In this document: piece after piece, positions 1-42,084 of the stretch
Layout: each line of letters begins with the position of its first letter
Position numbering within the stretch: the stretch's first letter is position 1
From: an uncultured Gammaproteobacteria bacterium
Lineage (GTDB): Bacteria; Patescibacteriota; Patescibacteriia; Magasanikbacterales; UBA922
Assembly: GCA_964597575.1 (NCBI GenBank)
Contig: CAZQXB010000001.1
Location: 660,511 to 702,594 of the forward strand
Direction of reading: 5' to 3'
Length of the DNA stretch: 42,084 bases
Program-made: the position numbers and the translations under genes
Notes under the pieces: model-generated
Seen by the model: the letters and a program-made list of their open reading frames with translations, nothing else
Databases searched by the model: none
Told to the model about the DNA's origin: nothing

Positions 1-1914
1 TTGTATCTTTTCAAGCTTGTCTTGAGGCAAGACATGAGCAACCACATCATCAATACCGACCAAAGAGGCGATGTATTTTGCGGCCCTCTCATCGTCACCA
101 GTAAGCATGACCACTTTGATTCCAAGCTTGTGCAGATCGGCAACAGCTTGCTTGGATTCCTGCTTTATTTCGTCGGCCACCATCACAAAACCAAGCACTT
201 TTTCTTTTGTGGCGAGAATGACGGGCGTTTTACCTTGAGAAGTAAACTCGTGGAGTTTGCCAACATCAAAAGAAAGTTTGAGGTCGCTTACAAGTTTTGC
301 GTTGCCGACAAAATATTCGACATCTTTGATTCTGCCCTTTAAACCTTTGCCTTGTAGGCCTTCAAATTCTGAAGTCTCTAAAAGAGGAATATCTTTTTCT
401 TGAGTATAGCTCACGATAGCGTGCGCTATCGGGTGCTCGGATTTTTTTTCGAGCGAAGCAATGACTGATACAAGTTCGTTCTCACTTAGATCAGAGAGAT
501 TCTCAATATTTACCAGAGTCGGCTTACCTTTGGTAATCGTTCCCGTCTTATCAACCACCACGGTATCGACCTTGTGAAGTTTCTCAAGAGTTGCCGCATC
601 TTTGATGAGTATACCTTCTTTGGCACCCTTACCCACACCAACGATAATAGCAGTCGGTGTGGCCAATCCAAGGGCGCACGGACATGCAATAACTAGAATG
701 CCTACAAAAGAGACCAAACCGAATGAGAGAGCTTGTGAGAAGCCTAAATATTGCGATCCGAATATAAGCCACGCGTCAAGCGCAAGAAACGCGATGACGA
801 GAACGATAGGCACAAATACTGCGGAAATTTTATCTGCCAATGCTTGAATAGGAGCTTTACTTCCTTGAGCATCTTCGACCATTTTGATAATCTGGGCGAG
901 CAAAGTCTCTGATCCAACTTTCGTTGCTTTGAAAGTAAACGAACCGCTGGTATTGATCGTTCCGGCTACCACAGAGTCGCCGATCTTTTTTTGCGCTGGC
1001 ATTGGCTCGCCAGTGACCATAGACTCGTCGATAAAGGAGCCACCTTCAGTTATCACACCGTCTACTGGAATCTTTGCGCCTGGCTTGATAATGACCAAGT
1101 CCCCATGCTTAACATCGTTTACTGAGATCTCGATTTCCTTGCCATCACGAATCACAAGCGCGGTTTTGGCTTGGAGATTGAGTAGCTTTTCAATCGCATC
1201 ACCTGTCTTTATTTTTGATCGTGCCTCTAAATATTTTCCGAGAGCGATAAACGTAATGACCACAATCGTCACGTCGTAGTATTGATATTCAACATTTATA
1301 AAAGGTCGTAATACTTCCTCAAAAGCGGTGACCGCAAAACTGTATAGAAAAGCCGCAACGGTTCCGATACCGATCAGCGTGTCCATGTTCGCTTTGCCGT
1401 AGCGAAGGAATCTATAAAAGCCGAGTAGGTAGGGCTTGCCGACTACAAAAAGAATGTAGGTCGCGAGCAGTGGAAGGAGATGATGAAAAAATTCCATCGT
1501 CGTTACGTTCATTTTCGCCACGATCTCGTACTTCACGAGAATGTCCCAACCCATGATAAAAGCGGCGATAATAGCAAGTGGTATAGCCGAGAGTGCTTTT
1601 GTCCGCATATCAGCGACTTCCGCCAACTTTTCTTTTTTCGATTGATTAAGCCCTAGATGAGAGGCATGTTCTTCTGCTGACATACCCATTTCTTCTGCAG
1701 TTGCAGGAATCTCTAAAGAGTATCCGAGCGGTTCTATCTGCTTGGAAAGATCGTGGGGGTTTGTCTTTGTTGGATCAAAAGAAACTTTGGCTTTTTCTGT
1801 GCCGTAATTCACCTCTGCTGAATGTACGCCCTCAACCTTTTTAAATGTCTTCTCGATGACCGACGAGCACGAAGCGCAATGCATCCCTTTTACTTTGTAA
1901 ATATGTGTACTCAT
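1..1914 (-). CDS. copA: Cu(I)-translocating P1B-type ATPase, 3' end runs off the window
   Basis: Not in the ORF track because it is open at the window edge; translated by hand from ATG at 1914: MSTHIYKVKGMHCASCSSVIEK (HMA domain), NMDTLIGIG, TGEP, IACPCALGLATP, DKTGTITKG, SEHP, MLTGD. 638 codons in frame to position 1. Confidence 0.95.
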   Translation of the reverse strand, partial: MSTHIYKVKGMHCASCSSVIEKTFKKVEGVHSAEVNYGTEKAKVSFDPTKTNPHDLSKQIEPLGYSLEIPATAEEMGMSAEEHASHLGLNQSKKEKLAEVADMRTKALSAIPLAIIAAFIMGWDILVKYEIVAKMNVTTMEFFHHLLPLLATYILFVVGKPYLLGFYRFLRYGKANMDTLIGIGTVAAFLYSFAVTAFEEVLRPFINVEYQYYDVTIVVITFIALGKYLEARSKIKTGDAIEKLLNLQAKTALVIRDGKEIEISVNDVKHGDLVIIKPGAKIPVDGVITEGGSFIDESMVTGEPMPAQKKIGDSVVAGTINTSGSFTFKATKVGSETLLAQIIKMVEDAQGSKAPIQALADKISAVFVPIVLVIAFLALDAWLIFGSQYLGFSQALSFGLVSFVGILVIACPCALGLATPTAIIVGVGKGAKEGILIKDAATLEKLHKVDTVVVDKTGTITKGKPTLVNIENLSDLSENELVSVIASLEKKSEHPIAHAIVSYTQEKDIPLLETSEFEGLQGKGLKGRIKDVEYFVGNAKLVSDLKLSFDVGKLHEFTSQGKTPVILATKEKVLGFVMVADEIKQESKQAVADLHKLGIKVVMLTGDDERAAKYIASLVGIDDVVAHVLPQDKLEKIQ

Positions 1915-1917
1915 AAA

Positions 1918-2193
1918 TTAATTTGAAAGATTGTAGATTTTAAGGAGTTCCTTAATAGCACTGTCCTTATTTTCTTTCATACGCTCAAACGCGCATGTGT
2001 CGAGGTGCCCCGCAAGGAGTTCTTTTTTAACGGTTTTCAAAAGCCCGACCACGCTGTCCGTCTGCTGAATGATTTCGGGACAATATTTGTCTTCCTCAAT
2101 CATCGCAATCACTTTTTCCAAAGTCCCGCGTGCTTGCTTCGCAAGTTTGAGTGACTTTGCCTTTTTTGTTGATAACTTGTTGTCGTTACTCAT
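1918..2193 (-). CDS. csoR: CsoR/RcnR-family metal-sensing repressor
   Basis: 91 aa with YCPEIIQQ...GHLDTC (Cys-His-Cys Cu ligands), directly upstream of copA (3-bp gap). Confidence 0.88.
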   Translation of the reverse strand: MSNDNKLSTKKAKSLKLAKQARGTLEKVIAMIEEDKYCPEIIQQTDSVVGLLKTVKKELLAGHLDTCAFERMKENKDSAIKELLKIYNLSN

Positions 2194-2215
2194 ATTTTTT
2201 GTGATATACTAAACC

Positions 2216-2238
2216 TACTACCTAGGGTATAGGTAGTA
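2216..2238. promoter_or_regulatory. Candidate CsoR operator
   Basis: Perfect 9-bp inverted repeat TACTACCTA-gggta-TAGGTAGTA with a G/C tract at the centre, overlapping the -10 and start of the csoR-copA promoter; resembles TAC/GTA-flanked G-tract CsoR operators. Confidence 0.6.
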
Positions 2239-2263
2239 TAACATTATGAAAATAAATTTGCAA
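2235..2263 (-). promoter_or_regulatory. sigma70-type promoter of csoR-copA
   Basis: Minus strand TTGCAA-17 bp-TATACT with a TGn extended -10. Confidence 0.7.
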
Positions 2264-2277
2264 ACGGCGAAGCAAAA

Positions 2278-2367
2278 CCAAAAAATTTCCTTTCCATTTC
2301 TTTTTCCGCTTCGCGGCGGAGGGGTGGGGGGAGGAGACGCGAGAAAAATGCAAGGAAATTTTTTTGG
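2278..2367. repeat. Imperfect inverted-repeat stem-loop element
   Basis: Arms ccaaaaaatttcctt (2278-2292) and aaggaaatttttttgg (2352-2367), with a perfect 13-bp core, enclose a G-rich loop containing the mini-hairpin CCGC-TTC-GCGG. Confidence 0.65.
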
Positions 2368-2477
2368 CTTTTGCACACGCGAGTCCGCGAGCGTGTCCGA
2401 GGCGCATTGGTTCGCTTCACCAGGCAATCGGAGCGTACGATTTGGGTCAAAGCCACCACGCGCTCCGCGCGTGCGAA

Positions 2478-2654
2478 TCAGTCAAAATCCTGCGGATTTT
2501 TCCCGAAATACATTCGAACTTCGTCCAATACACACCGCCAAAATTGAAAATCCGAATCGGAAGCCGAAATGGGGTCGCGCCGCAGGCGCGACACAAACAC
2601 ATTCCCGCCAAAAATTCCTGAATCCAAAAGGTTTTTCCACGCTCCGCGTGGCTC
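2478..2654 (-). other. Silent alternative 3' end (C-terminal cassette) of the serine recombinase
   Basis: Minus-strand frame EPRGAWKNLLDSGIFGGNVFVSRLRRDPISASDSDFQFWR-CVLDEVRMYFGKNPQDFD-stop. The first 40 codons are identical to LSR codons 461-500; there is no credible start of its own. Confidence 0.75.
2535..2654. repeat. Left copy of a 120-bp perfect inverted repeat
   Basis: Reverse complement matches 4056-4175 base for base; identity stops abruptly at both ends. Confidence 0.97.
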
Positions 2655-2675
2655 CTCGTTTGCCAATACAATTCT

Positions 2676-4301
2676 ATGAATAATCAAACCAAAAAGTTTT
2701 TCATATACACTCGCAAGTCTACGGACGACAAAGACAGACAGGTTCGTAGTATCGCTGATCAGCTTTCAGAGTTAAAGGAGTTAGCGAGAAAAGAGCAGTT
2801 AGATGTTGTTGATGTCTTTGTCGAAAAGCAGACCGCCAAAATACCAGGCCGTCCGGTGTTTGGTGAAATGTTGGAACGAATGGAGCGTGGCGAAGCGACT
2901 GGTATTTTGGCGTGGCATCCCGATAGACTTGCTCGCAACTCGGTAGATGGAGGAAAAATCATCTACCTCGTTGATACTGGCGTCATTTCAGAAATGAAAT
3001 TTCCAACTTTTTGGTTTGATCCGACACCGCAAGGCAAATTCATGCTTTCAATCGCTTTTTCGCAATCCAAGTATTATGTGGACAACCTAAGCGAGAATAT
3101 CAAGCGCGGACATCGCAACAAAGTGAAGGAAGGCATATGGCCTCAAATGTCGCCACTTGGTTATGTGAACAAAAATAAACGAATTGTGCCTGATGAGAAT
3201 ATCGCCCCTCTAATCAAGAAAACATTTGAGGCCTATGCAACTGGAAACTTCACTTTGCGGGAACTTCGCGACAAATTTAACGCACTTGGATTGAAGCGAA
3301 AAAGCGGAAAGGAACTTGCGGTGTCGAATTATCAAAAACTTTTGAAAAATCCAATTTACACAGGTTTGATGTTGTATAACGGTGAAATACACGAGGGCAA
3401 ACACGAACCGATTATCACAAAGAAACTTTTTGATTCTGTTCAGGAAGTGATGATGAGAAAATCTAAGCCGAAATCTCGCGGACTGAAACCATATCTGTAT
3501 CGCGGATTTTTCCGTTGTGGAGAATGTGGTTGCTTTATCACTACTGAAACTCAAAAAGGTCATAACTATTTACGATGTACCAAACGGAAAAATCCTTGTT
3601 CACAAAAGTATACTCGCGAAGAAATCATCACTTCCGAAATTCAAAAGGAAATCAAAAAAGTTTCTTTGCCAGACGATTGGGCTTCTTGGATGTTGGAGGA
3701 GAATAGAAAAGATATGTTGAGTGAAGCCCAATCGTCTACGCTTTTTGCAGACAACACAAAAGCCGATATTTCTCTTTTGGATTCAAAAATAGATAAGCTG
3801 ATGAACGCATATCTTGAGAGCGCACTTTCGCTAGAGGAATATCGTGATGCCAAGAACGCTCTCGTTGCCTCAAAACAGCTTCTCAAAGAGAAATTATCGG
3901 CTTTTGAGCAAAAAGCGAATAATCGGTTCGAACTTACCGAAAAGTTTTTGAAATACAATATGGAATTGGCAAACGAGGGAACAAATGAAGAAAAACTTCA
4001 TTTGTTCAAAAAAGTCGGTTCGAACTTTCAAATTAAGGATCGAACCGTACTTTTTGAGCCACGCGGAGCGTGGAAAAACCTTTTGGATTCAGGAATTTTT
4101 GGCGGGAATGTGTTTGTGTCGCGCCTGCGGCGCGACCCCATTTCGGCTTCCGATTCGGATTTTCAATTTTGGCGGAAGGAGAGGGATTCGAACCCTCGAT
4201 ACCTTTTCAGGTATGCCGCCTTTCCAAGGCGGTGCACTCGACCACTATGCGACCCTTCCATTATTTTTATCGGTCTCATTTTTCTTTCCTCTCGTATATA
4301 A
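2676..4301 (+). CDS. Large serine recombinase/integrase (resolvase + recombinase + Zn-ribbon + coiled coil)
   Basis: Catalytic YTRKST, GRPVF, DRLARN, E-helix (LSENIKRG), PLGY, HEPII, Zn ribbon FRCGECGC...YLRCTKRKNPC, coiled-coil segment. The last 41 aa are read antisense through tRNA-Ser. Confidence 0.95.
   Translation: MNNQTKKFFIYTRKSTDDKDRQVRSIADQLSELKELARKEQLDVVDVFVEKQTAKIPGRPVFGEMLERMERGEATGILAWHPDRLARNSVDGGKIIYLVDTGVISEMKFPTFWFDPTPQGKFMLSIAFSQSKYYVDNLSENIKRGHRNKVKEGIWPQMSPLGYVNKNKRIVPDENIAPLIKKTFEAYATGNFTLRELRDKFNALGLKRKSGKELAVSNYQKLLKNPIYTGLMLYNGEIHEGKHEPIITKKLFDSVQEVMMRKSKPKSRGLKPYLYRGFFRCGECGCFITTETQKGHNYLRCTKRKNPCSQKYTREEIITSEIQKEIKKVSLPDDWASWMLEENRKDMLSEAQSSTLFADNTKADISLLDSKIDKLMNAYLESALSLEEYRDAKNALVASKQLLKEKLSAFEQKANNRFELTEKFLKYNMELANEGTNEEKLHLFKKVGSNFQIKDRTVLFEPRGAWKNLLDSGIFGGNVFVSRLRRDPISASDSDFQFWRKERDSNPRYLFRYAAFPRRCTRPLCDPSIIFIGLIFLSSRI
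4056..4175. repeat. Right copy of the 120-bp perfect inverted repeat
   Basis: Encodes LSR codons 461-500 and ends in TGGCGG, the last 6 nt of the tRNA-Ser gene. Confidence 0.97.
4170..4259 (-). tRNA. tRNA-Ser(GGA)
   Basis: GGAAGGGTCGCATAGTGGTCGAGTGCACCGCCTTGGAAAGGCGGCATACCTGAAAAGGTATCGAGGGTTCGAATCCCTCTCCTTCCGCCA: 90 nt, anticodon arm CCGCC-TT-GGA-AA-GGCGG, long variable arm, GTTCGAA T-loop, encoded CCA. Confidence 0.97.
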
Positions 4302-5048
4302 CCAAGCACCAGAAAGTACGAGAAGAATAGCAAAATATTGCCCCGGAGTCAATCCAGCATAGCGGATGTCGCTCAGGGCAATATCAGTGGCTCGCCAAAA
4401 ATCGAGAATGAACCGAAGTATCCCGTAGTACATGAATAATACGGCACTGTACCAACCAGAAAACTTTTTCGTCCATTTATAACTGAGTGCAAACCAAATA
4501 GCCAACGGGAGCATGGCAATAATTTCAAGGAGTGCCATATCGAGCCGCATCACGCCATCACGCCATGGAGTTGCCAAAAAGCATCCGGGGCATGGCTGCC
4601 CAGCATGATCGTGAATCAACACACACCCTACTCGCCCAATAATCCAACCAAATACTGCGGAATACGACATTAAATCTCCAAGCGCTCGAAGGCTTACAGA
4701 GCCGGTCCTCTTCTTATACCAAACATCCCATAGAATACTTACAGAAGCCCCCAAAAGCCCCCCGAACGAAGAGAGGCCCCCTTGCCATATAGCGAACACC
4801 TCTAGGGGATGCTTCATGAAGTAATCGGGGTAATAGAAGAATACATGAGCGAGACGAGACCCAATAAACCCCCAAATAATAGCGCGAAGAGTGATACCAA
4901 ATATCATCTCCGTGTTATACCCTAATCGTTTACTTTCTCGATTTAAAATAGCGAAAACAACCAGAATTCCGAGGGCTACACAAAGCCCCCATACTTGAAT
5001 AGGAATGAACCCTAACCGAATAACATGGAATTCAAACCACGGGATCAT
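4245..5048 (-). CDS. lgt: Prolipoprotein diacylglyceryl transferase
   Basis: Multi-TM protein with IWQGGLSSFGG, GRVGC..H, YGILRFILDFWR. The stop codon TAG lies within the tRNA-Ser 5' end. Confidence 0.92.
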   Translation of the reverse strand: MIPWFEFHVIRLGFIPIQVWGLCVALGILVVFAILNRESKRLGYNTEMIFGITLRAIIWGFIGSRLAHVFFYYPDYFMKHPLEVFAIWQGGLSSFGGLLGASVSILWDVWYKKRTGSVSLRALGDLMSYSAVFGWIIGRVGCVLIHDHAGQPCPGCFLATPWRDGVMRLDMALLEIIAMLPLAIWFALSYKWTKKFSGWYSAVLFMYYGILRFILDFWRATDIALSDIRYAGLTPGQYFAILLVLSGAWLYTRGKKNETDKNNGRVA

Positions 5049-6391
5049 ACAGAGGCACGGCGAGCAGCACCATCGGCTTCAATAATTTCAATAATTTCTT
5101 CCATTGAATCGACCACATGGTATAACTTTTCGTCTCCAACTGCGATGGTCGCAAATTTCTTTAAGAGTACCTTCTGATTATACTCATCAATATGATTCCA
5201 GAATTTCTTGTCGTACAAAATAATAGGGAGCGGATCCATTTTTCTCGTTTGGATCAGTGTCAAAATTTCAAACAACTGATGCATCGTACCAAGTCCACCT
5301 GGAAAAAAGACAAAGGCTTTTGTTGGGGCAGTTACAATGAGCTTGCGGGTAAATGGAAAACTAAACAAAATAGAACGAGAAAGATATGGGTTCACTTCCA
5401 CATGCTTCCCTACTTTCATACCGATTCCAAGCGATACGCCGCCGGCTTCAAACGTCCCTTTATTTACGGCTTCAGCTACGCCCTTTTTTGCCCCACTTAC
5501 CACTTCGTACCCATGGCGAGCCAGTTCCCCACCCAAGCGATACGCTACTTCATAGTATGGGTTATCTGGAGTAATGCTGTGGGTTCCAAGTACGGTTACG
5601 GCTTTTGACAAACCATTCACAAAATCGAACCCTTCCACAAGTTCAGCCATCACGCGAAAAATCTTCCAATCAATATTTCCTTCACACAGAAAATTATTCG
5701 GTGTTAAGTCACATTCTTGAGAATTATCTTTTACATCCTTTAAAAGTTCGAACACTTCGTCTGCGGTGTCAACCAAATGCCATGAATCTACTTTTTTTGC
5801 CGCAACTGACCCCACGTCAACACATTCGTGTTTCAAAAAGTCGATTAATGGCTGCCAAAATTCTCGACCAACAAGCACAATCGGCGCTTTGGAGAGCATG
5901 CGCTGATCCATCAAATCCACCACTTCAAAAAACTCATCCATGGTACCGTATCCCCCTGGAAAAAACACAAACGCATTGGCAGGCGACGTCAGCATGACTT
6001 TACGTGTGAAGAAGTAGAAGAAGCCAATGGATTCTTTTACATACGGGTTCACTCGCTGCTCCATAGGCAGCTGAATGTTTAACCCAACCGACGGAGCCCC
6101 CACCTCAAACGCTCCGCGGTTCGCCCCTTCCATAATTCCAGGGCCGCCTCCAGTAATAATAGTGAATCCATGTGAACCAAGTTTTGCCCCAACGCCCTGC
6201 GCAATGCGATAAAACTCGTGATCAGCATTAAAACGCGCCGAGCCCATAACAGTAATCTCACGCTTTAATGAAATCAAAAAGTTATACCCCTCTACCATTT
6301 CCGCCATAATACGAAAAATCTTCCATGTATCTCGGTAATCATTTATATCTCTCATTCCACCGGTCGAGGGTTGTAGCGGCGTATTTACCAT
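5045..6391 (-). CDS. LOG-family (TIGR00730-like) protein with two tandem LOG domains
   Basis: TGGGPGIMEGANRG, TRK, PGGYGTMDE in domain 1; repeated WKIFR.MAE.VEG leader, TRK and PGGLGTMHQ in domain 2. Confidence 0.88.
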   Translation of the reverse strand: MVNTPLQPSTGGMRDINDYRDTWKIFRIMAEMVEGYNFLISLKREITVMGSARFNADHEFYRIAQGVGAKLGSHGFTIITGGGPGIMEGANRGAFEVGAPSVGLNIQLPMEQRVNPYVKESIGFFYFFTRKVMLTSPANAFVFFPGGYGTMDEFFEVVDLMDQRMLSKAPIVLVGREFWQPLIDFLKHECVDVGSVAAKKVDSWHLVDTADEVFELLKDVKDNSQECDLTPNNFLCEGNIDWKIFRVMAELVEGFDFVNGLSKAVTVLGTHSITPDNPYYEVAYRLGGELARHGYEVVSGAKKGVAEAVNKGTFEAGGVSLGIGMKVGKHVEVNPYLSRSILFSFPFTRKLIVTAPTKAFVFFPGGLGTMHQLFEILTLIQTRKMDPLPIILYDKKFWNHIDEYNQKVLLKKFATIAVGDEKLYHVVDSMEEIIEIIEADGAARRASV

Positions 6392-6405
6392 AGGGTCAAA
6401 ATCGG

Positions 6406-7221
6406 TTAAGGGAGTTTAATAAGTTCTAGACACAGGAACAAGGGAATTTCCTTTCGCGCCCGGTCGTTTGCTTGAAAGCGCTTACCCGCGGGCCCAACAC
6501 GGTTCGAGATCCACTCTTCCAAACGGGTTACGGCAAATCGTTGCTTGTAAAAGAGTTTAAAGAAGAATTGGAGCGGTCGATGAAAGGAAAGTGTTTTAAT
6601 ATTCGGATTATCCCCCGGATGCATTTCAATACCCAATTTTGCTTCAGACATATAGGCATCAAGTCTGCGGTATTCTACATTTGCGCTCTCATCAAAACCC
6701 CATGAGCTTGATTTTGGAACACGGAATGTGGGGTGGTTCATCACCAAATACAATCGTCCGCCGGGTTTTAAAATACGACGACATTCTTTAAGTACATCAC
6801 CCGGTTTTTCCATGTTCTGGATGGCGAGCACAATCGTTGCCGCATCAAACGAAGCATCTGGTAAAAATGGCATGTGTTCTGCGTTTGAAGCCGTAAACTC
6901 TGCTTTACTTCCTGCCTGTTTTTTGGCAAATGCAATAAGTTCCGGGGAAATATCTACGCCATGTACCGCAGCACCCTTCTCGGCAAAGGCGTGAGAGAAA
7001 AAACCGCTTCCACAGGCAATATCTGCGATCCGCTCCCCTTTCTTTGGTTCAATCAAACGAAGCAGGTGTGGCAAAATCACATCGTATTGATACGTGCCGG
7101 GGCCAGTATTCACCAAATTATTATACCAATTTGCCACTTTACCCCATGAAGTAGTTTTGGGTTGCTGTGCTGGAGGCCGAATGGGAGGTTTTCCTACAGG
7201 GCTATATTCTCGTGGTTTCAT
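6406..7221 (-). CDS. Class I SAM-dependent methyltransferase
   Basis: IADIACGSGFF, GVDIS, FDAATIVLAI, RILKPGG motifs. Confidence 0.88.
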   Translation of the reverse strand: MKPREYSPVGKPPIRPPAQQPKTTSWGKVANWYNNLVNTGPGTYQYDVILPHLLRLIEPKKGERIADIACGSGFFSHAFAEKGAAVHGVDISPELIAFAKKQAGSKAEFTASNAEHMPFLPDASFDAATIVLAIQNMEKPGDVLKECRRILKPGGRLYLVMNHPTFRVPKSSSWGFDESANVEYRRLDAYMSEAKLGIEMHPGDNPNIKTLSFHRPLQFFFKLFYKQRFAVTRLEEWISNRVGPAGKRFQANDRARKEIPLFLCLELIKLP

Positions 7222-8372
7222 ATACGTGCAAATTCTTTTTGAGATGATGGACGATTTGTTCGCTCTGGCGGAATGGAGCGCGAAATGTTTAGTAACATTC
7301 CCACAGCCGCCAGTGCGGTTAAAAGCGCAGTTCCTCCGTGGCTCACAAATGGTAAAGGCACACCGGTGAGTGGTAAAATTCCTAGCATGGCGCCGATATT
7401 AAAGAATGATTGGGTCATGAACCAAATTACGATACCGCTTGCCACATATCGCCCAAAAGCATCCGGAGCACGCTTCGCAATACGAAGCCCTCTCCAGGCA
7501 ATAGCAATAAGAAGTGCAATTACCGCAGCAGACACAAAAAAACCCATCTCTTCTGCCACAATGGCAAAAATACTATCGGCATGCACTTCTGGCAAATACC
7601 CAAACTTTTGCCGCGAGTCTGCGTACCCGAGCCCCCACCACCCTCCGGAACCAACCGCAATAAGCGCATTATACATTTGATACCCAATCGCGTCACTCAC
7701 GTCTCCTCCGCGAATGAGGGCAAAGAAAGACGTGAGACGCCGTGCGGCATGAGGCGCAATAGATGCGGCAATCGCAACTCCGGTTACTCCTAAAAGAAGG
7801 AGGGTCCCTAAGTACCGTAAGCCTACCCCGCCAATAAAAAGCATTCCGAAAATAATTACAAATAAAATACTGGCTCCCCCAATATCTGGCTGAAGCATGA
7901 CCATTGCAATAGGAATTCCAGAAACAATAAGCGCCGGAATAAGCCCCTCTTCGAGGCTTTTCATTTTTTCACCCCGGCTCGCCATAAATGCAGCCAAAAA
8001 AATAATCAATCCAAACTTCGCGAACTCAATAGGCTGAAGCGAGAAACCTCCAATCGCAATCCAGTTTTTGGCAATCGTATTATTGGAAGTTCCAAGGCCC
8101 GGAATAAACACACATGCGAGCATGAGAAGTGTACCAAGAAACACCACCGAACTCATTCGCTGCCAAAACGTATAGGGAATTCGATACATGAGAAAGAACG
8201 CTACCGCACCAGGCAGAACTCCGTACATGATTTGACGGGTAACGTAAAAAAAAGTTTCTTCTTTAAAATACCCCCCGATAGCACCGGCTGAGGTGAGCAT
8301 GAGAAGGCCAAACAAAAGAAGACTCCCGAACATGAGGAGAAGTGGCACATCCATGCGTCCGCGGGTGGCCAT
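7218..8372 (-). CDS. ftsW: SEDS-family peptidoglycan polymerase (FtsW-like)
   Basis: QPIEFAK, QPDIG, GSGGWWGLG, LPEVHADSIF, PLTGVPLPFVSHGG. FtsW vs RodA cannot be settled from sequence alone. Confidence 0.85.
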   Translation of the reverse strand: MATRGRMDVPLLLMFGSLLLFGLLMLTSAGAIGGYFKEETFFYVTRQIMYGVLPGAVAFFLMYRIPYTFWQRMSSVVFLGTLLMLACVFIPGLGTSNNTIAKNWIAIGGFSLQPIEFAKFGLIIFLAAFMASRGEKMKSLEEGLIPALIVSGIPIAMVMLQPDIGGASILFVIIFGMLFIGGVGLRYLGTLLLLGVTGVAIAASIAPHAARRLTSFFALIRGGDVSDAIGYQMYNALIAVGSGGWWGLGYADSRQKFGYLPEVHADSIFAIVAEEMGFFVSAAVIALLIAIAWRGLRIAKRAPDAFGRYVASGIVIWFMTQSFFNIGAMLGILPLTGVPLPFVSHGGTALLTALAAVGMLLNISRSIPPERTNRPSSQKEFARI

Positions 8373-8375
8373 ATT

Positions 8376-8738
8376 TTAGATATTAATACGAACGACAAGA
8401 ATAGCCATGACCAAAAGCAAAATTTGGCAAATACAGGCAACCGTATTCACGATGTAGGCAATCACTAAATCACGCGAAGCCAAGCTCCAGCCGAGGATTC
8501 CGTTCACAAGAAGAATAACGAGCCCGACGAGTGGGAGGGTGTAGACCCGCCACCACTCCCCGATATAGTCCACTCCGAAAAGGACATTATAGTGAAGAAA
8601 AATGGGCTCTTCTACAGGGGAAATAAACCATAAAAGCCAGCCCCACATGGCCAAATTCGCAAGGATGCTTAATGCAAGCGGAATAACCACCGGCAACTGA
8701 CGGAAATAGAGACGAAGCGGGTAGATCGGAAGAAGCAT
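8376..8738 (-). CDS. Small membrane protein of unknown function
   Basis: Three hydrophobic segments, LHYNVLFGVD loop, tightly coupled to ftsW, TATAAT just upstream (8748-8753). Confidence 0.75.
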   Translation of the reverse strand: MLLPIYPLRLYFRQLPVVIPLALSILANLAMWGWLLWFISPVEEPIFLHYNVLFGVDYIGEWWRVYTLPLVGLVILLVNGILGWSLASRDLVIAYIVNTVACICQILLLVMAILVVRINI

Positions 8739-8778
8739 AGTAGCCTTATTATAGCGAAGTCAGAGGGAAAATGCTATA

Positions 8779-8807
8779 TTGACAAAAGTGCTCGGCTGAA
8801 GTATAGT
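8779..8807 (+). promoter_or_regulatory. Near-consensus sigma70 promoter
   Basis: TTGACA-17 bp-TATAGT. Confidence 0.8.
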
Positions 8808-8855
8808 ATCGCGTTCCCTCGCACAAGATTGCAGGGACGGAAAAGGAACCAAAGA

Positions 8856-9434
8856 ATGCAAAGCGCAACTGGCAGTATGGTGGTCAACAAGACCATGGAA
8901 ACCATCTTCGCAATCATCTATGGACCGACGAATCTCACCGAAGCAGTCACCATGGATACGATGGGAGCGCGCGTGGACTCGGTGAGGACGCCGTCGAAGG
9001 CGGTCACCAACGAGCTCATCAGGCGTGGTCTCATCACGATCGACCAATCCAGCGGTACGCCGACCAGGGTCGTCCAGGTCTCACCGGTGACAGGTGACCG
9101 GGTTGAGTTCAGGCAGCATGGCACACAGGTGCTGTGCGACTGGACTGCGAATGGTCCAGAACCGAGCGACCGGCTCATCGACGTTCTCTTCTTCCTCAGC
9201 CCCGACCAGTGCAAGGCAGTCCTGGTCGGATCTCACGCCGCCGAAGAGCGCATCAAGTGGATCACTTGGTGGCGTACGCACGCGGAGCTTTGCCGAATGA
9301 ACGGAGAGCACGGTTTCGGGGAAAGCGGCATGGAAGATGAAATCGAGGCTCACCCCATGGAGAAGTCACGCGAAAACCGCGAACCCGCGTTCGACGGCGA
9401 GGATCAGTTCCCGCTCTTCGATCCGCGGCCCTAG
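8856..9434 (+). CDS. Orphan hypothetical protein
   Basis: Long ORF behind a consensus promoter, AAGGA 8 nt before ATG 8856 (track start 8829), GC-richer than flanks by eye, terminator downstream. No family recognised. Confidence 0.7.
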   Translation: MQSATGSMVVNKTMETIFAIIYGPTNLTEAVTMDTMGARVDSVRTPSKAVTNELIRRGLITIDQSSGTPTRVVQVSPVTGDRVEFRQHGTQVLCDWTANGPEPSDRLIDVLFFLSPDQCKAVLVGSHAAEERIKWITWWRTHAELCRMNGEHGFGESGMEDEIEAHPMEKSRENREPAFDGEDQFPLFDPRP

Positions 9435-9523
9435 GACATCGCGAGAAAAATCTGCCTTCAAAAACGGCGGAAGCTCCGATCACGGAGAAGACCCGCGGAT
9501 CCAACGCGGGATCAATTGGAGGG

Positions 9524-9559
9524 AACCCGGCCACGTTCATCGGCCGGTTTTCTTTTTTT
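9524..9559 (+). terminator. Intrinsic terminator of the orphan gene
   Basis: CCGGCC-loop-GGCCGG followed by TTTTCTTTTTTT. Confidence 0.7.
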
Positions 9560-9561
9560 AG

Positions 9562-9592
9562 AAAAACAAAAGTAGCCCGGTAAGGGGCTACT
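9562..9592 (-). terminator. Intrinsic terminator of rpmA
   Basis: 8-bp stem AGTAGCCC/GGGCTACT followed by a T-run on the minus strand. Confidence 0.75.
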
Positions 9593-9601
9593 ATTTGAAG
9601 G

Positions 9602-9889
9602 TTATTTTTTTGTTGTCGGAATCACGCTGGCATAGGTAACGGTTTTTCGTGAACCATCAAAGCGAACACGCTTCTTAATGGTAAACTTCACCGCTCCTGC
9701 TACCATGGCGAACAAGGTATCATCCTTGCCACGCCCTACGTTTTTTCCTGGCATAATTGGGGTACCGCGCTGACGCACGATAATTGCACCCGCTTGTACC
9801 AACTCTCCGTCACCAACCTTGGTGCCGAGATACTTAGGCTGGGAATCACGACCTAACCTGGTCGAGCCAGCCGACTTCTTGGTTGCCAT
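9602..9889 (-). CDS. rpmA: 50S ribosomal protein L27
   Basis: [22 protein letters not shown]...IIVRQRGT...GKDDTLFA. Confidence 0.97.
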
Positions 9890-9905
9890 ATATTCTGTGG
9901 CAAAG

Positions 9906-9995
9906 CCATTATAATCGCCCGAACTTTCGCTCGGGAACCGCCCGCCCCTGCCTCCTTTGACGAGGTGCGTCGTTAACCGTGTCGTTAAGTAATGG
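9906..9995 (-). ncRNA. Candidate structured 5' leader of rpmA
   Basis: Lies between the promoter and rpmA; CCATTA/TAATGG closing stem, TTAAC/GTTAA, CCTC/GAGG and CCCGAGC-GAAA-GTTCGGG stems. No family recognised. Confidence 0.45.
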
Positions 9996-9999
9996 CCTC

Positions 10000-10028
10000 A
10001 GTATAGCGAAGGGTCAGCCCCATGTCAA
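10000..10028 (-). promoter_or_regulatory. sigma70 promoter upstream of the rpmA leader
   Basis: TTGACA-17 bp-TATACT on the minus strand. Confidence 0.8.
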
Positions 10029-10051
10029 GAGGTTCGCCGAGTTTTAGTACC

Positions 10052-10079
10052 AAAAAAGAGCCTTCGAAAAAGCTCTTTT
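10052..10079. terminator. Bidirectional-type intrinsic terminator downstream of the lipoprotein gene
   Basis: AAAAGAGC-loop-GCTCTTTT with A/T tracts on both sides. Confidence 0.7.
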
Positions 10080-10203
10080 ATAGGAAGGCCGGTGCAGGGA
10101 ACAGAACGTTCACTGCTTATGACCGGCCGGAAGGCGACGCGGAATCATACAGAACAGATTCAACTGCGTGCGACTGGTGAGGCTAGAGGACTTGCGGGAG
10201 GCG

Positions 10204-10773
10204 CTACTGCCGGGTGATGTGTACCCACGACTGCCGGTTGCTCGATCCCGTGAATGCGGGCTTGACCACGAATCGAGCAGCCCCTGCAGGAGCAGTTCTG
10301 GCGACGTACTGCTGGGCGGTGAGGGTCATACTGGTCCCCACCTGGACCCCGCTCGAGTCCGTGAAGTAGCAGAGGACGTCGTCTCCCCCCGTGACCAGGA
10401 TCCCCACCCTCACTCCGGCAGAGACCGTCTGGTTGATGTACTTCGGCGGTACCGACAGACCATGCTGGACATCGAAGTCGCCGATGCCGCTCTGGTTGTG
10501 CCGCTCGCACTCGGTGGCGAGCGGACAGCTACCGTTGGCGCAGGTGCTGAGCAGGCCGTAGATCTCGAGATCCCGGATCGGGGCGCCGGTGGCGTAGCTC
10601 GAGATGCTGCAGTTGAGCGGCGGGAACCAGATCGGAGAAGCGGTCTCGCCGGTCTGGATCTCCCCCTGCTCCACGCCGCCGCACGCAGCGACGAACATGA
10701 GGAGCAGGAATGTGGGAACACGAAGGAGGGCCGTGTGCCCCCCGTCCATCATCTTATCCATGGGTTTGTTCAC
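10204..10773 (-). CDS. Putative lipoprotein (orphan, Cys-rich, high GC)
   Basis: Hydrophobic stretch ending in lipobox FVAA-C, followed by GGVEQGE; several further Cys. The start may be one of the downstream Mets. Confidence 0.65.
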   Translation of the reverse strand: MNKPMDKMMDGGHTALLRVPTFLLLMFVAACGGVEQGEIQTGETASPIWFPPLNCSISSYATGAPIRDLEIYGLLSTCANGSCPLATECERHNQSGIGDFDVQHGLSVPPKYINQTVSAGVRVGILVTGGDDVLCYFTDSSGVQVGTSMTLTAQQYVARTAPAGAARFVVKPAFTGSSNRQSWVHITRQ

Positions 10774-10828
10774 CTTCCGCTTGAACTTACGTGACCAACG
10801 CTGGATCTACCGTAAGCAAGCGATAAAA

Positions 10829-10856
10829 AGAATAACTAAATAAAAGAAGAAGTCAA
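10829..10856 (-). promoter_or_regulatory. Possible sigma70 promoter of the lipoprotein gene
   Basis: TTGACT-16 bp-TATTCT in an AT-rich stretch. Confidence 0.4.
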
Positions 10857-10860
10857 TACT

Positions 10861-10891
10861 AAAACCCCCTGACCTGGGAAGGGCCAGAGGG
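10861..10891 (-). terminator. Intrinsic terminator after the 10914-11231 gene
   Basis: GC-rich imperfect stem followed by TTTT on the minus strand. Confidence 0.55.
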
Positions 10892-10913
10892 TCCATGTAA
10901 GCAAGCAAAAAGA

Positions 10914-11231
10914 CTAGGTCATTTTTTCTTTAAGGATGATAGCTGCCATTCGCTTGGCTTCAGCCAGAACCGTATCCCCTTCATATTCCCCGCTGTGTTT
11001 ATTCGATCCTTCGTAGGAGACATGTTTTTGATCTAAATGGAGGTTCACAAAAAAACCAGGAGTTCCTTCCATGAGTTCGACATACACATGAAATCGAGGG
11101 AAGAAATTCATGGTCATTTTGCGTACATAGCTTATTTCTTTGGTATTCGGATCAAGAAACTGAGCATATCCAGCTCTTTGAAGCAGAATACGTGGAGTGC
11201 TTTTATATTGGCCTTCAAAACGGAGTTGCAT
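10914..11231 (-). CDS. Conserved-looking hypothetical protein (CPR-type)
   Basis: FPRFHVYV...LHLDQKHVSYEG..KHSGEYEG pattern I associate with CPR hypotheticals. ATG at 11231 preferred over the track start 11240. Confidence 0.75.
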   Translation of the reverse strand: MQLRFEGQYKSTPRILLQRAGYAQFLDPNTKEISYVRKMTMNFFPRFHVYVELMEGTPGFFVNLHLDQKHVSYEGSNKHSGEYEGDTVLAEAKRMAAIILKEKMT

Positions 11232-11325
11232 ACAAAACAATGAATATACAAAGCGTAATGGTTTTCCTATGAACCGTCAAATTGAAATACGATTGCCGGC
11301 AAAAAAAGTTATCCACTGCCGATTC

Positions 11326-11354
11326 TTGACAACGATTAAATTTCCTGTTATAGT
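11326..11354 (+). promoter_or_regulatory. Near-consensus sigma70 promoter
   Basis: TTGACA-17 bp-TATAGT with a TGn extended -10. Confidence 0.8.
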
Positions 11355-11473
11355 CGAAAACTGTCTTCTTTTTGTTTTCCCTAGTGATAGCGAAAAGAAG
11401 TAAAAAATAACCTTTTTTGCTGCCTCGAAGTGAGGGAGCTGTACCGCACAATGCGGATCTGGAGGATAGAGAG

Positions 11474-12340
11474 ATGGGTGATTCGTTGATGCCTGAGATG
11501 ACGTTCGGTGCCCTCTTGACCACGCTCGTGAGTGAGGTGCTTCAAGACATGGGCAAAGATACTCTGACTCGATACGAGGCGCGTGTCCTCGCAATGCCTG
11601 ACAAGATCAGGGTCTTGAAGGGCGATCTCGTGGACGCCATTCGAACGGCGCTTAATGACGACGCCGATGACTGGAATGGTCATTATTCGTACGGTCAGTG
11701 CGCGCCGATTGAATGGCAGATCGCGAAGATCTCCAGACTCTTCAATGTCAGTTCTGTCGAGGCTCTCGCGTTCGCGAAGAATCTTCCCAAGCTCCCCGAG
11801 GGAGCAGAAGGATGGTTTGCCGTATTGAACCGAGATGCTATGGAGGGTGGGTGGCATGGCTCTGGAGTGAGACGATTGCTTGATCTTGTGCGAGAAGAGT
11901 ATGGTCTCGGCTTTGGTCGCAATGATCTCACAGAAAAGGTACTTGGTGACGGCAAATTCCGTCTTGGCGAGGTGACGAGCAGCAAGCTCCACACCTTGTA
12001 CCAAGGACAGAAGGGTCCGATCGTCATCCTACCTGCCCAGTTTGGTCGAAAGTACGCAAGGATGCTTGCGCTTGAGACCAAAGACTATATGGTGGAAGGA
12101 GAATTTTTGCTAGGTACCTTTGAGGTACTGTGCATGACTCTCACCCATCCGGAACGGATCACAGGATGTTTCCTTCCTGCCACGTGTGGCGGAGAAGAAT
12201 TTCCACTTCCTGTGATCCAGATGTCGGACATGGTGTCTGCTGATAGTCTGGAGGGCGATGGCGCCATTGCGATTACTCGACACGTTCCCGAGGACGAGGG
12301 TACGTGCGGGTGTGTCAGCGGCTTTTCTTTTTCTTTGTAG
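11474..12340 (+). CDS. Hypothetical protein of an uncharacterised CPR-type family
   Basis: GGAGGA Shine-Dalgarno before ATG 11474; LPEGAEGWFA, PAQFG, TLTHPER, C-terminal G..SGF motifs recalled from Parcubacteria hypotheticals. Confidence 0.8.
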   Translation: MGDSLMPEMTFGALLTTLVSEVLQDMGKDTLTRYEARVLAMPDKIRVLKGDLVDAIRTALNDDADDWNGHYSYGQCAPIEWQIAKISRLFNVSSVEALAFAKNLPKLPEGAEGWFAVLNRDAMEGGWHGSGVRRLLDLVREEYGLGFGRNDLTEKVLGDGKFRLGEVTSSKLHTLYQGQKGPIVILPAQFGRKYARMLALETKDYMVEGEFLLGTFEVLCMTLTHPERITGCFLPATCGGEEFPLPVIQMSDMVSADSLEGDGAIAITRHVPEDEGTCGCVSGFSFSL

Positions 12341-12375
12341 CCTTAAGGCTCAAATTGAGAAGGAGGCCGCTTGGG

Positions 12376-12406
12376 AGACCTTTCCATTCGTGGATTGGTC
12401 TTTTTT
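12376..12406 (+). terminator. Intrinsic terminator
   Basis: AGACC..TCCA-TTCG-TGGA..GGTCT followed by TTTTTT. Confidence 0.7.
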
Positions 12407-12466
12407 GTTTACCACCCTTCGGAGCGAAAAAATAAATAGTATATAAGTATTCACACTCGAGAACAT

Positions 12467-12500
12467 AAAAAATCCCCGGACTTTCGTCAGAGGATTTTTT
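12467..12500 (-). terminator. Terminator of the atp operon
   Basis: AAAAAATCC...GAC-GAAA-GTC...GGATTTTTT on the minus strand immediately after atpC. Confidence 0.75.
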
Positions 12501-12510
12501 ATTTCTTTTC

Positions 12511-12939
12511 TTAAATCGTTGGTGGCAACTTGCGATACTTTTTCCCAACTCGGAGCCGCGCCACTTCTCGTTCAAGCGAAGCTTGAATTCGGGCAAACTG
12601 TACATCATCAATATCCTTCTTTTCTTTCATGTATTCTTCAGCACGAGCCCGAGCAGTTTCTGCAGCAGCTAAATCAATATGCTCTGCACGTTCTGCCGTG
12701 TCTGTTAAAATAACAATTTTATTTCCTGCACGCACCTCAAGCACACCTTGCGACACGGCAAGTGGTACATGTGTTCCATCAACTTTCACAAAAACTAATT
12801 CTCCGGCCTTCACCGCACTTACCATTGGCACATGGTTCGTTAAAATAGTGACCTCACCGGATTCGGTAGGCACGGTTACTTGTGTCACAGCATCGTCGTA
12901 GACGACACCATCCGGCGTCACAATAGAAACGTGCATCAT
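12511..12939 (-). CDS. atpC: ATP synthase F1 epsilon subunit
   Basis: VSIVTPDG, PTESGEVTILTNHVP, ILTDTAERAEHID. Confidence 0.95.
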   Translation of the reverse strand: MMHVSIVTPDGVVYDDAVTQVTVPTESGEVTILTNHVPMVSAVKAGELVFVKVDGTHVPLAVSQGVLEVRAGNKIVILTDTAERAEHIDLAAAETARARAEEYMKEKKDIDDVQFARIQASLEREVARLRVGKKYRKLPPTI

Positions 12940-12944
12940 AAATA

Positions 12945-13661
12945 TTATGGAATGAGATCGATACCCGTGATCGTAATTGCTTCAAGTGGATTATCGTATG
13001 GGTCAACTTCTACTCCAGAAATTGCCGAAACAATATCCATTCCTTTGGTCACATACCCAAAATTGGTATGTTTTCCATCGAGCCACGGCGTTGCTTCAGC
13101 AGTGACGATAAAAAACTGAGAACCATTGGTATTTGACCCTGAATTTGCCATAGCCAAGCTTCCTTTTATTAAAGGCTTGGTATTAAATTCATCGACAAAT
13201 TTGTATCCTGGGCCACCGGTGCCATGCATACGGCGGTTCGCAGAATCTTTTGATAATGGATCCCCACCTTGGATCATAAAATCTGGAATCACCCGATGAA
13301 ACGTTGTTCCATTATAGAATCCATTCTGAGCCAAATTCATGAAGTTATTCACGGTCACTGGTGATTCACCGCCATAAAATGTGACGGAGATATCACCCTT
13401 CGATGTGTGAATTACTGCTTTGGTAAAATCCCGAGCTAAATCTTTTTGTTCTGGAAGCATGCGCATAGCGGATGTTGATGGTTGAATTAAAGGTTCTGGA
13501 GTAGGAGTTTTTGGTAACTCGTTCGGCATTTGTGCATTTTCTGAATACCCTTCGGTGGTGGTTTTTGGTGCTTCTTTATCCTGACTCGGTGGAAAAAAGA
13601 GATACAATCCAACAAGGACAACGATCCCAAGGCCCACAAGGGCACCGCGCCAAAAGGTCAT
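12945..13661 (-). CDS. Membrane-anchored cyclophilin-type peptidyl-prolyl isomerase
   Basis: N-terminal TM helix, Pro/Thr linker, [41 protein letters not shown]. Confidence 0.93.
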
Positions 13662-13671
13662 ACAAGAAAAA

Positions 13672-15940
<2,269 letters not shown>

Positions 15941-15946
15941 ACAAAA

Positions 15947-17446
15947 TTAAACTTTGGCAAATTCTTTGCACGCTTCTTTTAAACCACCCTCAACCTCCTC
16001 ACTCCATTCTCCGGCAGCAATCTTTTCAAGAAGGGTAGATTTTGCACCGCGCAAAAAGGAGAGAAACTTTTCCTCCGCAGCTTTGATTTCTGCCACTGGA
16101 ATGGAATCAAAGAAACCATTACTGATAGCGTAAATACCAGCCACTTGTTCTTCCACCGGAACCGGTGAGAATTGAGGTTGTTTCAAATACTCTGTCATGC
16201 GCTGACCACGATCAATTTGTTTTTTCGTATCAGCATCCAAATCACTCGCAAATTGGGAAAAGGCCTCAAGTTCACGAAACTGCGCCATGGAAAGTTTTAA
16301 TTTTCCGGCAACTTTTTTCATGGGTTTTGTTTGCGCTGAACCACCTACACGAGAAACAGAAATACCAATGTTCATGGCTGGGCGAACACCGCGGTAGAAC
16401 AAATCGGTTTCAAGAAAGATCTGACCGTCGGTAATAGAAATCACGTTTGTTGGAATGTAGGCTGACACATCCCCGGCTTGTGTTTCAATAATTGGGAGAG
16501 CGGTAATTGATCCACCACCGTGTTCTTTATTTAAGTTACATGCACGTTCAAGTAAACGAGAGTGAAGGTAGAACACATCACCAGGGTATGCTTCACGACC
16601 GGGTGGACGGCGAAGTAAGAGCGACATTTCGCGGTATGCCCAAGCTTGTTTTGTTAAATCATCGTACACAATCAAAACATCTTTTCCTTGATCAGCAAAG
16701 TATTCTGCAATGGCAACACCTGCATAAGGAGCCAAAAATGACATTGGAGCAGGTTCAGATGCACCCGCAACTACGACGACTGAGTATTCCATAGCACCGG
16801 TTTCTTCCAGTTTCCGAACGACACGAGCCACTTTGGAATCTTTTTGACCAATGGCAACATAGATACAGATCATGTTTTTGCCTTTTTGGTTGATGATCGT
16901 ATCAAGCGCAATCGCGGTTTTTCCTGTTTGGCGGTCCCCAATAATAAGTTCACGTTGACCACGACCAATAGGAATAAGAGCATCTACGGACTTTACCCCC
17001 GTTTGTACTGGACGGTTGACTGGTTCACGGCTCATGACCCCCGGAGCCACACGTTCTACTGGGTAGAATTTTTTTGTTGTAAATGGCTTTCCGCCGTCGA
17101 CTGGAGCACCGATCGCATTCACCACACGACCAATAAGCTCGTCGCCAACTGGAACCGACATAATACGACCGGTTCGCTTCACTGTGTCCCCTTCTTTAAT
17201 TCCTTTATAATCCCCTAAGATAATCGCACCGACAGTTTCTTCTTCAAGGTTGAGCGCGATACCCAGGGTACCATCGGCAAACTCTAACATTTCCTGTGAT
17301 TGACAGTTGGAAAGCCCGCTCATGCGAGCGATACCATCACCAACAGAAACAACGCGGCCGGTTTCTTCAACATGAACTTCTGTTTTGAAGGCTGCGATTT
17401 GCTCTTTAAGAGCGGTAACGATTGATTGAGTGTTTGACATAGGCAA
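15947..17446 (-). CDS. atpA: ATP synthase F1 alpha subunit
   Basis: [38 protein letters not shown]. Confidence 0.98.
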
Positions 17447-17449
17447 GTG

Positions 17450-17836
17450 TTAGGCCGTAAGGCGTTCTTTTAAGAGGTCGAGTTTCGTTCGGACCGTGGC
17501 ATCGAGAACCATTTCTCCTGTCGCCACCTTTACTCCTCCGATGACGCGTTCTTCTACGCTTACTGTGGTTTCTGTTTTTTCTCCGAAGGTACGCGCAATG
17601 TGTTCTATTTCTTTTTTATCAAGCGTCCGTGCCGTAGTAATATGAAGCGCGACGACTCCTTCTTGTTCTTTCGCATAGGTCTCGAACTCGCGAATGATGT
17701 AAGGGGCTTTGAGAAGTGCTTGTTCCCGGTGGAGAAGCTCCACAAAGGCACGCATCGCCTCCTCTTCTTTCTCTTTGGGAATGTCTGAGAGCAGTTCAAA
17801 GAGAATTTTGGCGTATTGTTTTGGCAATCGAGTCAT
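17450..17836 (-). CDS. atpH: ATP synthase delta subunit (short, 128 aa)
   Basis: Position between atpF and atpA; KQYAKILF N-terminus and VIGGVKV...VLDATV C-terminal motif. Confidence 0.88.
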   Translation of the reverse strand: MTRLPKQYAKILFELLSDIPKEKEEEAMRAFVELLHREQALLKAPYIIREFETYAKEQEGVVALHITTARTLDKKEIEHIARTFGEKTETTVSVEERVIGGVKVATGEMVLDATVRTKLDLLKERLTA

Positions 17837-17844
17837 AGAAACAA

Positions 17845-18429
17845 CTACGCTTTAGAAATTTCTTGGAGCGCTTCCTCGACCAACCGTTTATCGGTTTCTG
17901 TATCAAGTGCTTTTCCTAAAAGTTTTTCTGTAATCGCAACGGCGATTTGCGCTGTTTCACGGCGAAGTGATTCTCGCATGGCTTTTTCATCAATCTCAAT
18001 ATTTTTCTTTGCCTGAAGAATAAGAAGATCAATTTCTTTTCTTGCCTTCTCCTGCATGCGCTCGCCAACAAGTGCGGCTTCACCAGTTGCTGCTTCCATA
18101 ATTTTATTCGCCTCAACTTTAGCAGCATCGGTTAATTCTTGCGCCTTAGCAACAGACATTTTTAAATCAGTATCTGCTTGCCGCGCCTTATTGAGACCGT
18201 CGTCAATAACACGACGGCGCTCATCCATCGTTTTCATGAGCGGGCGCAAAATAAGAAACCAAAGAATGCCGAGAACCAGGGCAAAATTGATAAACTGAAA
18301 AGCAAGAAGTTGACCGTCAATACCCAAAGACCCAAGCACACCCGTATCATGAGCTTCACTTTCTGTGGTTGTGTGTTCCGAACCAAGCGTTGTTCCTTCA
18401 GCTGCTGCTAATTTAGAGTAAGTATTCAT
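17845..18429 (-). CDS. atpF: ATP synthase Fo b subunit
   Basis: LGIDGQLLAFQFINF single TM, RPLMKTMDER, long charged helix. Confidence 0.93.
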   Translation of the reverse strand: MNTYSKLAAAEGTTLGSEHTTTESEAHDTGVLGSLGIDGQLLAFQFINFALVLGILWFLILRPLMKTMDERRRVIDDGLNKARQADTDLKMSVAKAQELTDAAKVEANKIMEAATGEAALVGERMQEKARKEIDLLILQAKKNIEIDEKAMRESLRRETAQIAVAITEKLLGKALDTETDKRLVEEALQEISKA

Positions 18430-18451
18430 AGGTATCTAATACATCAAGGCA

Positions 18452-18477
18452 TTATGACGAGGAAACCCTCGTCATAA
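18452..18477. other. Perfect 11-bp hairpin between atpE and atpF (no U-tract)
   Basis: TTATGACGAGG-aaac-CCTCGTCATAA. Confidence 0.7.
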
Positions 18478-18488
18478 CAGTCGGCGTA

Positions 18489-18710
18489 TTACACTAAAGT
18501 AAACACGACAACGAGCGCGTAAATTGCGATCGCTTCGGCAAACGCTGCACCAAGAAGCATTGGTACGAAGAGTTTCGCACCAGCTTCTGGATTACGACCA
18601 ATAGCTTCCATGGCTTTTGCGACGATTTTACCAATCGCGAGAGCCGGAGCAATACCACCAATTGCCATAGTAAGCCCTTTGGCCATGGCAAGCATCGAGA
18701 TGTGTTCCAT
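18489..18710 (-). CDS. atpE: ATP synthase Fo c subunit
   Basis: 73 aa hairpin, RNPE loop, AFAEAIAIY with the conserved Glu. Confidence 0.97.
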   Translation of the reverse strand: MEHISMLAMAKGLTMAIGGIAPALAIGKIVAKAMEAIGRNPEAGAKLFVPMLLGAAFAEAIAIYALVVVFTLV

Positions 18711-18841
18711 AGATGTTTGTCTTAGAGTTAGTACGTACGAGGAGGAATGGATATTTTACCTCGCGTATCCTAACTATGAATTAGATCTATCGCTGTGGAG
18801 CGATAACGAGAGCTGACGACGAATGCGTCATCAGCTTTGCG

Positions 18842-19678
18842 TTATGGATGCACAGGTTGTTTTTCGTTGGCGTGGCTCGCATGATCTTTTTCATCATGAT
18901 CTCCCCCATGTGGCGCACTTGAAGCCACCGTAAGGTACACGAGCGTAAGCATAGCAAACACAGAGGCCTGAATGACTCCGACTAAAATTTCGAGAAGCAT
19001 AAAAGGAGCTGGAACAAGTACTCCGACTAATGCACTAATAACTGTAATCAGCACCTCTCCGGCAAAAATATTCCCGAATAAACGAAGTGACAGAGAAAAG
19101 ATTTTGGCAATTTCTCCTATAATTTCAAGAAGTCCGACACCAAATTCTACAATTGCGGTGAAAAAGGCAATGGGGCCTTTAGGAATGCTTTTAAAAATAC
19201 CGACAATCTGAATAAACTTTCCAAGATGAGTAAAGACTCCGACCGAAATAAACGCCATGATATGAGAAACAATAACTGAGGTGAGCGCCATGGCCACAGT
19301 TAGGTTCAGATCAGTGTTTGCAGGGCGAAGGAGTGGGTGTCCGTGGACCGTAATACTTCCGGTTCCAGGCAAAAGCCCAAGCCAATTTGAGAGCAAAATG
19401 AAAAAGAAAAGCGAAGCAACGAGCGGAAAGAAACGGTTGGTTTTTTCTCGATCACCAGTGACTTGATCGAAATAACCACGGAGTGTTTCGATAACCGTTT
19501 CAAGTACGAGCTGGAATTTTCCTGGACGAAGTTTTACGGATCGTTTTACCCAAATCCCAAGACCTAAAAAAATAACCAAGGCTACCCACACATTCACCAT
19601 AGTGTTTGTAATGGCGAATCCACCGATCGTCGCAAGAACATCGGGGGGAAGATTTGGAATGTGAAACTGTGCAGCCAT
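18842..19678 (-). CDS. atpB: ATP synthase Fo a subunit
   Basis: SNWLGLLPG, PANTDLN, SLSLRLFGNIFAGE, IQASVFAML. Confidence 0.96.
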   Translation of the reverse strand: MAAQFHIPNLPPDVLATIGGFAITNTMVNVWVALVIFLGLGIWVKRSVKLRPGKFQLVLETVIETLRGYFDQVTGDREKTNRFFPLVASLFFFILLSNWLGLLPGTGSITVHGHPLLRPANTDLNLTVAMALTSVIVSHIMAFISVGVFTHLGKFIQIVGIFKSIPKGPIAFFTAIVEFGVGLLEIIGEIAKIFSLSLRLFGNIFAGEVLITVISALVGVLVPAPFMLLEILVGVIQASVFAMLTLVYLTVASSAPHGGDHDEKDHASHANEKQPVHP

Positions 19679-19682
19679 AAAG

Positions 19683-19955
19683 TTATAGGGTAGGAGGTGT
19701 CTGTTTCTTTTCTTCCTGAATAAGAGCTTCGTATTCTTGTCCGTATACGCGCGCTTTGCGGCGAATCATGACAGTGGTAAGAGCTGCTGCAATCGCAAAG
19801 CCAACAAGGGTTGCCCAGGGTTTTATGCCAAAATGGGCATCTATTCTTCGACCAATATATGCAAACAAAACCACAGGAATCGCAATCGTTGCACCAAAAT
19901 CAGCTACGATCTTAAAACCCATGAGAATATATTTTCGGTCGGTTTCTTTTGGCAT
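19683..19955 (-). CDS. AtpZ/AtpI-like small membrane protein
   Basis: Two TM segments with G...D..FG..PW..L.G pattern; first gene of the atp operon. Confidence 0.8.
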   Translation of the reverse strand: MPKETDRKYILMGFKIVADFGATIAIPVVLFAYIGRRIDAHFGIKPWATLVGFAIAAALTTVMIRRKARVYGQEYEALIQEEKKQTPPTL

Positions 19956-19979
19956 AAAAAAGAGCTCGGTTACGCGCCT

Positions 19980-20007
19980 ATTGTAGCAAAAAATACGGAG
20001 TTGTCAA
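19980..20007 (-). promoter_or_regulatory. atp operon promoter
   Basis: TTGACA-16 bp-TACAAT. Confidence 0.7.
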
Positions 20008-20064
20008 CCCTTTTTTAATTTGAGCAGACTTCTCCCTGTTTCTCCTAAATTAAGCGAAAAAACC

Positions 20065-20913
20065 CTATTTACACGGTATACGAGAAAAAAGCTTCAAACT
20101 GTTCTCAAACACTATTTCTTCCATCTCTCGTTCAGGCAGGCTTCGGGACCGTGCCAAGTGCTTCACCACCTCTTCCACCATCCATGGCTCACTTTGTTCC
20201 CCACGATAGTTTTGCGGTGCTAAATAGGGGGCATCTGTTTCTATAAGCATTCGGTCAAGCGGCATTTTTTCAATCACCTCTTGCAGAGCCAACTGTGAGG
20301 CAGGGTTCGTTTTCTTTGGGGGAAATGTTACCACCCCGGTAAACCCTAGGTGGAGCCCAAGCTTTAAATACTCTTCGGCAAACTCCCAATTTCCGGTATA
20401 GCAATGCACCGTTCCTCGGATAGTCCGATTCAAGCCTTTTAGGATCTGAATCATGGGCTCATGAGCATCGCGGCAATGGATAACAAGTGGTAAGTCGTGT
20501 GCATGTGCAAATTCTGCATGAGCTAAAAACATTTTTGTTTGTGCCGCGAGCACTTCTTCTTTTGAAATATCTTTTGGCAAATGATATAAGTCGAGTCCGC
20601 ACTCCCCGACTGCAATAACTTTTACTGAGGCCGCAAGTGTGTCATAAAATGCCCGATCAAATTCTTTTTCCGGGGTGAGATGCGCTGACTCATTTACATC
20701 AAGGTGTGTAGGAAATAAATGATTCGGATGCGTACCAATTGAGGCATAAAGCCAGTCATGCTGTTCTGCCAAAGCAACCGCGGCAGCACTGGTTTCCTTT
20801 TGTGTCCCGACCAAATTAATGATCATCTTTTTTTCCTTTGAGCGCGCCAAAACATTATCTCGCTTCATATCGAAGACGGGAAATTGTATGTGGGCGTGTG
20901 AATCGAAGAGCAT
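20065..20913 (-). CDS. tatD: TatD-family hydrolase
   Basis: DSHAH, GECGLD, IHCR, HCY, ETDAPY. Confidence 0.93.
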   Translation of the reverse strand: MLFDSHAHIQFPVFDMKRDNVLARSKEKKMIINLVGTQKETSAAAVALAEQHDWLYASIGTHPNHLFPTHLDVNESAHLTPEKEFDRAFYDTLAASVKVIAVGECGLDLYHLPKDISKEEVLAAQTKMFLAHAEFAHAHDLPLVIHCRDAHEPMIQILKGLNRTIRGTVHCYTGNWEFAEEYLKLGLHLGFTGVVTFPPKKTNPASQLALQEVIEKMPLDRMLIETDAPYLAPQNYRGEQSEPWMVEEVVKHLARSRSLPEREMEEIVFENSLKLFSRIPCK

Positions 20914-20916
20914 AAA

Positions 20917-21546
20917 TTAATTTTGTAATGCTACAGGCATCGTTTGAAGCCAATACAAATCAGTTTCAAGAGATGCACCGAATACACTTGGGTGGTAGCT
21001 TAATACAGGAGTGTTATCAAGAAGGACAAATTTTTTCAGTGTTTTATCAAAATACCCATACGACGTATGTTGGTAGGTTATTGTCTTTACTTTCCCATTT
21101 TCGTCGTAATCAATGGCCGGGGTTAAAAAACGATACACAGTGTTTCCTCGAAGATACTCAGGCTCACGAAAAGTTCCTACGACAAAAATGTGAAATCGGC
21201 AAAGGGAGATACTCGCCGTACCACACGGGGTTAGCTCTGCACGAGGCTTTCCCTCAATTTGATCCAAAAGTTTTTCCTGCGTGTCTGGCTGTACAAACGT
21301 AGCCGCCTCAGCCCAGTCAATATGGACAGAGGTCGGAGGCAGCAAAGATTCTTCACCCCGCTTCTCTTCGGCAAGAACTTCTTTCAGATCGTTTTTTTCT
21401 TCCACTGGCGGCAAGCGCGGCGGCACATATTCAGTAACCTCCATTTTTTGAACTGCACGGTACTGAAAAAGAAAAAATACACCAAAAAGAATCCCAACTC
21501 CAAATAAAATAGCCAATAGTCGTCCGGGGTGATCATTCAGTTCCAT
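20917..21546 (-). CDS. Hypothetical protein with N-terminal TM anchor
   Basis: Fills the gap between capA-like and tatD; MELNDHPG start at 21546 preferred; hydrophobic LLAILFGVGILFGVFFLF. Confidence 0.7.
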   Translation of the reverse strand: MELNDHPGRLLAILFGVGILFGVFFLFQYRAVQKMEVTEYVPPRLPPVEEKNDLKEVLAEEKRGEESLLPPTSVHIDWAEAATFVQPDTQEKLLDQIEGKPRAELTPCGTASISLCRFHIFVVGTFREPEYLRGNTVYRFLTPAIDYDENGKVKTITYQHTSYGYFDKTLKKFVLLDNTPVLSYHPSVFGASLETDLYWLQTMPVALQN

Positions 21547-22684
21547 ACGAAAATACAGGAATTCGAATTGAAGACGTGCTCCCACTATAATCACCCAAGC
21601 GACTTCGGTCAATAAATGATTTCAAAAAGGTGCGCCTCGGGGCCCCAGTCATAAGCGACACCTGACTCGCCTTTCCCTGAAGAGGGAAAAGGTACGCAAC
21701 CATTTCGTTGGGATACAGCGCAAGTCCAACTGCAAGCCCTTCCTGTGTTGCTTTCGAAAAATATTGATCGAATACAAAGTTTCCCAGTGAGTAAAAGATC
21801 AGACGATCATTATAAATTTCCATTTCTTGTACCCAGTGCGGATGGTGTCCAATGACCACGTCAACTCCGGCATCAATAAAGGCATGGGCCAATTCTTGTT
21901 GTCGGGAGTTTGAAACCGCACGATACTCCTCACCCCAATGCGCGTTTAAAATGGTGACATCTGCTTCCTTTTCTGCTTTTTGAATAAGGGTTTTCGTTGC
22001 CTCGAGTGGAATGGGACTATTCGTATCATTCACCCCAATAAATGCAATCTTTTTTCCGGACACCTCATGAACTAATAGTGCTGTACTCGTTACCTGATAT
22101 TGCTCGCCATACACAAGAAACCCAGCTTCACGAAGATTCTCCAGAGATTCCTTAAATCCCTCGCCGCCCATATCATAGCTATGATTATTCGCTGCGGAAA
22201 AAACAGTAAAGCGGTGTCGCTGAAGCATCGGTAAAAGTGCCGGGTCAAAACGAAAGGCAATTTCTTTTGTGGTGTCACGACGCGTATCCGCAAAAGGCCC
22301 TTCTAAATTTACTGAAATAATATCCGCAGTTTCAAAAAATTTTACACTTGTCGTATTAAGTGGGGCGAAAAGATAATCTTCCCCATACTCATCAATTTGC
22401 TTTTTTACACTCCGATCGAGCATGAGGTCACCAAAATTGAGAATACGAATCGGTACATCAGTTGAGAATGCATCTTCTATCGGCTCATTTTCCTCGTTAT
22501 TCAAGAGAGTATCCCAAGGATGGATAATAGGTGGAATGATAGTGGGAGCGGTCGTCGTAGAATGTTTTTTTGCTGGAGAAAAAAAGGTAATGGTTCGGTC
22601 TTGTTTTGGCCGAAAAAAAAGACCAAGACAGCCGAGGGCAAAAAGAATACCGAAAACAAGAAAGAGAGTGAGTAATTTTTTCAT
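21533..22684 (-). CDS. CapA-family (PGA_cap) metallophosphoesterase, membrane-anchored
   Basis: GDLMLDR, NLEGP, ANNH, HWGEEY, GHHPH, YSLGNFVFDQ. Confidence 0.9.
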   Translation of the reverse strand: MKKLLTLFLVFGILFALGCLGLFFRPKQDRTITFFSPAKKHSTTTAPTIIPPIIHPWDTLLNNEENEPIEDAFSTDVPIRILNFGDLMLDRSVKKQIDEYGEDYLFAPLNTTSVKFFETADIISVNLEGPFADTRRDTTKEIAFRFDPALLPMLQRHRFTVFSAANNHSYDMGGEGFKESLENLREAGFLVYGEQYQVTSTALLVHEVSGKKIAFIGVNDTNSPIPLEATKTLIQKAEKEADVTILNAHWGEEYRAVSNSRQQELAHAFIDAGVDVVIGHHPHWVQEMEIYNDRLIFYSLGNFVFDQYFSKATQEGLAVGLALYPNEMVAYLFPLQGKASQVSLMTGAPRRTFLKSFIDRSRLGDYSGSTSSIRIPVFSYGTE

Positions 22685-22719
22685 ATATCGATCCCTGGAC
22701 AGCCTTCTTGATCAAAGTT

Positions 22720-23271
22720 TTACGTCCGAACCGCTCCTTCAACATAATCCACAGAAGACTTAAGCAAACGAAGCGCTTCAGGAAACAAAGGTACAAGAAC
22801 ACCCGCGATCAAACTAAGAATTGGCGCGATTTCTGAGTTCGCGAGCATACCCATAAACGACGCACTCAAAGGAAATCGTTCAATAAAATAAATCATGACC
22901 CCAAGACCAAGTGCTGCAGACAGTACACCGAACGCAAATCCAAGCACTTTATCGAGAGTGGTCATGAGTGGCAAAACAGTGATCACTGCCACGAATCGCT
23001 CAAATAACCAGAACAACACCTTCATGAGTGTGAGAATGAGAAAAAAAGAAATGACAAATACTAAAACCCGTGACAAGTTTGGTGCCCAACTCGTGTGTGC
23101 GATAAGCCAATCTGCTCCCACTGAATAGTACCGAACAGAAATATAGATACCAAAAATAACACCGAGAAGAGAAACAACACTGTGGATGAGCCCCGCTCTA
23201 AATCCGCGAAATCCAGAAAGACCGAGAAGTACAAGAAGGACGATATCAACCCAAGACATAGGCAAAGCCAA
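22720..23271 (-). CDS. cvpA: CvpA-family membrane protein
   Basis: WVDIVLLV...GFRGFRAGLIHSV, LDKVLGFAFG. Confidence 0.85.
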   Translation of the reverse strand: MALPMSWVDIVLLVLLGLSGFRGFRAGLIHSVVSLLGVIFGIYISVRYYSVGADWLIAHTSWAPNLSRVLVFVISFFLILTLMKVLFWLFERFVAVITVLPLMTTLDKVLGFAFGVLSAALGLGVMIYFIERFPLSASFMGMLANSEIAPILSLIAGVLVPLFPEALRLLKSSVDYVEGAVRT

Positions 23272-23301
23272 AGAGTGTTAATACCTGTAGTATACCCTAT
23301 T

Positions 23302-24876
23302 TTACGCGGACACTCCAAGACGAGGAAAAAGAATTTCTCCTTTAATGATCGCGACCCCCGAAGGTAATCCACCCCACTTTGTCGCATCCACTGTACGCTC
23401 AGAATTTTGTGGCATAGAAAACGACGCTAAGATCTTTTCAGCACTTTGTGGAATGATCGGAAGAAGTGCGAGTCCAATATGACGAAGTGTTTCGGCAAGC
23501 GCATATAAACTTGGGGTTATATCCTTCCCCTGCTTCACTGCTTCCCATGGTTTTGTTTCAGAAATATAGGCATCACAGTTCGACACAAGCTCATTCACCA
23601 AACGAACGGCTTCATCAAAACGATACAAAGAAAAAGCCGTGTCGTATTTCTGCCAAAACTGCCCTACGCCAAACAAATCGGCTGACACTGCGGGAAGTTT
23701 TCCGTCACTATATTTTTCAAGCATGGTAAGAATTCGACTGGTCAAATTTCCAATGCCGTTCGCCAAGGATGAAGTATACCATTCACGGAATCGGGATTCA
23801 CTCCAATCTCCATCCTCATACGCAGGAAGGCCACCTAATATAAAATGACGCACCGCATCAACCCCATATGTACCAATAATATCGTATGGGTTAATAACGT
23901 TGCCGATTGATTTACTCATTTTCTGACCTTCAACTGTAATATACCCATGAATAAAGATCTGTTTTGAAAGGGGTAAGTCTGCCGAAAGCAGCATCGCCTG
24001 CCACATCGCACTTTGCTGACGCAAATTATCTTTTCCTGCCACCTGAACTGCATTTGGCATTTCAGCTGAACCCCAAAATAGTTCAAACTGAGATGGAGTT
24101 TTATTTTCCCGAGTTTTTAAAACCGCGTCGCCTGCTGATGCTTCATATATTGGCCACCCGAGCGTAGAAATATAATTCACGAGCGCATCAAACCACACAT
24201 ACATCACTTGCTCTTCGTCACCGGGCACCGGTACACCCCAGGGCATCTTCGCTTTTAAACGGGAGACGCTAAAATCTTCAAGTCCGCGCGACACGAAGGC
24301 TTTAATTTCATTAAACCGCTCTTTTGGCACGACAAATTCGGCGTGCGTATTATACCAAGCCAATAATTTGTCTTGATATTTTGAAAAACGAAAAAAATAA
24401 TTTTCCTCATCAATGTGCTCAATAGCAGTGTTCGGATGAATGGGGCATTTTCCCTCAACTAATTCCGAATCTGTTTTCTCAAGTTCGCATCCGACACAAT
24501 ATTTTACCTGATACGCCTTTTTATAAATGTCTCCATTCTTCTCACATCGTTTCCAAAACTCAGCTGCGGCAGCTTTATGATGCGCATCGGTCGTACGAAT
24601 AAACGTAGGATTATCCATGTGAAGCAAGGTGGCGAGTTCACGAAACTTGGCCGCATACTCATCACAATATGCTTGGGGAGTCATTCCCTTTTCCAAAGCC
24701 TTTCGATAAATTTTTAATCCATGCTCGTCGGTTCCGGTATTATAGAAAACAATGTCCCCTTTCATTCTCCGATACCGAACTAAGGCATCCGCCTGGATAA
24801 ATTCTAAAGCATGCCCGATATGAGGGTCAGCATTCACGTAAGGCAGGGTTGTGGTCAGGTAAAAATGATTATCCAT
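23302..24876 (-). CDS. metG: Methionine--tRNA ligase (no C-terminal appended domain)
   Basis: TTTLPYVNADPHIGH, TGTDEHG, YVWFDAL, KMSKS. Start MDNHFY at 24876. Confidence 0.97.
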   Translation of the reverse strand: MDNHFYLTTTLPYVNADPHIGHALEFIQADALVRYRRMKGDIVFYNTGTDEHGLKIYRKALEKGMTPQAYCDEYAAKFRELATLLHMDNPTFIRTTDAHHKAAAAEFWKRCEKNGDIYKKAYQVKYCVGCELEKTDSELVEGKCPIHPNTAIEHIDEENYFFRFSKYQDKLLAWYNTHAEFVVPKERFNEIKAFVSRGLEDFSVSRLKAKMPWGVPVPGDEEQVMYVWFDALVNYISTLGWPIYEASAGDAVLKTRENKTPSQFELFWGSAEMPNAVQVAGKDNLRQQSAMWQAMLLSADLPLSKQIFIHGYITVEGQKMSKSIGNVINPYDIIGTYGVDAVRHFILGGLPAYEDGDWSESRFREWYTSSLANGIGNLTSRILTMLEKYSDGKLPAVSADLFGVGQFWQKYDTAFSLYRFDEAVRLVNELVSNCDAYISETKPWEAVKQGKDITPSLYALAETLRHIGLALLPIIPQSAEKILASFSMPQNSERTVDATKWGGLPSGVAIIKGEILFPRLGVSA

Positions 24877-24898
24877 ATATAGGGGAAAAGATATGTTC

Positions 24899-24927
24899 AG
24901 AATACTCTCTGGAATGAAAAAAAGCAA
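24899..24927 (-). promoter_or_regulatory. metG promoter
   Basis: TTGCTT-17 bp-TATTCT. Confidence 0.5.
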
Positions 24928-24980
24928 TACATAGAGCGTTTTTTGAAAGTAAGTGAAATCATCGCCACGGTCATCCTCTT

Positions 24981-25009
24981 TTGACAGAACCCCAGCTTCG
25001 AGATAGGCT
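24981..25009 (+). promoter_or_regulatory. Promoter of the orphan lipoprotein
   Basis: TTGACA-17 bp-TAGGCT. Confidence 0.55.
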
Positions 25010-25050
25010 TTTTATGGAGGGATGAAACAAACCAACAGGAGGTGCTCATC

Positions 25051-25629
25051 GTGCGCTCATTCATTCGAGGAATGCTTCTCAGTCTCAGTGCCATCACATT
25101 CGCTGGCTGTGCTACAGCCGTGGCGACAACGGCCAAAAAACCATACCAGGAAACGTTGCCTGTAGTGCACAAGTGGGAGCCGATGGCTCCCCTCTCCCAC
25201 CTGATCGAGGTTGCTCAGAGCGAAGTCCCGGAATCATGGTATCTGTGCCCAGATCGACCCATAGGACTCGCTGAATACCGCATCGTCAGAGCCGTGTTCA
25301 GCACTGTCCTCGTTGTCGTAGAGCGGGGGCATAACCGAGGTCTCGTTCTCTCGGTGCGGCAAGTAGCCGAGGTGATTCTCCGAGAGCAACAAGGAATTCG
25401 AATCGCCCTCAGAAATGAAGGGATGGTGCTCCCACACACCTGGCACTATCGCGAAGCAAAAGAAAAAGAGTGGGCGACCAAGAGCGAGTTCGTTCAAAAC
25501 GCAGGGAGAATCAAGGACTATTCGATCATACTCGAGACGCCGAATGACATCGGAAAAACAGTCCCATACCTCATCACCATTCATTCAAGCGGGATTAGGG
25601 TACTGTGTCCAAAAGATCCGAGTATATAG
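25051..25629 (+). CDS. Putative lipoprotein (orphan)
   Basis: AGGAGG 8 nt before GTG 25051; signal MRSFIRGMLLSLSAITFAG-C with a lipobox. Confidence 0.75.
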   Translation: MRSFIRGMLLSLSAITFAGCATAVATTAKKPYQETLPVVHKWEPMAPLSHLIEVAQSEVPESWYLCPDRPIGLAEYRIVRAVFSTVLVVVERGHNRGLVLSVRQVAEVILREQQGIRIALRNEGMVLPHTWHYREAKEKEWATKSEFVQNAGRIKDYSIILETPNDIGKTVPYLITIHSSGIRVLCPKDPSI

Positions 25630-25649
25630 AGAGTGGTCTCACGATCCGA

Positions 25650-25678
25650 CTGGCGGTCGCGAAATATCGCACCGCCAG
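25650..25678. terminator. GC-rich hairpin between convergent genes (no U-tract)
   Basis: CTGGCGGT(c)GCGA-aata-TCGC-ACCGCCAG. Confidence 0.5.
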
Positions 25679-25706
25679 AACCTCCACATCTTGTAAAAAT
25701 CGAGTA

Positions 25707-26378
25707 TTACTGATTAACAACAACGACAAACTCCCCTTTTTCAGGGATATTCATCGCTAAAATTTCATCAATCGTTCCACGGTAAATGCTTTCAAATTGT
25801 TTGGTGAGTTCACGACAAACACACAGTTTCCGCTCGGGTGACAGCACCTCTTTTAATTCTGCCAAACATTTTTTGATGCGATGATTCGATTCATAAAATA
25901 CGGTCGTATATTCGCTTTCGGAAACCTCAGTAAAAAACTTTTGTCGCTTATTTTTGTGCGGAGGAAATCCAAGAAACAGAAACCTCTCGGTCGGAAATCC
26001 TGACACCGACAATGCGGCCACAACTGCAGAGGGTCCCGGGATTGGATTCACGACAATCTGAGGATCTGCATTTTTTACCAGATCAGAAATAAGCATGTTC
26101 CCCGGATCACTAATTCCGGGTGTCCCTGCATCAGTGACGAGAGCAAGACGTTTTCCCTCAGCCAAAAGGGCGCGTATCTCTTCTACCTTTGCTCCTCCAG
26201 AATGCTGGTGATAGCTCATCATTTTGGCAGAAATTCCTAAATGATGAAGCAAATTTCCCGTTACTCGCGTATCTTCACAAAGTACCACATCAACAAATTT
26301 CAGAACCTCAAGAGCTCGGAGTGTGATATCTCCAAGGTTTCCGAGTGGGGTCGCAACAACGAATAACTGACCTGACAT
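25707..26378 (-). CDS. rsmI: 16S rRNA C1402 2'-O-methyltransferase
   Basis: VATPLGNLGDIT, CEDTR, SYHQH, DAGTPGISDPG, CRELTKQFE, KGEFVV. Confidence 0.95.
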   Translation of the reverse strand: MSGQLFVVATPLGNLGDITLRALEVLKFVDVVLCEDTRVTGNLLHHLGISAKMMSYHQHSGGAKVEEIRALLAEGKRLALVTDAGTPGISDPGNMLISDLVKNADPQIVVNPIPGPSAVVAALSVSGFPTERFLFLGFPPHKNKRQKFFTEVSESEYTTVFYESNHRIKKCLAELKEVLSPERKLCVCRELTKQFESIYRGTIDEILAMNIPEKGEFVVVVNQ

Positions 26379-26387
26379 AGTGTAAAA

Positions 26388-26416
26388 ACTATATCAAGTT
26401 AGCATATAAAAGGCAA
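26388..26416 (-). promoter_or_regulatory. rsmI promoter
   Basis: TTGCCT-17 bp-TATAGT. Confidence 0.55.
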
Positions 26417-26540
26417 TAAACAAAAATGTGTCCCATAAAAACATATTTTAATTACCACACCAAAAAGTGAGGATTCAACGAGAGCAAGGCAAATCACTAA
26501 CCTTCAACTAACCACATGTCTTTGCTATACTATACCCACT

Positions 26541-28793
26541 ATGAATTACCGTTCTCTTTTTTTAGTGTCTCTCGTGGGATTTTTCGCCTCTCCCCATCTT
26601 CTTTTAGCCGAAGAATTCAACCCACACCACCTTATTTCAGACATAGAGCTCCAAGATAAAACAACCATGACGCACGATGATATTCAGGCGTTTCTTGAAT
26701 TTAAAGGGGGCGCCATTAGCCACATGCAAGCACCAGATGTAAGTGGCACACCTCGCCTTATTTCTGACATGATCTATCGAAGTGCTCAGGCCCACAACAT
26801 AAACCCCAAATACCTTCTGGTAAAACTTCAAAAAGAACAGAGTTTGCTTACCGAAAAAAATCCCACTCAAAAACAACTGGATTGGGCTACCGGCTATGGA
26901 ATTTGCGATGCCTGCAGCATGGATGACCCTACCTTACAAAAACACCGTGGTATTGGCGCTCAAATTGATAGCGCAGCCGGCATTATGCGTTGGTACTATG
27001 ACCACTTGAAGACCGAAGAGTGGATCAAACGCATGGGGCAGACTTATGTTATTGATGGCCAACCCGTAGTGCCCATGAGCAATGCCACAGGATTTTTATA
27101 CACCTACACACCACATATCCAGGGAAATCAAAATTTTTGGAAACTTTGGCGAACCTGGTTTGCGCAAGTGTACCCGAACGGCACGCTCGTAAAAATTCCT
27201 GGCGAAAGTACGGTCTATGTGATTATTGATGGCCAACGACGCGCGTTTACCTCAATGGCAGCACTTCTTACCCGATTTGATCCGAAAATGATTGTGGAAT
27301 CAAGCGCAGCTGAACTAGCGAAGTATGACATTGCAACCCCGATCACTCTTCCCAATTACGCCATCCTCCGAAATGGAAATTCGTACTATCTTCTTGATAA
27401 CACTGAACTTCGTCCGTTTGATTCTCTGGCGACCGTTCGCGCACTGGGATATAACCCTGACGAAATTATCGATGTATCTGAATCTGAAATTGCAGGGTAT
27501 CCACTTGGAAAAACCATTTCTGCAATAAACACAGCATCAGCAAAAGATATTCGTGGACGCGTTATCCGAGGCAAAGAAGACCAACAACTCTACTTTATTA
27601 AAGAAAACACCATTCGACTCATTCCCCACGAGGCAATTTACACCTTTACCTTTGGTAACTATCCGGTCGAGACCGTTTCCCTCCAAACGATAGAGGCGTA
27701 CACAGTTGGCGAGCCCGTTTTGTTTAAAGACGGGGCTCTGTTTGGAATTAAAGGTTCAAACAAAATTTATGTGGCCGAAAATGGATTCAAACGTCACATT
27801 GCGAGTGAGCGCGTCTTTAATTCGCTAGGATACGACTGGAATAATATCGTTTGGATCGACCAATTGACAGGCATGCTCTATAAAACCGCCCCTCCGATTG
27901 AGGCAGAAATTGAATCAACGCCCCCAGGTACCACCCCCCAAACACTAGGTAGTGAAGTAGGAGAAGATCAATCACCGGGTTCTGGCCCGGCACCCATGAT
28001 AGTAACTCCACCAGAAAAAACAGTTTTTATTGGTACCCCAATCGAAACCCCCGTAAATACCTACCTTATCGCGGACAGCACCGGAACCATTCTTCGAGCA
28101 AAAAATATTGATGACCCACGACCAATCGCCTCGTTCACGAAACTCATGACCGCATACCGCTTAGCAGCCGAGGGGTTAAACACAGCGCGAAGTGTCACCT
28201 ATGACCCAAAAGTGCACAAAGCAATGTATAACAACTTTCGTCTAGCTCCGGGGGAGCAAGTAAAAAACAGTGATCTTCTAGATGCCTTACTTGTTTCTTC
28301 ACTGAACCTTCCCGCGCACATGCTCGTTTCAAGTGTAAACAAAAAAGATGCTGAATTCGTTGCTGGCATGAATACCCAAGCAAAAACCTGGGGGCTCACC
28401 AATACCACCTTTGCCGACCCCTCTGGGGCTGATGTCGAAAACATGGGCACGGGCCGAGACATGCTCACCTTGTTCCAAAAAGCGAGCGAGGTGGGAATGG
28501 TGGTAAACACACTCAAAAAAACAGGATACGAGTACGATGAGCTTGTTGATAAAGACAAAAAGCCACACCACTATGATACTCACACCAATACATTGCAAGG
28601 AAGAAAAGATCTTCCATTTGTTGTACTTTTTAGTAAAACGGGGTATCTTGAGGAGGGTGGAGCCTCAGTGATCATGAGAATTCGCCGTACATCCGATAAT
28701 AAGGAATTTACGGTTCTCACCATGGGGAACCCCGACTACACGAACCGATTTAATGAACCTGAACGCTTAGCGCGTCTCGCTATTCAAAATTAG
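26541..28793 (+). CDS. Secreted multidomain protein: N-terminal domain + four ~57-aa repeats + C-terminal D-Ala-D-Ala carboxypeptidase (peptidase S11)
   Basis: Signal peptide; PIASFTKLMT (SxxK), SSLN (SxN) and SKTGY (KTG) in the C-terminal ~270 aa; repeats begin YPNGTLVK, LPNYAILR, IRGRVIR, FKDGALF. Confidence 0.85.
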   Translation: MNYRSLFLVSLVGFFASPHLLLAEEFNPHHLISDIELQDKTTMTHDDIQAFLEFKGGAISHMQAPDVSGTPRLISDMIYRSAQAHNINPKYLLVKLQKEQSLLTEKNPTQKQLDWATGYGICDACSMDDPTLQKHRGIGAQIDSAAGIMRWYYDHLKTEEWIKRMGQTYVIDGQPVVPMSNATGFLYTYTPHIQGNQNFWKLWRTWFAQVYPNGTLVKIPGESTVYVIIDGQRRAFTSMAALLTRFDPKMIVESSAAELAKYDIATPITLPNYAILRNGNSYYLLDNTELRPFDSLATVRALGYNPDEIIDVSESEIAGYPLGKTISAINTASAKDIRGRVIRGKEDQQLYFIKENTIRLIPHEAIYTFTFGNYPVETVSLQTIEAYTVGEPVLFKDGALFGIKGSNKIYVAENGFKRHIASERVFNSLGYDWNNIVWIDQLTGMLYKTAPPIEAEIESTPPGTTPQTLGSEVGEDQSPGSGPAPMIVTPPEKTVFIGTPIETPVNTYLIADSTGTILRAKNIDDPRPIASFTKLMTAYRLAAEGLNTARSVTYDPKVHKAMYNNFRLAPGEQVKNSDLLDALLVSSLNLPAHMLVSSVNKKDAEFVAGMNTQAKTWGLTNTTFADPSGADVENMGTGRDMLTLFQKASEVGMVVNTLKKTGYEYDELVDKDKKPHHYDTHTNTLQGRKDLPFVVLFSKTGYLEEGGASVIMRIRRTSDNKEFTVLTMGNPDYTNRFNEPERLARLAIQN

Positions 28794-28813
28794 TACCCAC
28801 ACTTCGATCTTCT

Positions 28814-29605
28814 ATGGCCATTGTCTTTGCTGCCATTACTCCGCACCCCCCTATCCTTCTTCCGACTATCGGTAAGGGGGCTTTTCAAGAACTCGCCAAA
28901 ACCAGAAAAGCACTCGAAACTCTTGAAGAAGAACTGTACACCGCGAAGCCAAATGTCATTCTTATTATTTCTCCACACACCAGCCTTTTTGCTGAATCAT
29001 TTACTCTGAATGCTCACCCGAATTTTCGTTCGTCATTTGAACAATTCGGCGATGTGGTGACGGTGAAAAATTGGACTGGTACGCCAGAGATCGCGGCAAA
29101 AATTGGACACGCTTCAAAAGAACACGGTATCCCCCTTCAGCTCGTAAGTGAAGAGCGACTTGACCACGGCGCTTCTATCCCCCTTTTGTATCTGACGGAG
29201 CACCTGCCAAACGTCAAAGTTTTGCCAGTTGGATATAGCGCGATGTCACCCAAAGATCATTTCGAATTTGGCCGTTTTCTCAAAGAACAGATCATGGAAT
29301 CCGGTAAACGCGTAGCCGTAATTGCTTCTGGAGACATGGCTCATTGTTTAACGAAAGATGCGCCGCACGGGTTAAAACCTGCCGGAGCACTTTTTGATAA
29401 AGCGCTCCAAAGTGCCGTCAAAAATCATGACGCAGATGCTCTTCTTGGTATCGACCCTTCCCTTGTGTCTGACGCAGAGGAATGTGGGTATCGCTCAACC
29501 CTTATTCTCATGGGAATTCTCGGTGACATGAACTACACCTACACTACCCATGCCTACGAATATCCCTTTGGGATTGGTTACCTTACGGCTCAATGCACCC
29601 TCTAA
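28814..29605 (+). CDS. Class III extradiol dioxygenase/LigB/MEMO-like protein
   Basis: PHPP, SPH, LDHG, SGDMAH, ECGYRS, YEYPFGIGY. Confidence 0.85.
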   Translation: MAIVFAAITPHPPILLPTIGKGAFQELAKTRKALETLEEELYTAKPNVILIISPHTSLFAESFTLNAHPNFRSSFEQFGDVVTVKNWTGTPEIAAKIGHASKEHGIPLQLVSEERLDHGASIPLLYLTEHLPNVKVLPVGYSAMSPKDHFEFGRFLKEQIMESGKRVAVIASGDMAHCLTKDAPHGLKPAGALFDKALQSAVKNHDADALLGIDPSLVSDAEECGYRSTLILMGILGDMNYTYTTHAYEYPFGIGYLTAQCTL

Positions 29606-29614
29606 AAAAATACC

Positions 29615-31507
29615 ATGTCTCTTGTCGCCGAGGTCATTCCACTCGCGAAACGTTTACCCGCCCAAAAGGGCGTGTTTGATTATAGCGTTCCTGAAAATCT
29701 AGAAGCCGCGCTCCGTGTCGGCGAAATCGTGGAAATACCATTTCGAACAAGCACTCGACTTGGGCTCATTCTTCGGATCAAAGAAATGAATGAAGCTCGA
29801 GAGCTCCGTCCTATTATAAAACGGATCACTCGTACCCCGCTTCTTTTTTCGCACGAACTTTCTCTTCTTACCACCTTAGCATCTTGGTATGGGGTGTCGC
29901 CTGCGATTATTGCCCACCTCATGCTTCCGCCTTTGCAGAAAAGAAAACTCGCCTCGGTCAAAACCACAATATTCGAATACGAACAAACGGAATCATTACG
30001 ACCAAACATCGTGCTGACACGCACGCTTGAAGAGACCGTTACCTTACTTCTTGAGATAGAAAAAAAACAAGAACACACCGTGGTATTTTTTCCAGAAATT
30101 TTTCGCTTAGAGCATTTTATAGCGCACTTACCAGAAAACCTGGCCCGAAAACTCGTCGTCTGGCACAGTGCACTCTCCCCAAAAGAAGAATTTTCAGCTT
30201 GGGAAAAAATCCGTCTGGCTGAAACTCCCTTACTTATTTTTGCAACTCGAGGCGGGGCTTTTTTACCTTTTCCTCCACACACTCATATTCTTTTGACTGA
30301 CGAGGGTCACGAAGAGTACAAGCACTGGGACCAAAATCCACGCTTTCATGTAAAAGATGTTTTAGAAATTCGGAGGAAAGAGACCCCACTCCCCCTGACA
30401 CTTTGTGGTCGAATTCCAAGTCTCGAAAGTTACATTGGCATTTACGAAAAGACGCTTCTCTATCCTTCTCAAATTTCAAAACAAGATCGTCTTTTTTCTG
30501 AACCCACTCTTCCGGAGCTTACCGTGATCGACATGAACGAAGAGCGGAGAGCCGGCAGATACACCACATTATCGGATGAGGTAAAGGAGATTGTCGGCAC
30601 AGCGGATGGCGACATTCTTCTTTTGGTTCAACGGCGTGGATTTATGGGCACCGTTGGATGTACCGCATGTAAAAACATGGTGCGATGTTCCACATGTCAA
30701 AACCCCCTCGTTCTTCATGAAAATACCAACACCCTTCTATGCCACTATTGTGGCACACACCAAGAAGTACCTTCACTTTGTCCCACCTGTAATCGCGCTA
30801 CCATACGGTACGGAAATGCCGGCACTGCTTTTATTGAGCAGGGAATTCGCTCCCTGGTTTCGGAAAATCAGAAAGTTGCGGTGTACCGTATCGACGGAGA
30901 CACCGGCGAACAACATATTCCGGATGATGACAAATACCATGTTGTAGTTGGAACGGAAAAAGCCTTACCGCACTTGCGACGAGAAAAAACAAAAGCCATT
31001 ATTTTTGTTGATCTTGATAGCATCCTTCATGTTCCCGAATATCAAATGAATGAAACGATTTGGCAGTCCCTTCACGACATGGCACTTCTTTTTCCCAACG
31101 CAAAAATATACGCCCAAACTTCGCACAAAGAACATATTGTTTTTACCGCCCATACCGAGCCCGACCGGTTCTACCGCACTGAACTCTCGGCTCGAAAAAG
31201 CCTTAACTACCCCCCGTATACCACCATGGTTCGATTTCTTCTTTCGGGAAGAGAAAAAGTGGCCACAAACGAGAAGGCAAAACAGATGGCAGACACCATT
31301 CGCCTGTGGTTGACAAACGAGGGAAAATCGGGTACAATACAGGGCCCATTTGAAATGCACCCTCATTTCTATCGGCACGAATTTTGGTATACTCTTATTA
31401 TCCGAATTCCGAACGAAACAAAGGAAAAAATGATTCCTAAGCTCGCTGCACTTCTTACCCCTGGCTGGCGAGTCGATATTCGACCAAATAGTGTCCTGCG
31501 TTTTTAA
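29615..31507 (+). CDS. priA: Primosomal protein N' (helicase motifs degenerate)
   Basis: FDYSVP 3'-binding domain, PEI, HS, DEGH, PRFH, QRRGF, two Cys4 Zn sites, YPPYT C-terminal domain. No GSGKT. Confidence 0.9.
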   Translation: MSLVAEVIPLAKRLPAQKGVFDYSVPENLEAALRVGEIVEIPFRTSTRLGLILRIKEMNEARELRPIIKRITRTPLLFSHELSLLTTLASWYGVSPAIIAHLMLPPLQKRKLASVKTTIFEYEQTESLRPNIVLTRTLEETVTLLLEIEKKQEHTVVFFPEIFRLEHFIAHLPENLARKLVVWHSALSPKEEFSAWEKIRLAETPLLIFATRGGAFLPFPPHTHILLTDEGHEEYKHWDQNPRFHVKDVLEIRRKETPLPLTLCGRIPSLESYIGIYEKTLLYPSQISKQDRLFSEPTLPELTVIDMNEERRAGRYTTLSDEVKEIVGTADGDILLLVQRRGFMGTVGCTACKNMVRCSTCQNPLVLHENTNTLLCHYCGTHQEVPSLCPTCNRATIRYGNAGTAFIEQGIRSLVSENQKVAVYRIDGDTGEQHIPDDDKYHVVVGTEKALPHLRREKTKAIIFVDLDSILHVPEYQMNETIWQSLHDMALLFPNAKIYAQTSHKEHIVFTAHTEPDRFYRTELSARKSLNYPPYTTMVRFLLSGREKVATNEKAKQMADTIRLWLTNEGKSGTIQGPFEMHPHFYRHEFWYTLIIRIPNETKEKMIPKLAALLTPGWRVDIRPNSVLRF

Positions 31508-31511
31508 AAAT

Positions 31512-32009
31512 ATGATTCAATTACCCATTATTACTATTCCTACGCCCTCACTCCGTGTACGTTCTCGCGAGGTAACCGTAACTGAGCTGCTTTCACCTCC
31601 CATGCAGCAGTTTATTGATGCTATGATTCCAACCATGTATGGCGACGATGGCATTGGGCTCGCCGCACCTCAAGTGGCCAATAACATTCGCATTGCTGTA
31701 ATTGGGAAAGATGCTGATAAGAGTCTCAAAAACGATTTGGTTCTTGTGAACCCTACGTGGGAGCGTATCAGCAAGAAAACAAACGTTGATACGGAAGGGT
31801 GCTTATCGGTTCCAGGAAAAATGGGTAAGGTAAAGCGCTTTACCGATTTACTGGTCAAAGCACTTGATCGTCATGGCAACCCCATAGAATTTAAGGCACA
31901 CAAATATTTTGCTCGCGTGATTCAACATGAAATTGATCATTTAGATGGAATTTTGTACATTGATCGGGCGTTTGATATTGAAGAAGTACAGCGCGAAGAA
32001 GCTGAGTAG
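31512..32009 (+). CDS. def: Peptide deformylase
   Basis: GIGLAAPQ, EGCLSV, QHEIDHL. Confidence 0.97.
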   Translation: MIQLPIITIPTPSLRVRSREVTVTELLSPPMQQFIDAMIPTMYGDDGIGLAAPQVANNIRIAVIGKDADKSLKNDLVLVNPTWERISKKTNVDTEGCLSVPGKMGKVKRFTDLLVKALDRHGNPIEFKAHKYFARVIQHEIDHLDGILYIDRAFDIEEVQREEAE

Positions 32010-32040
32010 AAAATCCGACCAAAGTCGGATTTTCTGTCTT
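32008..32040 (+). terminator. Hairpin/terminator between def and fmt
   Basis: 12-bp perfect stem AGAAAATCCGAC-caaa-GTCGGATTTTCT followed by a T-rich tract. Confidence 0.65.
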
Positions 32041-32079
32041 CCCTTTTTTGCTTTTTCGTTCTATGATAGGCGTATCTCT

Positions 32080-33000
32080 ATGAATGCCATCTCTACTGTT
32101 TTTTTCGGTACCGAACGCTTCGCCGCCACTATTTTAGAAGGCTTATTAAACGACCCTCAATTCGCAATAAAACTCGTTATCACGCAGCCCGACCGACCTG
32201 TTGGCCGTCACCAAGAAATCACCCCGACACCAGTAAAACTCATTGCTGAAAAATATAAGGTGCCATTTCTCCAACCAGAATCTTTAAAAAACTTTTCTTT
32301 TGAAGATACTTTTGATATTGGAATTGTGGCGCAGTACGGCCTTATTATTCCGGAACATATTTTGCAGGCTCCGACCCATGGCCTGGTGAACACCCACACC
32401 TCTCTTTTACCAAAATATCGCGGAGCCTCCCCCATCCAATCAGCGCTTATGAACGGAGAAAAAGAAACAGGCGTGACGATTATGCAAATGGATAAAGGAC
32501 TCGACACCGGCCCCATCCTTCTTCAAAAGAAAATAGGAATTGCCCCAAATGACACCTATGAATTACTTGATGTAAAACTCGCAACCCCTGCGCTTGAAGG
32601 ATTAAAAGAAGCAGTGCCAGCGTTTATTTCTGGCACCCTTACTCCTACTCCTCAAAACGAGGCTGAAGCAACAATGTGTCGCCCTCTCAGCCGAGATACG
32701 GGAAAAATAGTATGGAGTGAAACAGCAGAACACATTCACAATCTCTTTCGAGGAACGTACCCTTGGCCAGGAACCTGGACACTCTGGGAAGGAAAGCGCC
32801 TCAAACTTCTCCAAATCGAAATAACCAATGAAAAATCTCTCAAACCCGGGGAGGTGCGTGTGGACGGTACCACCCTTGCTATCGGTACAGGTGATGGCAC
32901 AGTACATGTGGAGACCCTTCAGCTTGAGGGAAAGAAAGCCATGGACACCAAAACCTTTTTAACTGGTTTTCGAAAAATCCACCAGGCTGTTCTCACCTAA
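32080..33000 (+). CDS. fmt: Methionyl-tRNA formyltransferase
   Basis: VFFGT, VITQPDRPVGR, NTHTSLLPKYRGASPIQ, GLDTGP. Start at 32080. Confidence 0.96.
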   Translation: MNAISTVFFGTERFAATILEGLLNDPQFAIKLVITQPDRPVGRHQEITPTPVKLIAEKYKVPFLQPESLKNFSFEDTFDIGIVAQYGLIIPEHILQAPTHGLVNTHTSLLPKYRGASPIQSALMNGEKETGVTIMQMDKGLDTGPILLQKKIGIAPNDTYELLDVKLATPALEGLKEAVPAFISGTLTPTPQNEAEATMCRPLSRDTGKIVWSETAEHIHNLFRGTYPWPGTWTLWEGKRLKLLQIEITNEKSLKPGEVRVDGTTLAIGTGDGTVHVETLQLEGKKAMDTKTFLTGFRKIHQAVLT

Positions 33001-33002
33001 GT

Positions 33003-34406
33003 ATGTCATTTTTGAGAGCTTTTTTTGCTCGTCGAGATACTATTCCAGAAATCCTGCTGTTTCTTGGAATTTTTGGTACCGTGCGGATCGCATCATGGTT
33101 CCTTCAGCCGTATCCTCTTTTCGAGAGTCTGATCGGACTCTCCATTGTAGCCCTAACTCTCCTTCTTTTTTTGCGAAAACCCCTCTACGGAGTTCTTTTT
33201 CTTATTGGGGAGCTCCTCCTCGGAGGGTCAGGGCATCTTTTTGAAATTTTTGGCATATCCCTCCGCACCCTTCTTCTCGGAACCGGACTTCTTTTTATTT
33301 TTTTTACAAAATCATGGTGGCCAACACACACTACACTTCCGTCCTCTATAAAAAAAATCTTGCTCTTTCTTCTTCTGTGGGTCGGGGTTTCGGCAACATA
33401 CGGCTTTCTCTCAGGAAACTCTCCCCGCCTCATCTTTGGCGACACCATCCCTTTTTTCTACCTTTTCTTTATTACCCCCGTAATTACTATTCTCCAAGGC
33501 GCGCGCGAGAAACAATTGATCAGACGAATCTTACTTGCAACACTGATCGGACACGTTCTTTGGACGCTCGGTACAGAATTTGCTTTTGCGACTCATCTTA
33601 CTGAACTCCATGGTCCGTATTACAAATTTATTCGAGATGTTCTCATGGGGAAAGTAACGGACATGGGAAATGGATTTTTTCGTCTTACCTTACCTGAACA
33701 TCTTCTCATTATTCCAGGCGCCTTACTTGTAATTGCACACATCATACAAAAAAAAATACTGAATCCCAAAAACATCATAATCCTTTTTTCTCTTCTTATT
33801 CTTCTTTCTGCTAATTTTAGCCGTTCATATTATATTGCCTTTTTTGCCGCGCTCGGCGTTCTTTTCTTGCTTTACCCAAAAATAAAAACACTTCTGGTAG
33901 TACTCGGCACCATTATAGGATCCGCAGCGTGTTTTGTCCTCATAAATCTCGCCGCATCTTCTGGCAACTCGACCGGCCTCCCCTTAGTCAGCTCACGCTT
34001 TGGCGGGATTATTACCCCCCAAACAGAAACGAGCGCGTACACAAGGAGCGCCCTTCTTCCCCCTATACACGAAAAATTCATTGCACACCCAGTGATTGGG
34101 CACGGACTTGGCGAAACCTTCGCATTTGAAGATCCTGTCACCAAACAAACAGTGACCACAGCCCAGTTTGACTGGGGCTGGTTCGAGATCATGGTAGAAC
34201 TAGGTTTATTTGGATTTTTTCTTATCGGAAGTATTCTTGTCTCTCTTGGTAAAACGTTTTACCAAAAAATTTCGCACACGACCGCGTATGGGAATATTGG
34301 AATTCTTGTCTCAATCGCCGTCCTTACGCTTTTTGTACCAGCAGTATTTCATGTATATGGTATGGTTTTACTCACCGGTCTTATCGCCTACCGTTCTACC
34401 CTCTAA
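33003..34406 (+). CDS. O-antigen ligase/Wzy_C-like polytopic membrane protein
   Basis: Many TM segments, FSRS, periplasmic loop S...R...HPVIGHGLG, ELGLFG. Confidence 0.8.
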   Translation: MSFLRAFFARRDTIPEILLFLGIFGTVRIASWFLQPYPLFESLIGLSIVALTLLLFLRKPLYGVLFLIGELLLGGSGHLFEIFGISLRTLLLGTGLLFIFFTKSWWPTHTTLPSSIKKILLFLLLWVGVSATYGFLSGNSPRLIFGDTIPFFYLFFITPVITILQGAREKQLIRRILLATLIGHVLWTLGTEFAFATHLTELHGPYYKFIRDVLMGKVTDMGNGFFRLTLPEHLLIIPGALLVIAHIIQKKILNPKNIIILFSLLILLSANFSRSYYIAFFAALGVLFLLYPKIKTLLVVLGTIIGSAACFVLINLAASSGNSTGLPLVSSRFGGIITPQTETSAYTRSALLPPIHEKFIAHPVIGHGLGETFAFEDPVTKQTVTTAQFDWGWFEIMVELGLFGFFLIGSILVSLGKTFYQKISHTTAYGNIGILVSIAVLTLFVPAVFHVYGMVLLTGLIAYRSTL

Positions 34407-34410
34407 ACCT

Positions 34411-34560
34411 ATGGAAAAAAAGACCGTCTGGTGTAATTACTGCCACAAAGAAACACACCTTATTTGGGTGCACGGTCATGGTCAATGCGAAACGTGCAAA
34501 ACCAATATCGACGAATGTTGTCGCGGTGAATCATGTGACCCACTAAAAAAGAAGCCTTAG
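34411..34560 (+). CDS. 49-aa Cys/His-rich miniprotein (probable metal binding)
   Basis: MEKKTVWCNYCHKETHLIWVHGHGQCETCKTNIDECCRGESCDPLKKKP; ATG 4 nt after the upstream stop. Only visible inside a longer track ORF. Confidence 0.75.
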   Translation: MEKKTVWCNYCHKETHLIWVHGHGQCETCKTNIDECCRGESCDPLKKKP

Positions 34561-34697
34561 TCAAAAATGGAATACAGCAACGAGAACATTTTCATGAAAC
34601 CACTCCACTTTGCCCAGCCACACGAAAAGCGACCTCAAAGTGCATTCCTTATGCCACAAAGTGTGCTTTTATCAAACCTTAGTGGAAAATCATAAAA

Positions 34698-34919
34698 TTA
34701 CTGCACCAAGGTAAATCTCAATTTTTTCTCACCGTTCACTTCAACTTCTTCAAACCACATTAATGCTGACCGCACCCAGAATTGCCCAATATCACTCGTA
34801 TAGAGCGCCTCATACACCACCAAATCTTCCAATGTTTCAGAATGATGGGCAAGCGCAATGACACGATACAACCCACCCTTGTAATGACGATACGTCTTCC
34901 CTACTTCTGGTAGATTCAT
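34698..34919 (-). CDS. DUF1653-family protein
   Basis: YRHYKGGLYRVI..A.HSETLE.LVVYEALY...WVR...MWFEEV. Confidence 0.88.
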   Translation of the reverse strand: MNLPEVGKTYRHYKGGLYRVIALAHHSETLEDLVVYEALYTSDIGQFWVRSALMWFEEVEVNGEKKLRFTLVQ

Positions 34920-34931
34920 ACCTTTTGTAAT

Positions 34932-35633
34932 TCACTTGAGCCCATGTTTTCTCATCACCACTGCCCGGGCTCTGTGATAGGCAAAAACTTGCTTCTTCCA
35001 TAGCGGGAAAAAACAAAATGGTTTTTTATAGGCAAATGAGGGAAGCCAGCCACTCATCCCACTTTTTCTTGGGATGACTGAAAAGAGAACTTCTGGAATA
35101 TATACCCCGCTTTTCTTTTCTTCGGAAGAAGTAAGCCAATAATCCCAATCTTGAAAACGCTTCAGTGTCTCGTCCCAAGGTACCACTGCTTCACGACGAA
35201 TAAGACTGGTTGAGTGAATAAAGTTATCTTTTTGTATATGAGGCGCCGACCACGGCTTCGCCGGCATTTTTTTCAGACCAAAGTAATGATCACTATACAC
35301 AAACGAGGCTTCTTTATTTTCTTGAAGTGCTCGGAGCATCTCTTGAAGCATAGTCGGCTTACCCAAAACATCTGCATCCCAAAAAATAACAAACTGCCCC
35401 GTGGATTTTCGAAATCCAGAGTTTCGCGCCGCCGGAGCCCCTGCATTTTCTTGGCGAATAAGGGTGAATGGACGAGTGTACACCGCACCCACCTCTTCTT
35501 TTGAGAGAGGTATAGCACTTCCATCGTCTACAATAATCACCTCCGTATCTTTTTCCGTTTGTGCTAAAAGAGTACCGAGTGATTCTTTCAGCGCTTCATG
35601 ATGGTTAAAAAATGGAATAATAACACTGATCAT
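34932..35633 (-). CDS. Glycosyltransferase family 2
   Basis: ISVIIPFFN, VDDGS, ENAGAPAARN, FWDAD, QDWDYWL. Confidence 0.92.
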   Translation of the reverse strand: MISVIIPFFNHHEALKESLGTLLAQTEKDTEVIIVDDGSAIPLSKEEVGAVYTRPFTLIRQENAGAPAARNSGFRKSTGQFVIFWDADVLGKPTMLQEMLRALQENKEASFVYSDHYFGLKKMPAKPWSAPHIQKDNFIHSTSLIRREAVVPWDETLKRFQDWDYWLTSSEEKKSGVYIPEVLFSVIPRKSGMSGWLPSFAYKKPFCFFPLWKKQVFAYHRARAVVMRKHGLK

Positions 35634-35639
35634 ACACCG

Positions 35640-36770
35640 TTAACGCCAAGGATCTAACCGTGCAATTTGATGTTCTGTTTGAAAATCCGCCTGAATTCTC
35701 TCCCGTGCAACCTGACCCATGTCTTTCGCAAAGCCAGGATTCGTGAGAAATGCCACAATCGCCTCAATCACTTGTTTTTCCTGAAATGTATCAACGACGA
35801 ATCCGGTTTCACCGTGAATAACTGCCTCAGGTACCCCCCCACTTCGCCCAGCCACAGACGGCACCCCAGCTGCCGCGGCCTCGAGAAATACGAGCCCTAA
35901 CCCTTCTTCGAGCCCGTTATCCGGGTGGGTTAAAAGAGCGAAAGTATCGGCCAACCCATAGTAAATTGGAAGCTCTGCATGAGGAATGCTCCCCAAGTAG
36001 CGTACAGCGCCTGCCAAGCGTTTTTCTTCAACAAAACGCAAGAACACTGGCCGTTTCGGTCCGTCGCCAATCACAAGCCACACCGCATTTGGCACACGAC
36101 GGACAATTTCTGGCATCATGCGAAGCAAATGAGGAAATCCCTTGCCGTCAATCAACCGACCAACCGACAGAATAACTTTTTTTCCTTCAAGCGCAAGGGA
36201 AGCACGAAGCGCATTAACCGATTCAGGATTCGGACGATCCAAAAAAAACTGATCGGGACATGGATACACCACCGTTATTTTTTCTTTGAATTCAGGAAAG
36301 CGCTCCAAAAGCCGGCCTTTCAGAGAATCGCTATTCACAACAATCTGCTCCGACGCCCGACCAATTCGCGATACAAGCTTACGCTTCCAAGGCGTCGCCG
36401 CACACATGGCAACATCAGTCCCATGGGAAAAAATAACAAACGGGGTACGGGTTACCAGCTTAACCACATAAGCCACTGTCCCCTCGGGCAAAATGTGATG
36501 GACATAGATCATGTCGGCTTGTATTTTCTTTCTTGCTCGGAGTGTGTGCCACAAAAGCCTGGTCCACCGTGGCCAGACAATCTTCGGCCATAAGAATGGA
36601 CGTCGAATGACGTGGTATTGTCGACGAGCATCCCCAGAGGCAGCTTCCTTATGCGGAGGAACAAGAAGAGTGACCTGTGATTTTAAGGCATCGCCGAGCG
36701 CTTTCACATAACTTGCGATACCACCAACCATCGGTGGAAATTCGAGCGAAATCATGAGGATTTTTTTCAT
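35640..36770 (-). CDS. Glycosyltransferase family 4
   Basis: FPPMVGGI, SHGTDV, SVGRL, EGLGLVFLEAAAAGVP, GGVPEAV. Confidence 0.93.
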   Translation of the reverse strand: MKKILMISLEFPPMVGGIASYVKALGDALKSQVTLLVPPHKEAASGDARRQYHVIRRPFLWPKIVWPRWTRLLWHTLRARKKIQADMIYVHHILPEGTVAYVVKLVTRTPFVIFSHGTDVAMCAATPWKRKLVSRIGRASEQIVVNSDSLKGRLLERFPEFKEKITVVYPCPDQFFLDRPNPESVNALRASLALEGKKVILSVGRLIDGKGFPHLLRMMPEIVRRVPNAVWLVIGDGPKRPVFLRFVEEKRLAGAVRYLGSIPHAELPIYYGLADTFALLTHPDNGLEEGLGLVFLEAAAAGVPSVAGRSGGVPEAVIHGETGFVVDTFQEKQVIEAIVAFLTNPGFAKDMGQVARERIQADFQTEHQIARLDPWR

Positions 36771-36780
36771 AACGAAAAAA

Positions 36781-38205
36781 TTATCGCTGTATCATGGCCC
36801 GGACTTGAGCGAGGTCAGCTTTTGTTACGACTCCCGTAAGGAAAAGAAGCGCAGGATATACGAGAACCCCACAAGCAACGCCTACAAAGACATGAATATG
36901 CGCGGTGAGTGAAACCGCAACCGCCATACCAAGAGCCGAAACTGCAACCCGAGCCATAAACCAAAGAATGTTTCGGTGTGGTAAAGAGAGAATGTGGGAG
37001 ACAACTCCGTACCCCACAAAAAAGAGAACACTATTTCCAACGACTGCGGCAATAGCTGCTCCACGGACTTCGAATTGAGGAATGAGCCACACATTCATAC
37101 CAACATTCACGAGCAAGGCAAGAGCCGTAATTTTAGTCTGAACCAACTGTTTATTACTTGCGTTAATACAGGCTCCCACCGGAAAACTAAGAAAAGAAAA
37201 AAGCAAACTCAGCATGAGAATTTTAAGTGGAACAATTGCCGGAGTGTATTCGCGCCCAAAAAGAAGAGGGACCAGTGAATCCGCAATCGTAATAATACCA
37301 ACCACGATTGGAGTAACGGCCAAGGTGAGATACTTTATGCTTTGAATGAACAAAAGCGTCATTGCATTTTTGTCTTTCAAAAAATATTCACTGAGCCGAG
37401 GGTACACCGCTGCCACAAGTGCAAGTGGAATAAACTGAAAAGCGTACGTTATTTTATACGGCACACTATACAAGCCGACCGCTTTCTCCCCTACCATTTT
37501 CGAAAGGAGAATCGTATCGGTATACGAATAAAGACGCGCAAACACTGCGGCGAGGGCAAAGGGAATGGCAACTCTCGCCCAGGTTTTAATAAGCATTGTA
37601 TCCCACAGCGGACGAAGCGAAATATGATAGGTACGACGAAGTGTGTAGCTCGCATAGAGGGCGTTCAACATGCTTGGAACCGTAAACGCGAGCATAAGAA
37701 AAATAAGAGGCAGCCTCAAATAAAGTGCGACGCCCCCAAGAACAAGGGTAATACACTGACTTCCGACCATTGCCGTAGCCTCAAACCGTAAATGTCCGAG
37801 AGCCCGAAGAGCTCCGTACAAACTGAGGTGAAAGGAATCAAAAAGCATTGTGATCCCCGACAAATAGATGAGTGTATTTACTTCTTTTGCATACCCAAAA
37901 AACTGCAGAGCAATAATCATGATAAGGTATGTGGCCACACCTAAAAAAAGTTTTACCCCGAGAATGTTTCCTAAAAATTGCGATATTTTTTCCTGAGCCC
38001 GGGCTGCTTCGCGCACAAAGACATTCGTGAGCCCAAGATCAATCAAAACCACAAACAGAGTCGTAAACGACAAAGCCAAAACATAGCGGCCAGTATCCTC
38101 TACTCCGAGATTTCGCGCAACGAGCGTAAAATAGACAAAAGCCACGATCTTTTGACCAATCGAGGCCGCGGTCATGAACGCTGTATTTTTAGCAACAGTT
38201 CCCAT
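36781..38205 (-). CDS. Oligosaccharide flippase (Wzx/MOP family)
   Basis: VAKNT, ARNLG...GRY, DLGL, DTILLS, VGLYSVPYKI, many TM segments. Start MGTV at 38205. Confidence 0.9.
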   Translation of the reverse strand: MGTVAKNTAFMTAASIGQKIVAFVYFTLVARNLGVEDTGRYVLALSFTTLFVVLIDLGLTNVFVREAARAQEKISQFLGNILGVKLFLGVATYLIMIIALQFFGYAKEVNTLIYLSGITMLFDSFHLSLYGALRALGHLRFEATAMVGSQCITLVLGGVALYLRLPLIFLMLAFTVPSMLNALYASYTLRRTYHISLRPLWDTMLIKTWARVAIPFALAAVFARLYSYTDTILLSKMVGEKAVGLYSVPYKITYAFQFIPLALVAAVYPRLSEYFLKDKNAMTLLFIQSIKYLTLAVTPIVVGIITIADSLVPLLFGREYTPAIVPLKILMLSLLFSFLSFPVGACINASNKQLVQTKITALALLVNVGMNVWLIPQFEVRGAAIAAVVGNSVLFFVGYGVVSHILSLPHRNILWFMARVAVSALGMAVAVSLTAHIHVFVGVACGVLVYPALLFLTGVVTKADLAQVRAMIQR

Positions 38206-38215
38206 AGATAGACAT

Positions 38216-38244
38216 ATTGTAGGCGAGAAACCGTGTCTTGACAA
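38216..38244 (-). promoter_or_regulatory. Promoter of the flippase-GT4-GT2 operon
   Basis: TTGTCA-17 bp-TACAAT. Confidence 0.7.
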
Positions 38245-38275
38245 TATCAATCATGCGGACAAAAACAACAGAAAC

Positions 38276-38304
38276 AAAAAGCCACCATTGTTTGGTGACT
38301 TTTT
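38276..38304 (-). terminator. Terminator of the ribosomal protein operon
   Basis: AAAAAG.CACCA-loop-TGGTG.CTTTTT just after rpsI. Confidence 0.65.
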
Positions 38305-38318
38305 GCTTTGAGATACAA

Positions 38319-38714
38319 TTAACGCTTTCTCCATTGATGACCACGACGAGCTTTGTACTTACCAAATTTCTTACGTTCTTTCGCACGTGGATCACGAGTT
38401 AAGAATCCTTCAGCTTTCAGCGCTGGGCGGAAATCTGGGTTCCAAGCAATGAGGGCACGAGCAATTCCGTGTCGAACTGCATCAGCTTGGCCTTTAGGGC
38501 CACCGCCGGCTACTTTGACTGACACATCAATCACTTCATTTTTACCAGTCACAGTAAGTGGGGCGCGAACGATATCTTGCCAGATTTGTACTGGAAAATA
38601 TTCATTCATTTCACGACCATTCACGGTAATGATACCTTTACCGGCTTCAATGCGCACACGAGCTGCCGCAGTTTTGCGGCGACCAACAGCGCGAGTTTTT
38701 GTTTCTGTGCTCAT
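38319..38714 (-). CDS. rpsI: 30S ribosomal protein S9
   Basis: GRRKTAAARV, GGGPKGQADA, LTRDPRAKERKK. Confidence 0.98.
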   Translation of the reverse strand: MSTETKTRAVGRRKTAAARVRIEAGKGIITVNGREMNEYFPVQIWQDIVRAPLTVTGKNEVIDVSVKVAGGGPKGQADAVRHGIARALIAWNPDFRPALKAEGFLTRDPRAKERKKFGKYKARRGHQWRKR

Positions 38715-38722
38715 AAGGACAT

Positions 38723-39088
38723 TTAGGCTTTAACTGAGAGACGAAGAAGCATCTTCTCGCGGTGCTTGTTTTTTGGAAGCATTCCGTAAACAGCATGTTT
38801 CACCACCTCAGTTGGGTCTTTTTTAAATACTGTAGCCATAGCAACCGTTTTCAAACCACCTGGGTGCATGCTGTGGTGACGGAAATCCTTCTGCGCAAAT
38901 TTCTTTCCGGTAAACTTCACTTTTGAAGCATTGACAATTGACACCATATCTCCGTTATCGAGGTGTGGTGCAAAATCTGGTTTATGCTTTCCACGAAGGA
39001 TAGCTGCCGCAGCTGACGCAAGGCGGCCAACGGCCATACCTGTCGCATCAATTTCTTGGGTTTTTCTTTGAATCGAAGTCATACTCAT
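38723..39088 (-). CDS. rplM: 50S ribosomal protein L13
   Basis: IDATG..VGRLAS, LRGKHKP, HLDNGD, GMLPKN. Start at 39088 or 39082 rather than 39166. Confidence 0.96.
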   Translation of the reverse strand: MSMTSIQRKTQEIDATGMAVGRLASAAAAILRGKHKPDFAPHLDNGDMVSIVNASKVKFTGKKFAQKDFRHHSMHPGGLKTVAMATVFKKDPTEVVKHAVYGMLPKNKHREKMLLRLSVKA

Positions 39089-39089
39089 A

Positions 39090-39440
39090 TTACACAAGTT
39101 CCATGACCGCCATATGAGCGGCATCCTTGCGGCGCTGGCCGATCTTTGTGATGCGGGTATAGCCACCAGGTCGTTCTTTATATTTCGGAGCTACTTCTCC
39201 AAAGAGCTTTGTTACGGCTTTGTCGGTGTACAAAATAGTAAGCACCTTTCGGCGTGACACAAGCGTGTTTGCTTTTGCAAGCGTGATAAGTGGCTCAACC
39301 ACACCACGGAGTGCTTTGGCTTTTGCCAAAGTGGTTTCGATGCGATTATGTAAAATCAAACTCTCAGCGAGGTTGCGCATCATGGCTTTTCTAGGCGCTG
39401 CTTCGCGACCTAATGTTATTTTTTTGCTTCGGTGTCTCAT
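39090..39440 (-). CDS. rplQ: 50S ribosomal protein L17
   Basis: MRHR, IETTLAKAK, RPGGYTRI. Confidence 0.98.
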   Translation of the reverse strand: MRHRSKKITLGREAAPRKAMMRNLAESLILHNRIETTLAKAKALRGVVEPLITLAKANTLVSRRKVLTILYTDKAVTKLFGEVAPKYKERPGGYTRITKIGQRRKDAAHMAVMELV

Positions 39441-39459
39441 AAAATCCCTAGTATATCAA

Positions 39460-40272
39460 TTACGCTTTTTTCTTAGTTGCCTTTTTCTTTGGCTTCTCTT
39501 CCTTTACTTCGCCATTCTCTCCGTCTTCCACCTCTTCAGGTGCTGACTCGATGGCAGCAGGCATTGCCTCTTCAGCAGCAGCCGCTGCAGAATTGACGAT
39601 GAGAGCAAAGTGATCCATAAGGATCTTTGTGGCCTCGCGAACTGCAGCTTCTGGGCTAATCGTACCATTCGTTTCAATCGTCAGCTTCAATTTTTCAAAG
39701 TCGGTTACATCTCCTACACGAGTAAGAGATACATCGTACCCAACATCGCGAATTGGAGTATAGAGTGAATCAATCGCAATGGTACCAAGGTCGTACTGTT
39801 CGGTATTTTTCTCACTTGCTGGAACGTAACCACGGCCATGGCCAATGGTTACTTCCATTTCAAAGGTGATTTTGTCATCCGTAATGTTTGCAATGACCAA
39901 ATCCTTATTCATGATTTCAACATCTGCATTCTGAGCAAAATCAGCAGCAGTTACTGGGCCTTTGCCTTTTTTTGACAAGGTTAAAGTAACTGGCGTCTCA
40001 CTGAATGACTTCGCTGCCACTTGTTTCAAGTTTAAAATAATTTCGATCATGTCTTCCTGAACTCCAGGAATAGCCGAAAATTCGTGCTGTGCGCCATTCA
40101 CTTTTACCGATTCAATGGCAGCTCCAGGGAGTGACGACAAGAGAACGCGACGAAGCGCATTTCCAATAGTCGTACCATACCCCTGCTGACATGGTGAGAT
40201 AAGAAGCTGACCAACATGAGGCTTGCTCGTCGGTACAAACTCAACGCTTGTCGGCAGATGAATGTGTTCCAT
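39460..40272 (-). CDS. rpoA: RNA polymerase alpha subunit lacking the alpha-CTD
   Basis: GYGTTIGNALRRVLLSS, HEFSAIPGVQED, GRGYV, IDSLYTP; ends after the NTD in an Ala/Glu/Lys-rich tail. Confidence 0.97.
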   Translation of the reverse strand: MEHIHLPTSVEFVPTSKPHVGQLLISPCQQGYGTTIGNALRRVLLSSLPGAAIESVKVNGAQHEFSAIPGVQEDMIEIILNLKQVAAKSFSETPVTLTLSKKGKGPVTAADFAQNADVEIMNKDLVIANITDDKITFEMEVTIGHGRGYVPASEKNTEQYDLGTIAIDSLYTPIRDVGYDVSLTRVGDVTDFEKLKLTIETNGTISPEAAVREATKILMDHFALIVNSAAAAAEEAMPAAIESAPEEVEDGENGEVKEEKPKKKATKKKA

Positions 40273-40298
40273 AGAAAAAGAAAATGAAAAGCGAGAAA

Positions 40299-40919
40299 TT
40301 AGCGAGCTGAAAAGTATTCGATAATCAATTTGGCATCGAATACCTTGTCTACGTCTGTTGATGCTGGTTTACTGGTAACTTTTCCAGTCATTTTCGCCGC
40401 ATCGAACGTAATCCATGATGGTAATTCTTTTGGCGCGCGGGTATCTAACCCGTCAAAAAGTTTCTTTTTCTGTTTATTTGGCTTTACGGTAATTATATCA
40501 CCAATCTTCACGGTATGCGATGGGATATCTAATTTCACCCCATTTACCATGAACATGCCGTGAGTTACCATTTGGCGAGCCTGAGCACGGGTGTTTGCAA
40601 AACCAAGGCGGTACACGGTGTTATCAAGACGCATTTCAAGCAACTCAAGAAGATGAGTTTCTGAGTTTCCCTTCTGACGAGTTGCCTCAGCCACATAGCG
40701 AGTAAGCTGACGTTCACGGATACCGTACACAATCTTCGCTTTCTGTTTTTCAAGAAGCTGTTTCGCAAAGGTTGATTGCGTGGTACGGCGCTTTTTTGGA
40801 CCATGAACCCCTGGTGGCTGTGCTAAACGTTTCGCAACTTTTGCTGGATTCGTTTTGAGCCCCAAGTTAACGCCAAAGCGGCGAGAAAGTTTATTTGTTG
40901 GACCAGTATATCTACCCAT
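40299..40919 (-). CDS. rpsD: 30S ribosomal protein S4
   Basis: PPGVHG, QLLEKQK, LEMRLDN, ARQMVTHG, IIEYFSAR. Confidence 0.97.
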   Translation of the reverse strand: MGRYTGPTNKLSRRFGVNLGLKTNPAKVAKRLAQPPGVHGPKKRRTTQSTFAKQLLEKQKAKIVYGIRERQLTRYVAEATRQKGNSETHLLELLEMRLDNTVYRLGFANTRAQARQMVTHGMFMVNGVKLDIPSHTVKIGDIITVKPNKQKKKLFDGLDTRAPKELPSWITFDAAKMTGKVTSKPASTDVDKVFDAKLIIEYFSAR

Positions 40920-40937
40920 AGGAGAAAGAATCGTGTA

Positions 40938-41348
40938 TTAGACGCGACGGCGCTTCCGAGGTCGGCAGCCGTTATGTGGAATAGGAGTCACATCTTTAAT
41001 AGAAGTAACATTGACGCCATTCAAGTTAAAGGCACGAATCGCTCCTTCACGTCCGCCACCAATACCTTTGACAAACACCTTTACCTCTTTGAGGCCAGCG
41101 TCCTTAATGCCATCAAGAACCTTCTTCACCACCTGGCCGGCAGCGTATGGAGTCGCTTTTTTTGGACCCTTGAAGCCAACCATACCAGCACTTGCCCAAC
41201 CCATCACATCACCATTCTGATCTGTTACGGAAATAATGGTGTTGTTGAATGTTGCTTGGATATATGCACGACCAGAAGAAACGAGCTTCATGGCTACTTT
41301 CTTTTTATTACTTTTTGGTGCCTTCACGGCAGAAACTGCATCTGTCAT
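40938..41348 (-). CDS. rpsK: 30S ribosomal protein S11
   Basis: [39 protein letters not shown]. Confidence 0.98.
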
Positions 41349-41369
41349 ATAGATAAAACGAGAAAGTCG

Positions 41370-41756
41370 TTAGGTCTTTTGGCCGGTCAACTTGCGACCT
41401 GAGGCTGCACTAATGCGCTTATTGCCACGCACGGTACGTGAGTTTGTTTTCGTGCGCTGTCCGCGAACAGGCAAGTGTTTCATATGGCGCACACCACGAT
41501 ATGATTTAATATCTTTGAGGCGCTTAATGTTCCCAGAAACCACACGGCGTAAGTTTCCTTCTGTCGTGTATTCCCCTTCCACGATGCTGCGGATCTTGTC
41601 TTCCTGATCGTTCGACAAATCTTTGACGCGAACGGTATCAGCAACCTTCGCAATTTCCAAAATCTTTTTTGCACTCGTTTGACCAATACCGTAAATATAG
41701 GTCAGAGCGATGATGACACGTTTTTCTCGAGGGATAGTAACTCCGGCAACACGCAT
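41370..41756 (-). CDS. rpsM: 30S ribosomal protein S13
   Basis: [34 protein letters not shown]. Start at 41756. Confidence 0.98.
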
Positions 41757-41776
41757 ATATAAGTGTTTCAAATTGG

Positions 41777-41914
41777 TTAGGCAGCTTTGACACGCTGTTT
41801 GGTACCCTGGCGCTGTTTATGGCGAGGATTGGCACAAATAATATGTACCACGCCACGACGGCGAACTACCTTGCATTTTGCGCAACGAACTTTTACTGAG
41901 GCCTGTACTTTCAT
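41777..41914 (-). CDS. rpmJ: 50S ribosomal protein L36 with an 8-aa C-terminal extension
   Basis: [45 protein letters not shown]; Zn-binding C/C/C/H form. Confidence 0.96.
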
Positions 41915-42019
41915 ACTCGTATAAAACAAAAATACCAACCACTGCCGCGATATCATTGTTTCTCCAACGAGGGAAAAACTCCACCGCACCGGTTGATACA
42001 CCTGAGTTTAGGTATAAAT

Positions 42020-42084
42020 TTAATAACGGTAGGTAATACGACCTTTGGTAAGGTCATACGGGGTCATTTCAACCTTTACTTCGT
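42020..42084 (-). CDS. infA: Translation initiation factor IF-1, 3' end only
   Basis: Hand translation EVKVEMTPYDLTKGRITYRY-stop; canonical position before rpmJ. Confidence 0.93.
   Translation of the reverse strand, partial: EVKVEMTPYDLTKGRITYRY

Follow-up and report, generated by a model that had tools for sequence, protein, structure and literature searches.

The locus described here poses the question of why the gene of a large serine recombinase should lie within an inverted copy of its own 3' end, and of whether that arrangement is a switch. The first-pass annotation had read it as a recombinase that inverts its own gene and thereby exchanges one C-terminal tail for another. We use the term window for the whole 42,084-nt stretch of DNA that was analysed.

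A recombinase gene between inverted arms

A repeat search of the 42-kb window found two arms of 120 nt, at 2535-2654 (minus strand) and 4056-4175 (plus strand), that are 100% complementary and have 1401 nt between them, in agreement with the earlier description of the one as the exact reverse complement of the other. A repeat this long and this exact is beyond chance in 42 kb. The arms are associated with the gene of a large serine recombinase, here in the state that follows integration (2676-4301, plus strand, 541 amino acids; ORF list and Pfam), whose ATG stands 21 nt inward of the left arm, behind the spacer 2655-2675 (plus strand). The right arm makes up codons 461-500, which read EPRGAW...FQFWR, and it continues antisense through a tRNA-Ser(GGA) gene to give the recombinase a 41-aa tail; residues 1-500 belong to the element, and residues 501-541 are an antisense reading of the tRNA-Ser gene and the 3' end of lgt. 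The reverse complement of the left arm continues in frame to CVLDEVRMYFGKNPQDFD and a stop codon (2478-2534, in the minus-strand ORF 2478..2687), and the form joined to this tail would have 518 amino acids. The ORF list bears out the proposal of two alternative C-termini, both in frame, and the geometry is as first described: recombination between the arms would turn 2655-4055 round and leave the ORF open, with one tail exchanged for the other.

The recombinase has a Pfam Resolvase domain (PF00239, E 1.9e-19, residues 9-154), with YTRKST at residues 10-15 and the matching K-S-T residues invariant in 38 aligned relatives and paralogues, and it also has Recombinase (PF07508, 177-259) and Zn_ribbon_recom (PF13408, 274-326) domains. 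This set of domains identifies the predicted protein as a large serine recombinase (LSR). Its nearest solved relatives by sequence are the SPbeta and A118 integrases, and long helices at 332-430 in a low-confidence model suggest an inserted coiled coil. An exact-protein look-up with the window's 541-aa product gave no match. That 541-aa "protein" and a 145-aa ORF across 2246-2683 are by-products of the structure of the element. The 145-aa ORF is without a Pfam family in public gene calls.

A length of 120 nt is close to the usual k-mer sizes of assemblers and the contigs of many assemblies break at the repeat, two facts that favour reading it as an assembly or amplification chimera, or as the one-off duplication relic of a single genome. 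Independent public runs, inspected as Logan contigs (k=31), argue against such a reading: their contigs span all four repeat junctions (X2 record 10 over 2262-2564, X2 record 13 over 2625-4085 and X1 record 8 over 4146-4800). An independent assembly (L085) matches the window with 98.7% identity over 1-4223 and has the same 120-nt repeat and 1401-nt spacer. The same layout is present in about 130 independent assemblies made with various assemblers, its arms match within a locus yet vary from locus to locus, and a paralogous clade shares the build. Conservation of the layout across the family rules out the chimera and the one-off relic, to which we assign next to no probability, and the objection that the first-pass annotation had raised against its own proposal does not apply.

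We examined 80 genome and 80 metagenome loci out of about 900 relatives found; in one search, 7455 relatives of the recombinase had E <= 0.001. It had been suggested that the LSR genes of relatives be examined for an inverted upstream copy, and among about 160 loci from independent CPR/Patescibacteria assemblies, nearly all that have enough upstream DNA show an inverted repeat of about 120 nt with a spacer of 1399-1404 nt. Many of the 7455 related proteins are 80-97% identical across different Patescibacteria lineages, and a paralogue of 40% identity, located at tRNA-Ala, is built in the same way. The inverted repeat was called in 88 canonical loci; its two arms match perfectly in 54 of them and reach at least 98% identity in 68, and between loci they are 77-97% alike; the two arms of a locus evolve together. 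Viral contigs contained no relative of the recombinase when searched, and there is thus no sign of phage. Small mobile elements of a very common family in the ultra-small CPR bacteria are regularly built with this repeat. The family is apparently undescribed, for a search of the literature found no published description of this layout.

Attachment sites and the native tail

The right copy of the repeat is an attR, composed of a P arm, a GCGG core and tRNA-Ser. The core at 4172-4175 (plus strand), which is the presumptive crossover region, is invariant in all 66 aligned arms and on the tRNA it covers the final two bases of the acceptor stem, the discriminator and the C that opens CCA. The attB target is the tRNA-Ser(GGA) gene at 4170-4259 on the minus strand (ARAGORN; Rfam tRNA, 54.5 bits), and this gene remains complete, since its final 6 nt (CCGCCA) are provided by the P arm. 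The left copy (2262-2654) is a complete inverted attP, with a P arm, a core (CCGC at 2535-2538, which is GCGG on the opposite strand) and a P' arm of about 270 nt. The identification of the repeat with LSR codons 461-500 is therefore correct for the right arm but falls short for the left copy, which is a whole attP, P' included. At the core, 4-8 nt are common to the P and P' repeats, and mismatches between the P arms drop toward it, from 35 in the inner third to 17 in the middle third and 6 in the core-side third; gene conversion probably maintains the identity of the arms. Junctions of the attR type at tRNA-Ser, with five anticodons, occur in 90 other loci, attL junctions with the GCGG core are visible in L166-L169, and both ends of the element are present within one locus in 31 relatives. 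In the independent assembly L085, which has the same copper cassette as the window, the first 36 nt are the end of the left P' arm.

The right arm has two conserved hairpins (4059-4073 and 4118-4136). Three pairs in the second of these show compensatory changes, and its covariation is 0.195 against 0.040 in shuffles, with 0 of 500 shuffles as high. This hairpin is kept by compensatory changes despite changes in the encoded amino acids (SRLRRD/SALRAD), a pattern indicative of constraint on the nucleic acid itself.

The P' arm of the internal attP has a proximal part (2478-2534, minus strand), which is the native 18-aa tail of the recombinase with its stop codon and is unjoined to the gene in the present state, and a distal part (2262-2477, minus strand), which follows the native stop and is untranslated, hairpin-dense and GC-rich (57% GC versus about 42% in its surroundings), with an inverted repeat at 2280-2299/2345-2364. 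The distal part is probably the 3' UTR and terminator of the un-integrated recombinase gene. Its depth is 2-3 times that of its flanks, and other runs join the arm to other sequences. A free-standing RNA gene was considered for the P' arm and rejected, because an Rfam search of the GC-rich arm returned no family and its fold was no better than those of shuffled sequences (z -1.4).

The same native tail closes full-length relatives (P0020, P0033, P0064 and others). Both tails occur in nature, and the left-hand tail is a genuine selected coding sequence. Its entropy at codon positions 1, 2 and 3 is 0.48, 0.27 and 0.76, and the ratio of synonymous to non-synonymous single differences is 3233:2325 when read in the recombinase frame and 1490:2859 and 537:5044 in the two others. 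These figures indicate that purifying selection acts on the native tail as a part of the recombinase. An AlphaFold model of a relative with the native tail (P0033, 38 sequences) has a mean pLDDT of 54.6, with residues 414-518 below 50, too low to inform on the tail. The native tail is unlike an ssrA-type tag.

The attachment core falls at codon 500, inside the coding 3' end, where integration replaces the conserved native tail. With attP placed at the gene's 3' end, integration at tRNA-Ser is by itself enough to swap the tail, and inversion is unnecessary; the swap is better explained by integration at the tRNA than by flipping. The tails on the tRNA side range from 2 to more than 70 aa and differ at every tRNA. 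They are arbitrary read-through, and the notion that the tRNA-side tail is a second designed isoform fails on this arbitrariness of length and sequence.

We consider it probable that the locus is an integrative element of about 7.7 kb at the 3' end of tRNA-Ser(GGA), with two modules and a mirrored pair of attP sites, in which integration swaps the tail of the recombinase. The recombinase module would be bracketed by two inverted 120-nt P arms and the cargo cassette by an inverted pair of P' arms, each about 200-290 nt long, so that the element would carry a single attachment site, P-GCGG-P', twice over in mirror image. A crossover at GCGG with the end of the tRNA would join the recombinase gene to the tRNA (attR, the right copy); the native tail and the untranslated stretch would shift on integration to the far end of the cargo (attL), and the second, inverted attP (2262-2654) would stay whole between the cargo and the recombinase gene. 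Mirrored sites of this kind should make both modules exchangeable, invertible units, and the spare attP may have its purpose as a site of exchange or inversion. Some considerations count against this explanation. If either attP is usable for integration, both orientations are expected to be common, yet one dominates; and identical arms imply ongoing recombination between them, which should also yield inversions.

Orientation, cargo and exchange

Flank classes were assigned with a motif- and tRNA-based classifier and hand checks. P' lies upstream and tRNA-Ser downstream in 91 loci, the window included; 20 have P' upstream and another flank downstream (mostly uncalled or truncated tRNA-like tails), 3 have P' on both sides and 2 have a tRNA on both sides. 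About 110 of the 126 loci in which both flanks are readable share the orientation of the window, and the flipped layout, with the tRNA upstream and the native tail downstream, was found only in L082 and L162, whose arms are about 77-80% alike. A balanced version of the two-state switch that was originally proposed does not accord with these numbers, which compare assemblies with one another. In k=31 contigs, which break at the repeat, the two orientations have all their 31-mers in common, and a search for Nanopore or PacBio runs with the region found none. We infer that the window's orientation is a stable resting state and that the recombinase module inverts rarely if at all; a rare or transient programmed flip is possible.

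Programmed self-inversion, in which the recombinase, or RecA at the identical arms, flips 2655-4055 and the 518-aa and 541-aa forms differ in activity, stability or expression, seems to us unlikely on this evidence. It might take the form of a quiet resting state in the window's orientation, from which a rare flip re-arms the enzyme. The geometry is exact with both frames open, and the native tail is selected even when it is unlinked, upstream of the gene; integration and excision, however, already explain that selection. The arms are homogenised, most tightly beside the core, and the layout is conserved in the 40%-identical paralogue, as self-inversion would have it, and arrays of the L170 and L054 type, in which the right arm sits on the P'-like arm of another cassette, are compatible with attR-like targets. 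Flipped loci exist in L082 and L162, and L136 has its tRNA upstream and arms that are 100% identical. Yet the arms of L082 and L162 are unlike those of typical elements, and their dissimilarity makes these loci look like products of recombination between copies or of integration via the other attP. The single orientation of about 110 of 126 readable loci and the arbitrary length and sequence of the tRNA-side tails also speak against a programmed flip, as does the behaviour of the A118 integrase, which has no attP x attL/attR reaction and performs attP x attP at less than 5% of the attP x attB rate (PMC3556126). The tRNA-upstream loci L024, L033, L041 and L136 were considered as proof that the internal attP is used, and were rejected as such: in those of them that allow both arms to be compared, the similarity is 79-89%, as expected if two resident copies had recombined.

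The right-hand part of the cargo cassette occupies 1-2261 on the minus strand (ORFs and Pfam) and contains a copA P-type ATPase gene (1-1914, minus strand), cut by the window start, and a gene for a CsoR-type metal repressor (1918-2193, minus strand; Pfam Trns_repr_metal). The full cassette in L085 and L170 encodes a cupredoxin, HMA/DsbD_2, a 375-aa protein, CopA and CsoR. The remainder of the copper cassette and the attL are to the left of the window start, and a further inverted P' copy closes this copper-resistance cassette about 3.5 kb left of the window. Long left-hand contigs all stop at 2291. Cargo genes include those for copper resistance, restriction-modification, Thoeris-type defence and transporters. 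Clustering of 115 cargo ORFs from 31 cassettes gave one recurrent family, an HTH_3/XRE regulator of 64-88 aa present in 26 of the 31, and CsoR replaces it in the window's cassette. No directionality factor was recognised among these ORFs, and no replication gene was seen in the cargo cassettes.

The mobility of the cassettes is apparent from their junctions. The P' segment 2262-2538 is identical in 277 of 277 nt to the attL arms of L166-L168, the identity stops at 2538, and the copper cassette's arm, with the GCGG core, meets three different host flanks in those loci. In L170, where recombinase and cassette are those of the window at 99% identity, the right core is joined to the P'-like arm of another cassette and not to a tRNA. 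Across assemblies, this one pair of cassette and recombinase is found at more than one junction. The cargo of L032 is 99.5% identical to that of L062 over 2299 nt and is inverted relative to the recombinase, with only 84.6% identity between the recombinase bodies; as judged by comparison of the sequences, cassettes have been exchanged and inverted exactly at the cores. Neither an empty attB for this host nor the expected excised circle, with its two attP sites, was seen, and viral contigs gave no hit; the junction of such a circle would have the same sequence as the internal attP.

A regulatory role for the internal attP is compatible with integration at tRNA-Ser as the source of the tail swap. 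The site may be an operator or insulator at which the recombinase represses its own gene and the P'/P hairpins stop transcription between cargo and recombinase; the hairpins would also end the tRNA transcript, and arm identity would be a by-product of gene conversion. We hold this to be possible, though rather doubtful. The site ends 21 nt ahead of the recombinase ATG, it separates the cargo operon from the recombinase gene, both of which point away from it, the first cargo gene is the regulator gene in those 26 of 31 cassettes (an HTH_3 protein; here CsoR), and the P-arm hairpin is preserved by compensatory changes. Against these points, a promoter scan found none in or beside the arm, a scan for a terminator-like U-tract after the hairpins found it absent, and some 50 bp would suffice for such a role, whereas 390 bp are kept identical. 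The RNA runs give only a recombinase depth similar to the cargo depth, as seen in metatranscriptome contigs.

A bolder proposal, which we think improbable, is that the mirrored attP pair is a working, factor-free 'dock and cassette' device. The recombinase would quiet itself on integration by loss of the native tail, and a rare flip of the gene between the internal attP and attR would re-arm it; after the same flip, read-through of the tRNA operon would enter the gene in the sense and no longer the antisense direction. Elements would trade or invert their cargo cassettes at the bordering GCGG cores, much as is done in cassette exchange in the laboratory. Were this true, the family would offer the first natural LSR that sets its directionality or activity by rewriting its own C-terminus, with no separate factor.

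Relation to known systems

The large serine integrases (A118/LI, SPbeta SprA, Bxb1 and phiC31; Ccr of SCCmec; TnpX) have the same set of Resolvase, Recombinase and zinc ribbon domains, and, like the present family, they use a short core within a conserved gene of the host, form attL and attR junctions, and carry cargo beside the recombinase gene. The family differs from them in that attP lies within the recombinase's own 3' coding end, each member keeps a second complete inverted attP inside the element, and the target is the 3' end of tRNA-Ser with any anticodon. Its elements are only 3-8 kb in size and have no recognised directionality factor.

Mycobacteriophage integration-dependent immunity and the SSV1-type integrases that are split by attP involve tyrosine integrases, and in the mycobacteriophages the rewritten gene is a repressor whose tail is a degradation tag. 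As in these systems, the attachment site described here lies in an ORF, integration replaces or removes a C-terminal part, and the un-integrated form has a conserved tail; unlike in them, the rewritten gene is that of the serine recombinase itself. We know of none among them that keeps an inverted spare site.

A serine recombinase gene between inverted copies of a recombination site is also a feature of the Hin/hix, Gin, Cin and Pin invertases. Those enzymes are small (about 190 aa), have an HTH at the C-terminus and act at 26-bp sites with an enhancer, whereas the present protein has 541 aa and LSR domains; both orientations are readily found in the invertase systems, whereas here the sites are of the attP/attR type and one orientation is dominant. 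The Flp/FRT system of the yeast 2-micron plasmid uses a tyrosine recombinase and serves the amplification of plasmid copy number. Like its repeats, the long inverted site-bearing repeats of our elements would split the inferred circle into two invertible segments, but the cassettes differ from that plasmid in that they have no replication gene that we could see. Engineered phiC31 cassette exchange, a laboratory design with two inverted attP sites, offers a further parallel, in that paired inverted sites permit a swap in either orientation, as in the L032/L062 comparison; to our knowledge there is no natural system of this type.

We know of very few mobile elements that have been described in tiny-genome bacteria, and this family appears to be a main vehicle for their accessory genes. 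Its enzymes target a near-universal site, the 3' end of tRNA-Ser, with attP in their own gene and a second inverted attP in each element. If the spare site is functional, the family could offer natural LSR reactions of a reversible or cassette-exchange type that need no directionality factor, and they would be of interest for genome engineering. The tycheposons of Prochlorococcus are likewise small cargo-carrying elements at the tRNA genes of streamlined bacteria (bioRxiv 10.1101/2020.12.28.424599). The text of that paper does not contain the term 'attP' and has 'inverted repeat' in a reference title only; many tycheposons carry replication genes, and tyrosine recombinases account for 910 of 937, with a large serine recombinase in a minority (bioRxiv 10.1101/2020.12.28.424599).

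A recombinase gene within its own inverted repeat

The gene at 2676-4301 (+) encodes a protein of 541 aa with Resolvase, Recombinase and Zn_ribbon_recom domains; it is therefore a large serine recombinase (LSR), a member of that enzyme family. A repeat search confirmed the exact inverted repeat reported in the first-pass annotation: its arms, 2535-2654 and 4056-4175, are each 120 nt long, are 100% complementary and are separated by 1401 nt. The right arm forms LSR codons 461-500 and overlaps the last 6 nt of a tRNA-Ser(GGA) gene (4170-4259, -), through which the LSR frame then runs antisense for 41 codons. Read on the minus strand, the left arm continues in frame into CVLDEVRMYFGKNPQDFD-stop (2478-2534), so the two alternative C-termini proposed in that annotation are both in frame with the arm. 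All four repeat junctions are spanned by contigs from independent public metagenome runs, and an independent assembly, L085, has an identical layout at 98.7% identity across window 1-4223. The sequence is therefore real, and the assembly chimera considered earlier is ruled out.

The LSR reading frame is antisense to the entire tRNA and to 57 nt of lgt, an ORF at 4245-5048 (-) whose end lies within the tRNA-Ser gene, where it overlaps tRNA bases 1-15 (4245-4259). A 145-aa ORF (2246-2683, +) that spans the left repeat arm and the module beside it has been called as a gene in public assemblies (L170-L173), has no Pfam family and is most probably just a side effect of the GC-rich repeat.

Architecture of the element and its relatives

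Among 7455 scored LSR relatives, the best 120 share 80-100% identity with the query, and the source names of the relatives indicate Patescibacteria lineages such as Liptonbacteria, Pacebacteria, Shapirobacteria and Minisyncoccia. We compared 80 loci from species genomes and 80 from metagenomes, taken from among the matches listed. Self-comparison revealed an inverted repeat of about 120 nt, with a spacer of 1399-1404 nt, in nearly all loci with sufficient upstream DNA. Within a locus the arms are 100% identical in 54 of the 88 canonical loci with a called repeat and at least 98% identical in 68, whereas arms of different loci are only 77-97% alike; the two arms therefore evolve in concert. The same build is found in a paralogous LSR clade (40% identical) at tRNA-Ala, for example in locus L001, with arms at 8305-8436 and 9863-9994, the gene at 8459-10144 and tRNA-Ala at 9989-10062. 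A local accident or one-off relic is rejected because the layout is common to the family and to this clade.

The stretch to the left of the left arm (2262-2534; P') shows conservation and repetition as well: 31 relatives have an inverted second copy of it 0.8-4.7 kb farther upstream, 189-290 nt long (shorter at contig ends) and mostly 99-100% identical. The P' repeat and the 120-nt repeat (P) overlap by 4-8 nt, and the last four arm bases, GCGG, are invariant in 66 of 66 aligned arms. The order of a locus is thus host flank-GCGG-P', cargo, inverted (P'-GCGG-P), 21 nt, and LSR ending in P-GCGG-tRNA-Ser. In these terms attR is the right repeat copy, attL is the far P' copy, and the left repeat copy belongs to a complete, inverted attP. 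The attL of the window's element lies outside the window; L085 opens with the final 36 nt of the left P' arm, which puts attL about 3.5 kb to the left of base 1.

The best-supported reading is that the window carries the recombinase end of an integrative element that is driven by an LSR and has two attP sites in mirror image. Its tail would be swapped by integration at tRNA-Ser, the window would represent the stable integrated state, and the spare attP would render the modules exchangeable or invertible; for that spare site we infer only a purpose in cassette exchange, autoregulation or a re-arming flip. The element works like the serine integrase modules of phages and islands, and it shares with integration-dependent systems the logic of an attP inside an ORF. 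In the literature we found no published account of an internal inverted attP that is always present, of a build in two modules or of the tRNA-Ser 3' end as a target.

The P arm contains two hairpins, of which that at 4059-4073 is nearly invariant. The stem of the other (4118-4136) is kept by compensatory changes at three pairs, with a covariation of 0.195 (shuffles, 0.040; none of 500 reached the observed value). Because the coded residues change with them (SRLRRD/SALRAD), selection acts on a nucleic-acid structure, which lies 40-60 nt from the core. The number of mismatches between arms declines toward the core, with 35 in the inner third of the arm, 17 in the middle and 6 on the core side. 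Between loci, that core-side third is one of the most variable parts. The two sites of a locus thus match most closely at the predicted place of enzyme binding. When the loop (4065-4067) of the invariant hairpin CCACGC-GGA-GCGTGG was compared with L136, L086, L046, L056 and L078, some arms had its reverse complement (TCC), or TCT or ACT, the kind of change that would arise if the small palindrome itself had flipped.

Some contigs from metagenome runs X1, X26 and X27 carry 28 nt, GCATCATTGGTC[G/A]TCAGGGTTCAATTCA, in place of about 100 nt of the P' arm (2406-2505), a shorter variant circulating in the same communities. In L032 (1965-2160) and at equivalent places in L062, L064 and L028, a further GCGG lies to the left of attL, followed by about 200 nt that resemble a degenerate, expanded tRNA-Ser and by a terminator-like hairpin; such stretches look like joints that earlier insertions left behind. 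L001 (6632-10144) and L054 (4882-8436) have, adjacent to the first element, a second one of the paralogous, 40% identical clade with its own nested inverted repeats, placed at tRNA-Ala in L001. Its sole cargo gene codes for a multi-pass membrane protein of 447 aa (L001) or a protein of 311 aa (L054), and the two loci are tandem islands of two families.

Alternative tails and module orientation

Beyond the common ...FQFWR, the C-termini of the relatives split into classes. Most consist of x-x-D-S-N-P-R-like strings, an antisense reading of a tRNA T-arm; the conserved tail CVLDEVRMYFGQNPQDFD, or variants such as CLLDKVRNYFEQNPND, ends 16 of the best 120 relatives (about 13%), and other tails occur in a few. 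Among 116 upstream copies of the native tail (51 unique), entropy at codon positions 1, 2 and 3 was 0.48, 0.27 and 0.76, and synonymous and non-synonymous single-base codon differences numbered 3233 and 2325 in the LSR frame, compared with 1490 and 2859, and 537 and 5044, in the other two. By these sequence measures the native tail is real coding sequence, and the codon-position entropy and synonymous excess imply that translation of the joined P-GCGG-P' gene (518 aa in this element) has to take place at some point. The simplest candidate for that point is the excised form, with attL and attR re-joined. The tRNA-side tails range from 2 to more than 70 residues, set by whichever tRNA is hit, and are not a designed isoform. 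Of the earlier proposal that the two tails define a two-state enzyme, selection in the LSR frame thus upholds the native tail as coding; the tRNA tail, varying with each tRNA, does not fit.

In a minority of relatives, including L019 (6496-6570), L095, L128 and L144, GCGG is joined to a sequence in which neither a tRNA nor an Rfam family was found, giving tails such as ATRVKYP.., DTRVKYP.. or DTWVKCL; these junctions are a second putative target class. One relative (L106, 4221-4352) is docked at tRNA-Asp(GTC) and not at tRNA-Ser.

The flanks outside each arm were classified per locus, with hand checks. The window's layout, P' upstream and tRNA-Ser downstream, was found in 91 loci including the window, and 20 more had P' upstream and other sequence downstream, mostly truncated or uncalled tRNA-like tails. 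P' lay on both sides in at least 8 hand-checked cases (L032, L081, L083/L084, L086, L089, L090, L164 and L170), tRNA on both sides in L024 and L033, and tRNA upstream with a contig end downstream in L041 and L136. The flipped layout, tRNA upstream and P' downstream, occurred in L082 and L162. A single orientation thus predominates across nearly all of the populations sampled, which counts against the self-inverting switch proposed in the first-pass annotation, if that switch is balanced. A rare or short-lived flip of the recombinase module is compatible with these counts. The arms of the two flipped loci are only about 77-80% alike. Arms are also non-identical (77-95%) in most non-canonical loci, and recombination of two different resident copies or tandem arrays fits these better than a flip of the standard element. 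The A118 integrase, a model LSR, does not react attP with attL or attR, and attP x attP proceeds at less than 5% of the attP x attB rate (PMC3556126).

Cargo and cassette exchange

The cargo of the window's element comprises a cupredoxin, an HMA/DsbD_2 protein, a 375-aa protein, CopA and CsoR. Three other loci (L166, L167 and L168) have the same copper cassette, with a P' arm that matches window 2262-2538 at 277 of 277 nt; at the core this arm meets a different, unrelated host flank in each locus, one of these flanks being the sequence that follows position 2538 in run X4. In L170 the LSR and the copper cassette recur at 99% identity as far as window 4176, where the right core meets the P'-like arm of another cassette in place of a tRNA; that other cassette carries ThsB_TIR and methyltransferase genes, and the tail becomes SIADDVRTEIVHYLSTKVVK. 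The cargo of L032 and L062 is 99.5% identical over 2299 nt and inverted relative to the LSR, with breakpoints at the cores, whereas their LSR bodies are only 84.6% identical; for L018 and L038 the values are 95.7% for cargo and 88.6% for LSR. Cargo cassettes thus pass from one recombinase module to another, either way round, as GCGG-bounded units, and these sequence comparisons are evidence that the GCGG cores are active recombination points. In 26 of 31 cassettes the LSR-proximal end opens with a 64-88 aa HTH_3/XRE regulator divergent from the LSR, a place taken in the window by CsoR. No directionality factor for excision was recognised in the element.

The exact sequences of CsoR and cupredoxin occur in 136 and 108 blocks, respectively, of the public assembly collection (window 1-2193; L166-L178), mostly from wastewater or sludge samples and in at least 4 genomic contexts; the copper cassette looks as though it has recently spread. 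Elsewhere in the window, a 448-aa ORF (5045-6391, -) has an internal tandem duplication, with direct repeats at 5267-5353/5924-6010 and 5617-5668/6274-6325 that lie 657 nt apart, a pattern suggesting that the protein is a fusion of two copies of the same domain.

Follow-up and report, generated by a model that had tools for sequence, protein, structure and literature searches.

In a 42,084-nt stretch of DNA (the window, at its full length), the hexamer TTCGAA is found near two copies of the same short core, CCGCCA, at two different distances. Does this difference reflect the way in which a large serine recombinase (LSR) tells attP from attB, or does it have another origin? At the left site, TTCGAA (2513-2518) is followed by 16 nt (2519-2534) and then by CCGCCA (2535-2540). 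On the right, the core reads TGGCGG (4170-4175; tRNA positions 76-71) and 11 nt (4176-4186) separate it from the TTCGAA of the T-loop of a tRNA-Ser(GGA) gene (4187-4192; tRNA positions 54-59, on the other strand). This 11-nt distance is a structural constant of all tRNAs. A perfect inverted repeat of 120 nt (2535-2654 and 4056-4175) has CCGCCA at its outer end. An earlier note on this DNA had reported these coordinates and both distances, and re-reading the sequence confirmed them.

The window contains 18 copies of TTCGAA, about as many as a shuffled sequence. The chance of finding the hexamer anywhere within a 30-nt arm is about 1e-2, and that of finding it at an offset of +5 ± 1 in a given arm is about 1e-3. 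The earlier note had also pointed to a GGA triplet 8 nt from the core in both arms. The triplet is indeed so positioned (TCC at 2524-2526 on the plus strand, GGA at 4184-4186), and its conservation on the left side is partial: relatives have GGA, GAA, AGA or AAA in this arm, and g12 G13 A14 in the tRNA arm. Altogether, we read the window as the tRNA-proximal end of an LSR-moved element, and we give the geometry-based reading of its att sites as a whole a probability of about 0.72.

The recombinase gene and its C-terminal tail

The gene that starts between the two repeat arms (codons 1-500; 2676-4175, plus strand) encodes a large serine recombinase, as indicated by Pfam domains, PDB matches and, with low confidence, the secondary structure of an AF2 model. 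A resolvase catalytic domain (PF00239, E = 1.9e-19) covers residues 9-154, and its catalytic motif Y-T-R-K-S15-T is invariant in 28 relatives. The Recombinase (PF07508) and zinc-ribbon (PF13408, Zn_ribbon_recom) domains are also present, with a coiled-coil insert. The best PDB match is SPbeta SprA (9dxh, E = 3e-8), and the A118/LI integrase (4kis) is matched with E = 4e-5. The AF2 model was built from a shallow alignment (mean pLDDT 47) and used for secondary structure only; it places two long helices (residues 335-414, helix pLDDT about 80) between beta-hairpins 287-301 and 451-460, and a weakly predicted helix (493-512) spans the crossover.

The inverted repeat brackets the first 460 integrase codons, and its left arm (2541-2654, minus strand) duplicates codons 461-500. 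At the right end of the gene, the reading frame crosses the core and runs antisense through the tRNA gene into lgt for 41 codons before reaching a stop (4176-4301, plus strand). Translated through the left repeat arm, the same frame continues as ...FQFWR-CVLDEVRMYFGKNPQDFD*, that is, with 18 codons and a stop (2478-2534, minus strand). The earlier note had suggested that these 18 residues were the C-terminus before integration, and the comparison with relatives upholds this. The 34 variants of the tail evolve as coding sequence, with conservative and synonymous changes around a maintained motif CxLxxVRxYFxxNPxD. Moreover, a pattern scan for genes running into such a tail matched once among genome contigs (L087) and 8 times among metagenome contigs; in L087-L094 the integrase gene continues directly into the tail, and the L089 gene encodes a contiguous protein of 516 aa ending in CLLDKVRNYFEQNPND. 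The 18-aa tail is thus the native integrase C-terminus, which integration in the window has exchanged for 41 junk codons.

No gene for a recombination directionality factor (RDF), on which excision by serine integrases depends, was evident, and no candidate was conserved among the cargos; in this copy of the element, the copper operon described below is the only cargo.

Three copies of CGGTTCGA (3924-3935, 4016-4027 and 4040-4047) cluster in a span of 124 nt that immediately precedes the right arm of the repeat, and adjoin just one of the two attP copies. This word resembles the 5' half of a T-arm. Its copies differ in reading frame and strand, two of the three form a stable hairpin (4009-4055, z = -4.2), and two exact copies of CGGTTCGAACTT are kept in 62 of 63 integrase genes. 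The CGGTTCGA copies may be accessory binding sites or part of an RNA or DNA structure.

Organisation of the element and its att sites

The recombinase is encoded, at 78-95% identity, in 311 related loci from Patescibacteria metagenome-assembled genomes and two complete chromosomes; a search of viral contigs for relatives returned none. The comparative reading of the site types drew on about 95 of the related loci. The layout is near-universal among the 311 loci: a conserved GC-rich stretch of about 220 nt, then an arm bearing the invariant CATTCGAAC, the core CCGC(C/A)A, a repeat arm, the recombinase gene, a second repeat arm, TGGCGG and a tRNA gene. The repeat arms are identical (100%) within the locus in 27 of 49 loci; arm identities are given within loci only, ungapped between-locus values for P' having been dropped because of register errors in arms longer than 120 nt.

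In the window, the left end of this arrangement begins with cargo on the minus strand (1-2261), namely a partial copA (1-1914) and csoR (1918-2193) of a 5.2-kb copper operon, identified with Pfam and with sister contigs L081-L086; the cargo extends past the left end of the window. Between the cargo and the tail codons lies a non-coding end module, rich in GC hairpins (2262-2480), which we call W; the similarity of relatives starts at about 2262-2264. A promoter-like site of csoR (TTGCAA-17-TATACT, minus strand, 2235-2264) abuts the boundary between cargo and end module at 2262.

The sequences that flank the cores separate into four types of site. To the right of the recombinase gene, the flank on the tRNA side is host-specific, and to the left of the repeat it is borne by the element; the right junction is therefore a hybrid (attR), and the left site an element-internal P-core-P'. 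On this reading, 4056-4200 is attR, in which the P arm (4056-4169, plus strand; the right arm of the repeat) is joined through the core to B', the acceptor 3' strand and T-arm of the tRNA gene (4176-4200; ARAGORN, whole gene 4170-4259, minus strand). Across the related loci, attR junctions diverge directly before the core CCGC, and the partner is a tRNA-Ser of any isoacceptor in all of about 65 loci, which bears out the earlier proposal of a P-B' hybrid at this junction.

The left site (2481-2654) in turn is an intact, inverted, internal attP, with its P' arm at 2478-2534, its core at 2535-2540 (crossover inside 2535-2538, CCGC) and its P arm at 2541-2654. Its sequence equals the product that recombination of attL with attR would rebuild, i.e. 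the P arm of attR followed by the P' arm of attL of the sister contigs. It is kept in essentially every relative. In addition, the recombinase gene of L089 is flanked at either end by an intact P-core-P', as expected of the unintegrated form, and in three loci (L024, L033 and L041) the P' arm of the internal site is replaced by a second tRNA-Ser, so that the internal site has recombined with another attB. The earlier note had taken the left site for an intact attP, and both the identity with the rebuilt product and the exchanges with a second tRNA-Ser agree with it. A feature absent from that earlier reading is that this attP is a spare, inverted copy internal to the element. The P arm also holds another word that resembles the core, TTTTTGGCGGGAA (2596-2614 and 4096-4110), at a distance of about 65 nt from the true one, TTTTGGCGGAAGG.

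The reciprocal site would lie outside the window. In the contigs that carry the same csoR, the copper operon sits between inverted copies of window 2262-2538/2544 with 99-100% identity, and the far copy consists of P'-CCGC followed by unrelated DNA. W and P' together thus form an inverted repeat of 277-283 nt whose partner copy is at attL, beyond the window. The inverted copy of W is 99-100% identical in L081-L086, and Logan contigs break at 2262-2269. In 23 loci, a second inverted P' copy precedes the internal site by 1.9-6.1 kb, among them the complete chromosomes L008 and L060, always within a perfect inverted repeat (mostly 190-270 nt). In 22 attL sites, P' is joined to unrelated host flanks, with divergence directly after CCGC. 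Contigs from three metagenomes follow the window as far as 2538 and beyond it carry three different sequences. On these sequence grounds, the reciprocal attL (host-CCGC-P') would be at the far end of the copper cargo, and in the source genome it should be found about 3.1-3.6 kb before the start of the window. Finally, one metagenome run provided an apparent empty site, in which the matching tRNA 3' end is directly followed by another tRNA gene. All four types (attP, attR, attL and empty tRNA-Ser ends) were therefore recovered, with CCGC as their common core, and the full order of the element reads host-CCGC-P'-W-cargo-W-P'-CCGC(C/A)A-P (all inverted)-integrase gene-P-core-tRNA-Ser.

An integron-like docking of cargo at the internal attP was also considered, and rejected: the cargo sits between the inverted P'+W blocks, away from the internal core.

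The tRNA-Ser target

The tRNA gene next to the recombinase is a tRNA-Ser in all of the approximately 65 loci, with anticodon TGA, GGA, GCT, CGA or 'ACT'. The earlier note had proposed the T-loop as the recognition motif of attB. The T-loop is universal among tRNAs, so that it cannot by itself explain the choice of tRNA-Ser. The combination C71 C72 G73 C74 was absent from all 41 other tRNA genes in the related loci, and the CCGC core is the Ser-specific part of the target.

The tRNA-Ser genes to which ARAGORN assigns an 'ACT' anticodon (L024, L033, L040, L041 and L064) are usually divergent from tRNA-Ser(GCT), and they also serve as integration targets.

Geometry of the att arms

Information profiles of the arms are strongly unequal: P' is conserved over at least 32 nt and P over about 15 nt, whereas B shows no conservation. 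B' is conserved at CGG, G13-A14 and TTCGAAC (61 attR sites). Numbered from a GC crossover, P' reads C1 G2 G3 T G T G T A T T G12 G13 A14 C G A A G T20 T C G A A25, and B' reads C1 G2 G3 A G a G G G a G g12 G13 A14 T15 T C G A A20. The two agree without any shift at the inner positions 1-3, 5, 7 and 12-14. The GGA triplet is therefore a member of this unshifted inner set (positions 12-14).

For the outer positions, the best match of the P' profile to the B' profile is obtained at a shift of +5 (0.45, against at most 0.33 for other shifts). TTCGAA occupies positions 20-25 of P' and 15-20 of B' if the crossover is at GC, or 18-23 and 13-18, respectively, if it is at CC. The spacing of 16 nt was kept in all of the 81 P' arms retrieved by motif pattern (59 internal attP and 22 attL; 34 sequence variants), and the difference between 16 and 11 nt holds in all 81 P' and all 61 B' arms. 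Two diverged P' variants, L014 (TTCGCA) and L092 (TTCGAG), retain the TTCG/TCGA block at the 16-nt spacing.

In the P and B arms, no conserved distal motif was found: position 16 of P takes all four bases and, at best, T-x-x-GAA occurs at 20-25 in some subfamilies. The att sites of this family are therefore one-armed, with P' and B' the sole arms to show the geometry. The 5-bp offset between attP and attB that the earlier note had put forward is thus family-wide and in the best register for P' and B', and it does not extend to P and B. Likewise, the alignment of att arms of relatives, which the note had proposed as a check, showed the 16-nt spacing throughout the 81 arms and also a third type of arm, joinable to P, without TTCGAA (L018, L019 and L055; GTTARGTACCC).

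In the LI integrase, the zinc-ribbon motif is at positions 16-24 in attP and 11-19 in attB, with no such difference between the two sites in the binding of the recombinase domain (Rutherford et al. 2013, PMC3783163). We infer, by analogy with LI, that the zinc ribbon would contact TTCGAA in the present family.

P' could also be a degenerate tRNA 3' end, as in the islands of tyrosine integrases, in which case its TTCGAA would be a former T-loop shifted by a 5-nt insertion. P' does contain both the T-loop hexamer and CCGCCA, and it has the inner positions G5, G7 and G12-A14 in common with the tRNA arm. But the complementarity of T-stem and acceptor is gone, P' is an open and conserved coding tail, and it shows no decay, being the best-conserved non-catalytic part of the element. 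Furthermore, it is the P arm, and not P', that supplies the restored end of the tRNA. A tRNA relic is therefore very unlikely.

DNA-level and coding constraints on the P' arm

TTCGAA in P' also encodes a conserved Val-Arg, and its presence might thus be due to the protein: the tail would need Val-Arg (GTT CGA), and the match with the T-loop and the offset would have no role at the DNA level. That P' is translated as the native tail, with its conserved motif CxLxxVRxYFxxNPxD, is in line with such a coincidence. So are the diverged tails of L014 (RVVDDVRTYW) and L092 (CILKIARTEF), in which Arg is retained while the hexamer becomes TTCGCA or CTCGAA, and the third arm type (P'3), which is without the motif. 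The synonymous sites of the tail tell otherwise. In the integrase genes (n = 63), 13 of 67 4-fold sites are invariant, which sets a background of 19%; against this background, both 4-fold sites inside TTCGAA (GTT and CGA) are invariant in all P' arms found. Among the 34 tail variants, synonymous change affects only 2 of the nine codons nearest the core (positions 4-30), and only as TTG/TTA, whereas all 7 distal codons vary synonymously (TTC/TTT, GGG/GGA/GGC, CAA/CAG, AAT/AAC, CCG/CCA/CCT and GAT/GAC).

This near-absence of synonymous variation out to about position 30, followed by variation in every codon beyond, looks like a footprint on DNA with the length of an LSR attP half-site, and it argues against a purely coding explanation of TTCGAA. 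P', moreover, fits the tRNA arm best when shifted by exactly +5, an offset at which the hexamer would fall by chance with a probability of only about 1e-3. We thus regard the coding coincidence as unlikely, and retain recognition of TTCGAA at the DNA level as the preferred reading.

Crossover position and orientation

Large serine recombinases exchange strands with a 2-bp stagger, at a central dinucleotide by which polarity is set. The divergence points limit the crossover to CCGC (tRNA positions 71-74), in which this dinucleotide may be GC, CG or CC. That C74 does not vary in attL was considered as proof of a GC crossover and discarded, as C74 is near-universal in tRNA genes of the Candidate Phyla Radiation (CPR), being C in 40 of 41 other such genes.

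The earlier note had suggested that a self-complementary GC would allow integration in either orientation. This was not borne out. Of the 42 testable loci with integrated copies, all have the gene running into the tRNA and none has it in the native orientation. An opposite-orientation junction of tRNA with P' was found neither in the related loci nor in the genome contigs scanned, where the only comparable structure was a head-to-head P'/P' relic (L096). According to the rule established for phiC31 and Bxb1, a palindromic crossover dinucleotide would permit both orientations. The uniform polarity therefore rather favours a crossover at the non-palindromic CC of tRNA positions 71-72, or else strong selection against the opposite products.

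The same counts bear on another explanation, that of a resident invertible switch, in which the recombinase would flip its own gene between two C-terminal tails at hix/gix-like sites and TTCGAA would be incidental. The crossover cores are indeed located at the outer ends of a perfect 120-nt repeat, so that inversion would regenerate both sites, and the other orientation is present in a few contigs. Assemblies also break at the repeat, with contigs of 1401-1448 nt and unitigs of exactly 120 and 1461 nt; Logan contigs cannot span a 120-nt repeat, however, and are therefore uninformative on inversion. On the other side, the orientation towards the tRNA is fixed (42 of 42), with a single match in the native orientation in all genome contigs, and the enzyme is an LSR rather than a small invertase. 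In addition, the right partner arm is a different tRNA-Ser in each host and attL junctions exist, which points to integration and not to a resident switch. We consider inversion a highly improbable account of this locus, and integration at tRNA-Ser is the reading followed below.

Proposed mechanism and comparison with known systems

Under the preferred reading, attP is P-CCGC-P', with the integrase gene running across it, and attB is the 3' end of a tRNA-Ser gene, in which B' is the acceptor and T-arm, CCGC corresponds to tRNA positions 71-74 and B is the trailer. Integrase dimers would bind attP and attB mainly via P' and the tRNA arm. These arms are in register over their inner 14 bp (CGGnGnG....GGA), where the recombinase domain would be seated, and the zinc ribbon would be placed on TTCGAA, 5 bp further out on P' than on the tRNA. 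Strand exchange within CCGC would then create attR (4056-4200) and, at the far end of the cargo, attL (host-CCGC-P'). The tRNA 3' end would be restored by the P arm, and the native 18-aa tail of the integrase exchanged for antisense-tRNA codons. A second, complete and inverted attP (2481-2654) is retained inside the element.

A bolder version of this mechanism would reduce each site to a single arm, attB being CCGC plus the T-loop and attP a mimic of the T-loop in the last codons of the enzyme. The element would then be a self-limiting and re-armable device: loss of the tail would quiet the enzyme, the spare attP would keep both tail and site, and the three invariant CGGTTCGA copies (3924, 4016 and 4040) would, as accessory binding sites, mark the attP to be used, which would account for the constant reading of the gene into the tRNA. 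We hold this extended version to be doubtful and rather improbable.

The closest parallel to the preferred reading is the A118/LI model, in which the zinc ribbon is half a helical turn further out on attP and the trajectories of the coiled coils then permit only attP x attB synapsis (PMC3783163). The present family has the same set of domains, an inner (recombinase domain) region in register in both sites, and a distal motif 5 bp further out in attP (18-25 vs 13-20, depending on the dinucleotide). In contrast with LI, where both half-sites have the motif and are thereby quasi-symmetric, it shows the motif in P' and B' only, targets the end of a tRNA gene, has its attP inside the integrase frame and is only remotely similar in protein sequence. 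Phage mv4 and other tyrosine integrases also target the 3' end of tRNA-Ser and restore the tRNA end with element DNA, but use a tyrosine rather than a serine enzyme and a different attP architecture (bioRxiv 10.1101/2023.11.06.565760). SPbeta SprA, phiC31 and Bxb1 likewise convert attP and attB, with a short common core, into hybrid attL and attR; these systems have one attP and a separate directionality factor, whereas here a second inverted attP is present in every copy.

In the yeast 2-micron circle, the Flp/FRT site is located inside long inverted repeats. The excised form of the present element would be similar in having two unique segments, the 5' part of the integrase gene and the cargo, split by inverted site-bearing blocks of about 400 bp. 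Unlike the 2-micron circle, it depends on a serine recombinase, is not a replicon, and has one site consumed by chromosomal integration; flipping is also rare or absent in the integrated state.

In the literature searched, we found no description of this CPR integrase family or of a serine integrase mimicking a T-loop. The family is thus apparently undescribed, one-armed and tRNA-mimicking, while its underlying LSR geometry is known; it departs from known systems in having one-armed sites, a tRNA as target, an attP within the integrase frame and a spare attP in inverted orientation. If the geometry holds, this serine integrase recognises a tRNA gene by means of an attP that contains a copy of the T-loop, in the register expected from the LI structural model. 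Nature would then have confirmed that model independently, in a CPR family both distant and very abundant, and the att sites would illustrate a strong, one-armed asymmetry. Being compact (about 45-60 bp) and predictable, they would be useful as new integrase/att pairs for engineering. The finding also offers a handle on the spread of small cargo islands in Patescibacteria, with copper resistance in this copy and restriction or defence genes elsewhere.

Variant arrangements in related loci

Several related loci depart from the common layout. The third arm type mentioned above follows the core as GCGG-GC.....GTTARGTACCC (L018:2370, L019:7495-7530, L055:700-802). Read in frame, it gives the integrase another tail, A[TR][RL]V[KR]YPR, and a conserved block, GGTCGGGGTCTAAAACA...AATGAGACAAATGAGACAC, lies about 90 nt beyond it. 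This third arm suggests that end modules are exchangeable.

In L096 (6100-6170), two P' arms are arranged head to head (TTCGAACTTTGTCCAAT-TTTGAAC-GTGTGTATTGGACAAAGTTCGAA) and the core is deleted, which may be the relic of a loss of cargo between inverted end modules. In L014 (7495-7620) and L060 (7495-7560), the real tRNA-Ser gene is 4-5.5 kb beyond the integrase unit, which itself adjoins, in L014, a P'-like arm that has diverged and, in L060, the degenerate 3' half of a tRNA. These two loci look like tandem arrays of modules with tRNA-like joints.

A copper element 99% identical to that of the window is inserted at a non-tRNA site in L081 (7900-8140; TGGCGG-AGTATCGCGGATGATG...), next to genes for a LexA-like protein, a methyltransferase and ThsB-TIR. 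This site has only A4 G5 and G12-T15 in common with the tRNA arm, and is either a pseudo-attB or a site on another mobile element. Finally, a lone P-core-P' with about 30 nt of the integrase 3' end occurs in an ordinary chromosomal context in L095 (2820-3020; also in L090 and L093). The block of the L095 type adjoins glycogen-synthase-like genes and is an orphan attP remnant.
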